Assembly: GCA_964556895.1 (NCBI GenBank)
Contig: CAZKYC010000013.1
Span: forward strand, 49-64,048
Direction: 5' to 3'
Source of the DNA: an uncultured bacterium
GTDB taxonomy: Bacteria > Hinthialibacterota > Hinthialibacteria > Hinthialibacterales > Hinthialibacteraceae
DNA length: 64,000 nucleotides
Positions 1 to 64,000 of the stretch are shown in pieces. The notes beneath the pieces are model-generated. The model searched no databases, was not told where the DNA came from, and worked only from the letters and a program-made list of their open reading frames with translations. The position numbers and the translations under genes are program-made. How positions within the stretch are numbered: the stretch's first letter is position 1; every line of letters starts with the position of its first letter.

Positions 1-46
1 AACGTATACAAATCCCGGATGAGCCCTAATTCAACTTTACGTTCCT

Positions 47-1873
47 CTACTCACTTGGCCCCTCTATGACGCGTTGCATCCGACTGACTTGTTTCCGGTC
101 CCAGATGGGCGCGTAATGGATCCACCATTCGCCCGGCTGCATCTTGGCGTACAACAAGTCGCCAATCACCAACGGGCTGTCTTTATCGGGCGCGTCGGTT
201 TCATTCTGGCTAATTGTATAGTGAAACACCTGTTCGCTTCGCGGCGCCTGTAATGTGGTGGGCTTACCATACCAATAGTGCATCCACTCAAATTGAATTT
301 TCGAATCAGATGGCAAGGCCGACGCCGAAGCCTGAACCGGACACCCCATTTCTTGTAATTTCAAGAGCGAGGTTTGAAAGGGGATCGAGTCGAGAAATTG
401 GTAGCGGAAATTAAAGGAGCGCCCGCCCTCAAAGTCGTCTTTGGTTCGACAGCCGTGGGTCGGCACCCAGAATTGAGAGTTTGAACTGATTCGATTGTAG
501 GAGTTGATGTATTGGTCTAGCCCTGTGCCTTGGATTGTCGCTTCGGGTTCGCCGTCGATAAACACATAATCATCGCCTTCATAATAGTAATGTTTTTCGT
601 CGCCGTATTCGGTTGAAATCATTTTGACGCTGGCCCCCATGTAGCGGCCCTGGCCTTCAAACTCAAATACTGGATAGGTATGAGCAATGTTTCCAAGCCG
701 TTTTGTGGGCTTGGCGAAAAAATACATCGCGTTGGGGTCAATTTCATCCAACGCAAGGCGGTATTCAAAATTCAATGGAACCGGCGCCGGGTTGGTTGAC
801 TCGATAAAAATCTGGGCCTCTTCATGATAGGGCATGTAAAATTGAGTGACCAAAATCTGTTTATGGGGCAGGTAGCCGTATGCAGGGTTGCTCCACCCGC
901 GGTTGGCGTCAACGACGTTAAAAAACTCGGCGAATGTACATTCGACCGCCGGGTCGACCATTGAATCCCAATACATAGTTAGCTTAAGGTTCTGAAAAAC
1001 CTCTACGGTATAGGCTTGGGTTGTGAATTGCAGGTATTGAATCGCGCCCGGCCCTCTGAGAGAGGCGATCAACTGGCGCCCATTAGGCCCAATGGTGACG
1101 CTGCCCGCGCGTTTGTTGAGGTCTTCGAAGTGTTGGTCAGCCGTTGATGCGATATAGTTGAATAATGTTTTTTTCGCCGTCTGGGTGCGCTTGTCAAACT
1201 CTTGGGAAAACGTTTTGGTTTGGACGCCGTCGCCCCACTGAATGGCCTGGACCTGGTATTGAATGCCCGTCGCGGCGCTGTCTATCGCGATGCGGCAGCG
1301 CTGCTCATACGGCATCGGCATGTAACAGACATAGCCGCCGCCGCTGGTTCTTGAGGTATAGACAAATAAATTGGTAAAGGGGGCTACTTTTTCATTAAAG
1401 AGCAGGTCAATGGTGGTATCGACGCGCGCATCTTCTTCGTCATCAAAATAGATGCGAATCGCACCGCTTACATTGCCCGACAACCAGATGCGGTTAATGC
1501 AGCCGGGGCCTTCGCCGTCGAACAACACCTTCCATTGGCGCCCATCGTCTTCGAAAGTCCCTTGAAAGACATCGACGTCAAACATCTCGCCGCGGCTGTG
1601 GCTGGAAGTAAACTGGACCGTCTCAGACGAATGCAACACCGCCATCGAGGCGGGGTTAGCCAAGCGGTTCATCATATAGGCAGTGTCGCGAATGGTTGTA
1701 GAAACCGCTTGGGACTCAGGCGTTAGCGCTGAAGCCTTGGCGACAGGATTGTCAGGAGGCGGCGGGCTGCATGCCCAATGGCACCAAGCGACCATACTAA
1801 CTAAGACTGTGAACGCAATAGACCAAAATCGATTATGACTTGTAGTTTGTTGGATCAGGGACGCCGGCTTCAT
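47..1873 (-). CDS. DUF2961/GH172-like exported protein
   Basis: 608 aa ORF with a hydrophobic N-terminus. It has two repeats of the DUF2961 pattern (GPGCINRIW / [16 protein letters not shown] / LTMYWD, YMPMPY / FYMPY) and a YEGDD...IDGE...GTGLDQY motif. The start is uncertain because it overlaps the queC 3' end by 41 nt. Confidence 0.7.
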
Positions 1874-2540
1874 GAAACCCTTTCTTTCTCAATAGGCAAC
1901 TATCGCACTGGCCGCAATGGAGGCCGCTGTCTGTTGGATCATAACAACTATGAGTGAGTTCAAATGGAGCATTCAGTTGGCTGCCCCGCTGGATGATCTG
2001 CGCCTTTGACCAATGGATCAATGGAGTCTGAAACTGGAGCGGGCGGCCTTCGACGCCAGTCTTCAGGCCCTGACGCGCCATTTCTTCAAATGCGGCCATA
2101 AACGCAGGACGACAGTCAGGGTACCCGCTGTAATCTAGCGCATTCACGCCAATGAAAATATGGTTGCGTTCAGACACTTCGGCGTGGGCGAGCGCGAATG
2201 ACAAGAAAATAATATTGCGCGCCGGGACATAAGTCACGGGGATAGCGCCCGCCATCTCGTCAGTGGAGCGGCCCTTGGGGACGTCAATAGCATCCGTCAG
2301 CGCCGAATGGCCAAACTGGCGCAGGTCGATATCGACTATCCGATGGTCAGAAACGCCGTAATGGCTGGCGATGGCCTGAGCGGCGTCTAATTCGATCAAG
2401 TGGCGTTGCCCATAGCGAAAGCTCAGCGCAGCGCAGTCATAGCCCTCATGAGCGGCAATCGCCAGCGTCACCGCAGAATCTAACCCGCCGCTTACTAAAA
2501 TTACCGCCCGTTTGTCTTGGTGGTCGCTCACGCGAGTCAT
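1833..2540 (-). CDS. queC: 7-cyano-7-deazaguanine synthase
   Basis: SGGLDS PP-loop, YVPARN, GYPDCR and a C-terminal zinc motif SCY...CGQCDSC. ATG at 2540 overlaps the queE stop. Confidence 0.95.
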
Positions 2541-3178
2541 ACACCTTTCGCGTCTGGCTGCCAGATGTATTTGTGAAGCTGTAACTGAAGCCGCGCCGGG
2601 ACGCCGTCGCCCAGAATCCAATTGACGAGTTCGACCGAATCGAGAACGCCAAACGACGGCGAAAAATGGGTGATGTGTTTCTCAAACAAACCATGCTCAC
2701 GACATACGCCGACCGACCAGTTATAATCGTCCTTGTCGGCGATCACAAATTTGATTTCATCATTCTCTGATAAAAATTTCAAATTGCCCCAATGGTTGCG
2801 GCGCGCCATCAGGCTGGACGGCGTTTTGATATCCATAATTTTTATCACATCCGGCGGCAACACATCCACCGCAAACGCCCCGCTGGTTTCAATTAACACA
2901 GTCGCGCCCAAATCAAGCAGGCGTTGGCATAATTCGGGCGTGTTGGGTTCTTCGAGCGGCTCGCCGCCTGTGATCTCGACCAGGTCGGCGCCCAGTTGTT
3001 TGACTTTGGCGACGACGTCGTCAAGCGGCGTCTCGCCGCCTGAATCAAATTCCAGCGCATACCCGGTGTCACAATACGAACAACGCAACGAACAGCCTGC
3101 GGTGCGCACGAACGTGCATGGGCGCCCGGCGTATGACGACTCGCCTTGGATGCTGCGGTAGATTTCAGAAATTCTCAT
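2537..3178 (-). CDS. queE: 7-carboxy-7-deazaguanine synthase (radical SAM)
   Basis: [28 protein letters not shown] and QLHKYIW motifs. Start set at MRISEIY because the longer ORF runs through a repeat. Confidence 0.93.
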
Positions 3179-3234
3179 TGGTATTGCTCTTGAAAGAATT
3201 CTATAGTAAGAAAACTGATACATGCCTTGTGAAA

Positions 3235-3310
3235 GGCATGGGTACAACTCTGCTCGCTTCGACGCCGCTCCGCGTTTTTGCATAGGCGCTCTCAGAGTTG
3301 CACCCATGCC
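3235..3310. repeat. Hairpin repeat family A, copy 1 (GAGATGGCT end at 3367-3375)
   Basis: GGCATGGGTACAACTCTG...CAGAGTTGCACCCATGCC. Homologous to the copies at 8374, 19617, 34571, 40906 and 47221. Confidence 0.9.
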
Positions 3311-3528
3311 ATCAAAAGGGTATCTATTGATGATATGCGGAAATCTCTTTTCCAAAAACAAGAACAGAGATGGCTACGCTCGTATCAGCATTTTTGCCTG
3401 TCAACGAAAACCTGGCAAGTGCATACCTCGCTCCCTCCCGTAAAGGGCGAAAGCGAATTAGTATAGTAGTTTCTGCACAGAAACGGCATCCAAGCATACC
3501 AAACGGTTTTCACTGAACGATAAAACGA

Positions 3529-4881
3529 ATGAAGTATCATATTCAAACCTTTGGCTGTCAGATGAACGTCTACGATACCGAATCGTTGGCGGGCCTACTC
3601 AATCGCGCCGGGCACGAATCGACCGACAACCTCGAAGAGGCCGAACTGATTCTGCTCAACACTTGTTCGATCCGCGAGGGCGCCGAAGACCGCGTTAGAG
3701 GCCGCGTCGGACAGCTGAAGCAATATAAAGACATCGCCAACCTTAAATACCTGGGCATCTGCGGCTGTATGGCCCAAAAAGAGGGCGAGCGCCTGCTTGA
3801 GAAGGTTCCATACCTTGATTTAGTGATGGGGCCGGGAGCGATTGGCTCGGTGTCCCGCCTGGTGGATGAAGTCCAGTCAGGTAAAGGCCCGGTGCTCGAT
3901 CTTCACGGCCTTGAAGACGACTACGATCAGGTGTTCCCCGTTTCGAATGAAGAGGTGGCCTACCCGCGCTTTGTTTCGGTGATGAAGGGCTGCGACAAGA
4001 AATGCACCTTTTGCGTAGTGCCGTTCACGCGCGGGCCCGAGCGTTCGCGGGCGCCGCATATCATTCTTCAAGAAGTCGAAAACCTGGTCAACAGGGGCCA
4101 CAAAGAAGTGACCCTGATCGGCCAGACCATCAACGCCTATCAATGGAACGACATTGATTTCGCCAAACTGCTAGAAATGGTCGACGCCGTCTCCGGCCTT
4201 GAGCGCTTGCGGTTTACCACGTCACACCCCAAAGACGCGACTGAACCGATGCTGCGCGCGATGGCCGAACTGCCCAGCGTCTGCGAGCAACTTCACCTAC
4301 CAGTGCAATGCGGTTCCGACCGTGTTCTTCGCCGCATGAAGCGCTTTTACACCAAAGACCAGTATATGGAAATCATCCATGACTATCGCCGCCGCTTTGA
4401 AGGGGCTGAGGTTATGCCTGCGGTGACGACAGACTTGATCGTGGGGTTCCCCGGCGAGACCGAAGAAGACTTTGAGATGACGCTCGACCTGGTGCGCGAG
4501 GTTCGCTATGACGCGGCGTATATGTTTAAATACTCGCCGCGCCGAGGCACCGCCGCCCTCAAACTCGACGGACAAGTCGATGAATTCACCAAAGCGCGCC
4601 GCCTCGACGCGTTAATCAAACTACAGAATGAAATCGCCCGCCAACTCAGCGACGCCGTGGTCGGTAAAACCGTCGAAGTCATGGTTGAACAGACCCATCA
4701 CGACCCCAAAAAAGGCATGACCTATGAAACCCGCATGCGCACCGGGCGCATCGTCATGCTGCACGGCGAACATGGGCCCTTTGAGATCGGCGATATCTTG
4801 TCGGTCAAGATTACCTCGGCGGCCTATTTTACGTTATATGGGGCCCCCGTCTGTGACCAGGTAAAAACCATTGTGGCGTAA
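3529..4881 (+). CDS. miaB: tRNA-2-methylthio-N6-dimethylallyladenosine synthase
   Basis: TFGCQMN, NTCSIR, GCMAQ, GCDKKCTFC radical SAM motif and a C-terminal TRAM domain. Confidence 0.95.
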   Translation: MKYHIQTFGCQMNVYDTESLAGLLNRAGHESTDNLEEAELILLNTCSIREGAEDRVRGRVGQLKQYKDIANLKYLGICGCMAQKEGERLLEKVPYLDLVMGPGAIGSVSRLVDEVQSGKGPVLDLHGLEDDYDQVFPVSNEEVAYPRFVSVMKGCDKKCTFCVVPFTRGPERSRAPHIILQEVENLVNRGHKEVTLIGQTINAYQWNDIDFAKLLEMVDAVSGLERLRFTTSHPKDATEPMLRAMAELPSVCEQLHLPVQCGSDRVLRRMKRFYTKDQYMEIIHDYRRRFEGAEVMPAVTTDLIVGFPGETEEDFEMTLDLVREVRYDAAYMFKYSPRRGTAALKLDGQVDEFTKARRLDALIKLQNEIARQLSDAVVGKTVEVMVEQTHHDPKKGMTYETRMRTGRIVMLHGEHGPFEIGDILSVKITSAAYFTLYGAPVCDQVKTIVA

Positions 4882-5707
4882 ATGGATTCTGCCCGTTGCC
4901 GTTTCATTGCTGTTGGCCGCGCCCGGCGCCAGCCGGGGCCAGTTGTTGAACCCCTCCACCAACACGCTTGACCCTATCACCCAGCGCGCCCTCGACGAGT
5001 TAGACCGCCTCACATTGACAGGAACGCCTGAACAGGTGAAGGAACAGTTGCTGCGCGTGATTAACAGTTCGGGCTATATCAAGCCGCTGGCGCGGGTGTT
5101 TTATCAACTGGCCGCCCAAAACGAAGGCGACGCCAACCAGGCCGCGCAATCGTATTTTACCGTTATTGATCAGTGGCCTGAATCAGCCTGGGCGCAAAAA
5201 GCCTTAATCGAATTGGCGCCGCTGATTTTAATGAGCGACGGCGAGGTGGGGGCCGCCTATATTCAACCTATATGGAAAAAACAAGACGTCTTATTGTCTA
5301 AAGCGGTCGATGCGGCCGAAGTGGGAGAAACCCCCGAGACGCTGCTCAAAGAGGTGTTTTTAAATCTTGTCTATATCGCCAATCAACAAAATCTGAGCGG
5401 GCTGTTAGAGTCGCTCTCTCAACACCCACTCGCCCAACACCCCGACGCCGCCGAGGTGGTTGCGCTGGCGCGGGCGTCGGCGTCGATTCATTCTGGGCGG
5501 CCTGAATTGGGCGAAGCGCGCCTTCAGGCGTGGCTGTCCGATTGGCCTCATTCGCCGCTGCGAGCCTACGCCTATCTTTTATTTTATGAGTCTTCGGGCG
5601 ACCCCAGCGCGAGACATGAATCAGCGGCCCGGATTCGGGACGAGTATGCGGAAACGTTAGAAGCCCGGATGCTTGAGCGGCGGCTCACCAACAGCGGACG
5701 GTTTTAA
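4871..5707 (+). CDS. Secreted alpha-helical (TPR-like) hypothetical protein
   Basis: Signal peptide (MWRKWILPVAVSLLLAAPGASRG) and 'DQWPES' / 'SDWPHS' motifs typical of BamD/YbgF-like TPRs. Overlaps the miaB end. Confidence 0.6.
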   Translation: MWRKWILPVAVSLLLAAPGASRGQLLNPSTNTLDPITQRALDELDRLTLTGTPEQVKEQLLRVINSSGYIKPLARVFYQLAAQNEGDANQAAQSYFTVIDQWPESAWAQKALIELAPLILMSDGEVGAAYIQPIWKKQDVLLSKAVDAAEVGETPETLLKEVFLNLVYIANQQNLSGLLESLSQHPLAQHPDAAEVVALARASASIHSGRPELGEARLQAWLSDWPHSPLRAYAYLLFYESSGDPSARHESAARIRDEYAETLEARMLERRLTNSGRF

Positions 5708-5756
5708 GCGGCGCACAGCCTGCAGTCGAAACCAAATACAAACCCATGAAGGCCGG

Positions 5757-7466
5757 TCAACTGCCAGAGTTCACTAATTCTTCGACTGGCTCAGGCTTAA
5801 CCATGTCTATGCTCGACGGGTCTTCAGTCGGTGCATCGTCATCGGCTAACTCTCCGGTCTCTGGCCCTGCCTCGGGCTCCTCCGGAGATGAGGGCCCCGG
5901 GAGAGAGTCTCCTCCCGAGCCCGTCCGGCCGACAGCATCGAAGACAGAGGCCAGAAACTCGTTGCGTTTTTTCTTGGCCAATGTGCTATTGCTTTGCAGG
6001 TCGATTTCAACCTCAGGCGAACACTCAAACATCGTATATACTGAGAACTTGCCTGATTTGAGTTCACGATATTCATCGGGGCGCAGGTCTTTGCCAAGCG
6101 GGATGTCAAGCACCCAGCCGTAGGCGTCAGCGATCGACTGGTCAATCTGACGCTCAAACGCGCTGTATTGCTTTCGTTTATCAATAATACGGGTGAGATA
6201 TTCCTTATCGATCGCGACATCTTTGCGCTTGCTGGGCGGCAGGGTTTGAAGCTCGGCCATTTTGTCATCAACGTCTTTACGCGCTTTATAAATGTCATCC
6301 AGCGTCAGGGCGATAATTTCAGGCCCGTCGAGCGAGTCCTTGCCCGTGGCGAACACACTGATCATGGCCTTCAGGTGGGCTTGATACATCTTTGCGGTGA
6401 AGGTGCGCAATTCATAATTGTCGCCATAAAAGATCACATCACGCGGTAACATCTTTAACATAACTTGCGGCGAGGTGGAATTTGATTGCAGTTTACGAAC
6501 AATGCGCTCACGTAACGCCGGGCAGAGCTCTTTGGTGATCATAAATTGACGGAACTTTTTATGGTCAAATTCGGAGAACTGCATTTTTTCGGTGAACTGC
6601 CAAGTAAACAGCAGGTTCTCGGCGTTTTCGATTTCGTCTGGTGTGAGAGTGATCTCTAAATCTTGGACTTGTTGTTCGAGGTTGCTTCGATAACTCAATG
6701 AACTGTTGTAGTCGTCTTCGAGCGATTTGATATGTTTGTCGAGAATGATTTGCTGCAAGGTGCGCCCAACGATGTGGTTTTTTAGCGTCTTGTTTTTATC
6801 TAGCTGCGACTTGATCTCGCGTTTGAGCTTCGTGAACCAATAACACCAACTCTCAAAGCCGCGAAGAGTAAATGACTCTTCTTCGGTCTTGGCTTCAATC
6901 TTGAGGCCTTTGGCGAGCGGACTAAACATCTGTAAGCCCGCGTGGCGAATAAACCGCTTAAACTCGACCGCAGTGAGTTTGGCCAACACCGGGGAATTTT
7001 CAGCGTCAATCTTGAGTTCAGCAAGAAACTTCGCCGCGTCTTCTTCGGAGGCGGAATGCAGTCGGTTAATCAATTCGCGTATTTGATGAGCAATCGAGTC
7101 TGAGATGGTGTCAGTGCGTTTCACCACCATTTCAACCCGCTCCATAATCTCTTTGTCACTGACCATTTTGCCAGAGGTATTTTCTTCACATTTGCGCTTG
7201 AAGAAACTGAGGTCTTCGGGGGCGAGCCATACGCCTGATTCACGGAACGCCTTTTTGACAATCCGTTCGCCCCAAACGCGGTCGCCGCTGGCCTTTTTCC
7301 AGCCCCATTTGTAGAAGGGCGAGGTTTTTTCACCAGACCATTTGTTGACCAAACCTAATTCGGCCAATAGGTTTTTTTGTTCTACGCGGCCGCCCGGCGA
7401 CGCCAAGACGATGAGCAGAAGCACCAAAACCACAACGATAACGGCTATGGCGATGATAATAATCAT
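5757..7466 (-). CDS. Hypothetical protein with N-terminal membrane anchor and helical/coiled-coil body
   Basis: Long ORF with a strongly hydrophobic MIIIIAIAVIVVVLVLLLIVLA start and an acidic disordered tail. No family recognised. Confidence 0.7.
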   Translation of the reverse strand: MIIIIAIAVIVVVLVLLLIVLASPGGRVEQKNLLAELGLVNKWSGEKTSPFYKWGWKKASGDRVWGERIVKKAFRESGVWLAPEDLSFFKRKCEENTSGKMVSDKEIMERVEMVVKRTDTISDSIAHQIRELINRLHSASEEDAAKFLAELKIDAENSPVLAKLTAVEFKRFIRHAGLQMFSPLAKGLKIEAKTEEESFTLRGFESWCYWFTKLKREIKSQLDKNKTLKNHIVGRTLQQIILDKHIKSLEDDYNSSLSYRSNLEQQVQDLEITLTPDEIENAENLLFTWQFTEKMQFSEFDHKKFRQFMITKELCPALRERIVRKLQSNSTSPQVMLKMLPRDVIFYGDNYELRTFTAKMYQAHLKAMISVFATGKDSLDGPEIIALTLDDIYKARKDVDDKMAELQTLPPSKRKDVAIDKEYLTRIIDKRKQYSAFERQIDQSIADAYGWVLDIPLGKDLRPDEYRELKSGKFSVYTMFECSPEVEIDLQSNSTLAKKKRNEFLASVFDAVGRTGSGGDSLPGPSSPEEPEAGPETGELADDDAPTEDPSSIDMVKPEPVEELVNSGS

Positions 7467-7694
7467 TCTGGTTCCAATGAGCGTTTTTTGTCTTACTACA
7501 AAAAGCAAAAAACGGGCTAATTTATTCTGATGGTCTAACAAAACTAGAAAATACGGCAAATTATATAAAACCAGTAAGTTAACAGGACATAGTTAAGAAA
7601 AAAATATACTCATATATTGGCATTTCTTACCCAATAGTAGCACAAAGTGAATAATAATAATATCAATATGAGAAATCTATTAGTATGAGAAATC

Positions 7695-8309
7695 TCAGTC
7701 AGTCAAAATTCTAACCCGCCTTCCATTTAATTTCAGTCTGTTTTGAGTAAACAATTTGACCGCTTCAGGATAAAGTTTCCGCTCGGTCGCCTGGACGCGC
7801 TCTGCCAGCGAGTCGGGGGTGTCGTCATCTAACACCTCAACCGCTTGTTGAAGAATGATTGGCCCGGTGTCATATTGCCCGTCGACGAAATGGACCGTAC
7901 AGCCTGTGAGTTTGACGCCCGACTCGATGACCGCTTCGTGAACATGATGGCCGTACATGCCCTTGCCGCAAAACGCCGGGATCAGCGCCGGGTGGACGTT
8001 CATGATTCGCCCGGTGTATGAGTCTCCCGGCCAGAACAGCGACATAAAGCCGGCGAATAATACCAAATCAGGGTTCTCACTATCGACAGCCGCTGTCAAC
8101 GCCTGGTTGTAATCAGCCCATTCGCTGAACGACTTTCGGGCGACAACATCGGTTGGGATGTTGTGGTTTTGAGCGCGTTGAAGGCCGTAGGCGTTGCTAC
8201 GGCTTGATATAACCCTAGTGATTTGAATGGGCAACAGGCCTGATTCACTCAGGTCGATGAAGTTTTGTAAGGTAGTGCCGCTTCCGGAAAGCATCACAAC
8301 AACGCGCAT
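7695..8309 (-). CDS. purN: Phosphoribosylglycinamide formyltransferase
   Basis: SGSGTTLQ, AGFM, NVHPALIPAF, GCTVHFVD and DTGPII motifs. Confidence 0.95.
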   Translation of the reverse strand: MRVVVMLSGSGTTLQNFIDLSESGLLPIQITRVISSRSNAYGLQRAQNHNIPTDVVARKSFSEWADYNQALTAAVDSENPDLVLFAGFMSLFWPGDSYTGRIMNVHPALIPAFCGKGMYGHHVHEAVIESGVKLTGCTVHFVDGQYDTGPIILQQAVEVLDDDTPDSLAERVQATERKLYPEAVKLFTQNRLKLNGRRVRILTD

Positions 8310-8334
8310 GGCTGAGTTCCTTTATTCTAAGCAA

Positions 8335-8520
8335 TTCACAGCCATCTCAATTCAAAATCAAGGTGCAGCGAGTGGCCTAGGCACAACTCTGCTCGCTTCA
8401 GTGCGGGCTTTCAGGCCCATTTACACAGGCGCTCCCAGAGTTGCACCCAGGCCTGATAAACATGTCGAAATTCAAAATACCCTTGTTTCTTTGATTCCAA
8501 CCGATTGAGATGGCTGTGAA
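8335..8520. mobile_element. MITE-like element with 17-bp perfect terminal inverted repeats, carrying family A copy 2 (8374-8453)
   Basis: TTCACAGCCATCTCAAT at 8335-8351 and ATTGAGATGGCTGTGAA at 8504-8520. No credible coding sequence. Confidence 0.7.
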
Positions 8521-8596
8521 CAAAATACCACACCACTTCAGCAATATTCAAACCTCATGATCGACTGATAGGCTTCAAATCTTTTTTTGTCTCGGG

Positions 8597-8644
8597 TTGA
8601 CAAATTTAATTAGGCGCCTTACCATTTAGTTAGGCGCCTAATTA
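8597..8644 (+). promoter_or_regulatory. Sigma70 promoter of the marR-RND operon with overlapping MarR-type operators
   Basis: TTGACA(8597)-N17-TACCAT(8620). Palindromes TTAGGCGCCTTA (8610-8621) and perfect TTAGGCGCCTAA (8630-8641). Confidence 0.8.
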
Positions 8645-8679
8645 TCAGGCTGCTTACTACCTATTAGTGGTGGCCAAGA

Positions 8680-9228
8680 ATGAAAGAACCGCTTTTTCTC
8701 AAAAAAATTCCCAGCATTGACGTGCTAAATCAATGCGCCAAACAACATGCGGATATTGACACGGGCGTGATAGAGGCGTTGATGTTCCTGCTTCACACAT
8801 CAGGCGAGTTGATCAATGGCGGGGCGGAATATTTTCAGCGATATGGGACCACGCCGGCGCGGTTTAGTTTGATGATGCACCTCCACATGAACCACCAAGG
8901 GTCGCTCAGCCCCTCTGATTTGGCGGAACGCACCGGCGTCACCCGCGCCACCATCACCGGCGTGTTAGACGGCCTGGAACGGGAAGGCTTGATTCAACGC
9001 GAGCCAGACTCGAATGACCGCCGTTCACAAGTCGTTCGCCTGACAGACAAAGCCCGCTCGTTTTTGCATGACTTTTTGCCTGGCCATTTCAAGCGGATAC
9101 AGGGGCTAATGGCGAATGTAAGCGACAAAGAAAAAAAACAATTGGTTTCAATTCTAACGAAAATTTTGTCGAACCTGAGCGTATTCAATCGTAACGACGA
9201 TGACGAGCCGTCGAAAGGCGAAGCATGA
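8680..9228 (+). CDS. MarR family transcriptional regulator
   Basis: SPSDLAERTGVTRATITGVLDGLEREGLIQR...DRRSQVVRLT winged helix. Confidence 0.93.
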   Translation: MKEPLFLKKIPSIDVLNQCAKQHADIDTGVIEALMFLLHTSGELINGGAEYFQRYGTTPARFSLMMHLHMNHQGSLSPSDLAERTGVTRATITGVLDGLEREGLIQREPDSNDRRSQVVRLTDKARSFLHDFLPGHFKRIQGLMANVSDKEKKQLVSILTKILSNLSVFNRNDDDEPSKGEA

Positions 9229-10619
9229 GAAACACAGCGATCTTTATCTTGATAGGACTCACCTTCGCTTCTTGCGCTGTGCATGAGGTCAAACAAGACG
9301 TTCCACTTTCGTTTGAAGTTCCCGACGCGTTTCGCAGCCAGGGCGGCGGGCCCGCGCCCGACCGTTGGTGGCGATCGATTGACGACCCGGCGCTGCATTC
9401 GCTCATTGATCAAGGCCTCGCCAGAAACCTTTCGCTTCGCCAGGCGTGGTCGCGGCTGGCGCAGGCGCGCGCGATTTGGAAAACCGCGTCTTCAGAGTTA
9501 AGCCCTGACGTCTCCGTTGATTTGGGCGCGTCACGCTTTCGCAATGAGGTTTCAGACCAGTCAACCGTGACAGGAAACTATTCTGCGTCAATCATCACCT
9601 CGTACGAAATTGATTTATGGAAGCGCATCGAGTCGCAACAACGCGCCGCCAGTCTCGACCTTGAGGCCAGCCGCGCCGATGTTGAAGCGACTGCGCTCTC
9701 GCTCAGCGCCAGCATCGCTTCGGTGTGGTATTCGATTGTCGAACAACAAGCCAGGCTGGCGCTGCTTTTCCAACAGGTTGAAGTGAGCAAGACGTTTTTA
9801 GAGTTGATCGAGCTGCGATTCAGCCAGGGGCGGTCCAGCGCGGTCGAAGTGTATCAACAGCGCGCCCAATTGGCGGCGATTGAGACTGAGGCGCCTGGCG
9901 CAGAATCGTTGTTGCGCGTATTTCAAAACCAACTCGCGGTGTTGTTGGGCGAGGCGCCGATGGACTTCGCGATTGAGACGCCAAGCGGGTTCCCTTCGAT
10001 CCCAGCGCCGCCCGCGACGGGCGCGCCAGCGTCGTTGTTGCTCAGGCGGCCTGATGTCAGCGCAACGTTGGCGCGGGTATACGCCGCCGACTCTCGCATC
10101 GGCGCCGCCATCGCCGCGCAATACCCGGCGCTGCGGTTGTCAGCGCGGTCTGAGTTTCAAAATAGCGACCTTGCCGACGTGTTTCAGAATTGGCTGCTCA
10201 ATCTCGCCAGCAACCTGACCACCCCCATTCTCGACGGCGGGCGCCGCAAGGCCGAAGTGGAGCGCAACCGCGCGGTCAAACAAGAACGCATCGCCGCATT
10301 TGAACAAGCGGTGTTGACCGCCTTTCAAGAAGTCGAAAACGCCTGGGCCCAAGAAGACCGCCAGCGTGAATTCATCACCCGGCTCAATACACAACTCAAC
10401 CACGACCGCCAGGCGTTTGACCAATCGCGCAACCGCTTTCGCCAAGGCATCGGCGAATACCTGCCGGTACTCACGTCGCTGCAATCGATGCAACGCGTCG
10501 AACGCAGCCTGATCAGCGCCCAGCGCGCGCTCATCGGCTTTCGCATCGACTTCTACGCCGCGCTGGGCGGCGGCTGGATGAGCGAACTCACGCCGCCCAA
10601 ACTTGAGGAGACGCTGTAA
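9225..10619 (+). CDS. Efflux outer membrane factor lipoprotein (NodT/TolC family)
   Basis: Lipobox FASC, WW..DD..L, SYEIDLW, LLRRPDV and ALGGGW motifs. Confidence 0.93.
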   Translation: MRNTAIFILIGLTFASCAVHEVKQDVPLSFEVPDAFRSQGGGPAPDRWWRSIDDPALHSLIDQGLARNLSLRQAWSRLAQARAIWKTASSELSPDVSVDLGASRFRNEVSDQSTVTGNYSASIITSYEIDLWKRIESQQRAASLDLEASRADVEATALSLSASIASVWYSIVEQQARLALLFQQVEVSKTFLELIELRFSQGRSSAVEVYQQRAQLAAIETEAPGAESLLRVFQNQLAVLLGEAPMDFAIETPSGFPSIPAPPATGAPASLLLRRPDVSATLARVYAADSRIGAAIAAQYPALRLSARSEFQNSDLADVFQNWLLNLASNLTTPILDGGRRKAEVERNRAVKQERIAAFEQAVLTAFQEVENAWAQEDRQREFITRLNTQLNHDRQAFDQSRNRFRQGIGEYLPVLTSLQSMQRVERSLISAQRALIGFRIDFYAALGGGWMSELTPPKLEETL

Positions 10620-11872
10620 TGATACATATAATTCGAACCCTCTTACGCATTCTGACGCCATTGATCGTGGTTGCGATTGGCTTGGCGGGCGCCTATTGGT
10701 TAATCACTCACCAGCCTCACGCCAAAAAAGAAATTGTCGAGCCTGCGCCCACGCTGGTTGAAGTCTTTACCGTTCATCTAGTCGGCCAAAACGTCGTCAT
10801 CGGCGCTTCGGGAACCGTCGTGCCTGCGCAGATGGTCGACCTTCGCCCTCAAGTCAGTGGAAAGATTATTGAACAATCCAGCGAGTTGGTTCCCGGCGGG
10901 CGCTTTCAAAAAGGCGAGGTGATGCTGCGTATTGAGCCGGACGATTATGAGTATCGCGTCGAACAACAAAAAGCGTTGCTCGAACAGGCGCAGCTGCGTT
11001 TGTTGGAAGAACAAGGCCGCCAAACCATTGCTCAACGCGAGTGGAACCTGCTTGGCAACGAGGTCGAACAAGATGACATCGGGCGCGACCTGGCGCTGCG
11101 CAAACCGCATATCAAAAACGCCAAGGCGGCGCTGCTCTCCGCCCAAAGCAGCCTGGATGACGCCAGGCTTCAACTCAAGCGCACCGTCATCAAAGCCCCG
11201 TTTAACGCCTTTATTCGCGATGAGTTTGTTGACATCGGCCAACTGGTCAACCCCCAAACCCGCATCGCCGACTTGATCGGCACTGACGAAGTATGGATCG
11301 AGGCGTCGATCCCTGTGATGTACCTGCCCTGGATCAAACTGCCCCAACGCGACGGCGACGGGTCAACGGCTACGGTCATACATGACGCGGGCGCGCTGCG
11401 CTCGGCCTGGCAGGGCCGCGTCATTCGGTTGATGGGCGCGCTCTCACAAGTCGGACGAAACGCCAAAGTGCTACTCTCTGTTCAAGACCCGTTCAATTTA
11501 CAAGACCACTCTAACAACCCCCAAACGCCTCTGTTAGTCGACACCTACGTCCAAGTTCAAATCGAAGGCAAGCGCGCCGACAACGTGTTTTCGCTGCCCG
11601 AAGCGGCGGTCCGCCAAGACGACCAGGGCGGCGACAGCGTGTGGGTGATGGACGCCAACAACCGTTTGTCGATTCGTAAGATTGACATCCTGCTGCGGCA
11701 AGAAAAATACCTCCTGGTTCGGGAGGGGCTCAGTGACGGCGACCGCGTCATCATCAGCCGCCTGGGCGCGCCGTTGCCTGGCATGAAATTGCGTACAGAA
11801 GATATGAATCCCGAAGGCGGCCCACAACTCATCGCTGAACCATCCAACGCCAGAGAGGAGACAAGCCAATGA
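10619..11872 (+). CDS. RND efflux periplasmic adaptor (MFP) subunit
   Basis: N-terminal TM anchor, PQVSGKI, IKAPFNA and GLSDGDRVI motifs. Confidence 0.92.
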   Translation: MIHIIRTLLRILTPLIVVAIGLAGAYWLITHQPHAKKEIVEPAPTLVEVFTVHLVGQNVVIGASGTVVPAQMVDLRPQVSGKIIEQSSELVPGGRFQKGEVMLRIEPDDYEYRVEQQKALLEQAQLRLLEEQGRQTIAQREWNLLGNEVEQDDIGRDLALRKPHIKNAKAALLSAQSSLDDARLQLKRTVIKAPFNAFIRDEFVDIGQLVNPQTRIADLIGTDEVWIEASIPVMYLPWIKLPQRDGDGSTATVIHDAGALRSAWQGRVIRLMGALSQVGRNAKVLLSVQDPFNLQDHSNNPQTPLLVDTYVQVQIEGKRADNVFSLPEAAVRQDDQGGDSVWVMDANNRLSIRKIDILLRQEKYLLVREGLSDGDRVIISRLGAPLPGMKLRTEDMNPEGGPQLIAEPSNAREETSQ

Positions 11873-14800
11873 CCTCTTCGCCCCACAAAGGCCCGGTCGC
11901 ATGGATGGCGCGCAACTCGGTCGCGGCCAATTTATTGATGATCTGTTTATTAGTCGGCGGGACGCTGTTTGCGTTAAACGTAAAACAAGAGGTCATGCCT
12001 GAGTTTGAACTCGACCTGGTGTTGGTCCAGGTGGCCTACCCCGGCGCCAGCCCGGCGGAGGTCGAGAAGGGCATCATCCAGGCGCTCGAAGAAGAAGTGC
12101 GCGGCCTCGACGGGATCAAAAAAGTCTCATCAACCGCCAATGAAGGCATGGGCTCGGTGGTCATTGAACTCATGTTGGGGACGAACAGCAACAAAGCGCT
12201 TCAAGACGTGAAAGTCGCGGTTGACCGCATCCAGTCGTTCCCCCAAGACGCCGAGCGCCCTATCGTCAGCCTGTTGACCACGCGCTCAGAGGTCATCTCG
12301 CTGGTGTTGTATGGCGACGTGGAAGAATATGTCTTGCGTAACCTCGCCGAAGATGTACGAGAGCGGCTGCTCAATTTTCCAACCATCACACAAGTTGACC
12401 TGGCTGGAGTGCGTCCGCGCGAGATCAGCATTGAAGTGCCCCAAGAACAATTGCGCGCCTATAACCTGACTCTTGACGAAATCGCCCAGCGGGTGCGCAT
12501 GCACGCGGTCGAGATTCCAGCAGGCGGCGTCAAAGCCGACGGCGGCGAGGTGCTCTTGCGCACCATGGAACGCCGCGACTATGGCTCCCAGTTTGAAAAC
12601 GTACCCGTCATCAGCCGCGCTGACGGTTCTCAAGTGAAGTTAGGCGAGATCGCCGCCATCATCGACGGCTTTCGCGACACCGATCAGGCCGCCTATTTTG
12701 ACGGCCAGCCCGCCGCCCGCCTGGTGGTGTTTCGCCTGGGCAACCAACGCCCGATTGAAATCGCCAAGAAAGTAATAAGATTTGTTGAAGAGTTAAAGGT
12801 CGAATTGCCGCCGGGCGTCGAAGTCGCCACCTGGTTTGACGCGTCAGAACTGTTTTCTGACCGCATCAGCCTGTTGTTGCGCAACGCCGGGCTTGGCTTG
12901 ATTTTGGTCTTATTTGTCTTGGGTCTGTTTCTTGAAATTCGCCTGGCGTTTTGGGTGACGATGGGCATCCCGATTTCGGTGTTGGGTTCATTTTTGTTGT
13001 TCCCTAACACGGGCGCTTCGATCAATATGATTTCGCTGTTCGCGTTTATCGTGACGTTGGGCATCATCGTCGACGACGCCATTGTGGTCGGCGAAAACAT
13101 ATACGAATACCGGCAACGCGGCATGAATTTTCTTGACGCCGCCATTCATGGCGCCAAGACGGTGACCATGCCGGTGACCTTTGCGGTGTTGTCAAACATC
13201 GCCGCGTTTACACCGCTGTTGTTTCTACCCGGCATCATGGGCAAGTTTTTTCGGGTGATTCCGATCATTGTTATATCGGTATTTATTTTTTCTCTGATCG
13301 AGTCGCTGTTTGTCTTGCCCGCCCACCTGGCCCATCAAAAGCCGCTCGAAAAACGCACACGCATCGAACGGTGGATCTTTCGCCAGCAACAAAAATTCGC
13401 CAACGGCCTGAATGGGTTTATTCAAACCGCATACACCCCGGTGATGCGCACAGCGGTGCAGTACCGCTATTTCACCCTGTCAATCGGGGTCGCGTTGTTA
13501 ATCATCTCCGGCGCCGCGGTGGCGGGTGGGCATGTCTCGTTTGTCTTCTTCCCGAAGGTGGATACAGACGTGATCGCGGTAACCGGTGAATATCCCTTCG
13601 GCGCGTCAATTGAAGAGAGCAAGAAACTGCAGGCCGAATTGGTGAGAGCGGCGAAAGACGTCTTGGCCCGCCACGGCGGCGACGACATTACCCGCGGCAT
13701 CATGACTTTTTTGGCCAACGGCAGCCAGGGCCGTGAAGGCCGCAGCGCGGGCAGCCACCTTTCGACTGTTGAGGTGTATCTTGTCCCTAGCGACAAACGC
13801 CCCATCACCGCGGCCCAATTTACCAAAGAATGGCGCGCCGAAATTGAACAACCGCCCGGCATTGAGTCGTTACAATTCAGATATAGCACCGGCCCCGGCG
13901 GCGGCTCTGACATCGACATTCAATTGACGCATCCTGAAATCGACATGCTTGAATCGGCAGCGACTGAACTCGGAACCGCCCTGCAAAATTACGCTGGCGT
14001 CAAAGACATCGACGACGGCTTTTCGCTAGGCAAGCCGCAATATGACCTGAAACTGAAAGACGAAGCCCGCAGCCTGGGCGTGACCGCCGCTGACTTGGCG
14101 ACGCAGCTGCGCGGCGCGTTTTATGGCGCGCGCGCGTTTCGCCAACAGCGCGGCCGCGACGAAATCTGGGTGATGGTGAGACTGCCTGAAGATGAGCGCA
14201 CGTCCATCTATGACATTGAGAACTATTTGATCCGCACGCCAGGGGGCGGCGAGGCGCCGCTTCGCGAGGCCGCCCATATTACACGCGGGCGTTCCTACAC
14301 CATCATCAATCGCGTCGACGGGCGCCGGGTGGTCAACGTCAGCGCCGATTGTGAACCGGGCGTCGCGAACCCCGGCCAGGTGTTGTCTGAAGTTGAAGCC
14401 AACGTGTTGCCCGCCATTCTGGCCAACTACCCGGGCATGTCCTACTCGCTCGAAGGCCAACAAGCCGAGCAACGCGACACCATGGACGGGTTGTTGACCG
14501 GGTTTATCTTCGCCATGTTAGCGATCTTTTCGATGTTGGCGGTTCCGTTTCGCAGTTACATTCAGCCGATCATCGTCATGTCGGCGATTCCATTTGGCGT
14601 GATCGGCGCCATTATCGGCCATATCATCATGGGCTATGAAATGAGCATCGTCAGCATGTTTGGCCTGGTGGCGCTGACCGGCGTGGTGGTCAACGACTCG
14701 CTGGTCATGGTTGACGCCGCCAACCGCCGCCGGTGGACCGAACAGCTGACGCCCTATGAAGCCATCACCGCCGCCGCGCAGCGTCGCTTTCGCCCGATTT

Positions 14801-15045
14801 TGTTGACCTCGCTGACGACGTTCTTGGGATTGACGCCGATGATTTTAGAAACCTCGGTGCAGGCGAGGTTTTTGATCCCGATGGCGATTTCACTCGGCTT
14901 TGGAATCATGTTCTCGACTCTCATTATTTTGTTCTTGGTGCCGTCGCTCTATATGATCGTCGAAGATGTGAAATACCTGTATGGCTTCGAAGAAGACGCC
15001 GAACTCCATCGCTATGACGAAGAGCCAGAGACGGCGAGCGCCTAA
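11869..15045 (+). CDS. RND efflux transporter permease (AcrB/AcrD/AcrF family)
   Basis: 1058 aa with [22 protein letters not shown] and [12 protein letters not shown] motifs. Confidence 0.95.
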
Positions 15046-15860
15046 CGCGATGGGCTGCTGACCAGGTCAATATCCACCGCTTGGAAGGATCCCTCTTTGT
15101 TTCCGGTTTCAAGGGTGAATTCAAATATATGGGCGCGGCTGGGCAGATCGTTCAGCGACGACCCATGAGGCAGTTTGGATTCATGAAAAAAGACGGTGGT
15201 ATAGCCGTCTTTTTCGTTCATATCAGGGCGGATGTCTTTCACAAACCGAAACCAGCCGTAGTTTTCTTTAACACTATAACACACCCCGCGAACGCGAGAG
15301 CCTAACTGCCCCCAGCGGGCGCCAGTGTAATCATCACTTGGCAGCAGGCCGGGAATCAAATAGCCGGAATAATAGATATCGGCTTCGTTGCGCAACTCGG
15401 TCGAGATGTTATCGAAGGCCAGGGCTTCGACGCGACAGCCGTTGTTCTGAAGCGCCTTCACGACCCGAACAAAATCGCCGTCGCCCGTCACCAGCAACAC
15501 CCGGTCTAAATTTTTGGATTGAAGCAAGGCGTCAACCGCCAAGTCGAGGTCGGCGTTGGCCTTGCCATAGCGGTTGCCCTGTTCATCGGTGTACCATTTG
15601 ACTTCTTTACGAATCACTTTGTAGCCAAAATCTTGCAACGCGGAAAAAAAGTTCTGCTGCGACTTACGGTAGGCATGGTCTTGGTCGGCGCGATAGCGGT
15701 CATAAGCGACATACGCGTTCAGCCGCACCGGGATCGAATTATCGCGGCAGGCGAAGTTTCGCAACACGTCGAATTGAATTCCATACCCGCCGTTGCGCGA
15801 TATATTCGCGACGTCGACATAAACGCCGATATTGATGTTGTTGTATAAGGAAGTTGTCAT
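15042..15860 (-). CDS. NYN (LabA/DUF88) domain protein with C-terminal cold-shock-like OB domain
   Basis: YVDVANI, KANADLDLAVD and TGDGDF (NYN), then YGWFRF...VFFHES (cold-shock RNP motifs). Confidence 0.85.
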   Translation of the reverse strand: MTTSLYNNINIGVYVDVANISRNGGYGIQFDVLRNFACRDNSIPVRLNAYVAYDRYRADQDHAYRKSQQNFFSALQDFGYKVIRKEVKWYTDEQGNRYGKANADLDLAVDALLQSKNLDRVLLVTGDGDFVRVVKALQNNGCRVEALAFDNISTELRNEADIYYSGYLIPGLLPSDDYTGARWGQLGSRVRGVCYSVKENYGWFRFVKDIRPDMNEKDGYTTVFFHESKLPHGSSLNDLPSRAHIFEFTLETGNKEGSFQAVDIDLVSSPSR

Positions 15861-15893
15861 GGAAAAAATCAACTCTCAATTTAGAATTATCAT

Positions 15894-16142
15894 TCATGCA
15901 GCTGGTAATGGTTTAATCTGTTTGACTTTGTTTAGATCCACTCGTTTTCGCGCATGCCCTAAATCGTAGTTGTCTTGCATGGTCAACCAACTCTCTGGAA
16001 AGCGGTCAAACGCTTTCGACAAGCGCAGCGCCATTTCGGGCGAGACATTGCTTTCGCCATTCAATAAACGGTTGAAAGTTGATGGTGAGACTCCAAGATT
16101 CTCAGCCGCCTTTCTCACACTGACATTCAGTCGCGATAGATA
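15894..16142 (-). pseudogene. higA: HigA/VapI-family antitoxin, N-terminally truncated
   Basis: YLSRLNVSVRKAAENLGVSPSTFNRLLNG...SPEMALRLSKAF...WLTMQDNYDL. The N-terminal HPGE segment and a proper start are missing. Confidence 0.8.
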
Positions 16143-16267
16143 CAGATGTTGCCGTCGGCGTCAGCGTCAAGAATTGTGTTTTCATCTAAATCTTTTGATT
16201 CTACAATTTCAGAGTCTCGAAATTCAATATATAACGTATCGGTGTCATCAACATATTGTGTTTTCAC
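16127..16267 (-). pseudogene. DUF2283-family protein, C-terminally truncated
   Basis: Translated by hand: MKTQYVDDTDTLYIEFRDSEIVESKDLDENTILDADADGNICIYRD*. After GNIC it breaks into higA sequence. Confidence 0.75.
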
Positions 16268-16269
16268 GG

Positions 16270-16498
16270 TTAGAACCTCCGGTCAACAAAGGCGTCATGA
16301 ACGGTTTCTCTATCAGAAAGTAAAACAACTCTTAAATAGTTTCTCCATTTTTTCTATTCTCGCCCATCGCCTGACACGCCCGTCAGATTGAACTGCTTCA
16401 TGCTCTGGTTCGCCAATGACTTTTTCAATCCAGGCGTCTTGTATCATCACTCTATCAGGGCGAGACCGTATAGATTGAAAATACTTCGTCGTCCTCAC
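16270..16498 (-). pseudogene. Frameshifted toxin-like partner of DUF2283 (DUF4258-like)
   Basis: MRTTKYF...DGRVRRWARIEK, then a shift near 16345 to NYLRVVLLSDRETVHDAFVDRRF*. Confidence 0.7.
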
Positions 16499-16559
16499 TA
16501 TCAAAGCACCTTAACCAATCATTATATAACAAGTATAGGCTTATTCTAAATTCAGTTAA

Positions 16560-16592
16560 CAAAAAACCGGGGCGGTGTGACGGCCGCCCCGG
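16560..16592 (-). terminator. Rho-independent terminator
   Basis: CCGGGGCGG/CCGCCCCGG stem followed by a T-tract on the minus strand, after the isomerase-like gene. Confidence 0.8.
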
Positions 16593-16623
16593 CGTGGTGT
16601 TCATAAAGAATGCGTCTAACCGA

Positions 16624-17661
16624 TTAGTCGTCGGCGCCCATGCCGTCTTCAAACGAGCCGGCGGCCACCGGGAAGCAGCAGTTGTCACGGACATAGGCGA
16701 TGCCGTTGGCGCTGCAGGCGTCGAGGTCGCGGTGAGCGCTCTCGGCTTCGACCACTAACGGCGCTGTGGCTGTGCCCATCTTGCTCTTATAGAGTTCGGG
16801 GTAGCCGATGGTAATCATTAGTTCGGCGAAACGCACCATATTAATGTCGCCCGAGGGCAGGTCGACAAACTGCATGCCGCGTTGTTGCCAGCCGGCTTCC
16901 ATGGCGCGCAGCGGGAAATCAGGACGGATAGTGTGGTTTTTGATATGGCAGCCGTAGCAGTGTTTCGCCACTTTCAAGAAGCGGGTTTCCCAACTTTCGC
17001 CTTCCCAACAGTGAGAGGGGTCAACGTTGACGCCCAATGAGGCGTCGCCGTCGCAGATATCAACCAACATCAAGAAATCGTCGGCGCACATCGCGCCCGT
17101 ACCCGGGTGAATCTCGTGGCACAACACCGCGCCCAATGAGCGGGCTTTGTCGCGCAGTTTGGCGGTCTTAGCAACAAAGCGCTCTTGACCTTCTTTGATT
17201 AGATCAAAATCTGCACCCGCCCAGAAGCCCCAGGGGTAGCCGCTGCCGACTTCCCAGCCAAAGGCAACGCCCCAAAACATGGGCAACACTTTGACGCCAA
17301 GCTCAGCGGCGTAATCCATGAACTTTAATAGATAATCTTCGGCCCATTGTTCGATTTCGCCGAGCGACTTTTTGGCAACGTCTCCGGGGATAAACGGGCG
17401 GATGCTTTTGGTGCCCGTCCAGGCGGAGGTGTGCACCCAGAAGGGGCAGTGTGACGAAATGCCGTCTAAGGCGAGGCCGTGTTTAGCGAACGTGTCTTTG
17501 ACTTCTGAGGCAGGCTTAAAACCTCCCTTGCCGTCTTCTAACATGAAGTTTGACGGTTGGGCGCCAGCGGCGCCAGACGCCTTCGCAAAGACCAAAAATT
17601 CGTCGAGGCTTTTGGCGCCGTGTTGCGCGCCTTCAATACTGGGGTGAAAACAAGCAGTCAT
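16624..17661 (-). CDS. Sugar phosphate isomerase/epimerase (xylose isomerase-like TIM barrel)
   Basis: HEIHPG, NVDPSH, CHIKN and VEAES metal-binding motifs. Confidence 0.85.
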   Translation of the reverse strand: MTACFHPSIEGAQHGAKSLDEFLVFAKASGAAGAQPSNFMLEDGKGGFKPASEVKDTFAKHGLALDGISSHCPFWVHTSAWTGTKSIRPFIPGDVAKKSLGEIEQWAEDYLLKFMDYAAELGVKVLPMFWGVAFGWEVGSGYPWGFWAGADFDLIKEGQERFVAKTAKLRDKARSLGAVLCHEIHPGTGAMCADDFLMLVDICDGDASLGVNVDPSHCWEGESWETRFLKVAKHCYGCHIKNHTIRPDFPLRAMEAGWQQRGMQFVDLPSGDINMVRFAELMITIGYPELYKSKMGTATAPLVVEAESAHRDLDACSANGIAYVRDNCCFPVAAGSFEDGMGADD

Positions 17662-17996
17662 GATAAATACTCCCTTCCTCCAAAACGTTTATCGTTATTG
17701 TATTGATTTCGCTTTGTAAGCAACCGAATCAGTACAGACGGTCTGGCTACACTCCAAATTACCGCGTCTGGGGCCGGGCTTCAAGGTTGTTGATTCAATC
17801 TCAATCAGGATTCAAGTTGGTAGAAATTTTCATTGATGTAACTTTGAATTTTCTTGTACAACACTACAGGCGCACCCAACAGAATTTTCACAGGTGGTTG
17901 ATTGTCAGCGACAGGGAGAGCCCCTCTCGCCTGAAGGCGAAGGTGTTCGTTGTGTCAAAGAGAGCAGGTTTAACTAAAGGGTAAGAGCAAGAGACA

Positions 17997-19451
17997 TTAC
18001 GGAAAGATGCCTTTCTCAAGGTACGACTGGACGATCTTGTGAATCGCATCAATGAAGGCGGCGGTGCGCAGATCAATATTCCCGTTGTCTTGATTTTTGG
18101 TTTCATGAATGCGCCGATAGGCGTTGATCATGGTGTCTTCAAGCCCGGCGTAGACCAGGTCTTTTTCGTCAGCGCCGCAGCCGATTTTTTTGATGAGCGA
18201 CTCGTCTAATTTCTTTCCGGTGGTTTCTTCAAGAATATCAACAATGGTTTGATGAAAGCGGTCGTCAAAGCGTTTGGTCATGCGTCCAAAGCGAATGTGT
18301 TGAAGATTTTTGATCCATTCAAAATACGAAACGGTCACCCCGCCCGCGTTGAGATATAAATCGGGCAACACCATCACGCCGGTTTTATGAAGAATCTCGC
18401 TGGCTTCTGAGGTAATCGGCCCGTTGGCGGCTTCTGCGACGATCTTGGCTTTGATGCGGTTGACGTTTTCGATGGTAATCACGCTTTCGAGCGCGGCGGG
18501 CAGCAGGATGTCGCATTCCATCTCAAGCGCGCCGTCTTTGTCGTCAACCGTTTCAGCAGTGGGATAATTTTTGAACGAGCCTTGTTCTTTTCGGTAGTTA
18601 TAGACATGCTCAGGCGACAGCCCTTCTTCGCGGTAGATAGCGCAATCGTATTCAATAATGCAGATGATCTTGGCGCCGTGGTCATGCAAAAACTTGGCGG
18701 CGTGAAAGCCGACGTTGCCGAACCCTTGAATGACAACCCGCTTGCCTTCGACGCCTGTTGTCAAGCCAAGCGCTTCCATGTCTTCTTTGATCTTGCAGGC
18801 TTCGCGGATGCCGTAAAACACCCCCAGCCCCGTCGCTTCGGTGCGGCCATGGACGCCGCCCATGGTGACGGGCTTTCCGGTCACGCAGCCGACCGCATTC
18901 AATTCACCGGGGTTTAGAGTGGCGTAGGTGTCAGCGATCCAGGCCATTTCTTGGGGCCCGGTGCCGAAGTCCGGCGCGGGCACGTCGACGCCCGGGCCGA
19001 TAAAATTCTTTTTGTTTAATTCAAAGGTATACCGCCGGGAGATTCTCTCTAACTCGTCGGTTGAGTAATTGTGCTTCGAAATTTTCACCCCGCCCTTGGC
19101 CCCGCCAAACGGCACGTCAACCACGGCGCATTTATAGGTCATCAGCGCCGCCAGAGCGGTCACTTCGTCTTCATTGACGTTGGCGGCGAAGCGGATGCCC
19201 CCCTTGGTAGGCGAGCGGTGGTGGCTGTGTTCGGCGCGCCAGGCGTGAATGACCTCGACCTCGCCGCTGTCACGCTCAAGCGGAAAGGCGAAATGATAGA
19301 CGCTGTTGCATTGTTTGACCTGTTCGAGCAAGCCTTTTGGGTAAGGCGTAAAGGCCGCCGCTTTGTCGAAGTTTTTAAGAACCTGTTCGAAAAATGGAAC
19401 CGGTTTGCTGGGGTGGCTCATTACACTCTCCATTCCAATCGAGGGCTTCAT
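17997..19451 (-). CDS. gdhA: Glu/Leu/Phe/Val dehydrogenase (glutamate dehydrogenase)
   Basis: KGGIRF, MTYKCA, PFGGAKGG, DVPAPD, GFGNVG, EAANGP and NAGGVTVSYFEW motifs. Confidence 0.93.
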   Translation of the reverse strand: MKPSIGMESVMSHPSKPVPFFEQVLKNFDKAAAFTPYPKGLLEQVKQCNSVYHFAFPLERDSGEVEVIHAWRAEHSHHRSPTKGGIRFAANVNEDEVTALAALMTYKCAVVDVPFGGAKGGVKISKHNYSTDELERISRRYTFELNKKNFIGPGVDVPAPDFGTGPQEMAWIADTYATLNPGELNAVGCVTGKPVTMGGVHGRTEATGLGVFYGIREACKIKEDMEALGLTTGVEGKRVVIQGFGNVGFHAAKFLHDHGAKIICIIEYDCAIYREEGLSPEHVYNYRKEQGSFKNYPTAETVDDKDGALEMECDILLPAALESVITIENVNRIKAKIVAEAANGPITSEASEILHKTGVMVLPDLYLNAGGVTVSYFEWIKNLQHIRFGRMTKRFDDRFHQTIVDILEETTGKKLDESLIKKIGCGADEKDLVYAGLEDTMINAYRRIHETKNQDNGNIDLRTAAFIDAIHKIVQSYLEKGIFP

Positions 19452-19583
19452 ATGTCAGTGATACCGAGTTAAACAGGCAGGGCCCGATGACGATGATTCA
19501 CGGTGGGTTAATCCCCTGCATGCTGGGCCCAAAAGTGAATAAAGAGTATCTGTTTTTTAAGATTCTGGAAAGAAAAAAGTAGA

Positions 19584-19787
19584 AGCCATCTCAAAAAACG
19601 ATCATTTGCAGCGGGCGGCATGGGTACAACTCTGCTCGCTTCAGTGCGGCTCCGCTTAGAAGCACAGGCGCTTTTAGAGTTGCACCCATGCCTGAATTGG
19701 ATTGTCTAGTATTGGTATGATGAATCCCTTTTTTTGACCAAATTCCAGGTCATCCATCAAGGGAAGTACTCAAATATCGGAAGAACC
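19584..19787. mobile_element. Chimeric MITE-like element containing family A copy 3 (19617-19692)
   Basis: The left arm (AGCCATCTCAA...TGCAGCG) matches the 8335 element. The right arm (to ...CAAATATCGGAAGAACC) matches the 40818 element. Confidence 0.75.
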
Positions 19788-19798
19788 AACTCTTTTTT

Positions 19799-22700
19799 AT
19801 GGGGAGCGCTGTTGACACGATAAAACAGATTGTAGACAATCGTAAAAAACTTTCTCATCATTGGTTGAAGCCTAAAATGACGTGGCGTCGTTTGAACCGA
19901 ACAGCACTGCAGCTATGTATGATTGTTTGCGCATACGTTGTTGTCTTTGCGTACATTTCATCCATCTATTCAAATTATCAAAAGCCTTCAATCACTCAGC
20001 CGTCTGCGTTTACCCCGACGCCGTCAGACACACCCACCCCGTCTCAGGACCCGACCCAGACAAAAACGCCAACCCTGATCGCAACCTCAACCTCGACGCC
20101 GACGCCGACGGCCGTTCCACAACCGACGGCGACCAATACGCCGTTACCGTCGCCGCCTGTTCCAACAATAATAAACACGCCAACGTCGACGCCTGTTCCA
20201 ACAATGACAAACACGCCAGCGCCGACAACCACCAATACCCCTCAGCCAACCGTGACGCCTGAGCCAACCGCTACGCCGACTCTGGCGCCCATTTCTACGA
20301 CAACTCCAACTGAAACCCATACGCCAAACCCAACAGCCACGGCTGAACCCACACGGAGCCATACGCCGGCCCCGACACAAACTTCGACTCCAACATCAAC
20401 GCCTGAGCCAACCGAAACGGCGATTCCAACAGTGACCCAGACTCAAACACCGACAGCAACTCAAACTCCGACAGCTATACCGACGCCCGTTTTGATTCAA
20501 AACCCGCCAATGCTGATTCCTAACCTGCATCCATTGTATGAATTAAAGCGATTTGAGACGGTAGCCATTCAGATTAAAGCGTTTGACCCAGACCAGGACG
20601 AAATCGCTTTTCGCGTTGAACCAGACGAATATATATTTGGCGTGATCGAAACCAATGACCTATTCACTTCAGGGGTCCGTTTTTTTCTCCAATCTAATTT
20701 ACCCGTGGGAGACTACCAGATCACCATTTCCGCCAGCGACGGCGTATTTGACGTTCAGCAAACCTTATCATTTCGCATCTTGGCAGAACCGCCAACGCAG
20801 ACGCCAGTTCCGACTGTGACTCAAACCAATACGCCAACCATCGAGCCAACGAGTACGCCTGCTCTTACCCCCTCTTCAACGCCGACGCCAACCCCAACCC
20901 CAACCATTTTACCGACTGTGACGCCGACGCTTTCGCCCACAGCGACGGCAACTCTTCAGCCGACTCACACGCCAGCGCCAACCATTACGCCGACCGCCGC
21001 GCCGACGGTTGAGCCAACAGTTGAGCCAACAGTTGAGCCAACGATGACAGCCGCGCCGCCACAGCCTCCCGTGATCCAGCGTTTGCCTGACTTGCGAATT
21101 TTGATTGATGAAACTGGCCAGCCGTTACTTGATTTGGATGACTACGCGCTTGATCGCCTTACACAGAGACAGAACCTGGCCTGGAACGCGCGGCCCTTGT
21201 CAGACGGCTTGCGCCTGTCGATTGACGGTGGCAACCAATTGTATGTAGAAGCGCCAAAGCGCGTAGGGAAATACAAAGCGCGGTTGACGCTTTCAGATAA
21301 CCACAATCAGGCGATGCAGGAGATCACCATAAAAATTTCGAGTTTCAGGATGGGCGGCTTCTTGCGCCTGCCGCCCATTGGGTTGGGGGTGAATGAGAGA
21401 TACATCACGCCGTATTCATTGTTTGATTCCATACAGCCGCCTGACTTCCCAATCAGCGAGATCGACTGGCAAATCACCGAACCACTACCAGTTGGCATTG
21501 AACAGATGCGCATTCTTGATGATGGGCGAGTCGAGATTATTGTTGGAGAAAACCCGCCAACACGACCAATACCACTGCCAATACTGGCGAAGCGCGTCGT
21601 TCGTCCGGCCCCGACGCCAACACCGCTTATCCCCACGCCAAGCGTGACGCCAACGACAAGGCCAACGCCGCCAACTCCGACCCCGGTGATCATAGCGCAG
21701 GCCTGCGGCCGCGAGTTGGCGTTTTCAAAAACGCTCGAAATCGAAGTTGGCGCTCAACCCTATGAAATGGTGTGGGCGGACGCCAACGGCGACGCGCGCC
21801 TCGATTATTTGGTGGCGAATTATGGCGAGTCGACCGCGTCGTTATTACTTAGTAATGAAAACGGCTCATTCACCAAACAGGATTTGCAAAGCGGCGACGG
21901 CTGTTTGAATGTTGGGTTAGATGATCTTAACGAAGACGGGCTTGTCGATGTGATCTTACTCGGCGGGTATGACTCAACCATCACTTACTACCAGGCGAAC
22001 GAACATGGCTTTGATGAGCCGATCACACTCACCCTGCCCGAAATAATCTATCTCCCTGAAGAGCGCATTGAGCGGTCGCGCATTCGCTTAATCACCACCG
22101 GCAGGTTTTTTGAAGACCAGCCTAAATCGCTCGTTGTGGCGCTATCGAATATTACGGTGTTTTATCAACTCGAAAACAACTCATTCAAGATGGTGCACAG
22201 CAAGGCTGCCCCATTTTTCTACACCCAAATATCTGCGGTTGATTTGAACGGAGACGGGGTAGATGAATTGGCCGCGGCTCACGCCGACCCAGAACGGATT
22301 CTTTTGTTTCATTTTAAAAATAACAGAATGGGCTTGCGAAGCGACCACTCGCTCAGCGTCGACTTCTTCGGGAATGATCCCCAAGACATTCTCACGGCTG
22401 ATATTAATTTAGACGGGCTGCCTGACATCGCCGCACTGACCTTTAATCGAGAAATCCACACCCTGCTTAGCCCACATTATGCACCATCGATTTTTCAAGA
22501 GCCTGTTTCGCTTGTCGTGAATGATTTTGACGCGGGCGACTTTGACCGCGACGGCGAGATCGAATATCTCCTCGCCGGGTTTGACGTTAACACACAACAG
22601 AGTTCGCTGGCGGTGGTGTGTGGAGACGGCCGCGCGGCGTTTTCGACTGTCATCCCGGTCCCGGTCCCGCAAGCGTTCCCGGTTGGGCAAGAATTTAACA

Positions 22701-22807
22701 TCGCCTCAACCGACTTTAACAACGATGGGTGGGACGACGCGGTTTTATTGGACAGCGTCGCCAATCGGCTGGTTTTTTTCGCCAATGTGAGTCAGAACAA
22801 CCAATGA
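19799..22807 (+). CDS. Membrane-anchored Pro/Thr-rich surface protein with Ig/cadherin-like modules and C-terminal FG-GAP/VCBS repeats
   Basis: TM near the N-terminus, long PT-rich stalks, DPDQD and ASDG cadherin-like motifs, and repeated D.N.DG..D motifs. Start uncertain. Confidence 0.85.
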   Translation: MGSAVDTIKQIVDNRKKLSHHWLKPKMTWRRLNRTALQLCMIVCAYVVVFAYISSIYSNYQKPSITQPSAFTPTPSDTPTPSQDPTQTKTPTLIATSTSTPTPTAVPQPTATNTPLPSPPVPTIINTPTSTPVPTMTNTPAPTTTNTPQPTVTPEPTATPTLAPISTTTPTETHTPNPTATAEPTRSHTPAPTQTSTPTSTPEPTETAIPTVTQTQTPTATQTPTAIPTPVLIQNPPMLIPNLHPLYELKRFETVAIQIKAFDPDQDEIAFRVEPDEYIFGVIETNDLFTSGVRFFLQSNLPVGDYQITISASDGVFDVQQTLSFRILAEPPTQTPVPTVTQTNTPTIEPTSTPALTPSSTPTPTPTPTILPTVTPTLSPTATATLQPTHTPAPTITPTAAPTVEPTVEPTVEPTMTAAPPQPPVIQRLPDLRILIDETGQPLLDLDDYALDRLTQRQNLAWNARPLSDGLRLSIDGGNQLYVEAPKRVGKYKARLTLSDNHNQAMQEITIKISSFRMGGFLRLPPIGLGVNERYITPYSLFDSIQPPDFPISEIDWQITEPLPVGIEQMRILDDGRVEIIVGENPPTRPIPLPILAKRVVRPAPTPTPLIPTPSVTPTTRPTPPTPTPVIIAQACGRELAFSKTLEIEVGAQPYEMVWADANGDARLDYLVANYGESTASLLLSNENGSFTKQDLQSGDGCLNVGLDDLNEDGLVDVILLGGYDSTITYYQANEHGFDEPITLTLPEIIYLPEERIERSRIRLITTGRFFEDQPKSLVVALSNITVFYQLENNSFKMVHSKAAPFFYTQISAVDLNGDGVDELAAAHADPERILLFHFKNNRMGLRSDHSLSVDFFGNDPQDILTADINLDGLPDIAALTFNREIHTLLSPHYAPSIFQEPVSLVVNDFDAGDFDRDGEIEYLLAGFDVNTQQSSLAVVCGDGRAAFSTVIPVPVPQAFPVGQEFNIASTDFNNDGWDDAVLLDSVANRLVFFANVSQNNQ
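21008..21042 (+). repeat. Coding tandem repeat, 12 bp x ~3 (VEPT)
   Basis: GTTGAGCCAACA repeated within the PT linker. Confidence 0.9.
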
Positions 22808-22865
22808 GCGGCTTCGAGAAGCGGGCCTCGTCTGTACAATGAGTGAATGAAGAAGGGCTTTCCTT

Positions 22866-23774
22866 ATGAATGATGAACACCGCTCGGGATTCGTTGCGCT
22901 CATTGGCCGCCCCAATGTCGGCAAGTCGACGCTGTTAAACGGCATGTTAGACCACAAACTGGCGGCGGTGTCGCCGCACGCCCAAACCACGCGCAACCGC
23001 ATTTTCGGCATCTTCGACCGCACCAACTGTCAGATTATCTTTCAAGACACGCCTGGCATCCTCGAACCCAAAGACAAGATGCATGACTTCATGCTTCTTG
23101 AAGCAGGCGCCGCGCTGGACGATTGTGACTTGGCGGTCTGGATTATCGACGGCCTCAAAGGCCTGACCGAAGCCGAGCGCACGCTGACCATGAAAGCGCT
23201 GAAAGGCCGCAGCATCCCGCTGGTCGTTGTCTTCAACAAGATGGACGCTGTGCCCATGGAACAACGCGAGAAATTTCACGAGTACGAACAAGAAATTAGC
23301 GAACTCAAACCGGTCAACACCCATTACATCGCGGCGCTTCACTACGACGGCGTCGAAGTGTTGCTGAATGACATCATCTCGCGGATGCCCCATGGTCCGA
23401 AGTTCTACCCGTCCGAACAACTCAGCGACCGCACCCAACGATTTTTTGTCGAAGAAACCATTCGCGAAAAAGCGTTTTTATTATTGAGAGATGAATTGCC
23501 CTACTCGCTGGCCGTGAAGATTGAAACAATGAAAGAGCGCGACAACGGCGTTACCTACATCCAAGCCGCGCTGCATGTCGAGCGCGATTCACAAAAAGGC
23601 ATCGTTTTGGGCAAACGCGGCGCCATGATAAAAGACATCGGCGCCCAGGCGCGTGAAGAACTCGAACAGATGCTTGAATGCAAAGTGTTCTTAGAACTTT
23701 GGGTCAAAGTGACCCCCAAATGGAGAAAACAGCCCAGCCGCCTGCGTGAGTTTGGCTATACCGACAGGGACTAA
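22866..23774 (+). CDS. era: GTPase Era
   Basis: GRPNVGKST, QTTR, DTPG, NKMD, ELPY and a KH domain (QKGIVLGKRG). Confidence 0.96.
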   Translation: MNDEHRSGFVALIGRPNVGKSTLLNGMLDHKLAAVSPHAQTTRNRIFGIFDRTNCQIIFQDTPGILEPKDKMHDFMLLEAGAALDDCDLAVWIIDGLKGLTEAERTLTMKALKGRSIPLVVVFNKMDAVPMEQREKFHEYEQEISELKPVNTHYIAALHYDGVEVLLNDIISRMPHGPKFYPSEQLSDRTQRFFVEETIREKAFLLLRDELPYSLAVKIETMKERDNGVTYIQAALHVERDSQKGIVLGKRGAMIKDIGAQAREELEQMLECKVFLELWVKVTPKWRKQPSRLREFGYTDRD

Positions 23775-23897
23775 ACCGCTTTATTTTCTTCGCTTACCTG
23801 CCCTAAAGTTATCTTGTTGAAATATATAGCCCTAGAGCACGCAGCTTTACAGACACCCAAACTAGGCAGGTGGTACGTTTTAAACGATTAAAACGTA

Positions 23898-23925
23898 TTG
23901 ACAAGCGCATGATTTTCTCTAGACT
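23898..23925 (+). promoter_or_regulatory. Sigma70-type promoter of the pilin-like gene
   Basis: TTGACA-N16-TAGACT, with RBS GGAGG before GTG 24002. Confidence 0.6.
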
Positions 23926-24001
23926 TTAAGTAGTAGATTGGTTGAATACACCGAGTGATAAGAGGGCATAACGCGCCATAAAAGTCACGGGGAGGTGACG
24001 G

Positions 24002-24586
24002 GTGCCCATCAAGCCAGCATTCTCCGCAATCGAATTGTTGTTAGTTGCGGGAATCACTGCGATTTTAGTTGCTATCGCGGTTCCAGGTTATCTTGACGCC
24101 AAAGTGCGCGCCGAGGTAGTCGACGTGCGGGTGTCGCTAAACCAAATCAGCAACGCGCTGCTTCAATACCACCTCGAACACAGCGACTTTCCTGAGTCAC
24201 CTACATACGATAACCCAAAACCGCTTAATCGTCTGATCAAAACCGAACTTCTCACCCAAGAACCAACTGACCGTTTCAAACAAGGTCTGTCTGGAATTGG
24301 CGGTTTATACGCCAATTCGGTGCTTGGGTATGATTATGTGAACCCGTCTGACAAGCGCTTTAACTACTTTCACGCATCAAACATGGCAAAAACGTCTGGC
24401 AATAGCGCCTTCCGTACCAATAAGTATTGGTTCATGCACAGCATCGGCCCCGACCAGACCGACTATCGCGATGAAGGCCTGGGCCGCTTGTCTGGCGTCG
24501 GCAACGAACTGGGCGTGGTCGAGTATGACCCCACCAACGGCACCTTTAGCCTAGGCGAGATCACCCGCACCCAGATTGGCGGGTAA
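24002..24586 (+). CDS. Prepilin/pseudopilin-like protein (GspG-like)
   Basis: A|FSAIELLLVAGITAILVAIAVP N-terminus and C-terminal SIGPDQ...YDPTNGTFSLGEI. Confidence 0.8.
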   Translation: MPIKPAFSAIELLLVAGITAILVAIAVPGYLDAKVRAEVVDVRVSLNQISNALLQYHLEHSDFPESPTYDNPKPLNRLIKTELLTQEPTDRFKQGLSGIGGLYANSVLGYDYVNPSDKRFNYFHASNMAKTSGNSAFRTNKYWFMHSIGPDQTDYRDEGLGRLSGVGNELGVVEYDPTNGTFSLGEITRTQIGG

Positions 24587-24609
24587 CAGAAACACAACGA
24601 AAGTCTTGT

Positions 24610-24642
24610 AAGCCGCCGGGCGAACGCCTCGCGGCTTTTTTT
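24610..24642 (+). terminator. Rho-independent terminator
   Basis: AAGCCGC...GCGGCTT stem followed by a T7 tract. Confidence 0.75.
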
Positions 24643-24664
24643 ATTCTTGGTTGAGGACAACACC

Positions 24665-25288
24665 ATGCTACAAACCATCACCCTGGCCGTCGGGCCGCTG
24701 CAGTCAAATTGTTACCTGTTGTATGACGACGAAACCAATGATGCCGCGATCATCGACCCTGGCGCGGACGGCGAACGCATCGAAGCGGTCATCAGCGAAC
24801 ATGCCCTTAATCCGCTCTTGATTCTCAATACCCACGGACACGGCGACCATATCGCGGCAAATCGGCATGTCAAAGAGTTGTATAACGTTCCGTTGATGAT
24901 TCACGCTGGCGACGCGCCCATGTTGACCGACCCTCAACAGAATTTGTCTCATTTCATGGGCGTCCCCATCACATCGCCCGCCGCCGACCGGCAGTTAAAT
25001 GATGGAGACGAACTCGAATTCGGCGAGCGAACCATCAAAACCTATCACACCCCGGGGCACAGCCCGGGCGGCGTATCGTTTCATATCGAAAACTACTTAT
25101 TCGTCGGCGACGCCCTGTTTAAGGAATCGGTCGGGCGCTCTGACCTGCCGGGCGCGTCGCATGAAGTCTTGATCGAAGCCATTCGCAGTCAACTCCTGGT
25201 CTTACCAGACGATACTATTGTGTATCCGGGCCACGGGCCGTCGACCACCATCGGCGGCGAAAAACAAAATAACCCGTTTTTGGTTTAG
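24665..25288 (+). CDS. MBL-fold metallo-hydrolase (glyoxalase II-like)
   Basis: THGHGDH, TPGHSPG, GDALF and YPGHG motifs. Confidence 0.92.
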   Translation: MLQTITLAVGPLQSNCYLLYDDETNDAAIIDPGADGERIEAVISEHALNPLLILNTHGHGDHIAANRHVKELYNVPLMIHAGDAPMLTDPQQNLSHFMGVPITSPAADRQLNDGDELEFGERTIKTYHTPGHSPGGVSFHIENYLFVGDALFKESVGRSDLPGASHEVLIEAIRSQLLVLPDDTIVYPGHGPSTTIGGEKQNNPFLV

Positions 25289-25321
25289 ATGACGAATCTA
25301 CATTCAAAAAAACTATTACAG

Positions 25322-25512
25322 GTAGTCCGGTGGGCTGCTTCGCGAGCCCACCCTACCCGCTTTACCTGGGGAGGGCGAGGCTCCCGCCGAGCCGAGGCGA
25401 ATCAGCGCCTCACGAATGCCCCCCTTTTTAAGGGGAGCGGCGTCACAGACGCCGGGGGGATCCATCTATCTCAACCAACCCCCACCCAGCCTCCCCCATC
25501 TTGGGGGAGGGG
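25322..25512. repeat. Cluster of four different REP-like palindromes
   Basis: GGTGGGC..GCCCACCCTAC (25322-25356), GGGAGGGCGAGGCTCCCGCCGAGCCG (25368-25394), CCCCCTTTTTAAGGGG..GGGGGGATC (25417-25462) and CCTCCCCCATCTTGGGGGAGG (25478-25512). Each has relatives elsewhere in the window. Confidence 0.85.
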
Positions 25513-25548
25513 CAACACTGCAATCCTCAACAAAGTTGATTCAACAAC

Positions 25549-26484
25549 ATGAATCAACTATTAGCCGCTGCCAAACCCAAACCCATTAACCGCTATGCGC
25601 GGGAGTTTCTCGACCATCTGCGCCTAGAGCGCGGTTCGGCCAAAGCAACGGTCGACGCCTACCGCCGCGACCTGACTCAACACATCAACGCGCTCGAAGA
25701 GCAACAAATTGCGTTCCCGGAAGGCGTAACCTGTGAGGCGGTGTCGCATTTCTTTGACGCTCTTCTCATCGAAGGCGCGCGCCCCTCGACCCTGGCGCGT
25801 AAGACCTCGGCGTTGCGGCGCTTTTATCAATACCTGGTTCAAGAACAATACATCAGCGAAGACCCGACCCGCCTGCTGCGCCGCTCCAGCGCGCCCAAGC
25901 GGTTTAAGGGGGCGCTGACAGCCGATGAGATGCAGCGGTTGATCGACGCCACCGAACAAGAGCGCGACGACGCCTTGCGCCTACGCGACCGCGCCATGAT
26001 TGAGTTGCTCTACGCCACTGGGCTGCGCGTGTCGGAACTGTTGAACCTGCGCCCCGGCGACCTGAATTTTCAGTTTCGATTTTTGCGCACCGTCGGCAAA
26101 GGCGACAAAGAACGCCTGGCGCCCTTTCATGAAGAAGCCGCCCGCAAGATCACCGACTACCTCGAACAGGGCCGTCCGGTGTTGTGTGAAGTGAATGACG
26201 GCGAAACGCTGTTCGTTAACCGTTTTGGCAAGAAGTTAAGCCGTATGGGGTTTTGGAAGATCCTCAGAAAATACGCCCTCTTGGCGGGCATCACCGCCGA
26301 ACTGACGCCGCACACTTTGCGCCATACCTTCGCCACCCACATGCTTGCGAACGGCGCTGACCTGCGTTCGCTTCAGGAACTGCTGGGCCACGCCAGCATC
26401 AACACCACCGAAATCTATACCCACCTCGACGAACGCCGCATGTCAGAACTACACCAGCAATTTCACCCAAGAAACCGGAAGTAA
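25549..26484 (+). CDS. xerD: Site-specific tyrosine recombinase XerD
   Basis: LYATGLRVSEL, GKGDKER, SRMGFWK, HTLRHTFATH and LLGHASINTTEIY motifs. Confidence 0.9.
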   Translation: MNQLLAAAKPKPINRYAREFLDHLRLERGSAKATVDAYRRDLTQHINALEEQQIAFPEGVTCEAVSHFFDALLIEGARPSTLARKTSALRRFYQYLVQEQYISEDPTRLLRRSSAPKRFKGALTADEMQRLIDATEQERDDALRLRDRAMIELLYATGLRVSELLNLRPGDLNFQFRFLRTVGKGDKERLAPFHEEAARKITDYLEQGRPVLCEVNDGETLFVNRFGKKLSRMGFWKILRKYALLAGITAELTPHTLRHTFATHMLANGADLRSLQELLGHASINTTEIYTHLDERRMSELHQQFHPRNRK

Positions 26485-26497
26485 CTACAGACAAACG

Positions 26498-27658
26498 CTA
26501 TGTTTTGCGAAAGGGCAAAAACGCGAGGATGGTTTCGGGTTTTGGCCGATACCCTTTCTCCGTTTTTTCGACAATTTCCATTTTAATCAATTCATTTAAA
26601 TCACGCCAAATCACCATTTCTTTTTTCGTTGCATACATTCGGGCGACGGCTGGACTGATATCTTTAATTTTTGATAAGGGCACTTCTTCAGAGAAGTTAC
26701 ATAAATCATACGCCAATTGTTTGCGTCTGCGTTTCACTTTGGTTTGTTGGTCTAAAAAACTTTGGTGAATATAATTTAACCAAGCAACATGGAGTTGTTG
26801 ACGACGAATCAAAGCCAGTTGTTCTTTCAACCCATCAACAAACCCCTGAACCGCATAGTGTATAAACGGAACAAGGTCGCCGCCGCTCCGGCTGGTCTTG
26901 TCTAATTCTCGGTAGTATTTGGTCCGTGTTTGATTGTAATGGTTACTTAAAAGTTGCGCCGCTGGGGCTGGCACTCCACTTTCAAGCAATATTTGAAATT
27001 CGAGCAATCTCGCTGTTCTTCCGTTCCCGTCGCCAAATGGGTGGATCCAAGCGATATAAATATGGGCAATAATCGCTTTGAGAATTCCATAAACAATTGC
27101 TAATTCATCATCGGCTTTAAATTCAGGCCCATTTAGCCAATCACAAAGATTGTCAATGAGTTGTTTGCAATGTTTCGCGTCGGGAGCGCGATAATTCCCG
27201 ACCCCAACTTCATGCAATCGAAACGGCCCTGGGGTTACCTCTTCTTTTCCATCAAGTTTATGAAGCACTTTCGCGTTATAACTTTGAATTAACGCCGAAT
27301 CTATCGTAATTGCCGCCTCTGGGCTTTGAATTAGACCTTCTTTGATTGTATTACAGGCGCCAATCACGTTATCAACTTCTTGGCCTAAATATTCTTTGGA
27401 TTGAGGCAGCGGTTTGGGATCGTCAATTCGATCCTTAACTTCTTCAAACGACAATGTGTTTCCCTCAATCGCCGTGGTTGCTTGAACGCCCTTCGCGAGG
27501 TAAATCTGATGCAGTTCTTTTGCTACATTGGGTCGTAAAGGAACACCAGCGATATGTTCACACTTTGATTTTGCTTCTCCTAAGTCCATCCACAATTTGG
27601 GCGGCGCTTCATTTAATTGAAGTGTAAACGTAATCCATGGAAACTTTTTAGAAGTCAT
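26498..27658 (-). CDS. Fic family protein with C-terminal HTH
   Basis: Canonical HPFGDGNGRTAR motif and N-terminal TTAIEGN. Visibly more AT-rich than its neighbours. Confidence 0.93.
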   Translation of the reverse strand: MTSKKFPWITFTLQLNEAPPKLWMDLGEAKSKCEHIAGVPLRPNVAKELHQIYLAKGVQATTAIEGNTLSFEEVKDRIDDPKPLPQSKEYLGQEVDNVIGACNTIKEGLIQSPEAAITIDSALIQSYNAKVLHKLDGKEEVTPGPFRLHEVGVGNYRAPDAKHCKQLIDNLCDWLNGPEFKADDELAIVYGILKAIIAHIYIAWIHPFGDGNGRTARLLEFQILLESGVPAPAAQLLSNHYNQTRTKYYRELDKTSRSGGDLVPFIHYAVQGFVDGLKEQLALIRRQQLHVAWLNYIHQSFLDQQTKVKRRRKQLAYDLCNFSEEVPLSKIKDISPAVARMYATKKEMVIWRDLNELIKMEIVEKTEKGYRPKPETILAFLPFRKT

Positions 27659-27790
27659 AACGTTTAAGAAATAAAATAAATAAGTCTATAATAACAAGAT
27701 AGATAAACGATATTATTCGTTTATTTTGATAAGAGTAATGAAATTATAAACGATACAATAAAATAAAACAGGGGTAAAAGGGACAGATTA

Positions 27791-28576
27791 CTACTCCCCG
27801 ATGGTTTGGTAGAGTTTGGCGAGGCGGCGGGCGTGTTCGTCGTAGGCTGATTCAAATAACGCGGTCGCGCGTTCGGCGCCGATGACCGCCGCGCCAGTCA
27901 ACACCTTGGGCGGCTGGCCCGCGTTGGTGAGATGGGCCGCCACTTCGGCCTTGATGCAATTGATGATCGCACAGCCCCCAATGGTCGAGCCGGGAGCGAC
28001 GGGAGTCTCCAGCCCAACGACCTTCACCATGGCGTCGCCCACCGGCGCACCGGTGTCGAGGACGATGTCGGCGCAATCCTGAAGTTTGACGCCGTCCGGG
28101 TGTTTGCTGGGAGTGGCGTCGGCGTGTTTCTTGCTGACGATGGCGACCACTTTGATGCCGCGTTTTTGGAACCCCAGCGCCATTTCAATCGGCACCAGAT
28201 TGGCCCCGCTCGACGACACCACCAGCGCGCTGTCGTCTGACGAAAATTCAAAGTTGCGCAGGATGCGCTCAGCGAAACCCGGCACGTTCTCTAAAAACAT
28301 GGCCTGGCGCTGGCCGTTTGGCCCCACGACCGGGTGGTGAAAAGTCAGAGACAGTTCGACAATGGGGTTAAACCCAGGGAACGACCCATAGCGCGGCCAC
28401 ATCTCTTCGACCAGAATACGGCTATGGCCAGAGCCAAACAGGTGCACCATACGCCCCGCTAAAATGCTTTGAGTGAATAGTTCCGCCGCCTGGTGAATCG
28501 CCTCGCGCTGGGCCTCGACACAGTCAAGCAGCTGCCGGCATTGAGTGATGTAATCAGTAATTGGCGATAGGGTCAT
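27791..28576 (-). CDS. SIS domain (sugar isomerase) protein
   Basis: FGSGHS, SSSGAN and DIVLDTG..GDA motifs. Confidence 0.88.
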   Translation of the reverse strand: MTLSPITDYITQCRQLLDCVEAQREAIHQAAELFTQSILAGRMVHLFGSGHSRILVEEMWPRYGSFPGFNPIVELSLTFHHPVVGPNGQRQAMFLENVPGFAERILRNFEFSSDDSALVVSSSGANLVPIEMALGFQKRGIKVVAIVSKKHADATPSKHPDGVKLQDCADIVLDTGAPVGDAMVKVVGLETPVAPGSTIGGCAIINCIKAEVAAHLTNAGQPPKVLTGAAVIGAERATALFESAYDEHARRLAKLYQTIGE

Positions 28577-28630
28577 CGTTCACGTTCTCTGTTCTAACAA
28601 CATGGCGATACACTCAAATTCCTCTTACTC

Positions 28631-28651
28631 TCCCCCCCATCTTGGGGGGGA
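28631..28651. repeat. REP-like palindrome (same family as 25478-25512)
   Basis: TCCCCCCCATCTTGGGGGGGA. Confidence 0.7.
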
Positions 28652-28705
28652 AGGTGTTCTCTTTCGGGCATATAACCCGCTAGATACTATGATAGCGCGA
28701 AGGAA

Positions 28706-30268
28706 CTACGCTTCCGGTTTCACTCGCAGCCACCATTCGTCATACAGCGCTTTGAGAAGGCGAACGACTTCAGGGCGTTCTGCCGCGAGGTTGTTGGTCT
28801 CGGTCTTGTCGGCGTCCACGTCAAAGAGTTCCCAGTTGTCTTGCCACGACACCAGTTTCCATTTTCCGGCGCGCACCGCCCTGCCGCGCGCCCATTGCCA
28901 AAAGATGGGACGCTGGCGCGTCCAGTCTTCGCCGTCGATCACTGATAGAAAGCTTTCGCCTTCCATCGCGGGGATGGCCTCGCCATGAATCCCTGCTTGG
29001 GGGTAGTCCGCCCCGGCGGCGTCAAGCAGGGTCGGCATCACATCGATGAAATGCCCGGTGGAATTGTTGATACGGCCTGGGGTTTTCAGGCGTTCAGGCC
29101 AGTAGGCGATCATGGGCGTACACACCCCGCCCTCGTGGCTGTAGTTTTTATGGAAACGATAAGGCGTATTGCAGACGTTTGACCAGTCGCGGCCCAGCGA
29201 GGTCCAGCGTTCCATGCTTCCGATCTCGCCCGTCCAGGGGGAATTTTTTCCCTTCGTCACCATCTCAGCCGAACAGCCATTGTCTGACGCAAACAGAATG
29301 AGGGTGTTGTCTTCTTCGCCCAATTCACGAATTTTGTCGACGACTTCGCCCACCTTTTGGTCGACGCGGTCAATCATGGCGCAATAGACCGCCATTTTGA
29401 GGTCTTCTTGGTCTTGTTGTTCGGGGGTGAGTGAATGCCAATCTTTGTGTTCGGGTTGGGATTGTTTGAAGGTATCGTCGATCAGCCCCATCTCGCGCTG
29501 GCGCTTGTCACGCTGGGCGCGGAGAGCGGCGTAGCCTTGTTTGTACTTGCCGCGGTATTTGGCGATGTCATCCGGCCACGCCATCAGCGGGTCATGCGGC
29601 GCGGTGTAGGAGAGATATAAGAAAAACGGCTTGTCTTCGTTTTTGTATTCATCTAAATACTCAAGCGCGTACTTGGTGAAATAATCGGTGGTATAAAAAT
29701 CGGTCTCAGGCGGGGTATAGCCTTCGATGGTCTTGTCGTCGATACACCAGGCGCGGCCGTCGCGCTTACGGGCGGGGTCAGGTTCGCCGGGGCGTTGAAA
29801 GCCGGGGTTGAAGTGGTTGCTGGCGCCGTCGCGCAAGCCAAAGTAGCGGTCAAAGCCAAAGTCGACGGGGTTGTCGAGGCCGTGGTGTTTGCCCGTCATC
29901 AGAGTGCGGTACCCGGCTTGTTTGAGCGCCGCCGCAATGGTGGTGCAATGTTTGAAATGGCTGTGTTTCTTGCTCATGTTGCACTGTTGGGCATACAGCC
30001 CGGTCAGCAGGCACGCCCGTGAGGGGAAACACTTGGCGGTGTTGTGCATCTGGGTGAAGCGCACCCCGCCCCGGGCGAGGCGGTCGAGGTTGGGCGTTTT
30101 CACTTCGCTGCCGTAACAACCGATGTCAGACCAGCCCATGTCATCAACCAGAATGAAGACGATATTGGGGCGTTTGTCTGTCTTGGCGTTGACGGGGCCT
30201 GCGCCGGTTAATGCGGCGGCGCCCAAACTGATTGTTTTTATGGCATCGCGGCGGTTTAGGTTTTTCAT
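28706..30268 (-). CDS. Arylsulfatase, Tat-exported
   Basis: NRRDAIK Tat motif, PNIVFILVDD, CFPSR formylglycine motif, GKHH, APHDP and SDNG. Confidence 0.93.
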   Translation of the reverse strand: MKNLNRRDAIKTISLGAAALTGAGPVNAKTDKRPNIVFILVDDMGWSDIGCYGSEVKTPNLDRLARGGVRFTQMHNTAKCFPSRACLLTGLYAQQCNMSKKHSHFKHCTTIAAALKQAGYRTLMTGKHHGLDNPVDFGFDRYFGLRDGASNHFNPGFQRPGEPDPARKRDGRAWCIDDKTIEGYTPPETDFYTTDYFTKYALEYLDEYKNEDKPFFLYLSYTAPHDPLMAWPDDIAKYRGKYKQGYAALRAQRDKRQREMGLIDDTFKQSQPEHKDWHSLTPEQQDQEDLKMAVYCAMIDRVDQKVGEVVDKIRELGEEDNTLILFASDNGCSAEMVTKGKNSPWTGEIGSMERWTSLGRDWSNVCNTPYRFHKNYSHEGGVCTPMIAYWPERLKTPGRINNSTGHFIDVMPTLLDAAGADYPQAGIHGEAIPAMEGESFLSVIDGEDWTRQRPIFWQWARGRAVRAGKWKLVSWQDNWELFDVDADKTETNNLAAERPEVVRLLKALYDEWWLRVKPEA

Positions 30269-30401
30269 CGAAGCCTTGCCTGTCATTCTACTGTCCCTTT
30301 CAAATCAATGATGGATTTCTTACGCAATGCAATTTTACCCTCATCCTACCCCTTTCTACGACAGGCACAGGCGAAGGCCGACGCGGCGAGCTCGAATAAC
30401 T

Positions 30402-30483
30402 GGGGACGGCGAACCTCTTGGTGAGCCGCGATAAAGTGAAAACGTATCATACTTCGCGGCTCGTCGAGAGACTCGCCCTCCCC
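30402..30483. repeat. REPIN-like inverted doublet (family B)
   Basis: GGGGACGGCGAACCTC..GAGCCGCG / CGCGGCTC..GAGACTCGCCCTCCCC. Related to 34723-34803 and 25368. Confidence 0.85.
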
Positions 30484-30576
30484 ATACTTCGGTCGCGATG
30501 CTCCCTCGCAATGACGCCCGCTGGCTTTCTCAGAGTTTTCACAGAGAAAAAGTAAATGGAATCTGAGCCGAGACGT

Positions 30577-31653
30577 CTATCGCAAGATGGCTTCGCTTTC
30601 ATCTGAGATGACTAGTTTATATGAACGCGGGCGACGGTCGCTGCAACTAATAGTGACATTGCGGCCCAGAATGCTGTGGTCGATGCGCTCATCAACGTTG
30701 CTGATTTGGCAGTGCTCCATAATGACGCTGTATTCGACTTCACAATTCAACAGGCGCGAGTTGTCGCCGATTGAGGTGAAACTGCCGACAAAGGCGTCGC
30801 GGATAAAACAGTTTTTGCCGATGACGACCGGGCCGCGAATGGTGCTGCGCTCGATTTTACTGCCCTTGCCGATGACCACATCGCCGCGTACGTCAGAGCC
30901 GTCGTCGACCACGCCATGGTTTTCGGGTTGGTCGATGTCGCTTAACACCAGGCGGTTGGCTTCGATCATATCGTCGGGGTTTCCGGCGTCGATCCACCAG
31001 CCGTCTAACACCTGGTGGCCGACCGGGTAGCCGCCGTCGATCAGGCCTTGGATGGCGTCGGTGATTTCATATTCACCCCGCCCAGAGGGTTTGAGGTCTT
31101 TGAGTATTTTGTGAACATTGGGCGAGAAGACATAAATCCCGATTGCGGCCAGGTTGGTCGACGGGTCTTTGGGCTTTTCGACCAGTTTCACAACACGGTC
31201 GTTTTCCATCAGGGCGATGCCGTAGAGTTCGGGTTTCTCCACTTCGCGCAGGCAGATGACCGCTCCGTCTTTGCATTGTTCAAACTGATTGACGGCGCCT
31301 TCGAGGCCTTCTTGAAGCAGGTTGTCGCCTAGGTACATGACAAAAGGCGAGTCGCCCAAAAACTCCTGCGACACCATGATGGTATGGGCGATGCCCAGCG
31401 GTTTTTCCTGTTGAATATAGGTAATCTTCACGCCAAAGTCAGCGCCGTCGTCGATAACGTCGGCCATATCGCGGGTGTTGTCGCTGACCACGATGCCGAT
31501 TTCTTCGATGCCGACGCGTTTCAGCTTTTCAATCGCATACAACACCAGCGGCTTGTTGGCGATAGGAATCAGCGGCTTGGAGTTAGTGAAGGTCAGCGGC
31601 CTGAGGCGCTTGCCCCGGCCCGCGCATGGGATGATGGCTTTAAGTGTTGTCAT
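30577..31653 (-). CDS. rfbA: Glucose-1-phosphate thymidylyltransferase (long form)
   Basis: AGRGKRLRPLT, Q.KPLGIAH, YLGDN, SGRGEYEITDA, WIDAG and C-terminal hexapeptide repeats. Confidence 0.9.
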   Translation of the reverse strand: MTTLKAIIPCAGRGKRLRPLTFTNSKPLIPIANKPLVLYAIEKLKRVGIEEIGIVVSDNTRDMADVIDDGADFGVKITYIQQEKPLGIAHTIMVSQEFLGDSPFVMYLGDNLLQEGLEGAVNQFEQCKDGAVICLREVEKPELYGIALMENDRVVKLVEKPKDPSTNLAAIGIYVFSPNVHKILKDLKPSGRGEYEITDAIQGLIDGGYPVGHQVLDGWWIDAGNPDDMIEANRLVLSDIDQPENHGVVDDGSDVRGDVVIGKGSKIERSTIRGPVVIGKNCFIRDAFVGSFTSIGDNSRLLNCEVEYSVIMEHCQISNVDERIDHSILGRNVTISCSDRRPRSYKLVISDESEAILR

Positions 31654-31755
31654 TCGTCTCCCCCCAATTTGTGTTGTTTCGTCTTTGTGAATGATACGGT
31701 AAACACAGTCTTAGTTTCTCATGTCATCACGTCTGAGAATACGAAATGAATTCAC

Positions 31756-32079
31756 TTACTGATGTTCCATTGCATTTCTTAGAATTGTATTAATGCGGGT
31801 TTGGTAGCCTGGCCCTTGTTCTTTTATCCATTCGACTAAGTCAGCGTCTAAACGAATTGTGATTCGCTTTCTAGGGTTCTCTTTGGGTGGTCGCCCAGGC
31901 GAGCGGTTTAATAGAGAGGTAGCATTCGCTTTCCCTACGATCTTCGCTAGCGCTTCTTTTGCCGGGCGAGAACGTGAGAAATCCTGTTCGGTCCACTCAG
32001 GATTACTCGGATCATTTTGAATACCGAGATTGATCTCCTCATCTTCTTTAGGATGTGGAGTTTTCAATTTTTTGTTCAT
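31756..32079 (-). CDS. brnA: BrnA family antitoxin
   Basis: NPEWT, GRPPKENPRKRITIRLDADLVEWIK and GYQTRINTILR motifs. Confidence 0.9.
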   Translation of the reverse strand: MNKKLKTPHPKEDEEINLGIQNDPSNPEWTEQDFSRSRPAKEALAKIVGKANATSLLNRSPGRPPKENPRKRITIRLDADLVEWIKEQGPGYQTRINTILRNAMEHQ

Positions 32080-32234
32080 ATTTCTTGACCTCTTTGCTAT
32101 TTGCCTTGCGTAAACTAATGACTCGAATGGCATTTTTCGGACGGTGAAAACTACACATTAAAGTCGGTTGTGAATGGGTGCGAACCCAACTTCGCGTTTT
32201 TCAGCGGTTTTGCATTGCCCCATTCGAAATCCAT
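32048..32234 (-). pseudogene. brnT: BrnT toxin remnant
   Basis: MDFEWGNAKPLKN, then an internal deletion, ...HNRL*CVVFTVR, and after a frameshift AIRVISLRKANSKEVKKYE. Confidence 0.8.
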
Positions 32235-32287
32235 AATTTTATCGTACATACAAAAAAAGCAGTCTGCAATTGATCCCCCTGTTTTTC

Positions 32288-33766
32288 TTACTCTTCCTCA
32301 TCCGCTTTGGGTTGAACTTTTGTTACAGGCAATGTACCCGAGCGGACGTCGTCAATGAGTTCTTTGGCGCGGAGCAGCAGCCAGTCGCGATGGTTTAGCG
32401 ATGGGTCGTCTAACACGCGCTCCATCAGGCGGTCTAAGATTACCCCATACGCCGGCCCCGGCGCCATGCCCATGTCTTGGAGGTCGCGTCCGTTGATGTT
32501 CAGGTCGGTTATTTTGAGGGCGTCGTCAGCGCGTTCGATATGGCGTAGGCGCCGGACGAAATGAAACAGCCCGATTTCATACCCGTCGTGGTTGAGATGG
32601 TTGCCGCGGCGGTCAGCCATGCGCAGCCGCAGAAACCCGGCGATGCGGTGGCGGCCCACCTTGCGGACAAAGCGGCGGATAGCGCCGTCTGACAGCCCAG
32701 GTTGGAGGTTATACATATGGTTTTCGACAACGACGACGGCGTCTTCGATGGCTTTGTTTGAGAAACGCAAGCGCTGCATGATACGCTTCGCCATGCGCTT
32801 GCTGGCGTATTGGTGGCCATAAAACACATAGTCGCCCTTGCGTTTGAGGTATTGCTTACAGGGCGTCTTGCCGAGGTCATGCATCAGCAGCGACCAGCGT
32901 AAGTTGATCTCATCTTTGGGGGCGGCGTCAACGGCGTGCAAGGTGTGTATGGCGACATCGTCAGCGTGAAAGCGGTTCTGGCCGACGCCAAATCCCATCG
33001 CCAGCTCAGGCAAGACATACACCAACAGGCCGCATCGCTGCATGAGTTCAAACCCGTGCGAGGGCTTGTCATACCCCAACAGTTTCAGCAACTCATCGCG
33101 CACCCGTTCGGCGGATATCTGTTGAATCAGTGGGGCGTTTCTTACAATGGCGCTAAACGCATCATCATCTAAGCGGCCCTGAATTTTGGCGGCGAAGCGC
33201 ACCGCCCGCAGCATACGCAAATAATCTTCGCAAAAGCGCTCTTCAGCGGCGCCGACGGTACGCACCAACCCCGCGCGTAAGTCGGCGGCCCCATTGAATG
33301 GATCAATGATTTCGCCCGTGTCGATGTCCATCGCCATGGCGTTAAAGGTGAAGTCGCGGCGTTTCAAGTCATCGTCTACTGTATCCGCAAACTGGACGAT
33401 GGGGTGGCGCCCATCGGCGTATTCTAAGTCGAAACGAAACGTCGTGATTTCATATTGGACTTTATCAATAACCGCGGCGACGGTGCCGTGTTCAAAGCCG
33501 ACGGGCGCGGCAGTCAGGCCGGCGTTTCGAATTCGCTTCATCACGTCTTTGGGCCGCAGCGAGGTCGCGAGGTCCCAATCGTTTCCACAGACTGAAGTGA
33601 TCTCGCTTGACTGGGGCTGATTGGCGATCGAGTCGCGCAAAATGCCGCCCACAACATAGACGTTGTCGGGGCCAAGTATCTCGCGCAGCCGAACCACTGC
33701 GTCTGGAATCAACGAGCGTTTCATGTGTACCATGTCTATCGTTAGACCTAACAAACTGGGCTTCAT
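32288..33766 (-). CDS. tRNA nucleotidyltransferase (CCA-adding class II) with HD domain
   Basis: VGGILRD, DWD, EITTFR, DLKRRDFTFNA, EDYLRMLRAVRF and HDLGK motifs. Start uncertain. Confidence 0.9.
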   Translation of the reverse strand: MKPSLLGLTIDMVHMKRSLIPDAVVRLREILGPDNVYVVGGILRDSIANQPQSSEITSVCGNDWDLATSLRPKDVMKRIRNAGLTAAPVGFEHGTVAAVIDKVQYEITTFRFDLEYADGRHPIVQFADTVDDDLKRRDFTFNAMAMDIDTGEIIDPFNGAADLRAGLVRTVGAAEERFCEDYLRMLRAVRFAAKIQGRLDDDAFSAIVRNAPLIQQISAERVRDELLKLLGYDKPSHGFELMQRCGLLVYVLPELAMGFGVGQNRFHADDVAIHTLHAVDAAPKDEINLRWSLLMHDLGKTPCKQYLKRKGDYVFYGHQYASKRMAKRIMQRLRFSNKAIEDAVVVVENHMYNLQPGLSDGAIRRFVRKVGRHRIAGFLRLRMADRRGNHLNHDGYEIGLFHFVRRLRHIERADDALKITDLNINGRDLQDMGMAPGPAYGVILDRLMERVLDDPSLNHRDWLLLRAKELIDDVRSGTLPVTKVQPKADEEE

Positions 33767-33909
33767 ATCGCGAGAGCGGTGTATCGTTTTCTGGCATGGG
33801 GCTAAAGTAACAGTGACTGAACCTGTCGACTATGATAGTGTATACATGCTGGCGGGCAACGTGTACTCATTTGTATTCGCCAGTGGGTGAGGCGCCTACG
33901 AGGTGGATT

Positions 33910-34536
33910 ATGGGATGGAATCGTTTTAGACCGTTGGATACCCGCGCCTTATCGCTGCTTACACTCACAGCATTCGCGTTCACTGGATGCTCAAGCGCTC
34001 CCCTGGTTAATAACCAATCGTTTCATTTGAATGAACAACGAAACAGGCTGCCCACATCGGTAGGTGAACTAACGCGGCATGAAGAACCCTTTGAAGGCAG
34101 GCTGCCGCTTGGGCTGGGCGCGCGCGTCAATGTATTTATGGCCGAAAGCGCCCATGGGGTTGATACGCTCTACTCAGACGTGTTGAAACCGATGCGGGCC
34201 GGCAAGCTGTTTCGCTCTCAGCCGTTCGCGATTGATTACGCCGTGCGCGACCGCGGCGACTCGTTTGATGAAGGGTCAAAACTGACCGACTTGGATTTTG
34301 AGTCGAAGTATGACATCCGCCTCGGAATGAGCCGACGCTTTCACCGCTTTGGCGATTTTCTGAATCCAAAATTTTGGATGGCGTCAGGCCGCTTTGCGCC
34401 AGAGCCGCCCAAACAGCGCCCTCCTGGAAGAACAGGCTGGAACCCGCTATTCACCGAAACGGCGCCTCCGCTCTTTGAGAGCGAAGACGCCGAGGAGACG
34501 CCCAAAACCATCTCGTTACTTGATGTGATCGAGTAG
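33910..34536 (+). CDS. Hypothetical lipoprotein
   Basis: AGGTGG RBS-like sequence, signal peptide and FTGC lipobox. Confidence 0.6.
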   Translation: MGWNRFRPLDTRALSLLTLTAFAFTGCSSAPLVNNQSFHLNEQRNRLPTSVGELTRHEEPFEGRLPLGLGARVNVFMAESAHGVDTLYSDVLKPMRAGKLFRSQPFAIDYAVRDRGDSFDEGSKLTDLDFESKYDIRLGMSRRFHRFGDFLNPKFWMASGRFAPEPPKQRPPGRTGWNPLFTETAPPLFESEDAEETPKTISLLDVIE

Positions 34537-34570
34537 CAACCAGTATCTACCTCATTTTTTTTATGTGCAT

Positions 34571-34646
34571 GGCTTGTGTACAACGCTGCTCGCTTCAGCG
34601 CCGCTCCGCTATTTTGCGCAGGCGCTCTCAGAGTTGCACCCATGCC
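34571..34646. repeat. Hairpin repeat family A, copy 4
   Basis: ..TACAACGCTGCTCGCTTCAGCGCCGCTCCGC..AGGCGCTCTCAGAGTTGCACCCATGCC. Confidence 0.88.
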
Positions 34647-34722
34647 TGAATCGGCTTGTCAATTATTGTTCCGCCAGAACTCTGTTTGTTCGCTTTATTG
34701 ATTTGGGCGGCAAGGCAAAAGG

Positions 34723-34803
34723 GGGAGGGCGAGTCTCCCGACGAGCCGCACTGAAATGAAATTGCTTTTCTATATCGCAGCACGCCAGGAGACTCGCCCT
34801 CCC
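34723..34803. repeat. REPIN-like inverted doublet (family B)
   Basis: GGGAGGGCGAGTCTCC...GGAGACTCGCCCTCCC with perfect outer arms. Confidence 0.88.
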
Positions 34804-34824
34804 TAAATTGAATTCAATTGTTCT

Positions 34825-36162
34825 CTACTTATACTTTGGCCTTGTAATGCGCGGCATGGTGGTCAGCAACTTGCGCAAGTAGGTCGAGTTGAGTTGGGTG
34901 CGCGACCATTTGATTGTGTGGAGCGCAAATTGATCAGGCAACCCGTCAAACGCGACCACATCATAGTCTTCAATAAACTGGTGTAAGTCAGGATGGAGTT
35001 TATCTAACACCTCTTGAGTGATTAAAATCTCTTCTGACTCGGCTTTTGACTGGGTCGCTTTGCCGATGCGCATGTCCTTCGATTGCAGCAGTTCTGTGCC
35101 CTGAAACACCACTTCGCCCACATGGATGCCAATCGCCGCTTGGACTTTCTGGACGTCTCTCACCTGCATGTTGCGCTTGAACAGCGACTGGAGAATTTGA
35201 ATCGCGGCGACGGCGGCGCGGTCGATATTATCGACTTCATACCCCGCGATAATCTGGTCGCCCTCACAGTTACGCAAAAATTCGCAGCCCTGCGACGTGA
35301 ACGTCTTGTTACAGATTTTTTGGTATTCTTCAATCAGGCGGGTGGCTTCGCGGTCGCCGTAACTCCAAAACTTTTTGGTCGAGCCGCACACGTCAATGTA
35401 AACCATCGCCCAGTCATGGCTATGACGCTCTACGACGGCTGTCATGGGTTTGTCTTTTTTGAGCGCCGCCAGCTGTTCTTTGATGCTGGGTTTTTTGCTG
35501 GGCGAAGCCGGGGCCAAATTGTCTTCGTGATAGGCCTGGTAGAGGTCTTGAGGCTCAGGGATGTTTTTGAGATCAAACGCGCCAATCTTTTTGAAATTAA
35601 AATCGCCTGACGCTCGCAAGATTTTATGAATTTGAGACGACACCAAAATCTGGCCGGGCTGCGCCTTGCTTTTCACCCGGGCGGCCATGTTGGCGGTGTT
35701 TGACTGAAGAAGCGCCCCGTCTTTAAACACCACATACCCTTGATGAACGCCAAAACAGGGGACCAGCGGCGTCTCCGCCGGACGCGAATCGTTCCATTCA
35801 TCCATCACTTCAAGTACTGAGTCGGCGGCCTTTAACGCCGCTTCCGGCGTTTCAAAACAGGCGATGATTTGCGGCCCGCCGGTCGGGTCGATAAAGGTCG
35901 GCCCAAGTTCCATCAAGCGTTCGCGGGCGTGAGATTGGTAGTCGGCGAAGATGGCGTCAGCCGCGTTGCTGTCTAACTTCCAAACATCGTCAGCCGAAGC
36001 CGACACGTCGATAAACATGATGGTCCATAGTTGTTGGTTTTCGTCTCGAAACTCTTGTTCGACCCGGTCTCGGGTCTCAAGCGCTTTTCTCAGGCGGTCT
36101 TCGAGGTCGTTCGACGATGAGCCGCGTTTAAATGATTGTGCGTCTCTCATTGGTTGGTTCAC
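34825..36162 (-). CDS. Protein with two class III nucleotide cyclase (adenylate/guanylate cyclase-like) domains
   Basis: Domain 1 has MFIDVSAS, GVHQG, NMAARV, GQILVS and LKNI. Domain 2 has VYIDVCGST, EGDQ, IGIHVGEV and EILIT. Confidence 0.85.
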   Translation of the reverse strand: MNQPMRDAQSFKRGSSSNDLEDRLRKALETRDRVEQEFRDENQQLWTIMFIDVSASADDVWKLDSNAADAIFADYQSHARERLMELGPTFIDPTGGPQIIACFETPEAALKAADSVLEVMDEWNDSRPAETPLVPCFGVHQGYVVFKDGALLQSNTANMAARVKSKAQPGQILVSSQIHKILRASGDFNFKKIGAFDLKNIPEPQDLYQAYHEDNLAPASPSKKPSIKEQLAALKKDKPMTAVVERHSHDWAMVYIDVCGSTKKFWSYGDREATRLIEEYQKICNKTFTSQGCEFLRNCEGDQIIAGYEVDNIDRAAVAAIQILQSLFKRNMQVRDVQKVQAAIGIHVGEVVFQGTELLQSKDMRIGKATQSKAESEEILITQEVLDKLHPDLHQFIEDYDVVAFDGLPDQFALHTIKWSRTQLNSTYLRKLLTTMPRITRPKYK

Positions 36163-36908
36163 CCTATCGTGTTATGACATTTGTTCAGATAAAAGCCTAT
36201 TTTAATGATCGTACAACACTGAACAAAATCAAAATGGAATTACAGACGACAACCTATGTCACATTCTTTGACGCAGGTTGTTTTTTGAAATTGATACGAA
36301 ATTTGTTCTCGATTGTAAGAATGAGAAACTATATAGTAGATGAAAATGAAAATGTGCAAAGTTTTTTTATTCGTTTCAAGCAGAAGCTGCATAGAAAGCC
36401 ACACGACTTCGATAGCAAGTAATGGCGTAATTCTTTTTACCTTATATATAAAAGCAGATTCACAGAATCTACAAGACCTGCCCTCTAACCATTTGTCCAG
36501 AAAGTATCGCAACCCTAAATATGGATAGTCCTTCACTTAAATTTTCTATATATTGACAACGGTGCATCTATTTACGAATAATTTACCCCTTCTATAATTC
36601 ATCGGGAATATTTTTCATGTGCGCTTTATTCGCTTGTAAAGTGTTATTTTGTTACATGCTATTATTTTTGTAAAAGAATTAGCATTTACGCTAATTTTCT
36701 TTTAATATGCGTTAAAAGACCTGGAAATTCTCACTTAAAGATGGTTTTGTCTATTCTTGCACAAAACTTGCGATGACATTGTTTATAACACCTTTTTAAG
36801 CGTTTTTTTGACTTGTAGTGATATTTTACATAAGGGCGCTTCAGGGCATGCCCTAATAGTGGTCAGGCGGCTTTAAGGCCGCATATCAAGAAGTGCGAGA
36901 CTGATTTT

Positions 36909-38873
36909 GTGAAGAACCCGTTTTCCCGCTCGAACGACCTGCCGTTCACACTAAGCGGTAAACCCGACCGTATTTCCCAAACTCTGTTCGGAAAGTATGG
37001 CGAAGAAAAACGTTGGGAAGCGCTAGACGCGATCTCGGCGCCAGGACAATCGGCGTGGCACCACCGCTTGTTGTTGTGGATGCTCGCCAGTGAAAACCCC
37101 GACATGCGCGACCGCTGTTGGGAAATTCTTGACCACTCCAAAGTTGATTTTGATATGTTGATGAACGAACTCTCCTGCCCGATGTGGCAAGTGAGGGTTG
37201 GCGTCATTCGGTTGCTCGCCAAAAGCGGTCGCTTGGATATCGTCCGGTATCTAGTGTCGGGCATTGAAGACTATCACCAGGAAGTGATTGACGAAACCAA
37301 GCGCAGTTTGACGATTCTGGTGCAAAACGCGCACAGCCGCCGCGAGCGCGGCGAGCTGCCTCGCGAAGAGGTCGAAGACGCGCTGACCTCTCTCTACCAA
37401 CCATTGTACGCCTCAAAACGGTCGCCCAAGTTTCAGGCGCTTCAGTTTTTGTTTAAGATCGCGCCGCTTGATGAAGACCTGTTTTGGGAGATGTATTTAA
37501 ATCTTGAGTTGCCCCAATACTCTCTCTTTCACGAAGAGTTAATTCGCTACCAGACTAACGGCTCGTTAGAAGTCATGTATTACGGCCTGCTACAACAAAA
37601 TGAATCCATCGTTTCGCGTTTGACAGGCTTTTTGGCGATTGCGGTGCGCAACAGCGGCGACAATGTGACCCACCACTTAAACGCCATTCGCAAGTTACAC
37701 CGCGATGACTTCGTTAAAGTGGCGTTTGTGTTACAACATTACCGCATTTTGGTTGAGTTTCAGGGCCTGATCAAACACATGAACCCACCTGACCGCATCG
37801 TGTTGTTTGACCTTCTCGAGGCGGTCGGCGCAGAACAAAACCTGGCGTTTTTGTTGAGATGCCTCCAACTTGACGACTCGCGCATCCGCATTCGGGTGTT
37901 AAAGATTCTCGGCGAGAGCGAGACGCTGGGCCTTCGCCATGAGGTATTTGAGTTTCTCACCGACACCGATGAACAGGTCTTGTTGGCGACGTTTCGTTAC
38001 CTTCAGAAAAAGGGCGATTTGTCGATCCTCGAAAAAATCTCTCACCTGACGCGCAGCAAGAAAAAGAAAGTTCGCCAGGGCGTGGTCACCACCATGTTCA
38101 AGATCGTCAAAGAAATGTTGTTGACCAACTTTGACACCTTCACCAACCAAAAGCGCCATAAGATTCTCAAGTGGCTTCAAAAGATGAAACCCAATTTCTT
38201 CAAAGAGATTGTGTATCTCTCAGAATCACCTGATGAGATTGACCGCATTCGCTACCTCAAAATGCTTGAAGCCTGTGAATTGGGCGAGGCCATGGCCGAA
38301 TACCGCCGTATGGCCAGAGACCAAAACCCAAAAATTCGCGCGACGTCGATCAACGGGTTTGGCCGCATCAAAGACGCTGACACCCGCTTTCGCCTGGCCA
38401 AACCGTTCTTTACTGACCCTGACCCGCGGGTGCGCGCCAATGCGTTTGACTTGTTGCCTGAAGATAGGCCCGACAATGACGAGGTGATAGAACTCGCCAA
38501 AAAAGCGGCTGAAGAAGGCAACCGCCGTGAATGCGGCAGCGCCTTGGCCAAACTATTAAACTGGGGCTTTAAAGAATATGAAGAGAAACTGTTAACACTT
38601 CTCGAAAGCGATGATGAATTTACCAAAGCCAGCGCGCTATGGGTATTGGGCGTCGCCAAGGGCATGGACCATCTGGTCGACAATCTTCGCGAAGCCGCCA
38701 ACGACAAGCGGTCTTCCGTCCGTGAGATGGCGGTGCGCGGCATCGGCCTGAAGGGCTCCGAAGAAGACCTGCGCGCCTTGATGCCGTTCCTTCAAGACCC
38801 CGACCGCAACGTCCGCGTCGCCACCCAAAAGGCGTTGCGAAACCGCTTAAACCTCTCCTTTGAAATCGCCTAA
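36909..38873 (+). CDS. HEAT-repeat protein
   Basis: Repeated D.D.RVR..A motifs (DDSRIR, DQNPKIR, DPDPRVR, DPDRNVR). Confidence 0.85.
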   Translation: MKNPFSRSNDLPFTLSGKPDRISQTLFGKYGEEKRWEALDAISAPGQSAWHHRLLLWMLASENPDMRDRCWEILDHSKVDFDMLMNELSCPMWQVRVGVIRLLAKSGRLDIVRYLVSGIEDYHQEVIDETKRSLTILVQNAHSRRERGELPREEVEDALTSLYQPLYASKRSPKFQALQFLFKIAPLDEDLFWEMYLNLELPQYSLFHEELIRYQTNGSLEVMYYGLLQQNESIVSRLTGFLAIAVRNSGDNVTHHLNAIRKLHRDDFVKVAFVLQHYRILVEFQGLIKHMNPPDRIVLFDLLEAVGAEQNLAFLLRCLQLDDSRIRIRVLKILGESETLGLRHEVFEFLTDTDEQVLLATFRYLQKKGDLSILEKISHLTRSKKKKVRQGVVTTMFKIVKEMLLTNFDTFTNQKRHKILKWLQKMKPNFFKEIVYLSESPDEIDRIRYLKMLEACELGEAMAEYRRMARDQNPKIRATSINGFGRIKDADTRFRLAKPFFTDPDPRVRANAFDLLPEDRPDNDEVIELAKKAAEEGNRRECGSALAKLLNWGFKEYEEKLLTLLESDDEFTKASALWVLGVAKGMDHLVDNLREAANDKRSSVREMAVRGIGLKGSEEDLRALMPFLQDPDRNVRVATQKALRNRLNLSFEIA

Positions 38874-38882
38874 CCAATTGTC

Positions 38883-39164
38883 ATGGACGCCCGCCACAAA
38901 CGAAAACGCGCCGTGGCGCTCAACTATGACTCAGACCAAAGCAGCGCGCCGACCGTAGCCGCCAAAGGCCAGGGCGAAGTCGCTGAACGCATCATCGCGC
39001 TGGCTAAAGACCATGATATTCCACTCTATGAAGACCCTGACCTGATTGAAGTATTAAGTTCCATTGATTTAGGCCGGGAGATTCCAGAAGAACTCTATAA
39101 AGCGGTCGCCGAAGTGTTGGCGTTTATCTACCGGATGAACCAAACCTACGAAAAAAAACCCTAA
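38883..39164 (+). CDS. FlhB C-terminal-like (EscU/YscU/HrcU family, FlhX/YlqH-type) small protein
   Basis: AVALNY..APTVAAKGQG.VAERII..A..HDIP..ED..L...EIPEELYKAVAEVLAFIY. Confidence 0.9.
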   Translation: MDARHKRKRAVALNYDSDQSSAPTVAAKGQGEVAERIIALAKDHDIPLYEDPDLIEVLSSIDLGREIPEELYKAVAEVLAFIYRMNQTYEKKP

Positions 39165-39187
39165 CTTGAATTAAATGTCCAGTTGAC

Positions 39188-39216
39188 TTGACTTTTTTTA
39201 TGTGGTAGAACATAGT
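39188..39216 (+). promoter_or_regulatory. Putative sigma70 promoter for the pilin-like gene (~190-nt leader)
   Basis: TTGACT-N17-CATAGT. Confidence 0.5.
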
Positions 39217-39410
39217 ATCAATTCGTCGGGGAGGACTGCGTAAGCCCTCATGCAAGTGCAGTTCCATCCCATGCTCTTGTGACGCAGAGCAATGTCACGG
39301 CTTTATCAATTATTTTTTGTCAGACCAAACTGCGTCGTAAGAGAAGGGGCTTCGCCCTTGGGTGAAGCAAACCGTATCGTTTTACAAAATCAGAAAGGTG
39401 GTGAAATGGG

Positions 39411-40022
39411 ATGAAGAAACTGCAAGGGTTTACGCTAATTGAGCTGCTTATCGTCGTTGCCATTATTGGCATCCTGGCCGCGATCGCCGTTCCTAACTTT
39501 ATGAACGCGCAGGTCCGCGCCAAAGTTGCTCGGGCAGAGTCGGAAATGCGGAACATCCAGAACTCTCTGGAATCGTTCTTCATTGATAACAACGGCTATC
39601 CATTCATGGACAGCGACCGTTTACGCGCTCGCCGTCAGTACAAAGGGTTGGAAGAGCCTGACGTGAATGTTGCTCACATCATGATCGGTACTGGCTCTAA
39701 CGCCCGTCGTTTGTACCTGACCACCCCGGTCGCGTACATTTCGTCGCTTCCGTTTGACCCGTTCCACGGTGATGGCGCCACATGGGGCTATCAGTACGGT
39801 TCCAATGGTCAGAGCTATTACATTCTGTCCAGCTGGGGCCCAGACCAACAAGACGGTCTTGGCAGCGGTGAAGGCTTTGATGAACGTGAATACACCGGTG
39901 CGCGTTTCACAGACACACGCAAGGTCGGTATTCGTGACAGCAAGTTCTTGCTTTCACAGTTTATCTACAACGCGTCAAATGGCATCACCAGTGATGGCGA
40001 CATCATGCGCGTTGGACCATAA
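39411..40022 (+). CDS. Prepilin-type N-terminal cleavage/methylation protein
   Basis: G|FTLIELLIVVAIIGILAAIAVPNF, LTTPVAY, DPF, SWGPDQ and YNASNGITSDGDI. Confidence 0.92.
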   Translation: MKKLQGFTLIELLIVVAIIGILAAIAVPNFMNAQVRAKVARAESEMRNIQNSLESFFIDNNGYPFMDSDRLRARRQYKGLEEPDVNVAHIMIGTGSNARRLYLTTPVAYISSLPFDPFHGDGATWGYQYGSNGQSYYILSSWGPDQQDGLGSGEGFDEREYTGARFTDTRKVGIRDSKFLLSQFIYNASNGITSDGDIMRVGP

Positions 40023-40047
40023 CGCATTGTTGCAACTCGTTTACAAG

Positions 40048-40078
40048 AAAGCCGGAGGAGAAATCCTCCGGCTTTTTT
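40048..40078 (+). terminator. Rho-independent terminator
   Basis: AAAGCCGGAGGA-GAAA-TCCTCCGGCTTT followed by T's. Confidence 0.88.
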
Positions 40079-40325
40079 CGTTTAGAGAGCTTTGTGAATA
40101 GTATTGTCAGGCTTTAGCCATTACCGCCACACCAGATCCGCCGGCGCCTGGCGCACCAGGTGAGAATAGCTGAATTCTGGTTTATGTTTCGTCTTCGTTT
40201 GGTTGATTGGGCAAATCATCGTCATTTTCTCAAACGCCGTAGCCGATGACAAAAAGCGCGGCTACACTACCCCATCATCAAGCCGTAACTCTCTGTTTCA
40301 CATTTGATTCAAAGGATAATGGCCC

Positions 40326-40742
40326 ATGGGACTCTTTGATTGGTTGGTTAGAAAACCCAAAAAAACCACCATGCCTGAAGTCGCCGAAGCGCAACCCGAA
40401 CCACAACCGCACTATGAATCGCCCGAAATTTCACCGCCGGAAGTGAAGCAAAAACTCGACGCGGGCGAGCCGGTCATTCTCGTCGACGTGCGCCAGCCCG
40501 AAGAAATTGAAATCTGTCACATCGAAGGCGCGGTGAACATCCCCATGATGGATGTCCACGAGCGCTACAAAGAAATCTCTGACGACCCCAACGCCGAGAT
40601 CATTGTCTTTTGCCACCACGGCTCACGCAGCATGCAAGTGATGCATCAATTGTGGGGATTGGGCTATCAAAACTGCAAGAACATGTCAGGCGGGATTCAC
40701 GCCTGGTCGCTTGACGTCGACCCCAAAGTAGCGAGGTATTAA
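40326..40742 (+). CDS. Rhodanese-like domain protein
   Basis: VDVRQPEE, CHHGSRS and GGIHAW motifs. Confidence 0.92.
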   Translation: MGLFDWLVRKPKKTTMPEVAEAQPEPQPHYESPEISPPEVKQKLDAGEPVILVDVRQPEEIEICHIEGAVNIPMMDVHERYKEISDDPNAEIIVFCHHGSRSMQVMHQLWGLGYQNCKNMSGGIHAWSLDVDPKVARY

Positions 40743-40817
40743 TCACTCTGGCGGTTGGGCGATAAAACCGTCCATCGGGTTTTTGCTCTATTTTTTCTTG
40801 TCGGGATCCATATTTAA

Positions 40818-41076
40818 GGCTCATCCGGGATTTGGATATTTTCTCTCAAATTGAATTAAAATTTCCAGACACGCTCTCAGGGATGATTTTTTTATCGTTG
40901 TATTTGGCATGGGTACAACTCTGCTCGCTTCAGTGCGGCTCCGCCTTTTTGCACAGGCGCTCCCTGAGTTGCACCCATGCCTGAGTTGGATTGTCTATTA
41001 TTGAAAGGACGAATATCGTTTTTTGACCCAATTCCAGGTCATCCAACAAGGGAAGTACTCAAATATCGGAAGAACC
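40818..41076. mobile_element. Non-autonomous ISL3-like MITE (259 bp) with 8-bp TSD, carrying family A copy 5 (40906-40981)
   Basis: Ends GGCTCATCCGGGATTTG / CAAATATCGGAAGAACC (13 of 17 complementary), flanked by the direct repeat ATATTTAA at 40810-40817 and 41077-41084. Confidence 0.85.
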
Positions 41077-41163
41077 ATATTTAACAACCCATGGTTTGGG
41101 TTGTCGGTCTCATTCGGGTGTAAAAATTCAATCCAACAGTACAGAAGACCATGTGGACTGTTA

Positions 41164-41529
41164 TTAGATCACCCAGTCTTGGACATGTTCAGGCGGCAGT
41201 TCGCGCTCAATATAAATCACCATGGCGGCGTAGCGCTCGTCAGGCGGCGCGCCGATTTTGACTTCGACGATGTTGCCCGCTTTTCGCACTTGGGTTTCGG
41301 GATTGATCAGTTCGATGCGTTTTCCCATCGGGTGGCGCTTGACCCAATCGTTGCGTTCTTCGGCGTTATCGAATTGTTTACAACCCACCAAAACTTTATC
41401 AAAAGTCATAATGATGTGTTGGCGCTCGGACGTTTCGAGAAACTCATCGGGCGTTGTGTCGCGGCTGATGTCAGGCGCATACAACTCGACTTCTTCATTC
41501 ACTAAATGCCAGCGTTCGACTGCGCTCAT
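41164..41529 (-). CDS. Hypothetical protein (121 aa)
   Basis: GGGAGG RBS before the ATG (MSAVERWHL...), co-oriented and close behind cobA-hemD. Confidence 0.65.
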   Translation of the reverse strand: MSAVERWHLVNEEVELYAPDISRDTTPDEFLETSERQHIIMTFDKVLVGCKQFDNAEERNDWVKRHPMGKRIELINPETQVRKAGNIVEVKIGAPPDERYAAMVIYIERELPPEHVQDWVI

Positions 41530-41557
41530 GGCCCGCCTCCCGAGTGGTTTTCTATTT

Positions 41558-43090
41558 CTAGTTCGTTCTGAAATGGTTGTCAATCGCGTCAAGCAGTGAT
41601 TCAACCTTGGCGTGGGACGCTTCAACGGCGACAACAAAGCCCAAACGGCGCAATTCGCCCGTCGCTTTGGGGCTGATGCTGGCGGCGGGGACGGCGTTTG
41701 CCAATTCTCTGACGAACGCTTCTCCCGTGTCATCGACAAGCCGCTGAACCATCGACGCGCACGAAAACGCAATCAATGAAATTGATTGCAAATCTGATAC
41801 CGAGCCAGGATTCTCAGACTTGCCCTCATCACGGGCCAATCGCAGGTCGAGATTCACCCCATGGCCTTGAAGCGAGTCAACCAGGTTTTGAGGCAACAAC
41901 GGCGGCCCGGGCGATAACACCCGCTTTCCGCGTAATGAAACCGACGCCAACAACTGGCCGACCTGAACGGGCAGACACAAGGTGTCTTGGGTGTAGTCGG
42001 GCGTGAGGCCGAATGACTGAAGCGCCTTCTTGACCGACGCGCCAACCGCGATGATTTGTTTTCCCGCCAGCGAACGAGCATCTACGTTTTCACTCAGCAT
42101 CGCCTGAAAGAAATGAGACACCGCGCTTGGCCCAGCGAACAGAAACGCGTCATAAGAATCAAGCGTGTTCCAGTCGAGCAGTTGTTCGGCATGGCAATCG
42201 TCATGTGAGTTCTCAGAGGGAGTTGAGGTGGGCAATTCGATCACGTTGGCGCCGCGTTCGCGCAATCCTGCGATCAAGCGCGGCTCTTCATATCGAGAGC
42301 GCGGCGCGGCGATGGTGCGCCCAAACAAGGGACGGGTCTCAAACCACTGCATTGATTCGCGCAAGCCAACCACGTCGCCGATGACGATTAGCGCTGGCGG
42401 ACGCAGATTTGCGTCTTCCACCTGTTTCGCGATGGTTTGTAACGGCCCCGTAATGGTTTGCTGCTCTGGCGTCGCGCCCCAGCGGATGACAGCGGCGGGA
42501 GTTTGTGGGTCGCGCCCATGTTGGATTAACGCATCAGCGATTGATTGGATCGCATAGACGCCCATGAACACCACCAGCGTGCCGTCGACCTTGGCGAGCG
42601 ACGCCCAGTTGACGGATGCGTTCTCTTTGAAGGCGTGTTCGTGGCCGGTGATGATATGGACGGATGTCGACAGGTTGCGGCTGGTCAAAGGGATCCCAGC
42701 GTACGCCGGCACCGCCGCCGCCGCCGACACGCCAGGCGCGACTTCAAACCGAACACCGCGCTGGTTGAGATAGATACACTCTTCGCTGCCGCGGCCAAAG
42801 ATAAAGGGGTCGCCTCCCTTGAGCCGCACAACGGTTTTGCCCGCCAAGGCGTGTTGGGCCAACAGCTCGTTGATCGCCTCTTGGGGCATGGTGTGGCGCC
42901 CGGCGGTCTTGCCGACATAGATGCGTTCGGCTGAGGGCGGCGCCAGGGCGATAACTTCGTCGGCGACCAGGTTGTCATAGACCAACACGCCGCATCGTTG
43001 AAGCGCGTCGCGGCCTTTGATGGTCAACAGACCGGGGTCGCCCGGCCCAGCGCCGACGATATAGACAATGCCCTGCTTTGGCTCAGGCAT
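41558..43090 (-). CDS. cobA: Uroporphyrinogen-III C-methyltransferase / uroporphyrinogen-III synthase fusion
   Basis: VGAGPGDPGLLT, RLKGGDPFIFGRGSEE and AGIPLT, plus a C-terminal HemD domain (PLFGRTI, AVGAS). Confidence 0.92.
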   Translation of the reverse strand: MPEPKQGIVYIVGAGPGDPGLLTIKGRDALQRCGVLVYDNLVADEVIALAPPSAERIYVGKTAGRHTMPQEAINELLAQHALAGKTVVRLKGGDPFIFGRGSEECIYLNQRGVRFEVAPGVSAAAAVPAYAGIPLTSRNLSTSVHIITGHEHAFKENASVNWASLAKVDGTLVVFMGVYAIQSIADALIQHGRDPQTPAAVIRWGATPEQQTITGPLQTIAKQVEDANLRPPALIVIGDVVGLRESMQWFETRPLFGRTIAAPRSRYEEPRLIAGLRERGANVIELPTSTPSENSHDDCHAEQLLDWNTLDSYDAFLFAGPSAVSHFFQAMLSENVDARSLAGKQIIAVGASVKKALQSFGLTPDYTQDTLCLPVQVGQLLASVSLRGKRVLSPGPPLLPQNLVDSLQGHGVNLDLRLARDEGKSENPGSVSDLQSISLIAFSCASMVQRLVDDTGEAFVRELANAVPAASISPKATGELRRLGFVVAVEASHAKVESLLDAIDNHFRTN

Positions 43091-43360
43091 TCAACCACTC
43101 CTTTCCGACACAAACGGCTATTCATTATTATAGGCGAGACTTTTATAGCCGTTGTCAATATAACGTGTGGATTGAAGGCGCATAACTGCATCTATCGCTG
43201 TCCGCCGCGGCAAATTCGGGGCGCGCTGGCCGGGATGTTTTTGAGGGCATTATGGTTTGAAATTGCCTATTGGAGTTCTAGCAAAAAAGGGAAAGAATAA
43301 CAGAAAGCCATCTCAACACAGAGCCAATTGTTGAATGCGGCTTTAGGTGGTTATAAAACT

Positions 43361-44122
43361 ATGGGCCTTTTACAACGACCGCCAATTTGGATGTATTCAC
43401 TCGGCAACGCGGCGCTGGTCGCCGTGATTGCCATTACCCTGGTGTTTGGCTGGAGCGTATTCAGCCAGGCCGAGATCGACACATCAACGCTTGACCGCCA
43501 GCGTGAAACCATGGTGCGCACCCAGATCGAAGCGCGCGACATCAAAGACCCAGCTGTTCTCAAAGCGATGCGCAACGTCAAGCGCCATTTGTTTGTGCCC
43601 CGTGGGCTGGTTCACCGCGCTTATCGCGACCACCCGCTGCCCATCGGCGAAGACCAAACCATCTCACAACCCTACATCGTCGCGCTGATGACGACGTTGT
43701 TAGCCCCAAAACCGGAGCATGTGGTCTTAGAAATCGGCACCGGCTCAGGCTATCAGGCGGCGGTGTTGGCAGAGATCGTCGACCAGGTCTATACCATTGA
43801 GATCGTCGAAAAACTCGGCAAGCGCGCCAAAAAATTGCTCAACGGTCAACTTGAATATTCCAACATCAACGTGCGTATTGGCGACGGCTATGAAGGCTGG
43901 CCCGAACACGCCCCCTTTGACGGTATCATCGTCACCGCGGCGCCTGAGAAAGTCCCCCAGCCTCTCATCGACCAGCTCAAAGTCGGCGGGCGTATGGTCA
44001 TCCCAGTTGGAAAAGGCGAGCAACATTTAATGATTTTTCAGCGCAACGACGATGGCGTGGTTCAGCGAAATATCCTGCCGGTTCGTTTTGTCCCCATGAC
44101 CGGAAAAGCCCAACCAGACTGA
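43361..44122 (+). CDS. pcm: Protein-L-isoaspartate O-methyltransferase with N-terminal hydrophobic segment
   Basis: QTISQPYIVA, LEIGTGSGYQAA, APFDGIIVTAA and VRFVPM motifs. Start uncertain. Confidence 0.92.
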   Translation: MGLLQRPPIWMYSLGNAALVAVIAITLVFGWSVFSQAEIDTSTLDRQRETMVRTQIEARDIKDPAVLKAMRNVKRHLFVPRGLVHRAYRDHPLPIGEDQTISQPYIVALMTTLLAPKPEHVVLEIGTGSGYQAAVLAEIVDQVYTIEIVEKLGKRAKKLLNGQLEYSNINVRIGDGYEGWPEHAPFDGIIVTAAPEKVPQPLIDQLKVGGRMVIPVGKGEQHLMIFQRNDDGVVQRNILPVRFVPMTGKAQPD

Positions 44123-44388
44123 CTCCCCTAAGAAGCGTCACCATTTTGGCGCCGTATTTTCATGTATGTATAAATAATGACGGCGCTCAGGTGTGTAATA
44201 TCTGAGCAAGTTCCGACATTTTCGTAAGATTCAAGGCTCCTAAGTAAAGTGATTCTAAGATACAACACGAAAATGCCGTAAGTAATCAAAATGGAATACA
44301 CGACAAAACCTTTGGTGAAAAAGGGTGGATTCGACTGTTTGTTTTTGAGCATACAATACTTTGTGAACAGTAGGTATGAGGCGTATTT

Positions 44389-45966
44389 ATGATTGCAGAA
44401 GCATCCAAACAAGCGGCTCGTAAGCGAGATGAATTCAACCAGTCTTCTCATCTAAATGATATATCGTTGTTGTCGTCTATCAGCAAACAGCTCGACGAAA
44501 ATGCTGCGCTTGAGTCGATGGCTGATCCTATCTTAAAAGCGCTCGCCGACCAATATGGCCTGCTACAGAGTTTTGTGGCTGTCTACAACCGCTATTCAAA
44601 TGAGGTCGTTGTCGAATCATCGTATGGCCTCTCGACCAGCCAGCGCGAACGCGGCCGCTACCGCATCGGCCAAGGCGTAACCGGCCGCGTGGTCCAGTCC
44701 GGACAGCCAATCGTCTCACCCAGCGTCTCTGAAGAGCCGGAGTTTTTAAACCGCGCGGGCGCCGCCAAGATGCCCCGCAAGAAAGACGTAGCGTTTTTGT
44801 GCGTACCCATTAAATGGGGCGGCGAAACCATCGGCGCCCTAGGCGCCTACCGCCTGCTTGAAGACGAAGTGTCGACCGAAGACGACATGAGGCTGCTGTC
44901 GATCATCGCCTCAATGATCGCCCACCCAGTGCGCATGCGCCAAACCGCCGTCGAAGAACGCATGGGCATGGTGCAAGAAACCATTTCGCTTCAACATGAG
45001 TGGAACACCCGCTTTCGCCTCGACAATATGGTGGGCAACTCAGATGGAATGTTGCGCGTGTTTGACCGCATCGCCCAAATCGCCCCCAAAGAATCAACCG
45101 TGTTGCTTCGCGGCGAGCACGGCGTTGGCAAAGAACGCGCCGCCCGCGTCATTCATAGCAACAGCCCGCGCAGCGCACGCCCCTTTGTTATTCTCAACTG
45201 CGCCCAGCTGACCGAAGACAGCCTCGATCGCGAGTTGTTCGGACAAAACGCCGACAATGGCTCCCCCCGAAAACTCGGCCTGATCGAACAAGCCGAAGGC
45301 GGCGCCTTGTTCATCGAAGAAGTCAGCGACTTCGCCCCTGCGCTTCAAGTCAAACTATTGCGCTTCTTAGAATCAGGCGCCTATGAACGAACCGGAGGCG
45401 ACGGCGTCGAAAAAGGCAACGTGCGCATCATCGCCGCCAGCCGCCGCGATTTAGAATCACTCTGTCGCGAAGACCGCTTTCGCCAAGACCTGTATTACCG
45501 CCTGGGGGTGTTCACCATCGCGTTGCCGCCGCTGCGCGAGCGAAAAACCGATATCCCCCTGTTGGCCGACTACTTTATTGATAAATTCAGCCGCGCCAAC
45601 CGAAAGAGCATCTACCGCATCTCGTCGCCCGCTATCGACCTGCTGATGCGCTATGACTGGCCGGGCAACGTGCGCGAGATGGAGAACTGTTTCGAACGCG
45701 CCGCCCTAGTGTCTAACAACGGCGTGATTCACGCCCACCACATGCCCGCCGCCTTACAAAACACAGGCGGTCTCTCAAATGGACAAAACGAGACCCTACA
45801 GGCGATTTTAGATAACGTTGAGCGGGAAATCATTCTGGAAGCGCTCGAAGCGGCGCGCGGAAATCAGGCCAAAACCGCCAAAGCGCTTGGCGTCACCGAA
45901 CGCGTGATGGGGCTTCGACTGAAAAAACACGGCATTGACCCCAAACAGTTTCGCATAAGCAAATAA
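44389..45966 (+). CDS. NifA-like GAF-AAA+-HTH enhancer-binding protein, degenerate (no GAFTGA)
   Basis: GAF (GQGVTGRV..FLCVPI), GEHGVGKE, LQVKLLRFL, FRQDLYYRL, WPGNVREM and a Fis-type HTH. Confidence 0.9.
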   Translation: MIAEASKQAARKRDEFNQSSHLNDISLLSSISKQLDENAALESMADPILKALADQYGLLQSFVAVYNRYSNEVVVESSYGLSTSQRERGRYRIGQGVTGRVVQSGQPIVSPSVSEEPEFLNRAGAAKMPRKKDVAFLCVPIKWGGETIGALGAYRLLEDEVSTEDDMRLLSIIASMIAHPVRMRQTAVEERMGMVQETISLQHEWNTRFRLDNMVGNSDGMLRVFDRIAQIAPKESTVLLRGEHGVGKERAARVIHSNSPRSARPFVILNCAQLTEDSLDRELFGQNADNGSPRKLGLIEQAEGGALFIEEVSDFAPALQVKLLRFLESGAYERTGGDGVEKGNVRIIAASRRDLESLCREDRFRQDLYYRLGVFTIALPPLRERKTDIPLLADYFIDKFSRANRKSIYRISSPAIDLLMRYDWPGNVREMENCFERAALVSNNGVIHAHHMPAALQNTGGLSNGQNETLQAILDNVEREIILEALEAARGNQAKTAKALGVTERVMGLRLKKHGIDPKQFRISK

Positions 45967-45973
45967 CCAATCA

Positions 45974-46429
45974 TCATGACCAGTGGCGCGACCACCAGTA
46001 TTTCACCATATCCGTGTTAATATCAAGAATCGCAGTGGGGTCGACGCGGCCAAAAGTCACATCAATCGCGATCTTAAACATATACGGCTCTTTCTCGACG
46101 CGAACCACCCGGCCCTTCATCGAATTCTTGTCCGCCTGAATCATAGGCTTCGACATGGTCTTCTTGTTAGAAAAGACACAGATCACGTCCTGCCCGGTCG
46201 CCAATGCGTGAATGGATTTCAAGAGCATGCCCGTCTTGCTGACGTTGACTGTCTTGCATTGCACCACCTGTTCGGTGTCGATCACAAACACAAAACAATT
46301 CAGCTGAAGGTCAATTCGCTTCTCGCGCTTTTTCTCTCGGCGCGGCGAGGGCTTCACGGGCGAATTGGGGTCGCCCTTGGTCGCCTTGGGCCGCGGCTTA
46401 ATTTTCTTTACCGGCTTCTTCCAAAACAT
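45974..46429 (-). CDS. PilZ domain protein
   Basis: KREKRI (RxxxR-like), NVSKTG ((D/N)xSxxG) and GRVVR. Confidence 0.8.
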   Translation of the reverse strand: MFWKKPVKKIKPRPKATKGDPNSPVKPSPRREKKREKRIDLQLNCFVFVIDTEQVVQCKTVNVSKTGMLLKSIHALATGQDVICVFSNKKTMSKPMIQADKNSMKGRVVRVEKEPYMFKIAIDVTFGRVDPTAILDINTDMVKYWWSRHWS

Positions 46430-46474
46430 AGTTTATTTGATACCTAGTACAGCTAATCTATATTGAATCTTTAT

Positions 46475-46516
46475 CTGTATTTAACGCTGGGCCCTTCGGG
46501 CGCGCGGATACTCTGC
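46475..46516 (+). repeat. Short hairpin repeat family E
   Basis: CTGTATTTAACGCTGGGCCCTTCGGGCGCGCGGATACTCTGC is 38/43 identical to the reverse complement of 52840-52882. Partial copies sit at 46579 and 46862. Confidence 0.8.
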
Positions 46517-46578
46517 TTATCAAACGATCTTTCTATCAAGAACTGATTGCATAATTCGTTTCCACTCATTTCATCTTC

Positions 46579-47044
46579 TATCACTCAGCCCTTCGCGCGC
46601 GCGGATATTCAGCTTGTCATTTTTTTGGTGGGCTGTTCGCTGCGGCGGACGAGCCCACCCTACCAAGGTTTCACGATTACTACATATCAACCAGCCTAAT
46701 TTCTCCCAACCATGCCCCCCTTAAAAAGGGGGGAAGGCGCCTAGCGCCAGGGGGGATCAACGAGACATCTCAATCACTTGCGAACACAGCGCGCAGGGCG
46801 GCCTCGCCGCCTGTTGCGTTTCGCTTAATTCACAATTCTGGCATCATACCCAATCGGTATGTATCACTCAGCCCTTCGGGCGCGCGGATATTCAGCTTGT
46901 CATTTTTTTGGTGGGCTGTTCGCTGCGGCGAACGAGCCCACCCTACCAAGGTTTCACGATTACTACATATCAACCAGCCTAATTTCTCCCAACCATGCCC
47001 CCCTTAAAAAGGGGGGAAGGCGCCTAGCGCCAGGGGGGATCAAC
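46579..47044 (+). repeat. Direct duplication of a 183-bp REP mosaic (46579-46761 and 46862-47044)
   Basis: The two copies differ at only 2 positions that I could see, with a 100-bp unique spacer. Confidence 0.93.
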
Positions 47045-47220
47045 AGTTTAGGCCTTACCCCACCACGTCGAAACATCATCCCCAGGCGCAATTCGCCGTA
47101 TATTCAAGTATCGAATAAGAATAAACAAAGTTGAGACGTATTTTGGCAATCACAAAAACGCCGCCCCTGAATACACAAGAGCGGGGTTAGCAATTCTAAA
47201 TTCAGCGCACTTTTCATCAC

Positions 47221-47304
47221 GGCTTTTGGGGGGGGCGTCTCTGTGAGCGCCTGTGCAAATGGGCGGCAGCCCACACCGAAGCGAAGAGAGGCACACCCGA
47301 AGCC
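47221..47304 (-). repeat. Hairpin repeat family A, divergent copy 6 (reverse orientation)
   Basis: Minus strand GGCTTCGGGTGTGCCTCTCTTCGCTTCGGTG..GCACAGGCGCTCACAGAGACGCCCCCCCCAAAAGCC: same core, replaced outer stem. Sits directly after the acs stop. Confidence 0.75.
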
Positions 47305-47311
47305 GAAAACT

Positions 47312-49258
47312 CTATTCTTCGTAATTGCGTTGCAGTTTCTGAACAATCGACGCGTCAGCGAGCGTAGTGGTATCGCCCAGGGCACGGCCTTCGGCGATGT
47401 CGCGCAATAACCGCCGCATGATCTTACCGCTGCGCGTCTTCGGCAGGTCAGCCGAGAAAATGATCTTCTCAGGCCGGGCAATTGCGCCGATTTTTTGGAC
47501 GACGTGGTCTTTCAATGACTTTTCAAGAGCTTGGCCCATTTCGAAGCCTTCTTTAATGGTGACAAACGCCGCGATGCTTTGCCCCTTCAGTTCATGTTCG
47601 ATGCCAATGACCGCCGATTCGGCGACCGCATTGTGGTCGACCAGCGCGCTTTCGACTTCCATGGTCGAGATACGGTGGCCGGAGACGTTAATCACGTCAT
47701 CGACACGGCCCAGGATCCAGAAATAGCCGTTTTCATCGCGCTTGGCGCCGTCGCCCGCGAAGTAGACGCCGTCATATTTGCTCCAATACACCTCTTTAAA
47801 GCGCTCGGGGTCGCCCCAAATGCCGCGCAGCATGGAAGGCCACGGCTCTGTAAGAACCAGATAGCCGCCGCCGACGTCAATGTGATCTCCTTCTTCTGTC
47901 ACGATATCAGCCGTCACACCCGGGAACGGCGTCGTCGCCGAGCCAGGCGTAGTTTGGGTGATGCCGGGCAGCGGCGTGATCATGATCGCGCCGGTTTCGG
48001 TCTGCCACCAGGTGTCGACAATCGGGCAGCGTTCGCCGCCGATGACTTTGTGATACCACATCCACGCTTCGGGGTTAATCGGCTCGCCGACCGAACCCAA
48101 CAGCCGCAACGACGACAAGTCGTGTTTCTTGGGTTCTTCCTCGCCCCATTTCATAAAGGCTCGAATCGCGGTCGGGGCGGTATAAAAGATTGACACGCCG
48201 TATTTCTCGACGATTTCCCAGAAGCGGTCGCGGTCGGGCCAATCAGGGGCGCCTTCATACATCACCTGGGTGGCGGCGTTGGCCATGGGGCCATAGACGA
48301 TATAACTATGGCCGGTGACCCAACCGATATCGGCGGTGCACCAATACACATCGCCGCGTTTCAGGTCAAACACCTGGTCGGTGGTCGCTGTTACTCCGGT
48401 CAGGTAGCCGCCGGTGGTGTGCATGATGCCCTTGGGTTTTCCGGTAGTGCCTGAGGTATAAAGAATGAAAAGCAGGTCTTCAGCGTCCATCGGTTCGGGT
48501 TCACAGTAGGTGTCCGCTTCTTGCATGAGGCGGTGATACCAATGGTCGCGGCCTTCTTTGATATGCAGCGGAAAGTCGCCGCGTTTAACGACAACAACAT
48601 GCTCAATGGTCGGGCATTCGCGCAAGGCGATGTCAGCGTCGTGTTTGAGCGGCAGCAGGTTGCCGCGGCGGTAGCCGCCGTCAGCAGTAATCAGAACAGT
48701 CGATTCGCAGTCGTGTATGCGGTCTTTGAGCGCGTCGGGGCTAAACCCGCCAAACACCACGGAGTGAACAGCGCCGATGCGCGCGCAGGCCAACACGCCG
48801 ATGGCGAGTTCGGGGATCATCGGCATGTAAAACGTCACCCGGTCGCCCTTTTTGACGCCCAGCGACTTGAGGCAATTGGCGAACTTGTTGACTTCGCGGT
48901 ATAGGTCCCAATAGGTCAGGGTGCGCTGGTCGCCGGGTTCGCCTTCCCAGATAATGGCGGCGCGGTTTCTCAGGCCGTTTTTGATGTGGCGGTCAACGCA
49001 GTTATAGCAGGCGTTCAGTTTTCCGCCGACAAACCATTTGGCGTTGGGGGCGTCCCATTCGAGGGCTTTGTCCCAGGGTTGAAACCAATCGAGGTTGTTC
49101 GCCATTGTTTCCCAATAGGCGATTCGGTCTTTGGCGGCGAGTTCGTAGATGGCGTTGTCGTTTACGTTGGCTTTTTCGGCGAACTCTTTGGGCGGGTCAA
49201 AGTGGCGTTTTTCTTCCAACAGCGCGTCAATGGTTGCGGCGTGTTTATCACTCGACAT
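47312..49258 (-). CDS. acs: Acetyl-CoA synthetase (acetate--CoA ligase)
   Basis: [25 protein letters not shown] and [11 protein letters not shown] motifs. Confidence 0.96.
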
Positions 49259-49444
49259 AATTCAAGACTCCTCATTCGCGGTCCATTCATTCGTCCTCCC
49301 TGGATGCCGAGTGCAGAGATGCAGTGTTATAGCCTAGCACAATGGGCGCATGGCTCTATGGGCGCGCAGGCGACATTCCATCCCAATGTCATGCGTGTAC
49401 AATACTCATTCGCTACACCGAACAAAGTCGGAGGTATAGAAAAA

Positions 49445-51289
49445 ATGAACAGATTCAGGCCCTTGGCCGCGGTCGCGGCGTGTTGGATTTTACTGGCAGC
49501 CGCTGCGGCGCCGATCCACGCACAAGAAAGCGCTGACGCAAACCCCGCAAGCGCAAAAAAAATCCCCCTCGATACAGTTCTCGCCAAATATGATGACCAG
49601 GTATTGACGCTTGGCGAGTTTTTCTATCACAACAAAGACGGGCTGCGGGCGCTCTATCAAGCCCCTGAAGAAGCTCGCGGCAACGAACTCAAAAACTTCA
49701 TCCAACGCACGTTCTTTGAATTCGCGCTTCTCGCCGACGCCATGAAAAACGGCATGGCGACCGACCCGGAGTATGTCAGCAACAAAAAAATCATGGAGTC
49801 AGATTATCTGTCCCGGCTATACACCTTTAAAGAATTCACCCAGACATTTGACCCCACTGACGATGAACTTCGCGAACTCTATGAAGAAGTCAAAGAAGAA
49901 AAATATTACGACCCGCTTTCGTTCTCGTTCCGCCACATCTTTTTCAGGACCATCGACCTGCCCGAAGACCAGCAACGCCAGGCGTTAGAAAACGCCAAAG
50001 AAGCGGCGGGGCTGATTCGCGGCGGTTCAGACTTCTCGACGGTCACGGAACTATACTCAGACTCAGAACGCAAAGCAGACGTCATCAAAAAAAAGTCGCG
50101 CAAAGACGCGCCCGAACAGGCGATTAACCCCATTCTTGAAGACGCGCTATTGGCGCTCGAGCCAGGCGAAGTCAGCGACATCATCAAAACCAAATATGGC
50201 TATGAGATTCTTGAACTCGTGTCGCTGCAGCCCGCCAATTATAAACCACTGGCCCAAGTCGCGACTGACCTCAAGGCCCAACTTCGCCAGAAACAATTCG
50301 AAGCCTGGCGCAAGGAACTCATTGATCGTAAGTGGGACGCAATGGTCAAGAACTTCAAGCCTGATGTGATCTTTGATGAAGACGCCGAACGCGACGCCGT
50401 CGTCGCAACCATCGGTTCGACGCCCGTCACAAAGTTTGATTTCGAAAACTCGCGCCCCGCCGGCTCCGCCAAACAAGAGGGCGAGAGCGAAAGCGAATAT
50501 CAAGAGCGGGTGGTTGACGCCTATAAAACCGGATTCATCGCCCAGATGTTGTTCAGCGAACTGGCCCGCGACAAGGGGTATGAACAAATCCCGGCGTTTG
50601 AGTTGCTGTCGCGATTGTATGTCGTCGGTAAGGTGCAACAGGTATGGTTTAATAAGAAGGCGGAGAAACACTTTGAGAAAAACCCCATCACGGAAGAAAT
50701 GAAGATTGAGTTTTATGAAAAGAACAAGCAACTGTTTCGCAAGCGCCCCAAAGTCCATCTCAAAGAGATGACCTTCCATTTGCCTGCATATGAACCCGAA
50801 TCGAAGTATGAGCAGTTTAAAGCCGACGCCGCCGCCAAAGAAAAAGCCCAAAAAGCCTATGAACGCCTTCAAGCCGGTGAAGACTTCTCAAACGTCGCCC
50901 GCGAAATGTCAGAGAGCGACACCGCCGCTGACGGCGGCGACTTAGGCGTCATCGATTCGTCAACCGACCTGCTGCCCAGCACCATTGTGTCACGCGCCTT
51001 AAAATTAGGGGTCAACGCCCTGCCCGACGGGCCGCAAAAATATGACAAGGCCTATTATCTCTATACCGTTGTTGAAACGCTGCCCGACGAATTTCAGCCG
51101 TACGACTCAGACAACGTTCAAAAACAAATCAATGTACGAATTAAACAAATGGCGCAAAACCTGTATTACCAATCTCTGCGCGATGAAATGGTTGATCCTG
51201 ACAAAGTCGAATTAGTCTATGACGACTTTTGGGATATGGACCCCAGCCATTTGGAGCCGCTGGATTATTCGCTGCCGGAAGAAAACTAA
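49445..51289 (+). CDS. Exported parvulin-type peptidyl-prolyl isomerase (SurA/PrsA-like, two PPIase domains)
   Basis: GGAGG RBS, signal peptide MNRFRPLAAVAACWILLAAAAAPIHA, RHIFF..DF...YS, GEVSDIIKTKYGYEI and GEDFSNVAREMSES..GGDLG. Confidence 0.88.
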   Translation: MNRFRPLAAVAACWILLAAAAAPIHAQESADANPASAKKIPLDTVLAKYDDQVLTLGEFFYHNKDGLRALYQAPEEARGNELKNFIQRTFFEFALLADAMKNGMATDPEYVSNKKIMESDYLSRLYTFKEFTQTFDPTDDELRELYEEVKEEKYYDPLSFSFRHIFFRTIDLPEDQQRQALENAKEAAGLIRGGSDFSTVTELYSDSERKADVIKKKSRKDAPEQAINPILEDALLALEPGEVSDIIKTKYGYEILELVSLQPANYKPLAQVATDLKAQLRQKQFEAWRKELIDRKWDAMVKNFKPDVIFDEDAERDAVVATIGSTPVTKFDFENSRPAGSAKQEGESESEYQERVVDAYKTGFIAQMLFSELARDKGYEQIPAFELLSRLYVVGKVQQVWFNKKAEKHFEKNPITEEMKIEFYEKNKQLFRKRPKVHLKEMTFHLPAYEPESKYEQFKADAAAKEKAQKAYERLQAGEDFSNVAREMSESDTAADGGDLGVIDSSTDLLPSTIVSRALKLGVNALPDGPQKYDKAYYLYTVVETLPDEFQPYDSDNVQKQINVRIKQMAQNLYYQSLRDEMVDPDKVELVYDDFWDMDPSHLEPLDYSLPEEN

Positions 51290-51290
51290 C

Positions 51291-52178
51291 ATGGCCTATC
51301 CATACGAGATTACCCGTCGAGACTGGTTATCGTTCGCGGGCGCCGCTTGTTTGGCGCCCGCGTTTTCATTCCATGCCAACGCCCAACCTCCGCTGCGCTT
51401 CGGCATTGTCGCCGACGCCCATTATTGCGACGTTGCGCCGCGCGGATCACGCCATTACCGCGAGTCGCTCGCTAAGATGCGCGAATGCGCCGAGTTCATG
51501 AATGATGAAAAGGTTCACTTTCTCATTGAACTGGGCGACCTCAAAGACCAGGATTTAACGCCCGTCGAAGAAAATACGCTCCGCTACTTAGAACAGATCG
51601 AAGCCGAGTTCAGCCGCTTCAATGGCCCGCGCTACCACGTCTTGGGCAACCATGACCTCGACAGCATCTCAAAGCCGCAGTTTTTTGGCCGTGTTAAAAA
51701 CACAGGCGTACCGAATACAAAATCCTACTACTCGTTTGACCGCGGCAGCGTCCATTTCGTTGTTCTCGACGCCTGTTACACCTCAAGCGGCGCCGCGTAT
51801 GACCACGGCAACTTTGACTGGACCGACGCGAATATTCCACCCGATGAACTCGAATGGCTCAAACAAGACCTTCGCCAAGCGAAGGGGCCGTGTGTGGTGT
51901 TTACTCATCAACTGTTAGACGGTGAAGGGTCGGTCTATATCAAGAACGCAGAGGACGTGCGCGGCGTTCTCGAAGAATCACAAACAGTCCAAGCGGTATT
52001 TCAGGGCCATCATCATGAGGGACAATACACCAAGATCAACGGCGTTCACTATTACACCCTCAAGGCGATGGTCGAAGGCAGCGGCGCCGCGAACAACTCA
52101 TACGCCATTGTCGAGGCCAAACCCGATGGTTTAATCGTGACGGGATACCGAAAAGCCGTCAGTCAAATGATTGGCTGA
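51291..52178 (+). CDS. Tat-exported calcineurin-like metallophosphoesterase
   Basis: TRRDWL Tat motif, DAH, LGD, GNHD and GHHH. Confidence 0.9.
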   Translation: MAYPYEITRRDWLSFAGAACLAPAFSFHANAQPPLRFGIVADAHYCDVAPRGSRHYRESLAKMRECAEFMNDEKVHFLIELGDLKDQDLTPVEENTLRYLEQIEAEFSRFNGPRYHVLGNHDLDSISKPQFFGRVKNTGVPNTKSYYSFDRGSVHFVVLDACYTSSGAAYDHGNFDWTDANIPPDELEWLKQDLRQAKGPCVVFTHQLLDGEGSVYIKNAEDVRGVLEESQTVQAVFQGHHHEGQYTKINGVHYYTLKAMVEGSGAANNSYAIVEAKPDGLIVTGYRKAVSQMIG

Positions 52179-52216
52179 CGGCGTTCTAGACCAGCGCCTC
52201 ATGGCGGAACAGGCGC

Positions 52217-52603
52217 TTAGATCGATTGCGGCGGCTGGGTGCGTTCAATTCGCGGCAACAGCGAGTCAATCAACCCAAAGCGATAGTCGTTGCCGACCTT
52301 CCAGATATACAAGAACGCCACCGTAGCGACCAAGAGAAACCCGACCAGACAGACCGCAAACCCACGGCGAATGTAGCGCTGCTGGTTGTCCGTAAACCAT
52401 CGCGCGTGTTTGGCCAACACGTCGGCTTCATAGGCTTCGTCTTCAGGCCCAAACGCCACTTGCGCCATTTCGGGCGGGATGCGCCCCGGCAACAGCGGCG
52501 GCACATGGCCGGCGTCAAGCGCCTTCAGGCGCCATACCAACCACGGGTTGCGGGTGGCCATCAGATACATTTCGCTCTGATTTTGGTTTTTTTCGTTGGA
52601 CAT
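52217..52603 (-). CDS. Small single-pass membrane hypothetical protein (128 aa)
   Basis: AAGAGGGT RBS before the ATG at 52603 and TM GFAVCLVGFLLVATVAFLYIW. Confidence 0.65.
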   Translation of the reverse strand: MSNEKNQNQSEMYLMATRNPWLVWRLKALDAGHVPPLLPGRIPPEMAQVAFGPEDEAYEADVLAKHARWFTDNQQRYIRRGFAVCLVGFLLVATVAFLYIWKVGNDYRFGLIDSLLPRIERTQPPQSI

Positions 52604-52624
52604 GGTCTTACCCTCTTTCATCAA

Positions 52625-53136
52625 ACAACTACGGCTTATGTCTCACGGCGTCGCCCAGACAGAACCATGAAACCGTTTCCCCGAACGTTACTTCGGGAGC
52701 GAACGCGTATCACCACACAGTGGTGTTGTTACTCGATGTAGGAGAAAACCTCCGTGTTTTCCCCTACATTCAAACGCCGGCGATTGGTCCGAATGTACGT
52801 CATATCTTCTTTCAATCGTCCACTTTGCCGCTGTGATTCGCAGAGTATCAGCGCGCCCGAAAGGGCCCAGCGCTGGATACAGCAAGCAAAACCCGAACGA
52901 CACGTTTTGCTTAGCGCATCACAGATACTGTGTTCACACAGTGGAGTGTTTCGCTCGGTAACGCAACCAGAGATTGCGTGTCGTCGAACCAATCCGACTC
53001 CCTCAAAACCTCAATCAAGTCTTCGCCAATCGGCGAAGAAACTGGCCCCGCATTGTTGATGGGCGCTTCAAGCGATAATGCGGAGCCCGTTCGGTCGCAC
53101 CCGAATACCTGAAGCGCTTTCCAGAATCGTCAACGC
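52625..53136 (-). ncRNA. Candidate large structured ncRNA or leader RNA, family unknown
   Basis: About 10 helices, including an 11-bp long-range helix (52782-52792/52984-52994) and two 8-bp loop pairings. Several mismatches become G-U pairs only on the minus strand. An upstream sigma54 motif is present. Confidence 0.55.
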
Positions 53137-53147
53137 ATATATATAAG

Positions 53148-53162
53148 GCAACCGCCATACCA
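53148..53162 (-). promoter_or_regulatory. Putative sigma54 (-24/-12) promoter
   Basis: Minus strand TGGTATGGCGGTTGC fits TGGYAYR-N4-TTGC with exact GG-N10-GC spacing. Confidence 0.6.
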
Positions 53163-53288
53163 AGCCGGCATGAAAAAAAGAGAAGTTTGTAACCTTTTTT
53201 GTTTCAGCGAGTTATAATCAGGATGCGGTATAGCCCCGAATGAGGTCATACGCCTGACCTATGGCAATTATTTCCGGACGCAGACTTG

Positions 53289-54485
53289 ATGAGTCAAAAA
53301 TTTCCTGATACAGCCTTCGCCATACCATTGGGCTTATACCTTCACCTGCCATATTGCCAGACAAAGTGCACGTATTGTTCGTTTGTATCGGGCGCGCCTC
53401 AGTCTGACAGCGAGATCGACCGCTATTTGGATGCGCTGATTGTCCACCTGCGGTCTGGCGCGCGTTTGGCCGAAGATCGCGAGTTAACCACCGTTTTTCT
53501 TGGCGGCGGCACGCCCAGCCTGATGGGGGCTGAGCGGCTAGTGCGATTATTCGAGGCCGTCCACGATGCGTATTCAGTCTCAGCCAGGGCAGAAATCACC
53601 ATCGAAGCCAACCCCGAAAGCGCGACTCAGGAACTGGTTGAGGCGCTGCGCCCGCTTGGCCTTAACCGCGTCAGTTTAGGCGTGCAGTCGTTTCATGAGG
53701 ACGAGTTAGCGTGGCTGGGGCGAGTGCATTCAGTTGCCGGCGTCTACCGCGCTATCGAAGCGGCGCGCGCCGCGGGCGTCGACAACCTCTCGCTCGATCT
53801 CATCTTTGGGCTGCCCAATCAAAGCGAAGGGCGCTGGCGCCAGTCGGTCGAACGCGCCATCGCCTGCGGCATCGACCACTTTTCGTCGTATGCGCTGTCA
53901 TATGAAGAGGGCACGCGGCTTCACCGCCTGCTTAAACAAAACAAGATTGCTCCAGCAGACGATGAGCGCTATGAAGCGATGTATATCGGCCTTCGCGAGA
54001 TGATGGCCGAGGCGGGCTTCGAGCAGTATGAACTCTCAAATTGGGCCAAACCCGGTAGGCGCTGTGAACACAACTCAATCTATTGGCGGCGCGATGACTA
54101 TCTAGCCTTTGGCGTCTCGGCCCACGGGTGGATCAATGGGTTGCGCTATGGCCTGGTCAGAAACCCCAATCAATATGTTGAACTCATCGAAAACTCAAAG
54201 CCTGACCAAACCGTTTTACCGTTTGGAGAACCATTGTTAGACGAACACAAAACGCTCTCCTCAGACGAAGCGGCGTCAGATGCTATGATCTTCGGGCTGC
54301 GAATGACAGACGGCGTTGACCTGGCCGCGTTTGAATCGCGGTATGGATTCACGCCGTTTGAGCGCTGGAGCGCTGCCATTCAAACATTGCAAAATAGAGG
54401 GTTAATTGGCTCTAACGGCCAGCGCGTCTGGCTGACGCCAGAGGCCTACTTTATCAGCAACGAAGCCCTGGTGCATTTTTTGTAG
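53289..54485 (+). CDS. hemW: Radical SAM heme chaperone HemW (HemN-like)
   Basis: LYLHLPYCQTKCTYCSF, GGGTPS, IEANP, RVSLGVQSF, YELSNW and HNSIYW motifs. Confidence 0.9.
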   Translation: MSQKFPDTAFAIPLGLYLHLPYCQTKCTYCSFVSGAPQSDSEIDRYLDALIVHLRSGARLAEDRELTTVFLGGGTPSLMGAERLVRLFEAVHDAYSVSARAEITIEANPESATQELVEALRPLGLNRVSLGVQSFHEDELAWLGRVHSVAGVYRAIEAARAAGVDNLSLDLIFGLPNQSEGRWRQSVERAIACGIDHFSSYALSYEEGTRLHRLLKQNKIAPADDERYEAMYIGLREMMAEAGFEQYELSNWAKPGRRCEHNSIYWRRDDYLAFGVSAHGWINGLRYGLVRNPNQYVELIENSKPDQTVLPFGEPLLDEHKTLSSDEAASDAMIFGLRMTDGVDLAAFESRYGFTPFERWSAAIQTLQNRGLIGSNGQRVWLTPEAYFISNEALVHFL

Positions 54486-54495
54486 AAAATACTGG

Positions 54496-54540
54496 CCCCC
54501 TCTAGTTCCTCTTCTCCCAAAGTTGGAGGGGGGGAGGGGG
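54496..54540. repeat. Degenerate C/G-tract REP-like palindrome
   Basis: CCCCCTC..CTCCCAAAGTTGGAGGGGGGAGGGGG, similar in style to 25478 and 28631. Confidence 0.55.
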
Positions 54541-54576
54541 CAAATCAACGGCTTATTCAGTCTCGATACTGACTTT

Positions 54577-55242
54577 ATGCGACGGTTCTATCAGATTACG
54601 ACAGATAAATTAAACAACTTTCTCTGGGGCCGGGCGCTGGTTGGCCACCTCTCGCGCTATCGGCTTGTCTATGAAAATGTTGAAGCGCTTTACATCGCGC
54701 TGATCTTGGCGTTGTTCATCAAAAGTTTTCTGTTTGAGGCCTATAAGATTCCATCAGCGTCCATGCATGACACCCTGCTCGAAGGCGACCGCATCTTCGT
54801 CAACAAGATGGTGTACAACATATGGGACGTCTCAGTCGGCGACATCGTAGTCTTCAAAACCAAAGGCATCGCCCCCATCGATGAACCAGACAAGCCCTAT
54901 TACATCAAGCGCGTGGTCGGCCTGCCCGGCGATCTGGTAGAAATTCGCGACGGCTACATCTATCGCAACGGCGAGCGGACTAAAACGCCGCCGTTTTTTC
55001 GCGAGAATTACTACATCCCAATTGATAATTTCAAGCGTTTGTTTGAAGTGCCGCCGGGACAGGTATACGTTTTTGGCGATAACAGTTTTAATAGTCATGA
55101 CAGCCGCGCCTGGGGCGGGGTTCCAATTGAGAACCTGGTCGGCAAAGCGTTTTTTCGCTTTTTCCCGCTTGACCGCGTCGGCCTGATTGAGGGCGCGCCG
55201 CCAGTTCGCGCCAGCGTACGCCGCCAGTTGGAGTTTGACTAG
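54577..55242 (+). CDS. lepB: Signal peptidase I, paralog 1
   Basis: IPSASM (catalytic Ser), YIKRVVG (Lys) and GDN..NSHDSR. Confidence 0.93.
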   Translation: MRRFYQITTDKLNNFLWGRALVGHLSRYRLVYENVEALYIALILALFIKSFLFEAYKIPSASMHDTLLEGDRIFVNKMVYNIWDVSVGDIVVFKTKGIAPIDEPDKPYYIKRVVGLPGDLVEIRDGYIYRNGERTKTPPFFRENYYIPIDNFKRLFEVPPGQVYVFGDNSFNSHDSRAWGGVPIENLVGKAFFRFFPLDRVGLIEGAPPVRASVRRQLEFD

Positions 55243-55306
55243 AAGTCGCCATGACGTTTTGGTTGAATGAAACCTAAGATTGAGTAGCACTAATGAGGAT
55301 ATCGCC

Positions 55307-55999
55307 ATGATGCGCTTTTATGCTTATGTTGCTGAAAAGATGAAAAACTACTTGTGGGGGCGCGCCGCGCTCAACCACATCTCGCGCCACAGATGGTTTT
55401 ACGCCAACTTTGAGGCGCTCTATACCTCGTTGGTCATCGTCTTGATAGTAACAGCGTATATCATCATCGCCTACAAGATTCCATCGGCGTCGATGCATGA
55501 CACCCTGCTCGAAGGCGACCGCATCTTTGTCGCCAAGTTTTTGTATAATTTTAACGACGTTGAAGTCGGCGACGTGATCGTGTTTCGCACCAAGGGAATC
55601 GAAGAGATTTATGAAGCCGACAAGCCCTATTACATCAAGCGAGTGGTTGGCCTTTCCGGCGATGAGATCCGCATTCACAACGGGTTCATCTACCGCAACG
55701 GCGAGTTGCTCAGCGAGCCGGATTTCTTCTTAAAAAATTATTACGTTCCCTATCGGTCTAGATCACGGTTTATTGTGCCTGAGGGCGAGGTGTTTGTGTT
55801 TGGCGACAATAGTTACAACAGCCGCGATAGCCGCGATTGGGAGGGCGTCCCAATTGAGAACGTGGTCGGCAAGGCGTTTTTTCGCTTTTGGCCGCTGAGC
55901 CGGGTCGGCCTGTTAGAGGGCGTTCCGCCCGAACGCGCCCGCATCAACCGCGACAACGCCCCGCCGCCGTTGACCTCCAGCGTCTTTCAAAACGGATAG
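55307..55999 (+). CDS. lepB: Signal peptidase I, paralog 2
   Basis: Same motifs; tandem paralog. Confidence 0.93.
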   Translation: MMRFYAYVAEKMKNYLWGRAALNHISRHRWFYANFEALYTSLVIVLIVTAYIIIAYKIPSASMHDTLLEGDRIFVAKFLYNFNDVEVGDVIVFRTKGIEEIYEADKPYYIKRVVGLSGDEIRIHNGFIYRNGELLSEPDFFLKNYYVPYRSRSRFIVPEGEVFVFGDNSYNSRDSRDWEGVPIENVVGKAFFRFWPLSRVGLLEGVPPERARINRDNAPPPLTSSVFQNG

Positions 56000-56005
56000 C
56001 GGGCC

Positions 56006-56770
56006 ATGGTCGACACCCTGCTCGCCATTGATATCGGCAACTCGCGCCTCAAGTTCGCCGCGTTTGGCAACGGCGACCTGTTGCGCCAAGACTACCTGCC
56101 CGCGCTGCCTGAATACGCCGAAAAAATCTGTCACGAAGCGGCCTTATGGAACGAAGAATTCCACTTCACCGATTCGATCATCGCCTCGGTGTCGCCGCGC
56201 CTGGGCGACCTGATCGTCACTCGCATCGAACACGAAACCGGCCTGGCGCCAATCGCAGTTGAGCCGCTCAAACAAGACTTGCTACCGCTCAAGGTTGACC
56301 GCCCTGAGACGGTCGGCGTCGACCGCGTGGTGAATTGTTTCGCCGCGCTTCATCTTTATGGCGCTCCCGCCATCGTGATCAGCATGGGCACCGCCACCAC
56401 CTTCGAGGCCCTTTCAACTGACGGCGAATACCTGGGCGGCGCTATCGCCCCCGGGGTGAAAATTTCGCTCGAAGCCCTCAGCCAGCGAACCGCGCTGCTG
56501 CCGCCTGCGGTGTGGAAAAAGCCCGACCGCCTCATCGCCAAAACCACTCTCGCCCACATGGAATCGGGCATGTATTACGGCTCGCTCAGCCTCATCGAAG
56601 GCATGACGCGCCGCATGAAACAAGAACTAGGCGACGGCGCCAAGATCATCGCCACCGGCGGCATCAGCGAACTTCTGGCCGAAGAAAACGTTTTTGACAT
56701 TCTCGACCCCACCCTCACCCTCAAAGGCCTCAATCTGGTGTATACGGAGAAGATAGTAAAAACAGAATAG
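56006..56770 (+). CDS. coaX: Type III pantothenate kinase
   Basis: DIGNS, GVDR, MGTATT, GGAIAPG, ATGG and LTLKGL motifs. Confidence 0.93.
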   Translation: MVDTLLAIDIGNSRLKFAAFGNGDLLRQDYLPALPEYAEKICHEAALWNEEFHFTDSIIASVSPRLGDLIVTRIEHETGLAPIAVEPLKQDLLPLKVDRPETVGVDRVVNCFAALHLYGAPAIVISMGTATTFEALSTDGEYLGGAIAPGVKISLEALSQRTALLPPAVWKKPDRLIAKTTLAHMESGMYYGSLSLIEGMTRRMKQELGDGAKIIATGGISELLAEENVFDILDPTLTLKGLNLVYTEKIVKTE

Positions 56771-56866
56771 AACCCTGTGTTTTCGATTTTTTTCCGCTTT
56801 GGTTTTGTCATAAAGCGTGTCATAATGGTTGTTTGCCGCTGAACCAAATTGAAAGAAGCCGTTTGA

Positions 56867-58105
56867 ATGACTGAACCGACCGCCTACCCCTCAGGCACTG
56901 ACCTGCGTATCCTGCTGCAAGACTGCCAATGCGGCGACGGCCTGCTGAGACAACCGGGCGCCGCCTCACCGCTGTTGCGCAAGGCCGTTCAGTCGGTCGG
57001 GTTTCAAGATTTGACCGAAGCCAGCTACGCGTTTGACGAGGGCGGCTATACCCTGGCGATTGTTCTCGCCGAATCTCACCTGGTGGTTCACACCTGGCCC
57101 GAATTCAACAACCTGGTGTTGGTCAATGTCAGCGTATGCGATTTTCTGCGCCCCAATCGTGAGCGTACGTTGAAACTCGCCGACGAGCTGCGCCGCGTGT
57201 TTCAACCGAAACGTCATCTTGTCGAAGAAAGCAGCATGGCCCCGCGACTGCAAGACAAGCTGGTCGCGGGCCATGGCTACTACGTTGAGATCGACAAACT
57301 CATCGCCTCGCGCAAAAGCGAATTTCAATCCATCACCGTCGCCGACACTCCCGTGTTTGGCCGCTCGCTGGTCATTGACGGCGTCTTTCAGGTCAGTGAA
57401 GCCGACAGCGCCTTCTATCATGAACCATTGGTGCATGTCCCTATGTTGGCCCATCCCAATCCTCAGACGGTGATGATCTGCGGCGGGGGCGACGGCGTGG
57501 CCGCCAAAGAGGTGTTGCGTCACCCGTCGGTCGAACGCTGCGTCATTGTTGATATTGACCCCGAAGTGGTCGATATCTCGCGCACAACGCTATCGGCGCT
57601 TCATCAGGGCGCATTAGACGACTCGCGGGTAGAGATTTGTATCGGAGACGCCAAAGACCACCTCAGTCATCTCGACGGCCAGTATGATGTGATTTTGGTC
57701 GACAGCACCGACCCAGTGGGCTGCGGCGAGCCGCTCTTCACCCAGGAATTTTATCGCGACCTCTCGGGTTGTCTGGCCGATGACGGCTGGCTGGGGCTTC
57801 ACGTCGGCTCGCCCTATATCATCGAAGAAGAATCGGCCCGGGCGGCGGCGAAAATCAACCAGGCGTTTCACCGCGCCGACCCCTATCTTCAGTATGTCCC
57901 TAGCTACGCCTCGATGATGGGTTTTATGATTTGTCAGAACCGAGACGAATTGCTGCCCAGCCCGGGCGCCTTACAGGAACGAATCGACGAACGCGAGCTG
58001 ACCGGCCTCGAACTTCTCACCCCTGAAACCTACGCCGCCATGTTCGCTATCCCGCCCAAATTGCAGCATGTGTTTCCCAAAGTGTCGGCGCAGGTATTCG
58101 CCTAG
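56867..58105 (+). CDS. speE: S-adenosylmethionine decarboxylase-like / spermidine synthase fusion
   Basis: N-terminal LAESHLVVHTWPE (pyruvoyl cleavage site E|S), then C-terminal YHE, GGGDG, DID and DSTDP motifs. Confidence 0.88.
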   Translation: MTEPTAYPSGTDLRILLQDCQCGDGLLRQPGAASPLLRKAVQSVGFQDLTEASYAFDEGGYTLAIVLAESHLVVHTWPEFNNLVLVNVSVCDFLRPNRERTLKLADELRRVFQPKRHLVEESSMAPRLQDKLVAGHGYYVEIDKLIASRKSEFQSITVADTPVFGRSLVIDGVFQVSEADSAFYHEPLVHVPMLAHPNPQTVMICGGGDGVAAKEVLRHPSVERCVIVDIDPEVVDISRTTLSALHQGALDDSRVEICIGDAKDHLSHLDGQYDVILVDSTDPVGCGEPLFTQEFYRDLSGCLADDGWLGLHVGSPYIIEEESARAAAKINQAFHRADPYLQYVPSYASMMGFMICQNRDELLPSPGALQERIDERELTGLELLTPETYAAMFAIPPKLQHVFPKVSAQVFA

Positions 58106-58241
58106 CCAAATCAACCACGTACCAGTGACGAAACCCTACGGACGGGCTATTGTATCTTGATCAAACAGGCCATCGTATTTGTTAGTCGCCTACTCATTCG
58201 CTGATTCAAAACCAAGGGCGTTTCTAAAGGAGCGGGGAGTC

Positions 58242-61200
58242 ATGCCAGAACATCAAACCGAGCGCGTATCGCCAGTGTCAACGCGCGTCGCCTGGATCGT
58301 CGCAGCCATCGCGCTATTTGGAGCGTTCTTGCGCCTCTATCAACTCGACTACATGGCGTTTCACCACGACGAGTCGATCCACGCCTATTACGCCCACCAG
58401 ATTTATCAGGGCGTCATGACCGCTTACAAGTATGACCCGACCTATCACGGGCCGTTTTTATATCACTACGGCGCGCTGTTCTTCATGCTGTTTGGCGACA
58501 GCGACTTCGCCGCCCGCCTGCCCTTTGTTTCATTTGGTATTTTGATGATGTATTTCGTGTGGCGGCTGCGGCCCTGGATCGGGACCTATGGCGCGTTGTT
58601 CTCAATGACCCTGGTCGCGCTCTCGCCAACGATGTCATACTTTTCGCGCTTCGCCCGCAATGACATCTATATCGCCACCGCCGCGCTGGGGGTGTTGTTG
58701 TTTGCGCTCGAATATTTTCGCGACCGCAAACACTCACAACTTGTCTGGATGACCTTCTGGCTCGCTTTAATGTATTGCATTAAAGAAAACTCGTATATGA
58801 CGGGCTTTATTCTAGGCTCGTTTGTCACCGTCTACGGCGCCTATCTCATCATCAGCGCCGGCGGCCTGATGAGAAGCGACGCGCTCAAAGCGGTTTTCGT
58901 CGACCGCGCCCCCTTCGTAAAACTCACCGCGTTTTACGCCATCTTTTCTTGCGGCGCCTTCAGCCTAGTCTATTACGTCACTCGCGGCTTCGCTGACGGC
59001 GCGTATCCAAAAAATCCAAACTCATCTCTGGCGTTGTCGCACATGTACAACCTGCGCACCGCCTGGAGCGAATATATCTCTGAACACGCCTGGGTGCAGC
59101 CGTTTTGGCTGTTCTTGTTTGGCGGCGTCACCGTGATGGTGATTATCGCGCTGGCTTGGGTGCGCAGCCGCCTTGAAACCGCCGACCCGTCAGAGCCATG
59201 GCTGTCGCGAATCGCGAAGCACAACGTCGGCGTGTTGACCGCGATTCTGGTCGCGCTCACTACCTACGCGTTTTTGTTCACCACGATGGGCTACAACCCG
59301 GGCGGAATGAAAGCGGGCGTCATCGACTACCTGCTCTATTGGATGGGCCAGCAAGACAACCCGCGCATCGCCGGCGCGCCGACTTACTTTTTACCTCGCC
59401 TGTTTATTTATGAAATCGCTGCTGTGTTGGTTGGCGGCGTCGCTTACCTGGTCTATACCCTGCGGGCGTTCGGCCTGGCGGGGTGCATCAGTTTTCAATT
59501 CGTCATCGCCGCGGCGATTTACACCTACAGCCGTGTGATTCTTTATCCCGGCTCAAGCCTGGTGACAACCCTGTTGGTCGCGGCGATCTTACTGATTCTT
59601 TCTGGGTTGGCGCTGGTGGGCGCGTTTTTCTTCAACCCATTTCGCCAGGGCAATGAGAATGACGCACACGAGCCAGCCTTCGCGCTCGACGGCGTTCGCT
59701 CACTGTTTATCTATTGGACGCTGACATCGGTTTTGATCTACGCCATGTTGCATGAAAAAGTGCCTTGGCTTCTGACCCACCAAGCGTTCCCGTTGTTGAT
59801 TCTGGCGGGCATCTTCTTAGGCGATGTGTTTGTGCGATTGAAACCCGGCGTAGCGCGAAACGCGTTTCTTGTAGTGGTGGTGGTGGTGTGCGCCTTTCAA
59901 GCGCGTACGTCGATCCTGCTCAACTTCTATAACCCAGACAGCCCGCGCGAGCTGATGGTCTACACTCAATCTGACCAGAGCGTCAAACGCCTGGTCGATG
60001 AGATGGAACGCGCGGCCTATCAGTTAGGCCCTGACTACCGCCCGGTGAACTCGAAAGCCCGCCCCAAGAAGCCCATCGCCGTCATTCACGACGACCCGGC
60101 GTCATGGCCCTATAGTTGGTACCTGCGCAACTACAACTTCATCACCATCAGTTCTCAACAGCTGCCGCCGTCAAACGCGGAAGGCGTTCCCTTTGCGATC
60201 TTGAATCCGGGCATTCAAGAACGCATGGCGCCCTGGACTAAAGGCAAGTACATCAAACAACAGATGCCCCACCGCGTCTGGTGGCCGATCGGCCAAAGCG
60301 AACTGCCCTTTGAATATTACCAAAACCGCAACCGCCCGATTGGCGAAGCGTTTGGCGCCTTGTGGCGCTATATGTTGCGTCGTGAAATGTGGAACGAAAA
60401 TGACCCGTTGCTCAAACCCGGATCGTCTGATGTGGTGGTCTATCGCCGCCATCCATTCAAAGACCCCGAAACCCCGCCTGACTTGCCGAAGGGCTATGAC
60501 CAACAACCGCGCCCGCTCGAAATCACCGCCCAGGTGGGCGGCTTTGGAACCGGCCCCGGCCAGTTTAACGAACCGCGCGGCATTGCGCTGTCGCCTGACG
60601 AGAAAACGCTTTATGTTCTCGATGCGCACAATGCGCGGGTTCAGGTGTTTGATTGTGAAAACGACCTTCGCTATGTCACTTCGTTTGGCGAGCTGGGAAC
60701 CGGCGACGGCCAGCTTAGCGTACGCGGCGTCTCGCAATATGACCACGGCCCCAGCGGCGGCATCGACGTCGGGCCTGACGGCACAATCTATATCACCGAC
60801 ACCTGGCGCTACGTTCAAAACCAGAATGAACAAATCTTTGGCCGCATCGTCCGCTTGACCAAAGACGGCGAGCCATTGCCCAGCCTGGTTCCACCTGACG
60901 GGCCGTTCTTCTTCCCGCGCGGCTTGGCGGTCGATAAACGGGGCGTGCTCTATGTCGCTGACACAGGGGCGAACCGCATCGTCCGCTTCGCCCCAGACGG
61001 GACGTATTTAGGCGTGTTCTTACAAAACATTGTCAGAGAGCCCGTGGGCGTCATCATCGATAAAAAAGACGATACGGTGTATGTCTGTGACGTAGCGGGC
61101 AAGCGGGTCGTCGCCGTCAACCCAAGCGGCCAATTTGTCAAAGATTGGACCGTCTATGGCTGGGCCCCCAACAGCGAGGTTGCCATGCAGTGGATAGAGC

Positions 61201-61424
61201 CGTATATTGGGCTTGACCCAGCGGGCAACATTTTTGTGACCGATTCAACGGCCAACATGATTCATGCCTTTCTCAAGACACGAAACGAAGTTGTCTTGAT
61301 AGGTGGAACCGGCTCGAACCCTGGTAACCTGAATCGGCCTAAAGATGTTTTGATTGACTCCAGATACCAGGTATATATTGCTGATTCAAAGAACAACCGG
61401 GTAATAAGAGGCATAGTCCGTTAG
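58242..61424 (+). CDS. TIGR03663/PMT-like GT-C membrane protein fused to a C-terminal NHL beta-propeller
   Basis: HHDESIH, YDPTYHGP, SRFARND, KEN, EKVPWL and many TMs, then NHL repeats (F.EPRGIA, FPRGLAVD, LNRPKDV). Confidence 0.85.
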   Translation: MPEHQTERVSPVSTRVAWIVAAIALFGAFLRLYQLDYMAFHHDESIHAYYAHQIYQGVMTAYKYDPTYHGPFLYHYGALFFMLFGDSDFAARLPFVSFGILMMYFVWRLRPWIGTYGALFSMTLVALSPTMSYFSRFARNDIYIATAALGVLLFALEYFRDRKHSQLVWMTFWLALMYCIKENSYMTGFILGSFVTVYGAYLIISAGGLMRSDALKAVFVDRAPFVKLTAFYAIFSCGAFSLVYYVTRGFADGAYPKNPNSSLALSHMYNLRTAWSEYISEHAWVQPFWLFLFGGVTVMVIIALAWVRSRLETADPSEPWLSRIAKHNVGVLTAILVALTTYAFLFTTMGYNPGGMKAGVIDYLLYWMGQQDNPRIAGAPTYFLPRLFIYEIAAVLVGGVAYLVYTLRAFGLAGCISFQFVIAAAIYTYSRVILYPGSSLVTTLLVAAILLILSGLALVGAFFFNPFRQGNENDAHEPAFALDGVRSLFIYWTLTSVLIYAMLHEKVPWLLTHQAFPLLILAGIFLGDVFVRLKPGVARNAFLVVVVVVCAFQARTSILLNFYNPDSPRELMVYTQSDQSVKRLVDEMERAAYQLGPDYRPVNSKARPKKPIAVIHDDPASWPYSWYLRNYNFITISSQQLPPSNAEGVPFAILNPGIQERMAPWTKGKYIKQQMPHRVWWPIGQSELPFEYYQNRNRPIGEAFGALWRYMLRREMWNENDPLLKPGSSDVVVYRRHPFKDPETPPDLPKGYDQQPRPLEITAQVGGFGTGPGQFNEPRGIALSPDEKTLYVLDAHNARVQVFDCENDLRYVTSFGELGTGDGQLSVRGVSQYDHGPSGGIDVGPDGTIYITDTWRYVQNQNEQIFGRIVRLTKDGEPLPSLVPPDGPFFFPRGLAVDKRGVLYVADTGANRIVRFAPDGTYLGVFLQNIVREPVGVIIDKKDDTVYVCDVAGKRVVAVNPSGQFVKDWTVYGWAPNSEVAMQWIEPYIGLDPAGNIFVTDSTANMIHAFLKTRNEVVLIGGTGSNPGNLNRPKDVLIDSRYQVYIADSKNNRVIRGIVR

Positions 61425-61559
61425 TTTCATGTAACTATAGTTGACTATTTGTTGTATTTTATTCACTATTTTATTTTAGTGGTTTCTAAAAATTTACTTC
61501 TTTTTCTTAAGATAGTTACTACAATGTAGCCATACTTAACATTGTGCGATTCAAATGAT

Positions 61560-62570
61560 ATGACAATTACTTTACAAGAAGCGCCCATAGACTTTTCATC
61601 GCTTAGAGAATCTCAATGTCTCGATAAGCCGAGAACTCTTCTCGCCTTGGGTTTAGATGATTCTGAAGCAGAGTCGCTGCAATACCTCAACGAGCTCGGC
61701 TATATCATTGAAAATGGCCGCAAGCGCAAAAACCTCTACGAACAGATCCTGTCTCAAATTCCTAATGTGTTAATCATTGACATTGACGTGCTCAGCAATG
61801 AAGCGATTGAATTAATTAAACAGCTCAAAGAAAACCCACTGACCTACACCATGCCCATCATCATCGTCTTGGGCAGCCATGACTTGTTGATGGAGATCGC
61901 GGTGTTAGAAGCGGGCGCCGAAGACTATGTCGTCAAACCGTTTTCGCCGAATGTGTTGGCGGCGCGCATCCACACTAGCATGCGCCGCAACATCCGCCTG
62001 CAGGTCTCGAATCCACTGACCGGGTTACCCGGCGCGCTGTATATCGAAGAACAAGTCACCCGGCGCCTTGAAGACGGCGCCCCGACCGCGTTGTGTTACG
62101 CTGATCTAGACAACTTTAAGGCGTTTAATGACCACTATGGCTATTCGCGCGGCGACAATTTGATTCGAATCTTGGCGACCATTCTTCACGAAGCGGTCAG
62201 CATGAACGGAAAACAAGGCGACTTTGTCGCCCACATTGGCGGCGATGATTTTGTCATGGTGGTGAATTACGATAACATCGACGCCGTCTGTAATTACGCC
62301 ATTCGCAGTTTTGACGCGCTGGCGCCGTTTCAGTATGAGGAAGACGACATGAACAATGGCCACATCCTCGCCAAAAACCGCCAGGGCGAAGAGATGCGCC
62401 TGCCGCTGGCATCGGTGTCAATCGGGGTGGTGTCAAACGAAAAGCGCGACATTAAAACCTATCTAGAGATGACCGAACTCGCCGCTGAAATGAAAAAATT
62501 CACCAAGTCAGTCATGAAGGATGACCTAAACCGCAAAAGCATTTACCGCATCGACAAGCGCACACGGTAA
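61560..62570 (+). CDS. Response regulator-like REC + GGDEF diguanylate cyclase
   Basis: GAEDYVVKPF, NPLTGLPG, DLDNFKAFNDHYG..RGD and HIGGDDF. Confidence 0.9.
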   Translation: MTITLQEAPIDFSSLRESQCLDKPRTLLALGLDDSEAESLQYLNELGYIIENGRKRKNLYEQILSQIPNVLIIDIDVLSNEAIELIKQLKENPLTYTMPIIIVLGSHDLLMEIAVLEAGAEDYVVKPFSPNVLAARIHTSMRRNIRLQVSNPLTGLPGALYIEEQVTRRLEDGAPTALCYADLDNFKAFNDHYGYSRGDNLIRILATILHEAVSMNGKQGDFVAHIGGDDFVMVVNYDNIDAVCNYAIRSFDALAPFQYEEDDMNNGHILAKNRQGEEMRLPLASVSIGVVSNEKRDIKTYLEMTELAAEMKKFTKSVMKDDLNRKSIYRIDKRTR

Positions 62571-62662
62571 TCCAGGTTGTCTTCTCCTTTCCCCCGCTAG
62601 TCAACATGCTACACTTCGTGTTTGGCCTACGAGTTTTTTTCACCAACTAAGGGAGACGATTT

Positions 62663-63646
62663 ATGCCAGCCCGCGTCTTTGTCACTCGCCAGATTCCACC
62701 GAATTCACTTGACCGCCTCACTCAGGCGGGAATCGACTATGACATGTACCCCGAAGACCAGGTCATCCCCCGTGAAGTCTTGCTTGAGTCGGTCAAAGAC
62801 CGCGAAGGCGTGTTGTGCATCCTGACAGAAACCATCGACGCCGAAGTGTTTGACCACGCCAATAAAGCCAAAATTTTCGCCAACTATGCGGTCGGGTTTA
62901 ATAACATTGACGTGGAAGAAGCCACCAAACGCGGCATCGCCATCACCAATACGCCCGGCGTATTGACCAACGCGACGGCTGACTTAACTTGGACGCTGAT
63001 TCTGGGCGCCGCGCGCCGCGCCGCCGAGACCGACGTCTATCTTCGCGAAGGCAAGTACACCGGCTGGGGGCCCATGTTGTGGCTAGGCCAAGACGTAACC
63101 GAACGCACCCTGGGCATTATCGGTATGGGACGCATTGGCCAGGCGGTCGCCGAACGCGCCGCCGCGTTTCGCATGAAGGTTCTATATACCGACGCCGCTG
63201 ACAACAAAGAATTCGAATCAAACTATCCGTTCGAAGCCCGCCGCGTCGAGATGGATGAATTGCTGAAAACCAGCGACATCGTCAGCGTCCACGTTCCATT
63301 GATGGACTCAACCCATCACCTCATTAGCGAAGCCGAACTGAAACAGATGCAACCGCATTCGATTTTAATTAACTCTGCGCGCGGGCCAATTGTCGATGAA
63401 GCCGCGCTGGTCAAAGCGCTCAAAGAACAGTGGATCTGGTCAGCCGGGCTTGATGTGTATGAAGACGAGCCGGTGGTGCATCCTGAATTGGTCAAACTGC
63501 CCAACACCTTGCTCTTGCCCCACCTGGGCAGCGCCACCATCGAAACCCGCACCAAAATGGGCAACATCGCCGTCGATAATCTGATCGCCTTTTTTGAGGG
63601 CAAAAAACCGCCTACGCTATTAAATGAAGAGGTTTGGACAAAGTGA
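62663..63646 (+). CDS. D-2-hydroxyacid dehydrogenase (glyoxylate/hydroxypyruvate reductase-like)
   Basis: AVGFNNID, NTPGVLT, GMGRIG, NSARG, LDVYEDEP and PHLGSA motifs. Confidence 0.93.
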   Translation: MPARVFVTRQIPPNSLDRLTQAGIDYDMYPEDQVIPREVLLESVKDREGVLCILTETIDAEVFDHANKAKIFANYAVGFNNIDVEEATKRGIAITNTPGVLTNATADLTWTLILGAARRAAETDVYLREGKYTGWGPMLWLGQDVTERTLGIIGMGRIGQAVAERAAAFRMKVLYTDAADNKEFESNYPFEARRVEMDELLKTSDIVSVHVPLMDSTHHLISEAELKQMQPHSILINSARGPIVDEAALVKALKEQWIWSAGLDVYEDEPVVHPELVKLPNTLLLPHLGSATIETRTKMGNIAVDNLIAFFEGKKPPTLLNEEVWTK

Positions 63647-63699
63647 CTTCCACGATACAATCACTTATATGTCTCAAGTAAAAAGGTTGTTGGTTCACA

Positions 63700-64000
63700 A
63701 TGGATTTATTGCAAAAAGGAAAACGGTATGCTCAGGCGGGGCGCTTCGAAGAAGCGCTCGACGCGTTTCTGTTGGCGCTTGAAAATGATAAAGAAAATCC
63801 TGATTTACATTTTTATCTGGGGCTGAGTTTCAGCTCGCTTGAAGAGTTTGAATACGCCAAACACCATTATGAAACCGCCCTGATGTTAGACCCCAACCAC
63901 CAAAAGACCCAACTGGTGTTTGATAGCGTCAAAGACGTCGATGCAAAAACCCCGCCTGAACGAAAACTGATTCTCAAAGCCATCGCCAAGACGCGAAAAG
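63700..64000 (+). CDS. TPR protein, partial (runs off the window)
   Basis: Translated by hand: MDLLQKGKRYAQAGRFEEALDAFLLALENDKENPDLHFYLGLSFSSLEEFEYAKHHYETALMLDPNH...; no stop before the window end. Confidence 0.8.
   Translation, partial: MDLLQKGKRYAQAGRFEEALDAFLLALENDKENPDLHFYLGLSFSSLEEFEYAKHHYETALMLDPNHQKTQLVFDSVKDVDAKTPPERKLILKAIAKTRK

What the first reader, a model, noticed from the sequence alone, without database searches (positions are those of the whole stretch)
52217..53260. Candidate undescribed system: a sigma54-driven ~500-nt highly structured RNA upstream of a small membrane protein
Seen: the gap between the membrane-protein gene and hemW is packed with helices. These are 52680-52697; 52711-52725; a 14-bp stem at 52736-52769; a multibranch domain closed by 52831-52841/52914-52924 that contains 52845-52880 and AAGCAAAAC/GTTTTGCTT; 52927-52942; 52961-52979; 53020-53039; 53044-53054/53077-53087; and 53090-53105. 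An 11-bp long-range helix (52782-52792 with 52984-52994) encloses about 190 nt. In three helices a plus-strand A-C mismatch is a G-U pair on the minus strand; one possible stem extension favours the plus strand instead. A -24/-12 motif points into the region on the minus strand (predicted start near 53136). The putative transcript runs to the RBS of a 128-aa single-TM protein. I see no hallmarks of RNase P RNA, tmRNA or a group II intron, and it does not look like a riboswitch I recognise. Inference: a large ncRNA or regulatory leader coupled to a membrane protein, loosely analogous in organisation to OLE RNA and OapA.
Basis: partly seen in the sequence, partly recalled or inferred. Interest (0 to 1): 0.85.

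Follow-up and report, generated by a model that had tools for sequence, protein, structure and literature searches.

The report
Structured sigma-54 leader with CsrA-like hairpin
A long, hairpin-rich untranslated leader behind a sigma-54 promoter precedes a small membrane-protein gene, but relatives conserve only two short RNA modules in it, so it looks like a gene-specific regulatory leader rather than a large new RNA machine.

Summary
The sigma-54 -24/-12 motif at 53148-53162 (-) is also real: 29 of 30 related loci carry it, pointing at the same 128-aa single-pass membrane-protein gene. The ~530 nt between promoter and gene are not one conserved RNA. In relatives the leader is 130-779 nt long, and only two modules recur.

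- **M1 (53044-53136, -):** a pseudoknot at the 5' end of the transcript. Both helices covary.
- **M2 (52736-52769, -):** a 14-bp hairpin whose loop fits the CsrA/RsmE consensus CANGGANG in all 21 aligned sequences.

G-U pairs outnumber A-C mismatches 72 to 13, so the RNA is read on the gene's strand. Both modules occur once per genome, only at this gene, only in one bacterial family. Rfam has no match.

The "multibranch domain" (52812-52942) holds a repeat element and is replaced by 16 nt in near-identical strains.

Best reading: a sigma-54-driven mRNA leader under post-transcriptional control, probably by the FliW-type CsrA. No binding or expression data exist.

The parts
53263..53277 (.). 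Inverted repeat (GGNAA..TTNCC type) just upstream of the hemW start, about 100-116 bp upstream of the -24 element. Candidate enhancer (UAS) for the sigma-54 activator.
   Evidence: Present at a similar distance in most related loci when printed aligned on the promoter. Function is inferred only.
53187..53209 (-). Conserved A-rich box about 25-45 bp upstream of the -24 element. Possibly a DNA-bending or activator site.
   Evidence: Recurs in most family loci. It does not fit the recalled IHF consensus spacing, so its function is unknown.
53148..53162 (-). Sigma-54-type -24/-12 promoter (TGGYAY-N5-TTGC).
   Evidence: The only match in the window. A relaxed form is present in 29 of 30 related loci, always pointing at the membrane-protein gene. 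rpoN is in the genome.
53135..53139 (-). Predicted transcription start, about 11-13 nt after the -12 GC.
   Evidence: Inferred from the usual sigma-54 spacing (recalled). The conserved M1 5' tail begins here, and its GGAAA sits 38-39 nt after the TGG in 17 of 17 M1-bearing loci.
53117..53136 (-). M1 5' tail: a conserved single-stranded stretch with an invariant GGAAA.
   Evidence: Invariant columns in alignment A2; coordinates.
53107..53116 (-). M1 helix P1, 5' strand (pairs with 53064-53073).
   Evidence: Of 11 pairs, 8 show changes on both sides; 93.0% of cells are paired.
53090..53105 (-). Small hairpin in loop L1 that carries the GUGCG motif.
   Evidence: GUGCG occurs in L1 or L3 in 15 of 17 M1 sequences (listing). 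Its role is unknown.
53077..53087 (-). M1 helix P2, 5' strand (pairs with 53044-53054).
   Evidence: Of 13 pairs, 8 show changes on both sides; 94.0% of cells are paired. RNAalifold predicted it independently.
53064..53073 (-). M1 helix P1, 3' strand. It lies between the two strands of P2, giving a pseudoknot topology.
53044..53054 (-). M1 helix P2, 3' strand.
53021..53038 (-). Hairpin after M1, shared only with the same-genus genome.
   Evidence: Not found across the family.
52984..52997 (-). 5' strand of the long-range helix that closes the variable domain between M1 and M2 (pairs with 52781-52792).
   Evidence: Kept in G001 although the enclosed sequence differs. Contigs of runs X3 and X5 also cover both strands. 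Other genera have a simple hairpin or unrelated sequence here.
52812..52942 (-).
   Evidence: Contigs of runs X3 and X5 (two studies) join 52811 to 52943 with 16 other letters in place of these 131 nt.
52840..52876 (-). Core of a REP/MITE-like palindromic repeat.
   Evidence: Four further partial copies in the same genome, on contigs C5, C13, C90 and C9.
52781..52792 (-). 3' strand of the long-range helix.
52775..52782 (-). GC-rich self-complementary palindrome (core GCCGGC), 5-8 nt before M2.
   Evidence: The core is kept in 19 of 21 aligned sequences. The other two carry different GC-rich palindromes.
52736..52769 (-). M2: a 14-bp hairpin with hexaloop A-N-GGA-N closed by C-G. The 8-mer CANGGANG is at 52749-52756.
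   Evidence: 94.2% of cells are paired, and 5 of 14 pairs change on both sides. RNAalifold predicts it. Model R1 finds one copy per genome in 17 of 35 phylum genomes, all in the family and all at this gene. Segment z is -3.87.
52680..52725 (-). Two small hairpins between M2 and the ribosome-binding site (52680-52697 and 52711-52725).
   Evidence: Shared only within the genus. In run X4, 5 of the 6 differences in this span fall in the two loops.
52611..52615 (-). Shine-Dalgarno GAGGG of the membrane-protein gene.
   Evidence: SD-like purine runs precede the chosen starts in most of the orthologues.
52217..52603 (-). Gene for a 128-aa protein: a conserved cytoplasmic N-terminal region, one hydrophobic helix at about 77-105, and a short tail.
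   Evidence: Found in 25 of 35 genomes of the phylum. No Pfam, NCBIfam or PDB relative.
53286..54485 (+). Divergent neighbour hemW (radical SAM plus HemN_C). Context only.
   Evidence: The divergent pairing is kept in 16 of 19 family loci and in G001.

Best explanation
The region is the 5' untranslated leader of a sigma-54-dependent mRNA for a lineage-specific, single-pass membrane protein. An unidentified enhancer-binding activator fires the promoter at 53148-53162 (-); it probably acts from the inverted repeat about 100-116 bp upstream. Transcription starts near 53137 and reads about 530 nt into the gene at 52603. Two RNA modules in this leader are under selection. M1 is a 5'-terminal pseudoknot with a conserved single-stranded GGAAA tail. 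M2 is a stable 14-bp hairpin that displays CANGGANG in its loop. The rest is variable, hairpin-rich filler, including a REP/MITE-like insertion. I infer that M2 is a binding site for the genome's FliW-partnered CsrA, possibly together with the GGA in the M1 tail. I further infer that CsrA binding sets mRNA stability, read-through or translation of the membrane-protein gene. Because M2 lies 46-480 nt from the start codon, it more likely acts on the mRNA as a whole than by covering the ribosome-binding site. Shown: the promoter motif and its conservation, the RNA structure with covariation, the strand, the single-copy linkage to the gene, and the composite nature of the leader. Inferred: the transcript itself, CsrA binding (my odds about 0.4-0.45), and the mode of control.
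For: 1. Promoter. TGG[ATC]A[CT]-N5-TTG[CT] is found in 29 of 30 related loci; the one miss is a contig that ends 156 nt upstream of the gene. It always points at the gene, including in two sister families whose leaders are only about 70-110 nt. rpoN is present.
2. No terminator. No sigma-70-like promoter and no minus-strand terminator-like site lies between 52605 and 53140.
3. M1. 93.6% of 404 cells are paired and 16 of 24 pairs change on both sides. 0 of 500 shuffles reach the observed values, and sliding one strand drops pairing to 28-43%.
4. M2. The hairpin is 94.2% paired. RNAalifold independently finds P2 and the M2 hairpin.
5. Strand. There are 72 G-U cells against 13 A-C cells. Pairing is 93-94% on the gene strand against 84-86% on the other strand.
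6. Specificity. Model R1 (M2) hits 17 of 35 phylum genomes, once each, all at this gene. Model R2 (M1) hits 14 genomes strongly, all at this gene. Neither hits strongly outside the family.
7. CsrA lead. All 21 M2 loops read CA-N-GGA-N-G, which matches the consensus A/U-CANGGANG-U/A quoted in PMC6849547 (passages seen). csrA is in 35 of 35 phylum genomes and sits next to fliW.
8. Flagellin parallel. In this genome, 4 of 6 flagellin leaders examined carry CA-N-GGAGG at the ribosome-binding site, and 3 carry upstream CAAGGA-N-G sites.
9. M2 stands out. It is the longest of only 17 hairpins in the genome with such a loop and 6 or more pairs. Of the other 16, 13 lie inside open frames of 200 codons or more.
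10. Replacement. The one family genome without M2 (G007, locus L020) has a GGA-rich leader, with 16 GGA against 8.5 in shuffles (1 of 200 as high), including a CAUGGAGG.
Against: - There is no expression or binding evidence of any kind.
- M2 stands 46-480 nt from the start codon. The Shine-Dalgarno of the gene has no GGA in this window, so the classic two-site repression clamp is not evident.
- The only other conserved GGA (the M1 tail) lies about 130 nt or more from M2 in the M1-bearing leaders.
- GGA is not enriched in this window's leader (8 against 9.9 in shuffles).
- The GGAGG in the M2 loop is also simply this organism's best Shine-Dalgarno sequence, so it could bind ribosomes or another protein.
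- The function of M1 is unexplained.
- M1 and M2 are each dispensable in some lineages, and sister families manage with neither.
- The sequences are related, so shuffle controls overstate significance. Only 17-21 sequences were available.
- The genome scans scored at most 150 first-look candidates per genome.
Confidence: 0.6

Rival explanations
1. M1 is a riboswitch-like aptamer. The 5' pseudoknot with conserved unpaired nucleotides would sense a small molecule or ion and change the fate of the leader, with M2 or later hairpins serving as the output.
For: M1 is a covarying pseudoknot at the very 5' end of an mRNA, with invariant unpaired positions: the GGAAA tail, and GUGCG in loop L1 or L3 in 15 of 17 sequences. 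No known family matches. GUGCG could compete for part of the 5' strand of P2 (my reading).
Against: There is no terminator or ribosome-binding-site sequestering helix at a fixed distance. The linker to M2 is 49-430 nt of unrelated sequence. M1 is absent from the five leaders L018, L024, L025/L042, L031 and L045, all of which keep M2 and the gene. There is no ligand clue from the gene, whose function is unknown.
Confidence: 0.15
2. M2 is recognised by something other than CsrA. It could be a ribosome standby or decoy site (its loop is a perfect Shine-Dalgarno sequence), or the site of another RNA-binding protein or nuclease that controls the mRNA.
For: The loop and 3' flank read GGAGG. The stem pairs an SD-like 5' arm with an anti-SD-like CUCC in the 3' arm. 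The stem sequence itself is nearly invariant, more than pairing alone needs.
Against: What is invariant in the loop is C-A-N-G-G-A-N-G rather than GGAGG: one sequence has GGAUG. The same 8-mer class marks the flagellin leaders, the textbook targets of FliW-type CsrA (PMC4894983, abstract seen).
Confidence: 0.15
3. One reading: a stand-alone, large (~500 nt) structured ncRNA that works with the membrane protein as an RNA-protein system, in the manner of OLE RNA with OapA.
For: The region has high helix density, the fold z-score is about -5, and the adjacency to a membrane-protein gene is invariant.
Against: Only about 150 nt are conserved. Length ranges from 130 to 779 nt. The centre is unmatched in the same-genus genome, and 131 nt of it are replaced by 16 nt in near-identical strains. 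Part of it is a dispersed repeat. No terminator separates it from the gene. There is no OLE or other Rfam hit.
Confidence: 0.05
4. The conserved palindromes act as DNA: operators for repressors or activators, or REP elements. No functional RNA structure would then be needed.
For: The GCCGGC palindrome and the M2 arms are inverted repeats with strongly conserved sequence. REP-like DNA does sit in this gap. Both strands fold equally well by z-score.
Against: G-U cells outnumber A-C cells 72 to 13, and pairing is 8-10 points higher on the gene strand. Compensatory changes keep the interleaved helices P1 and P2. M1 and M2 are single-copy, unlike REPs.
Confidence: 0.05

Closest known systems
CsrA-controlled flagellin mRNA leaders in FliW-CsrA bacteria (C. 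jejuni flaA, PMC4894983, abstract seen; B. subtilis hag, recalled)
   Same: A GGA motif is shown in a hairpin loop in a 5' leader. The genome has the fliW-csrA pair. This genome's own flagellin leaders carry the same CA-N-GGAGG class of site.
   Different: The gene is not a flagellin, and the promoter is sigma-54 type. The hairpin is 14 bp long and lies 46-480 nt from the start codon. No conserved second site overlaps the ribosome-binding site. Binding is untested.
RsmE/CsrA hexaloop sites such as the hcnA ribosome-binding-site hairpin (consensus A/U-CANGGANG-U/A, Schubert et al. 2007, as quoted in PMC6849547, passages seen)
   Same: All 21 M2 loops fit CANGGANG, with the first C and last G paired to close a hexaloop.
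   Different: M2 is not at a ribosome-binding site. The organism is from an uncultured phylum with a FliW-type rather than an sRNA-antagonised CsrA.
E. coli flhDC and pgaA leaders, where CsrA acts far from the start codon on RNase E access or Rho loading (recalled, not read here)
   Same: These are long leaders with GGA sites near the 5' end or mid-leader, acting on mRNA fate rather than only on initiation.
   Different: There is no evidence here for RNase E or Rho involvement. This is purely an analogy for how a distant site could work.
OLE RNA with OapA (Rfam RF01071)
   Same: Structured RNA sits next to a membrane-protein gene.
   Different: There is no model match. OLE is conserved over about 600 nt, whereas here only about 150 nt in two modules are conserved. 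The protein has one hydrophobic helix and no Pfam family.
Pseudoknot riboswitch aptamers (SAM-II, preQ1-II/III and fluoride classes; recalled)
   Same: M1 is a covarying pseudoknot at the 5' end of an mRNA with conserved unpaired bases.
   Different: No Rfam class matches. The helices are long (11 and 10-21 bp). There is no adjacent expression platform, and M1 is optional within the family.
REP / MITE-like palindromic repeats
   Same: The core 52840-52876 recurs at four other places in the genome. It sits inside a 131-nt indel that is flanked by inverted repeats.
   Different: This applies only to the insertion, not to M1 or M2, which are single-copy.

Membership tests
Sigma-54-dependent promoter | GG at -24 and GC at -12 with fixed spacing (TGGCAC-N5-TTGC type) | tested here: met
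   53148-53162 (-). The motif is in 29 of 30 related loci, oriented toward the gene.
Sigma-54-dependent promoter | rpoN encoded in the genome | tested here: met
   The Sigma54_DBD domain matches at E 6e-61 on contig C46.
Sigma-54-dependent promoter | An upstream activator (bEBP) site and activator-dependent transcription | tested here: inconclusive
   A conserved inverted repeat lies about 100-116 bp upstream. The activator is unknown. Of 14 strict promoter-like sites in the genome, only this one has such a repeat.
CsrA/RsmA binding site | GGA in the loop of a hairpin, fitting A/U-CANGGANG-U/A | tested here: met
   21 of 21 M2 loops fit. The hairpin is supported by covariation. The consensus is from PMC6849547.
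CsrA/RsmA binding site | CsrA encoded by the organism | tested here: met
   35 of 35 genomes of the phylum. It is adjacent to fliW in this genome.
CsrA/RsmA binding site | A second GGA site within reach of the dimer, typically at the ribosome-binding site | tested here: not met
   The SD of this window has no GGA. The M1-tail GGA is about 130 nt or more away in the M1-bearing leaders. M2 does not pair with the SD in the 8 leaders folded.
CsrA/RsmA binding site | Physical binding by CsrA | not testable with these tools
   No RNA-protein predictor or assay was available.
CsrB/RsmZ-type CsrA sponge RNA | Many GGA hairpins in one RNA | tested here: not met
   There is one conserved GGA hairpin. 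The window leader has 8 GGA against 9.9 in shuffles. Enrichment is seen in only 3 of 17 leaders. No Rfam hit.
OLE RNA | Match to the Rfam covariance model | tested here: not met
   0 matches at gathering score in 64 kb. Only chance hits with E 0.7 or more in 52400-53400.
OLE RNA | Large RNA conserved in sequence and structure along its whole length | tested here: not met
   Leader lengths are 130-779 nt. The same-genus genome matches only the two flanks, and near-identical strains replace 131 nt of the centre.
Riboswitch | Conserved aptamer with covariation | tested here: met
   M1: 16 of 24 pairs show changes on both sides.
Riboswitch | An expression platform (terminator or SD-sequestering helix) coupled to the aptamer | tested here: not met
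   No terminator-like site in the leader. The linker after M1 is variable, 49-430 nt.
Riboswitch | Ligand binding | not testable with these tools
   Needs in-line probing or a similar assay.
REP/MITE repeat | Multiple dispersed copies in the genome | tested here: met
   This holds only for the core 52840-52876, which has 4 other partial copies. M1 and M2 are single-copy.

The most novel reading that the evidence does not exclude
The leader is a dual-function regulatory RNA. In this reading, M1 is a new sensor (riboswitch-like or protein-binding) that decides whether the sigma-54-induced transcript persists. The M2 hairpin then acts as a decoy that titrates the flagellar CsrA. Induction of this one membrane-protein mRNA would thereby also release flagellin mRNAs from CsrA repression. 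That would be an mRNA-borne link between a sigma-54 signal and the FliW-CsrA motility circuit in an uncultured phylum.
Probability: 0.1. Interest if true: 0.7.

Novelty: new member of a known kind. Interest (0 to 1): 0.38.

Why it matters
This is a clean, covariation-supported pair of undescribed RNA motifs in a phylum known only from metagenome-assembled genomes; sources label the relatives Candidatus Omnitrophota or Candidatus Hinthialibacter. If CsrA binds M2, the target list of FliW-type CsrA would extend beyond flagellins to a sigma-54-controlled membrane protein. It would also be a case where CsrA acts far from the start codon.

The finding is a useful caution as well. A very strong folding z-score over about 500 nt arose here from a small conserved core plus repeat-element insertions, not from a large RNA. 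The reach is narrow: one bacterial family, about 25 known sequences, and a protein of unknown function.

Tried and rejected
**Rfam.** The whole window at gathering score gave nothing. The region in E-value mode gave only F6, S6-S18-Chlorobi and STnc420, all at E 0.7 or more and far below their cut-offs. Eight relatives' loci gave only a group II intron downstream of the gene in L021.

**Coding.** The seven short ORFs in the gap matched relatives only over the short M1 and M2 blocks. Two different frames hit M2, which indicates nucleotide rather than protein conservation.

**A third helix in M1.** Pairing between the M1 5' tail and loop L3 was no better than shuffled loops in most sequences, so I dropped it.

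**M2 as an anti-SD or SD-sequestering element.** In the 8 leaders folded, M2 forms on its own, and there is no consistent pairing with the ribosome-binding site.

**CsrA sponge.** GGA is not enriched in the window leader, and is enriched in only 3 of 17 leaders.

**A conserved domain between M1 and M2.** The linker is a simple hairpin in three loci and unrelated sequence of up to 430 nt in others.

**A regulon search.** Strict sigma-54 motifs combined with the upstream inverted repeat found only this locus among 14 sites, so this gave no functional clue.

**The protein.** There were no significant hits: Pfam, best E 0.086; NCBIfam; ESM Atlas, best score 0.78; PDB profile, best E 0.14. The AlphaFold2 model had mean pLDDT 68.8 and pTM 0.32. 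That is too weak for a fold search, so none was run.

**Expression.** No RNA holder was listed for the stretch. Parts of the stretch left uncovered by contigs of X3-X5 are not interpreted, except for the joint at 52811/52943.

**Limits of the searches.**
- Supplements of papers were not opened.
- No search beyond the 35 genomes of the phylum was made with the RNA models. "Restricted to one family" therefore means among those searched.
- Rows dropped before counts: L042 and L043 (99% identical to L025), L032-L038 (same genomes as family loci), and L044 (only 72 nt upstream) were left out of the alignments. L020 and L027 lack M2, by absence and by contig end respectively.
Full report
**Observation.** The 536 nt from 52605 to 53140 fold at -206.2 kcal/mol on the minus strand (z -5.23) and at -179.7 kcal/mol on the plus strand (z -5.11). 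In both cases 0 of 100 dinucleotide shuffles did as well. The structure is real, but energy alone does not pick a strand. By segment, the 14-bp hairpin region scores z -3.87, the 131-nt stretch 52812-52942 scores -3.01, the first 100 nt score -1.53 (a nested fold cannot count a pseudoknot), and 52605-52735 scores only -0.61. Rfam gives no match at gathering score in the whole window. In E-value mode there are only chance matches at E 0.7 or more.

**Gene context and relatives.** The window is contig C13 of a 4.6-Mb genome. Its GTDB phylum holds 35 species genomes. Sources label homologous records Candidatus Omnitrophota/Omnitrophica or Candidatus Hinthialibacter. The 128-aa protein has a conserved N-terminal region and one hydrophobic segment at about 77-105 in all 19 orthologues. 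It is found in 19 of 20 genomes of the family. With a profile, it is found in 25 of 35 genomes of the phylum: 18 of 19 plus the window's own genome in family f1, 4 of 4 in f2, 2 of 2 in f3, and 0 of 9 in f4-f6. Among 5.8 billion proteins only 41 clusters match, all unnamed and without Pfam domains. Pfam, NCBIfam, the PDB profile search and the ESM Atlas gave nothing. The AlphaFold2 model is weak (pLDDT 68.8, pTM 0.32). hemW lies divergently upstream in 16 of 19 family loci and in G001, with gaps of 234-979 nt.

**Promoter.** The motif at 53148-53162 (-) fits TGGYAY-N5-TTGC. One match in 64 kb is at chance level (0.84 expected). However, a slightly relaxed form is present in 29 of 30 related loci: 18 of 19 family loci, 5 of 5 metagenome contigs with enough upstream sequence, and 6 of 6 loci of the sister families. 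It always points at the membrane-protein gene. The one miss is a contig that ends 156 nt upstream of the gene. rpoN is encoded. An inverted repeat about 100-116 bp upstream (53263-53277) and an A-rich box (53187-53209) recur across loci. I read these as a possible activator site and architectural site, which is inference only. There is no sigma-70-like promoter and no minus-strand terminator-like site within the leader.

**What is conserved.** A DNA search of 41 genomes matched 12, all in the family. The matches fell in just two blocks, at the two ends of the region. The distance from promoter to ORF ranges from 130 to 779 nt.

- *Block 1 (M1, window 53044-53136).* It begins at the predicted transcript start. 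Its GGAAA lies 38-39 nt after the promoter TGG in 17 of 17 M1-bearing loci. It has two interleaved helices, P1 (53107-16 with 53064-73) and P2 (53077-87 with 53044-54), which together have a pseudoknot topology.
- *Covariation in M1.* On a MAFFT alignment of 17 sequences, 93.6% of 404 cells pair and 16 of 24 pairs change on both sides. 0 of 500 shuffles reach the observed values, and sliding the 3' strands drops pairing to 28-43%. RNAalifold finds P2 on its own.
In 21 sequences it is 94.2% paired, and 5 of 14 pairs change on both sides.
- *Strand.* G-U cells outnumber A-C cells 20:6 in P1, 22:1 in P2 and 30:6 in M2. Pairing is 93-94% on the gene strand against 84-86% on the other. The RNA is therefore read toward the gene.
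- *Copy number and range.* Covariance models find M2 once per genome in 17 of 35 phylum genomes, and M1 strongly in 14. All hits are at this gene and all are in family f1. At most 150 first-look candidates per genome were scored.
- *Exceptions.* The sister families have the promoter and the gene but leaders of only about 70-110 nt, with neither module. M1 is missing from the five leaders L018, L024, L025/L042, L031 and L045, and M2 from one genome.

**What is not conserved.** Between M1 and M2, three loci have one long hairpin, and the others have 50-430 nt of unrelated, often repeat-like sequence. In this window the long-range helix 52781-92/52984-97 closes that variable domain. The same-genus genome keeps this helix around different contents. 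The core 52840-52876 of the "multibranch domain" has four other partial copies in the genome. Contigs of two other studies (X3, X5), otherwise 90-99% alike, join 52811 to 52943 with 16 other letters in place of the 131 nt. That domain is therefore a strain-specific insertion built around a REP/MITE-like repeat. The short ORFs in the gap are not conserved as proteins.

**Mechanism.** All 21 M2 loops read C-A-N-G-G-A-N-G, with the C and the last G paired. This is the RsmE/CsrA consensus A/U-CANGGANG-U/A as quoted in PMC6849547 (passages seen).

- csrA is in 35 of 35 genomes of the phylum, and fliW is in 34 of 35. The two genes are adjacent in this genome.
- FliW-type CsrA mainly targets flagellar mRNAs (PMC4894983, abstract seen).
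- In this genome, 4 of 6 flagellin leaders examined carry CA-N-GGAGG at the ribosome-binding site, and 3 have upstream CAAGGA-N-G sites.
- Genome-wide, only 17 hairpins have such a loop and 6 or more pairs. M2 is the longest at 14 pairs, against 8 for the next. Of the other 16, 13 lie inside long open frames and one is in a flagellin leader.
- The one family genome without M2 has a GGA-rich leader that includes CAUGGAGG.

I therefore propose that CsrA binds M2, with odds of about 0.4-0.45.

Several results count against the classic clamp model. M2 is 46-480 nt from the start codon. It does not pair with the ribosome-binding site in the 8 leaders folded. The SD here has no GGA. GGA is not enriched in this leader. 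A distant site would have to act on stability or read-through, as recalled for the E. coli flhDC and pgaA leaders.

The role of M1 is open. It could be a protein or ligand sensor, or a 5' stabiliser. A proposed extra helix between its tail and loop L3 was not supported.

**Comparison and verdict.** The reading as a ~500-nt OLE-like RNA does not hold. This is a composite leader: two undescribed, gene-specific RNA motifs (no Rfam family) plus variable filler. I file it as a new member of a known kind, namely structured, probably CsrA-controlled mRNA leaders.

Noticed in passing
window 53263-53277, and the same place in most related loci: An inverted repeat of the GGNAA..TTNCC type lies just before the hemW start. 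It sits about 100-116 bp upstream of the sigma-54 motif, in two distance classes about one helical turn apart. It could be the activator site, or a hemW control element.
   Followed up: partly
window 52840-52876; also G000 C5:78868-78918, window about 46475-46522, C90:17602-17633 and C9:27806-27851: A palindromic repeat of about 45 nt with a GC-rich hairpin core occurs at 5 or more places in the genome. Two copies have short flanking inverted repeats (REP/MITE-like).
   Followed up: partly
G000 contigs C75, C48 and C108 (loci L096-L101): There are seven flagellin-N matches with open frames of about 800-900 codons. Four of the six leaders examined show the two-site CsrA pattern: a CA-N-GGAGG at the ribosome-binding site, and in three an upstream AAGGA hairpin. 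One leader has a sigma-28-like GCCGATA about 200 nt upstream.
   Followed up: partly
L021:1998-2156 (+): A group II intron D1-D4 match (68.9 bits, E 1.5e-17) lies just downstream of the membrane-protein gene in genome G003.
   Followed up: no
L019 (G011) leader, the last ~200 nt before the ORF: There is a run of GGAA/GGGAAAC motifs every 15-25 nt. The leader has 22 GGA against 15 in shuffles (1 of 200 as high). This looks more like a CsrA sponge than the window's own leader does.
   Followed up: no
window 54523-55242 and 55280-55999: Two tandem paralogous ORFs of 239 aa lie downstream of hemW, with closely similar sequences. I took them for signal peptidase I by eye and did not test this.
   Followed up: no
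L022, L024, L029 and L063-L066 leaders and flanks: Other genera carry their own GC-rich palindromic repeats (for example runs of C, then AAGCTT or GGG, then runs of G) inside or beside the same leader. This gap seems to be a frequent landing place for such elements.
   Followed up: no
window 52160-52216: A GC-rich hairpin without a U-run lies between the convergent ends of the membrane-protein gene and the metallophosphoesterase gene. It is possibly a shared terminator.
   Followed up: no
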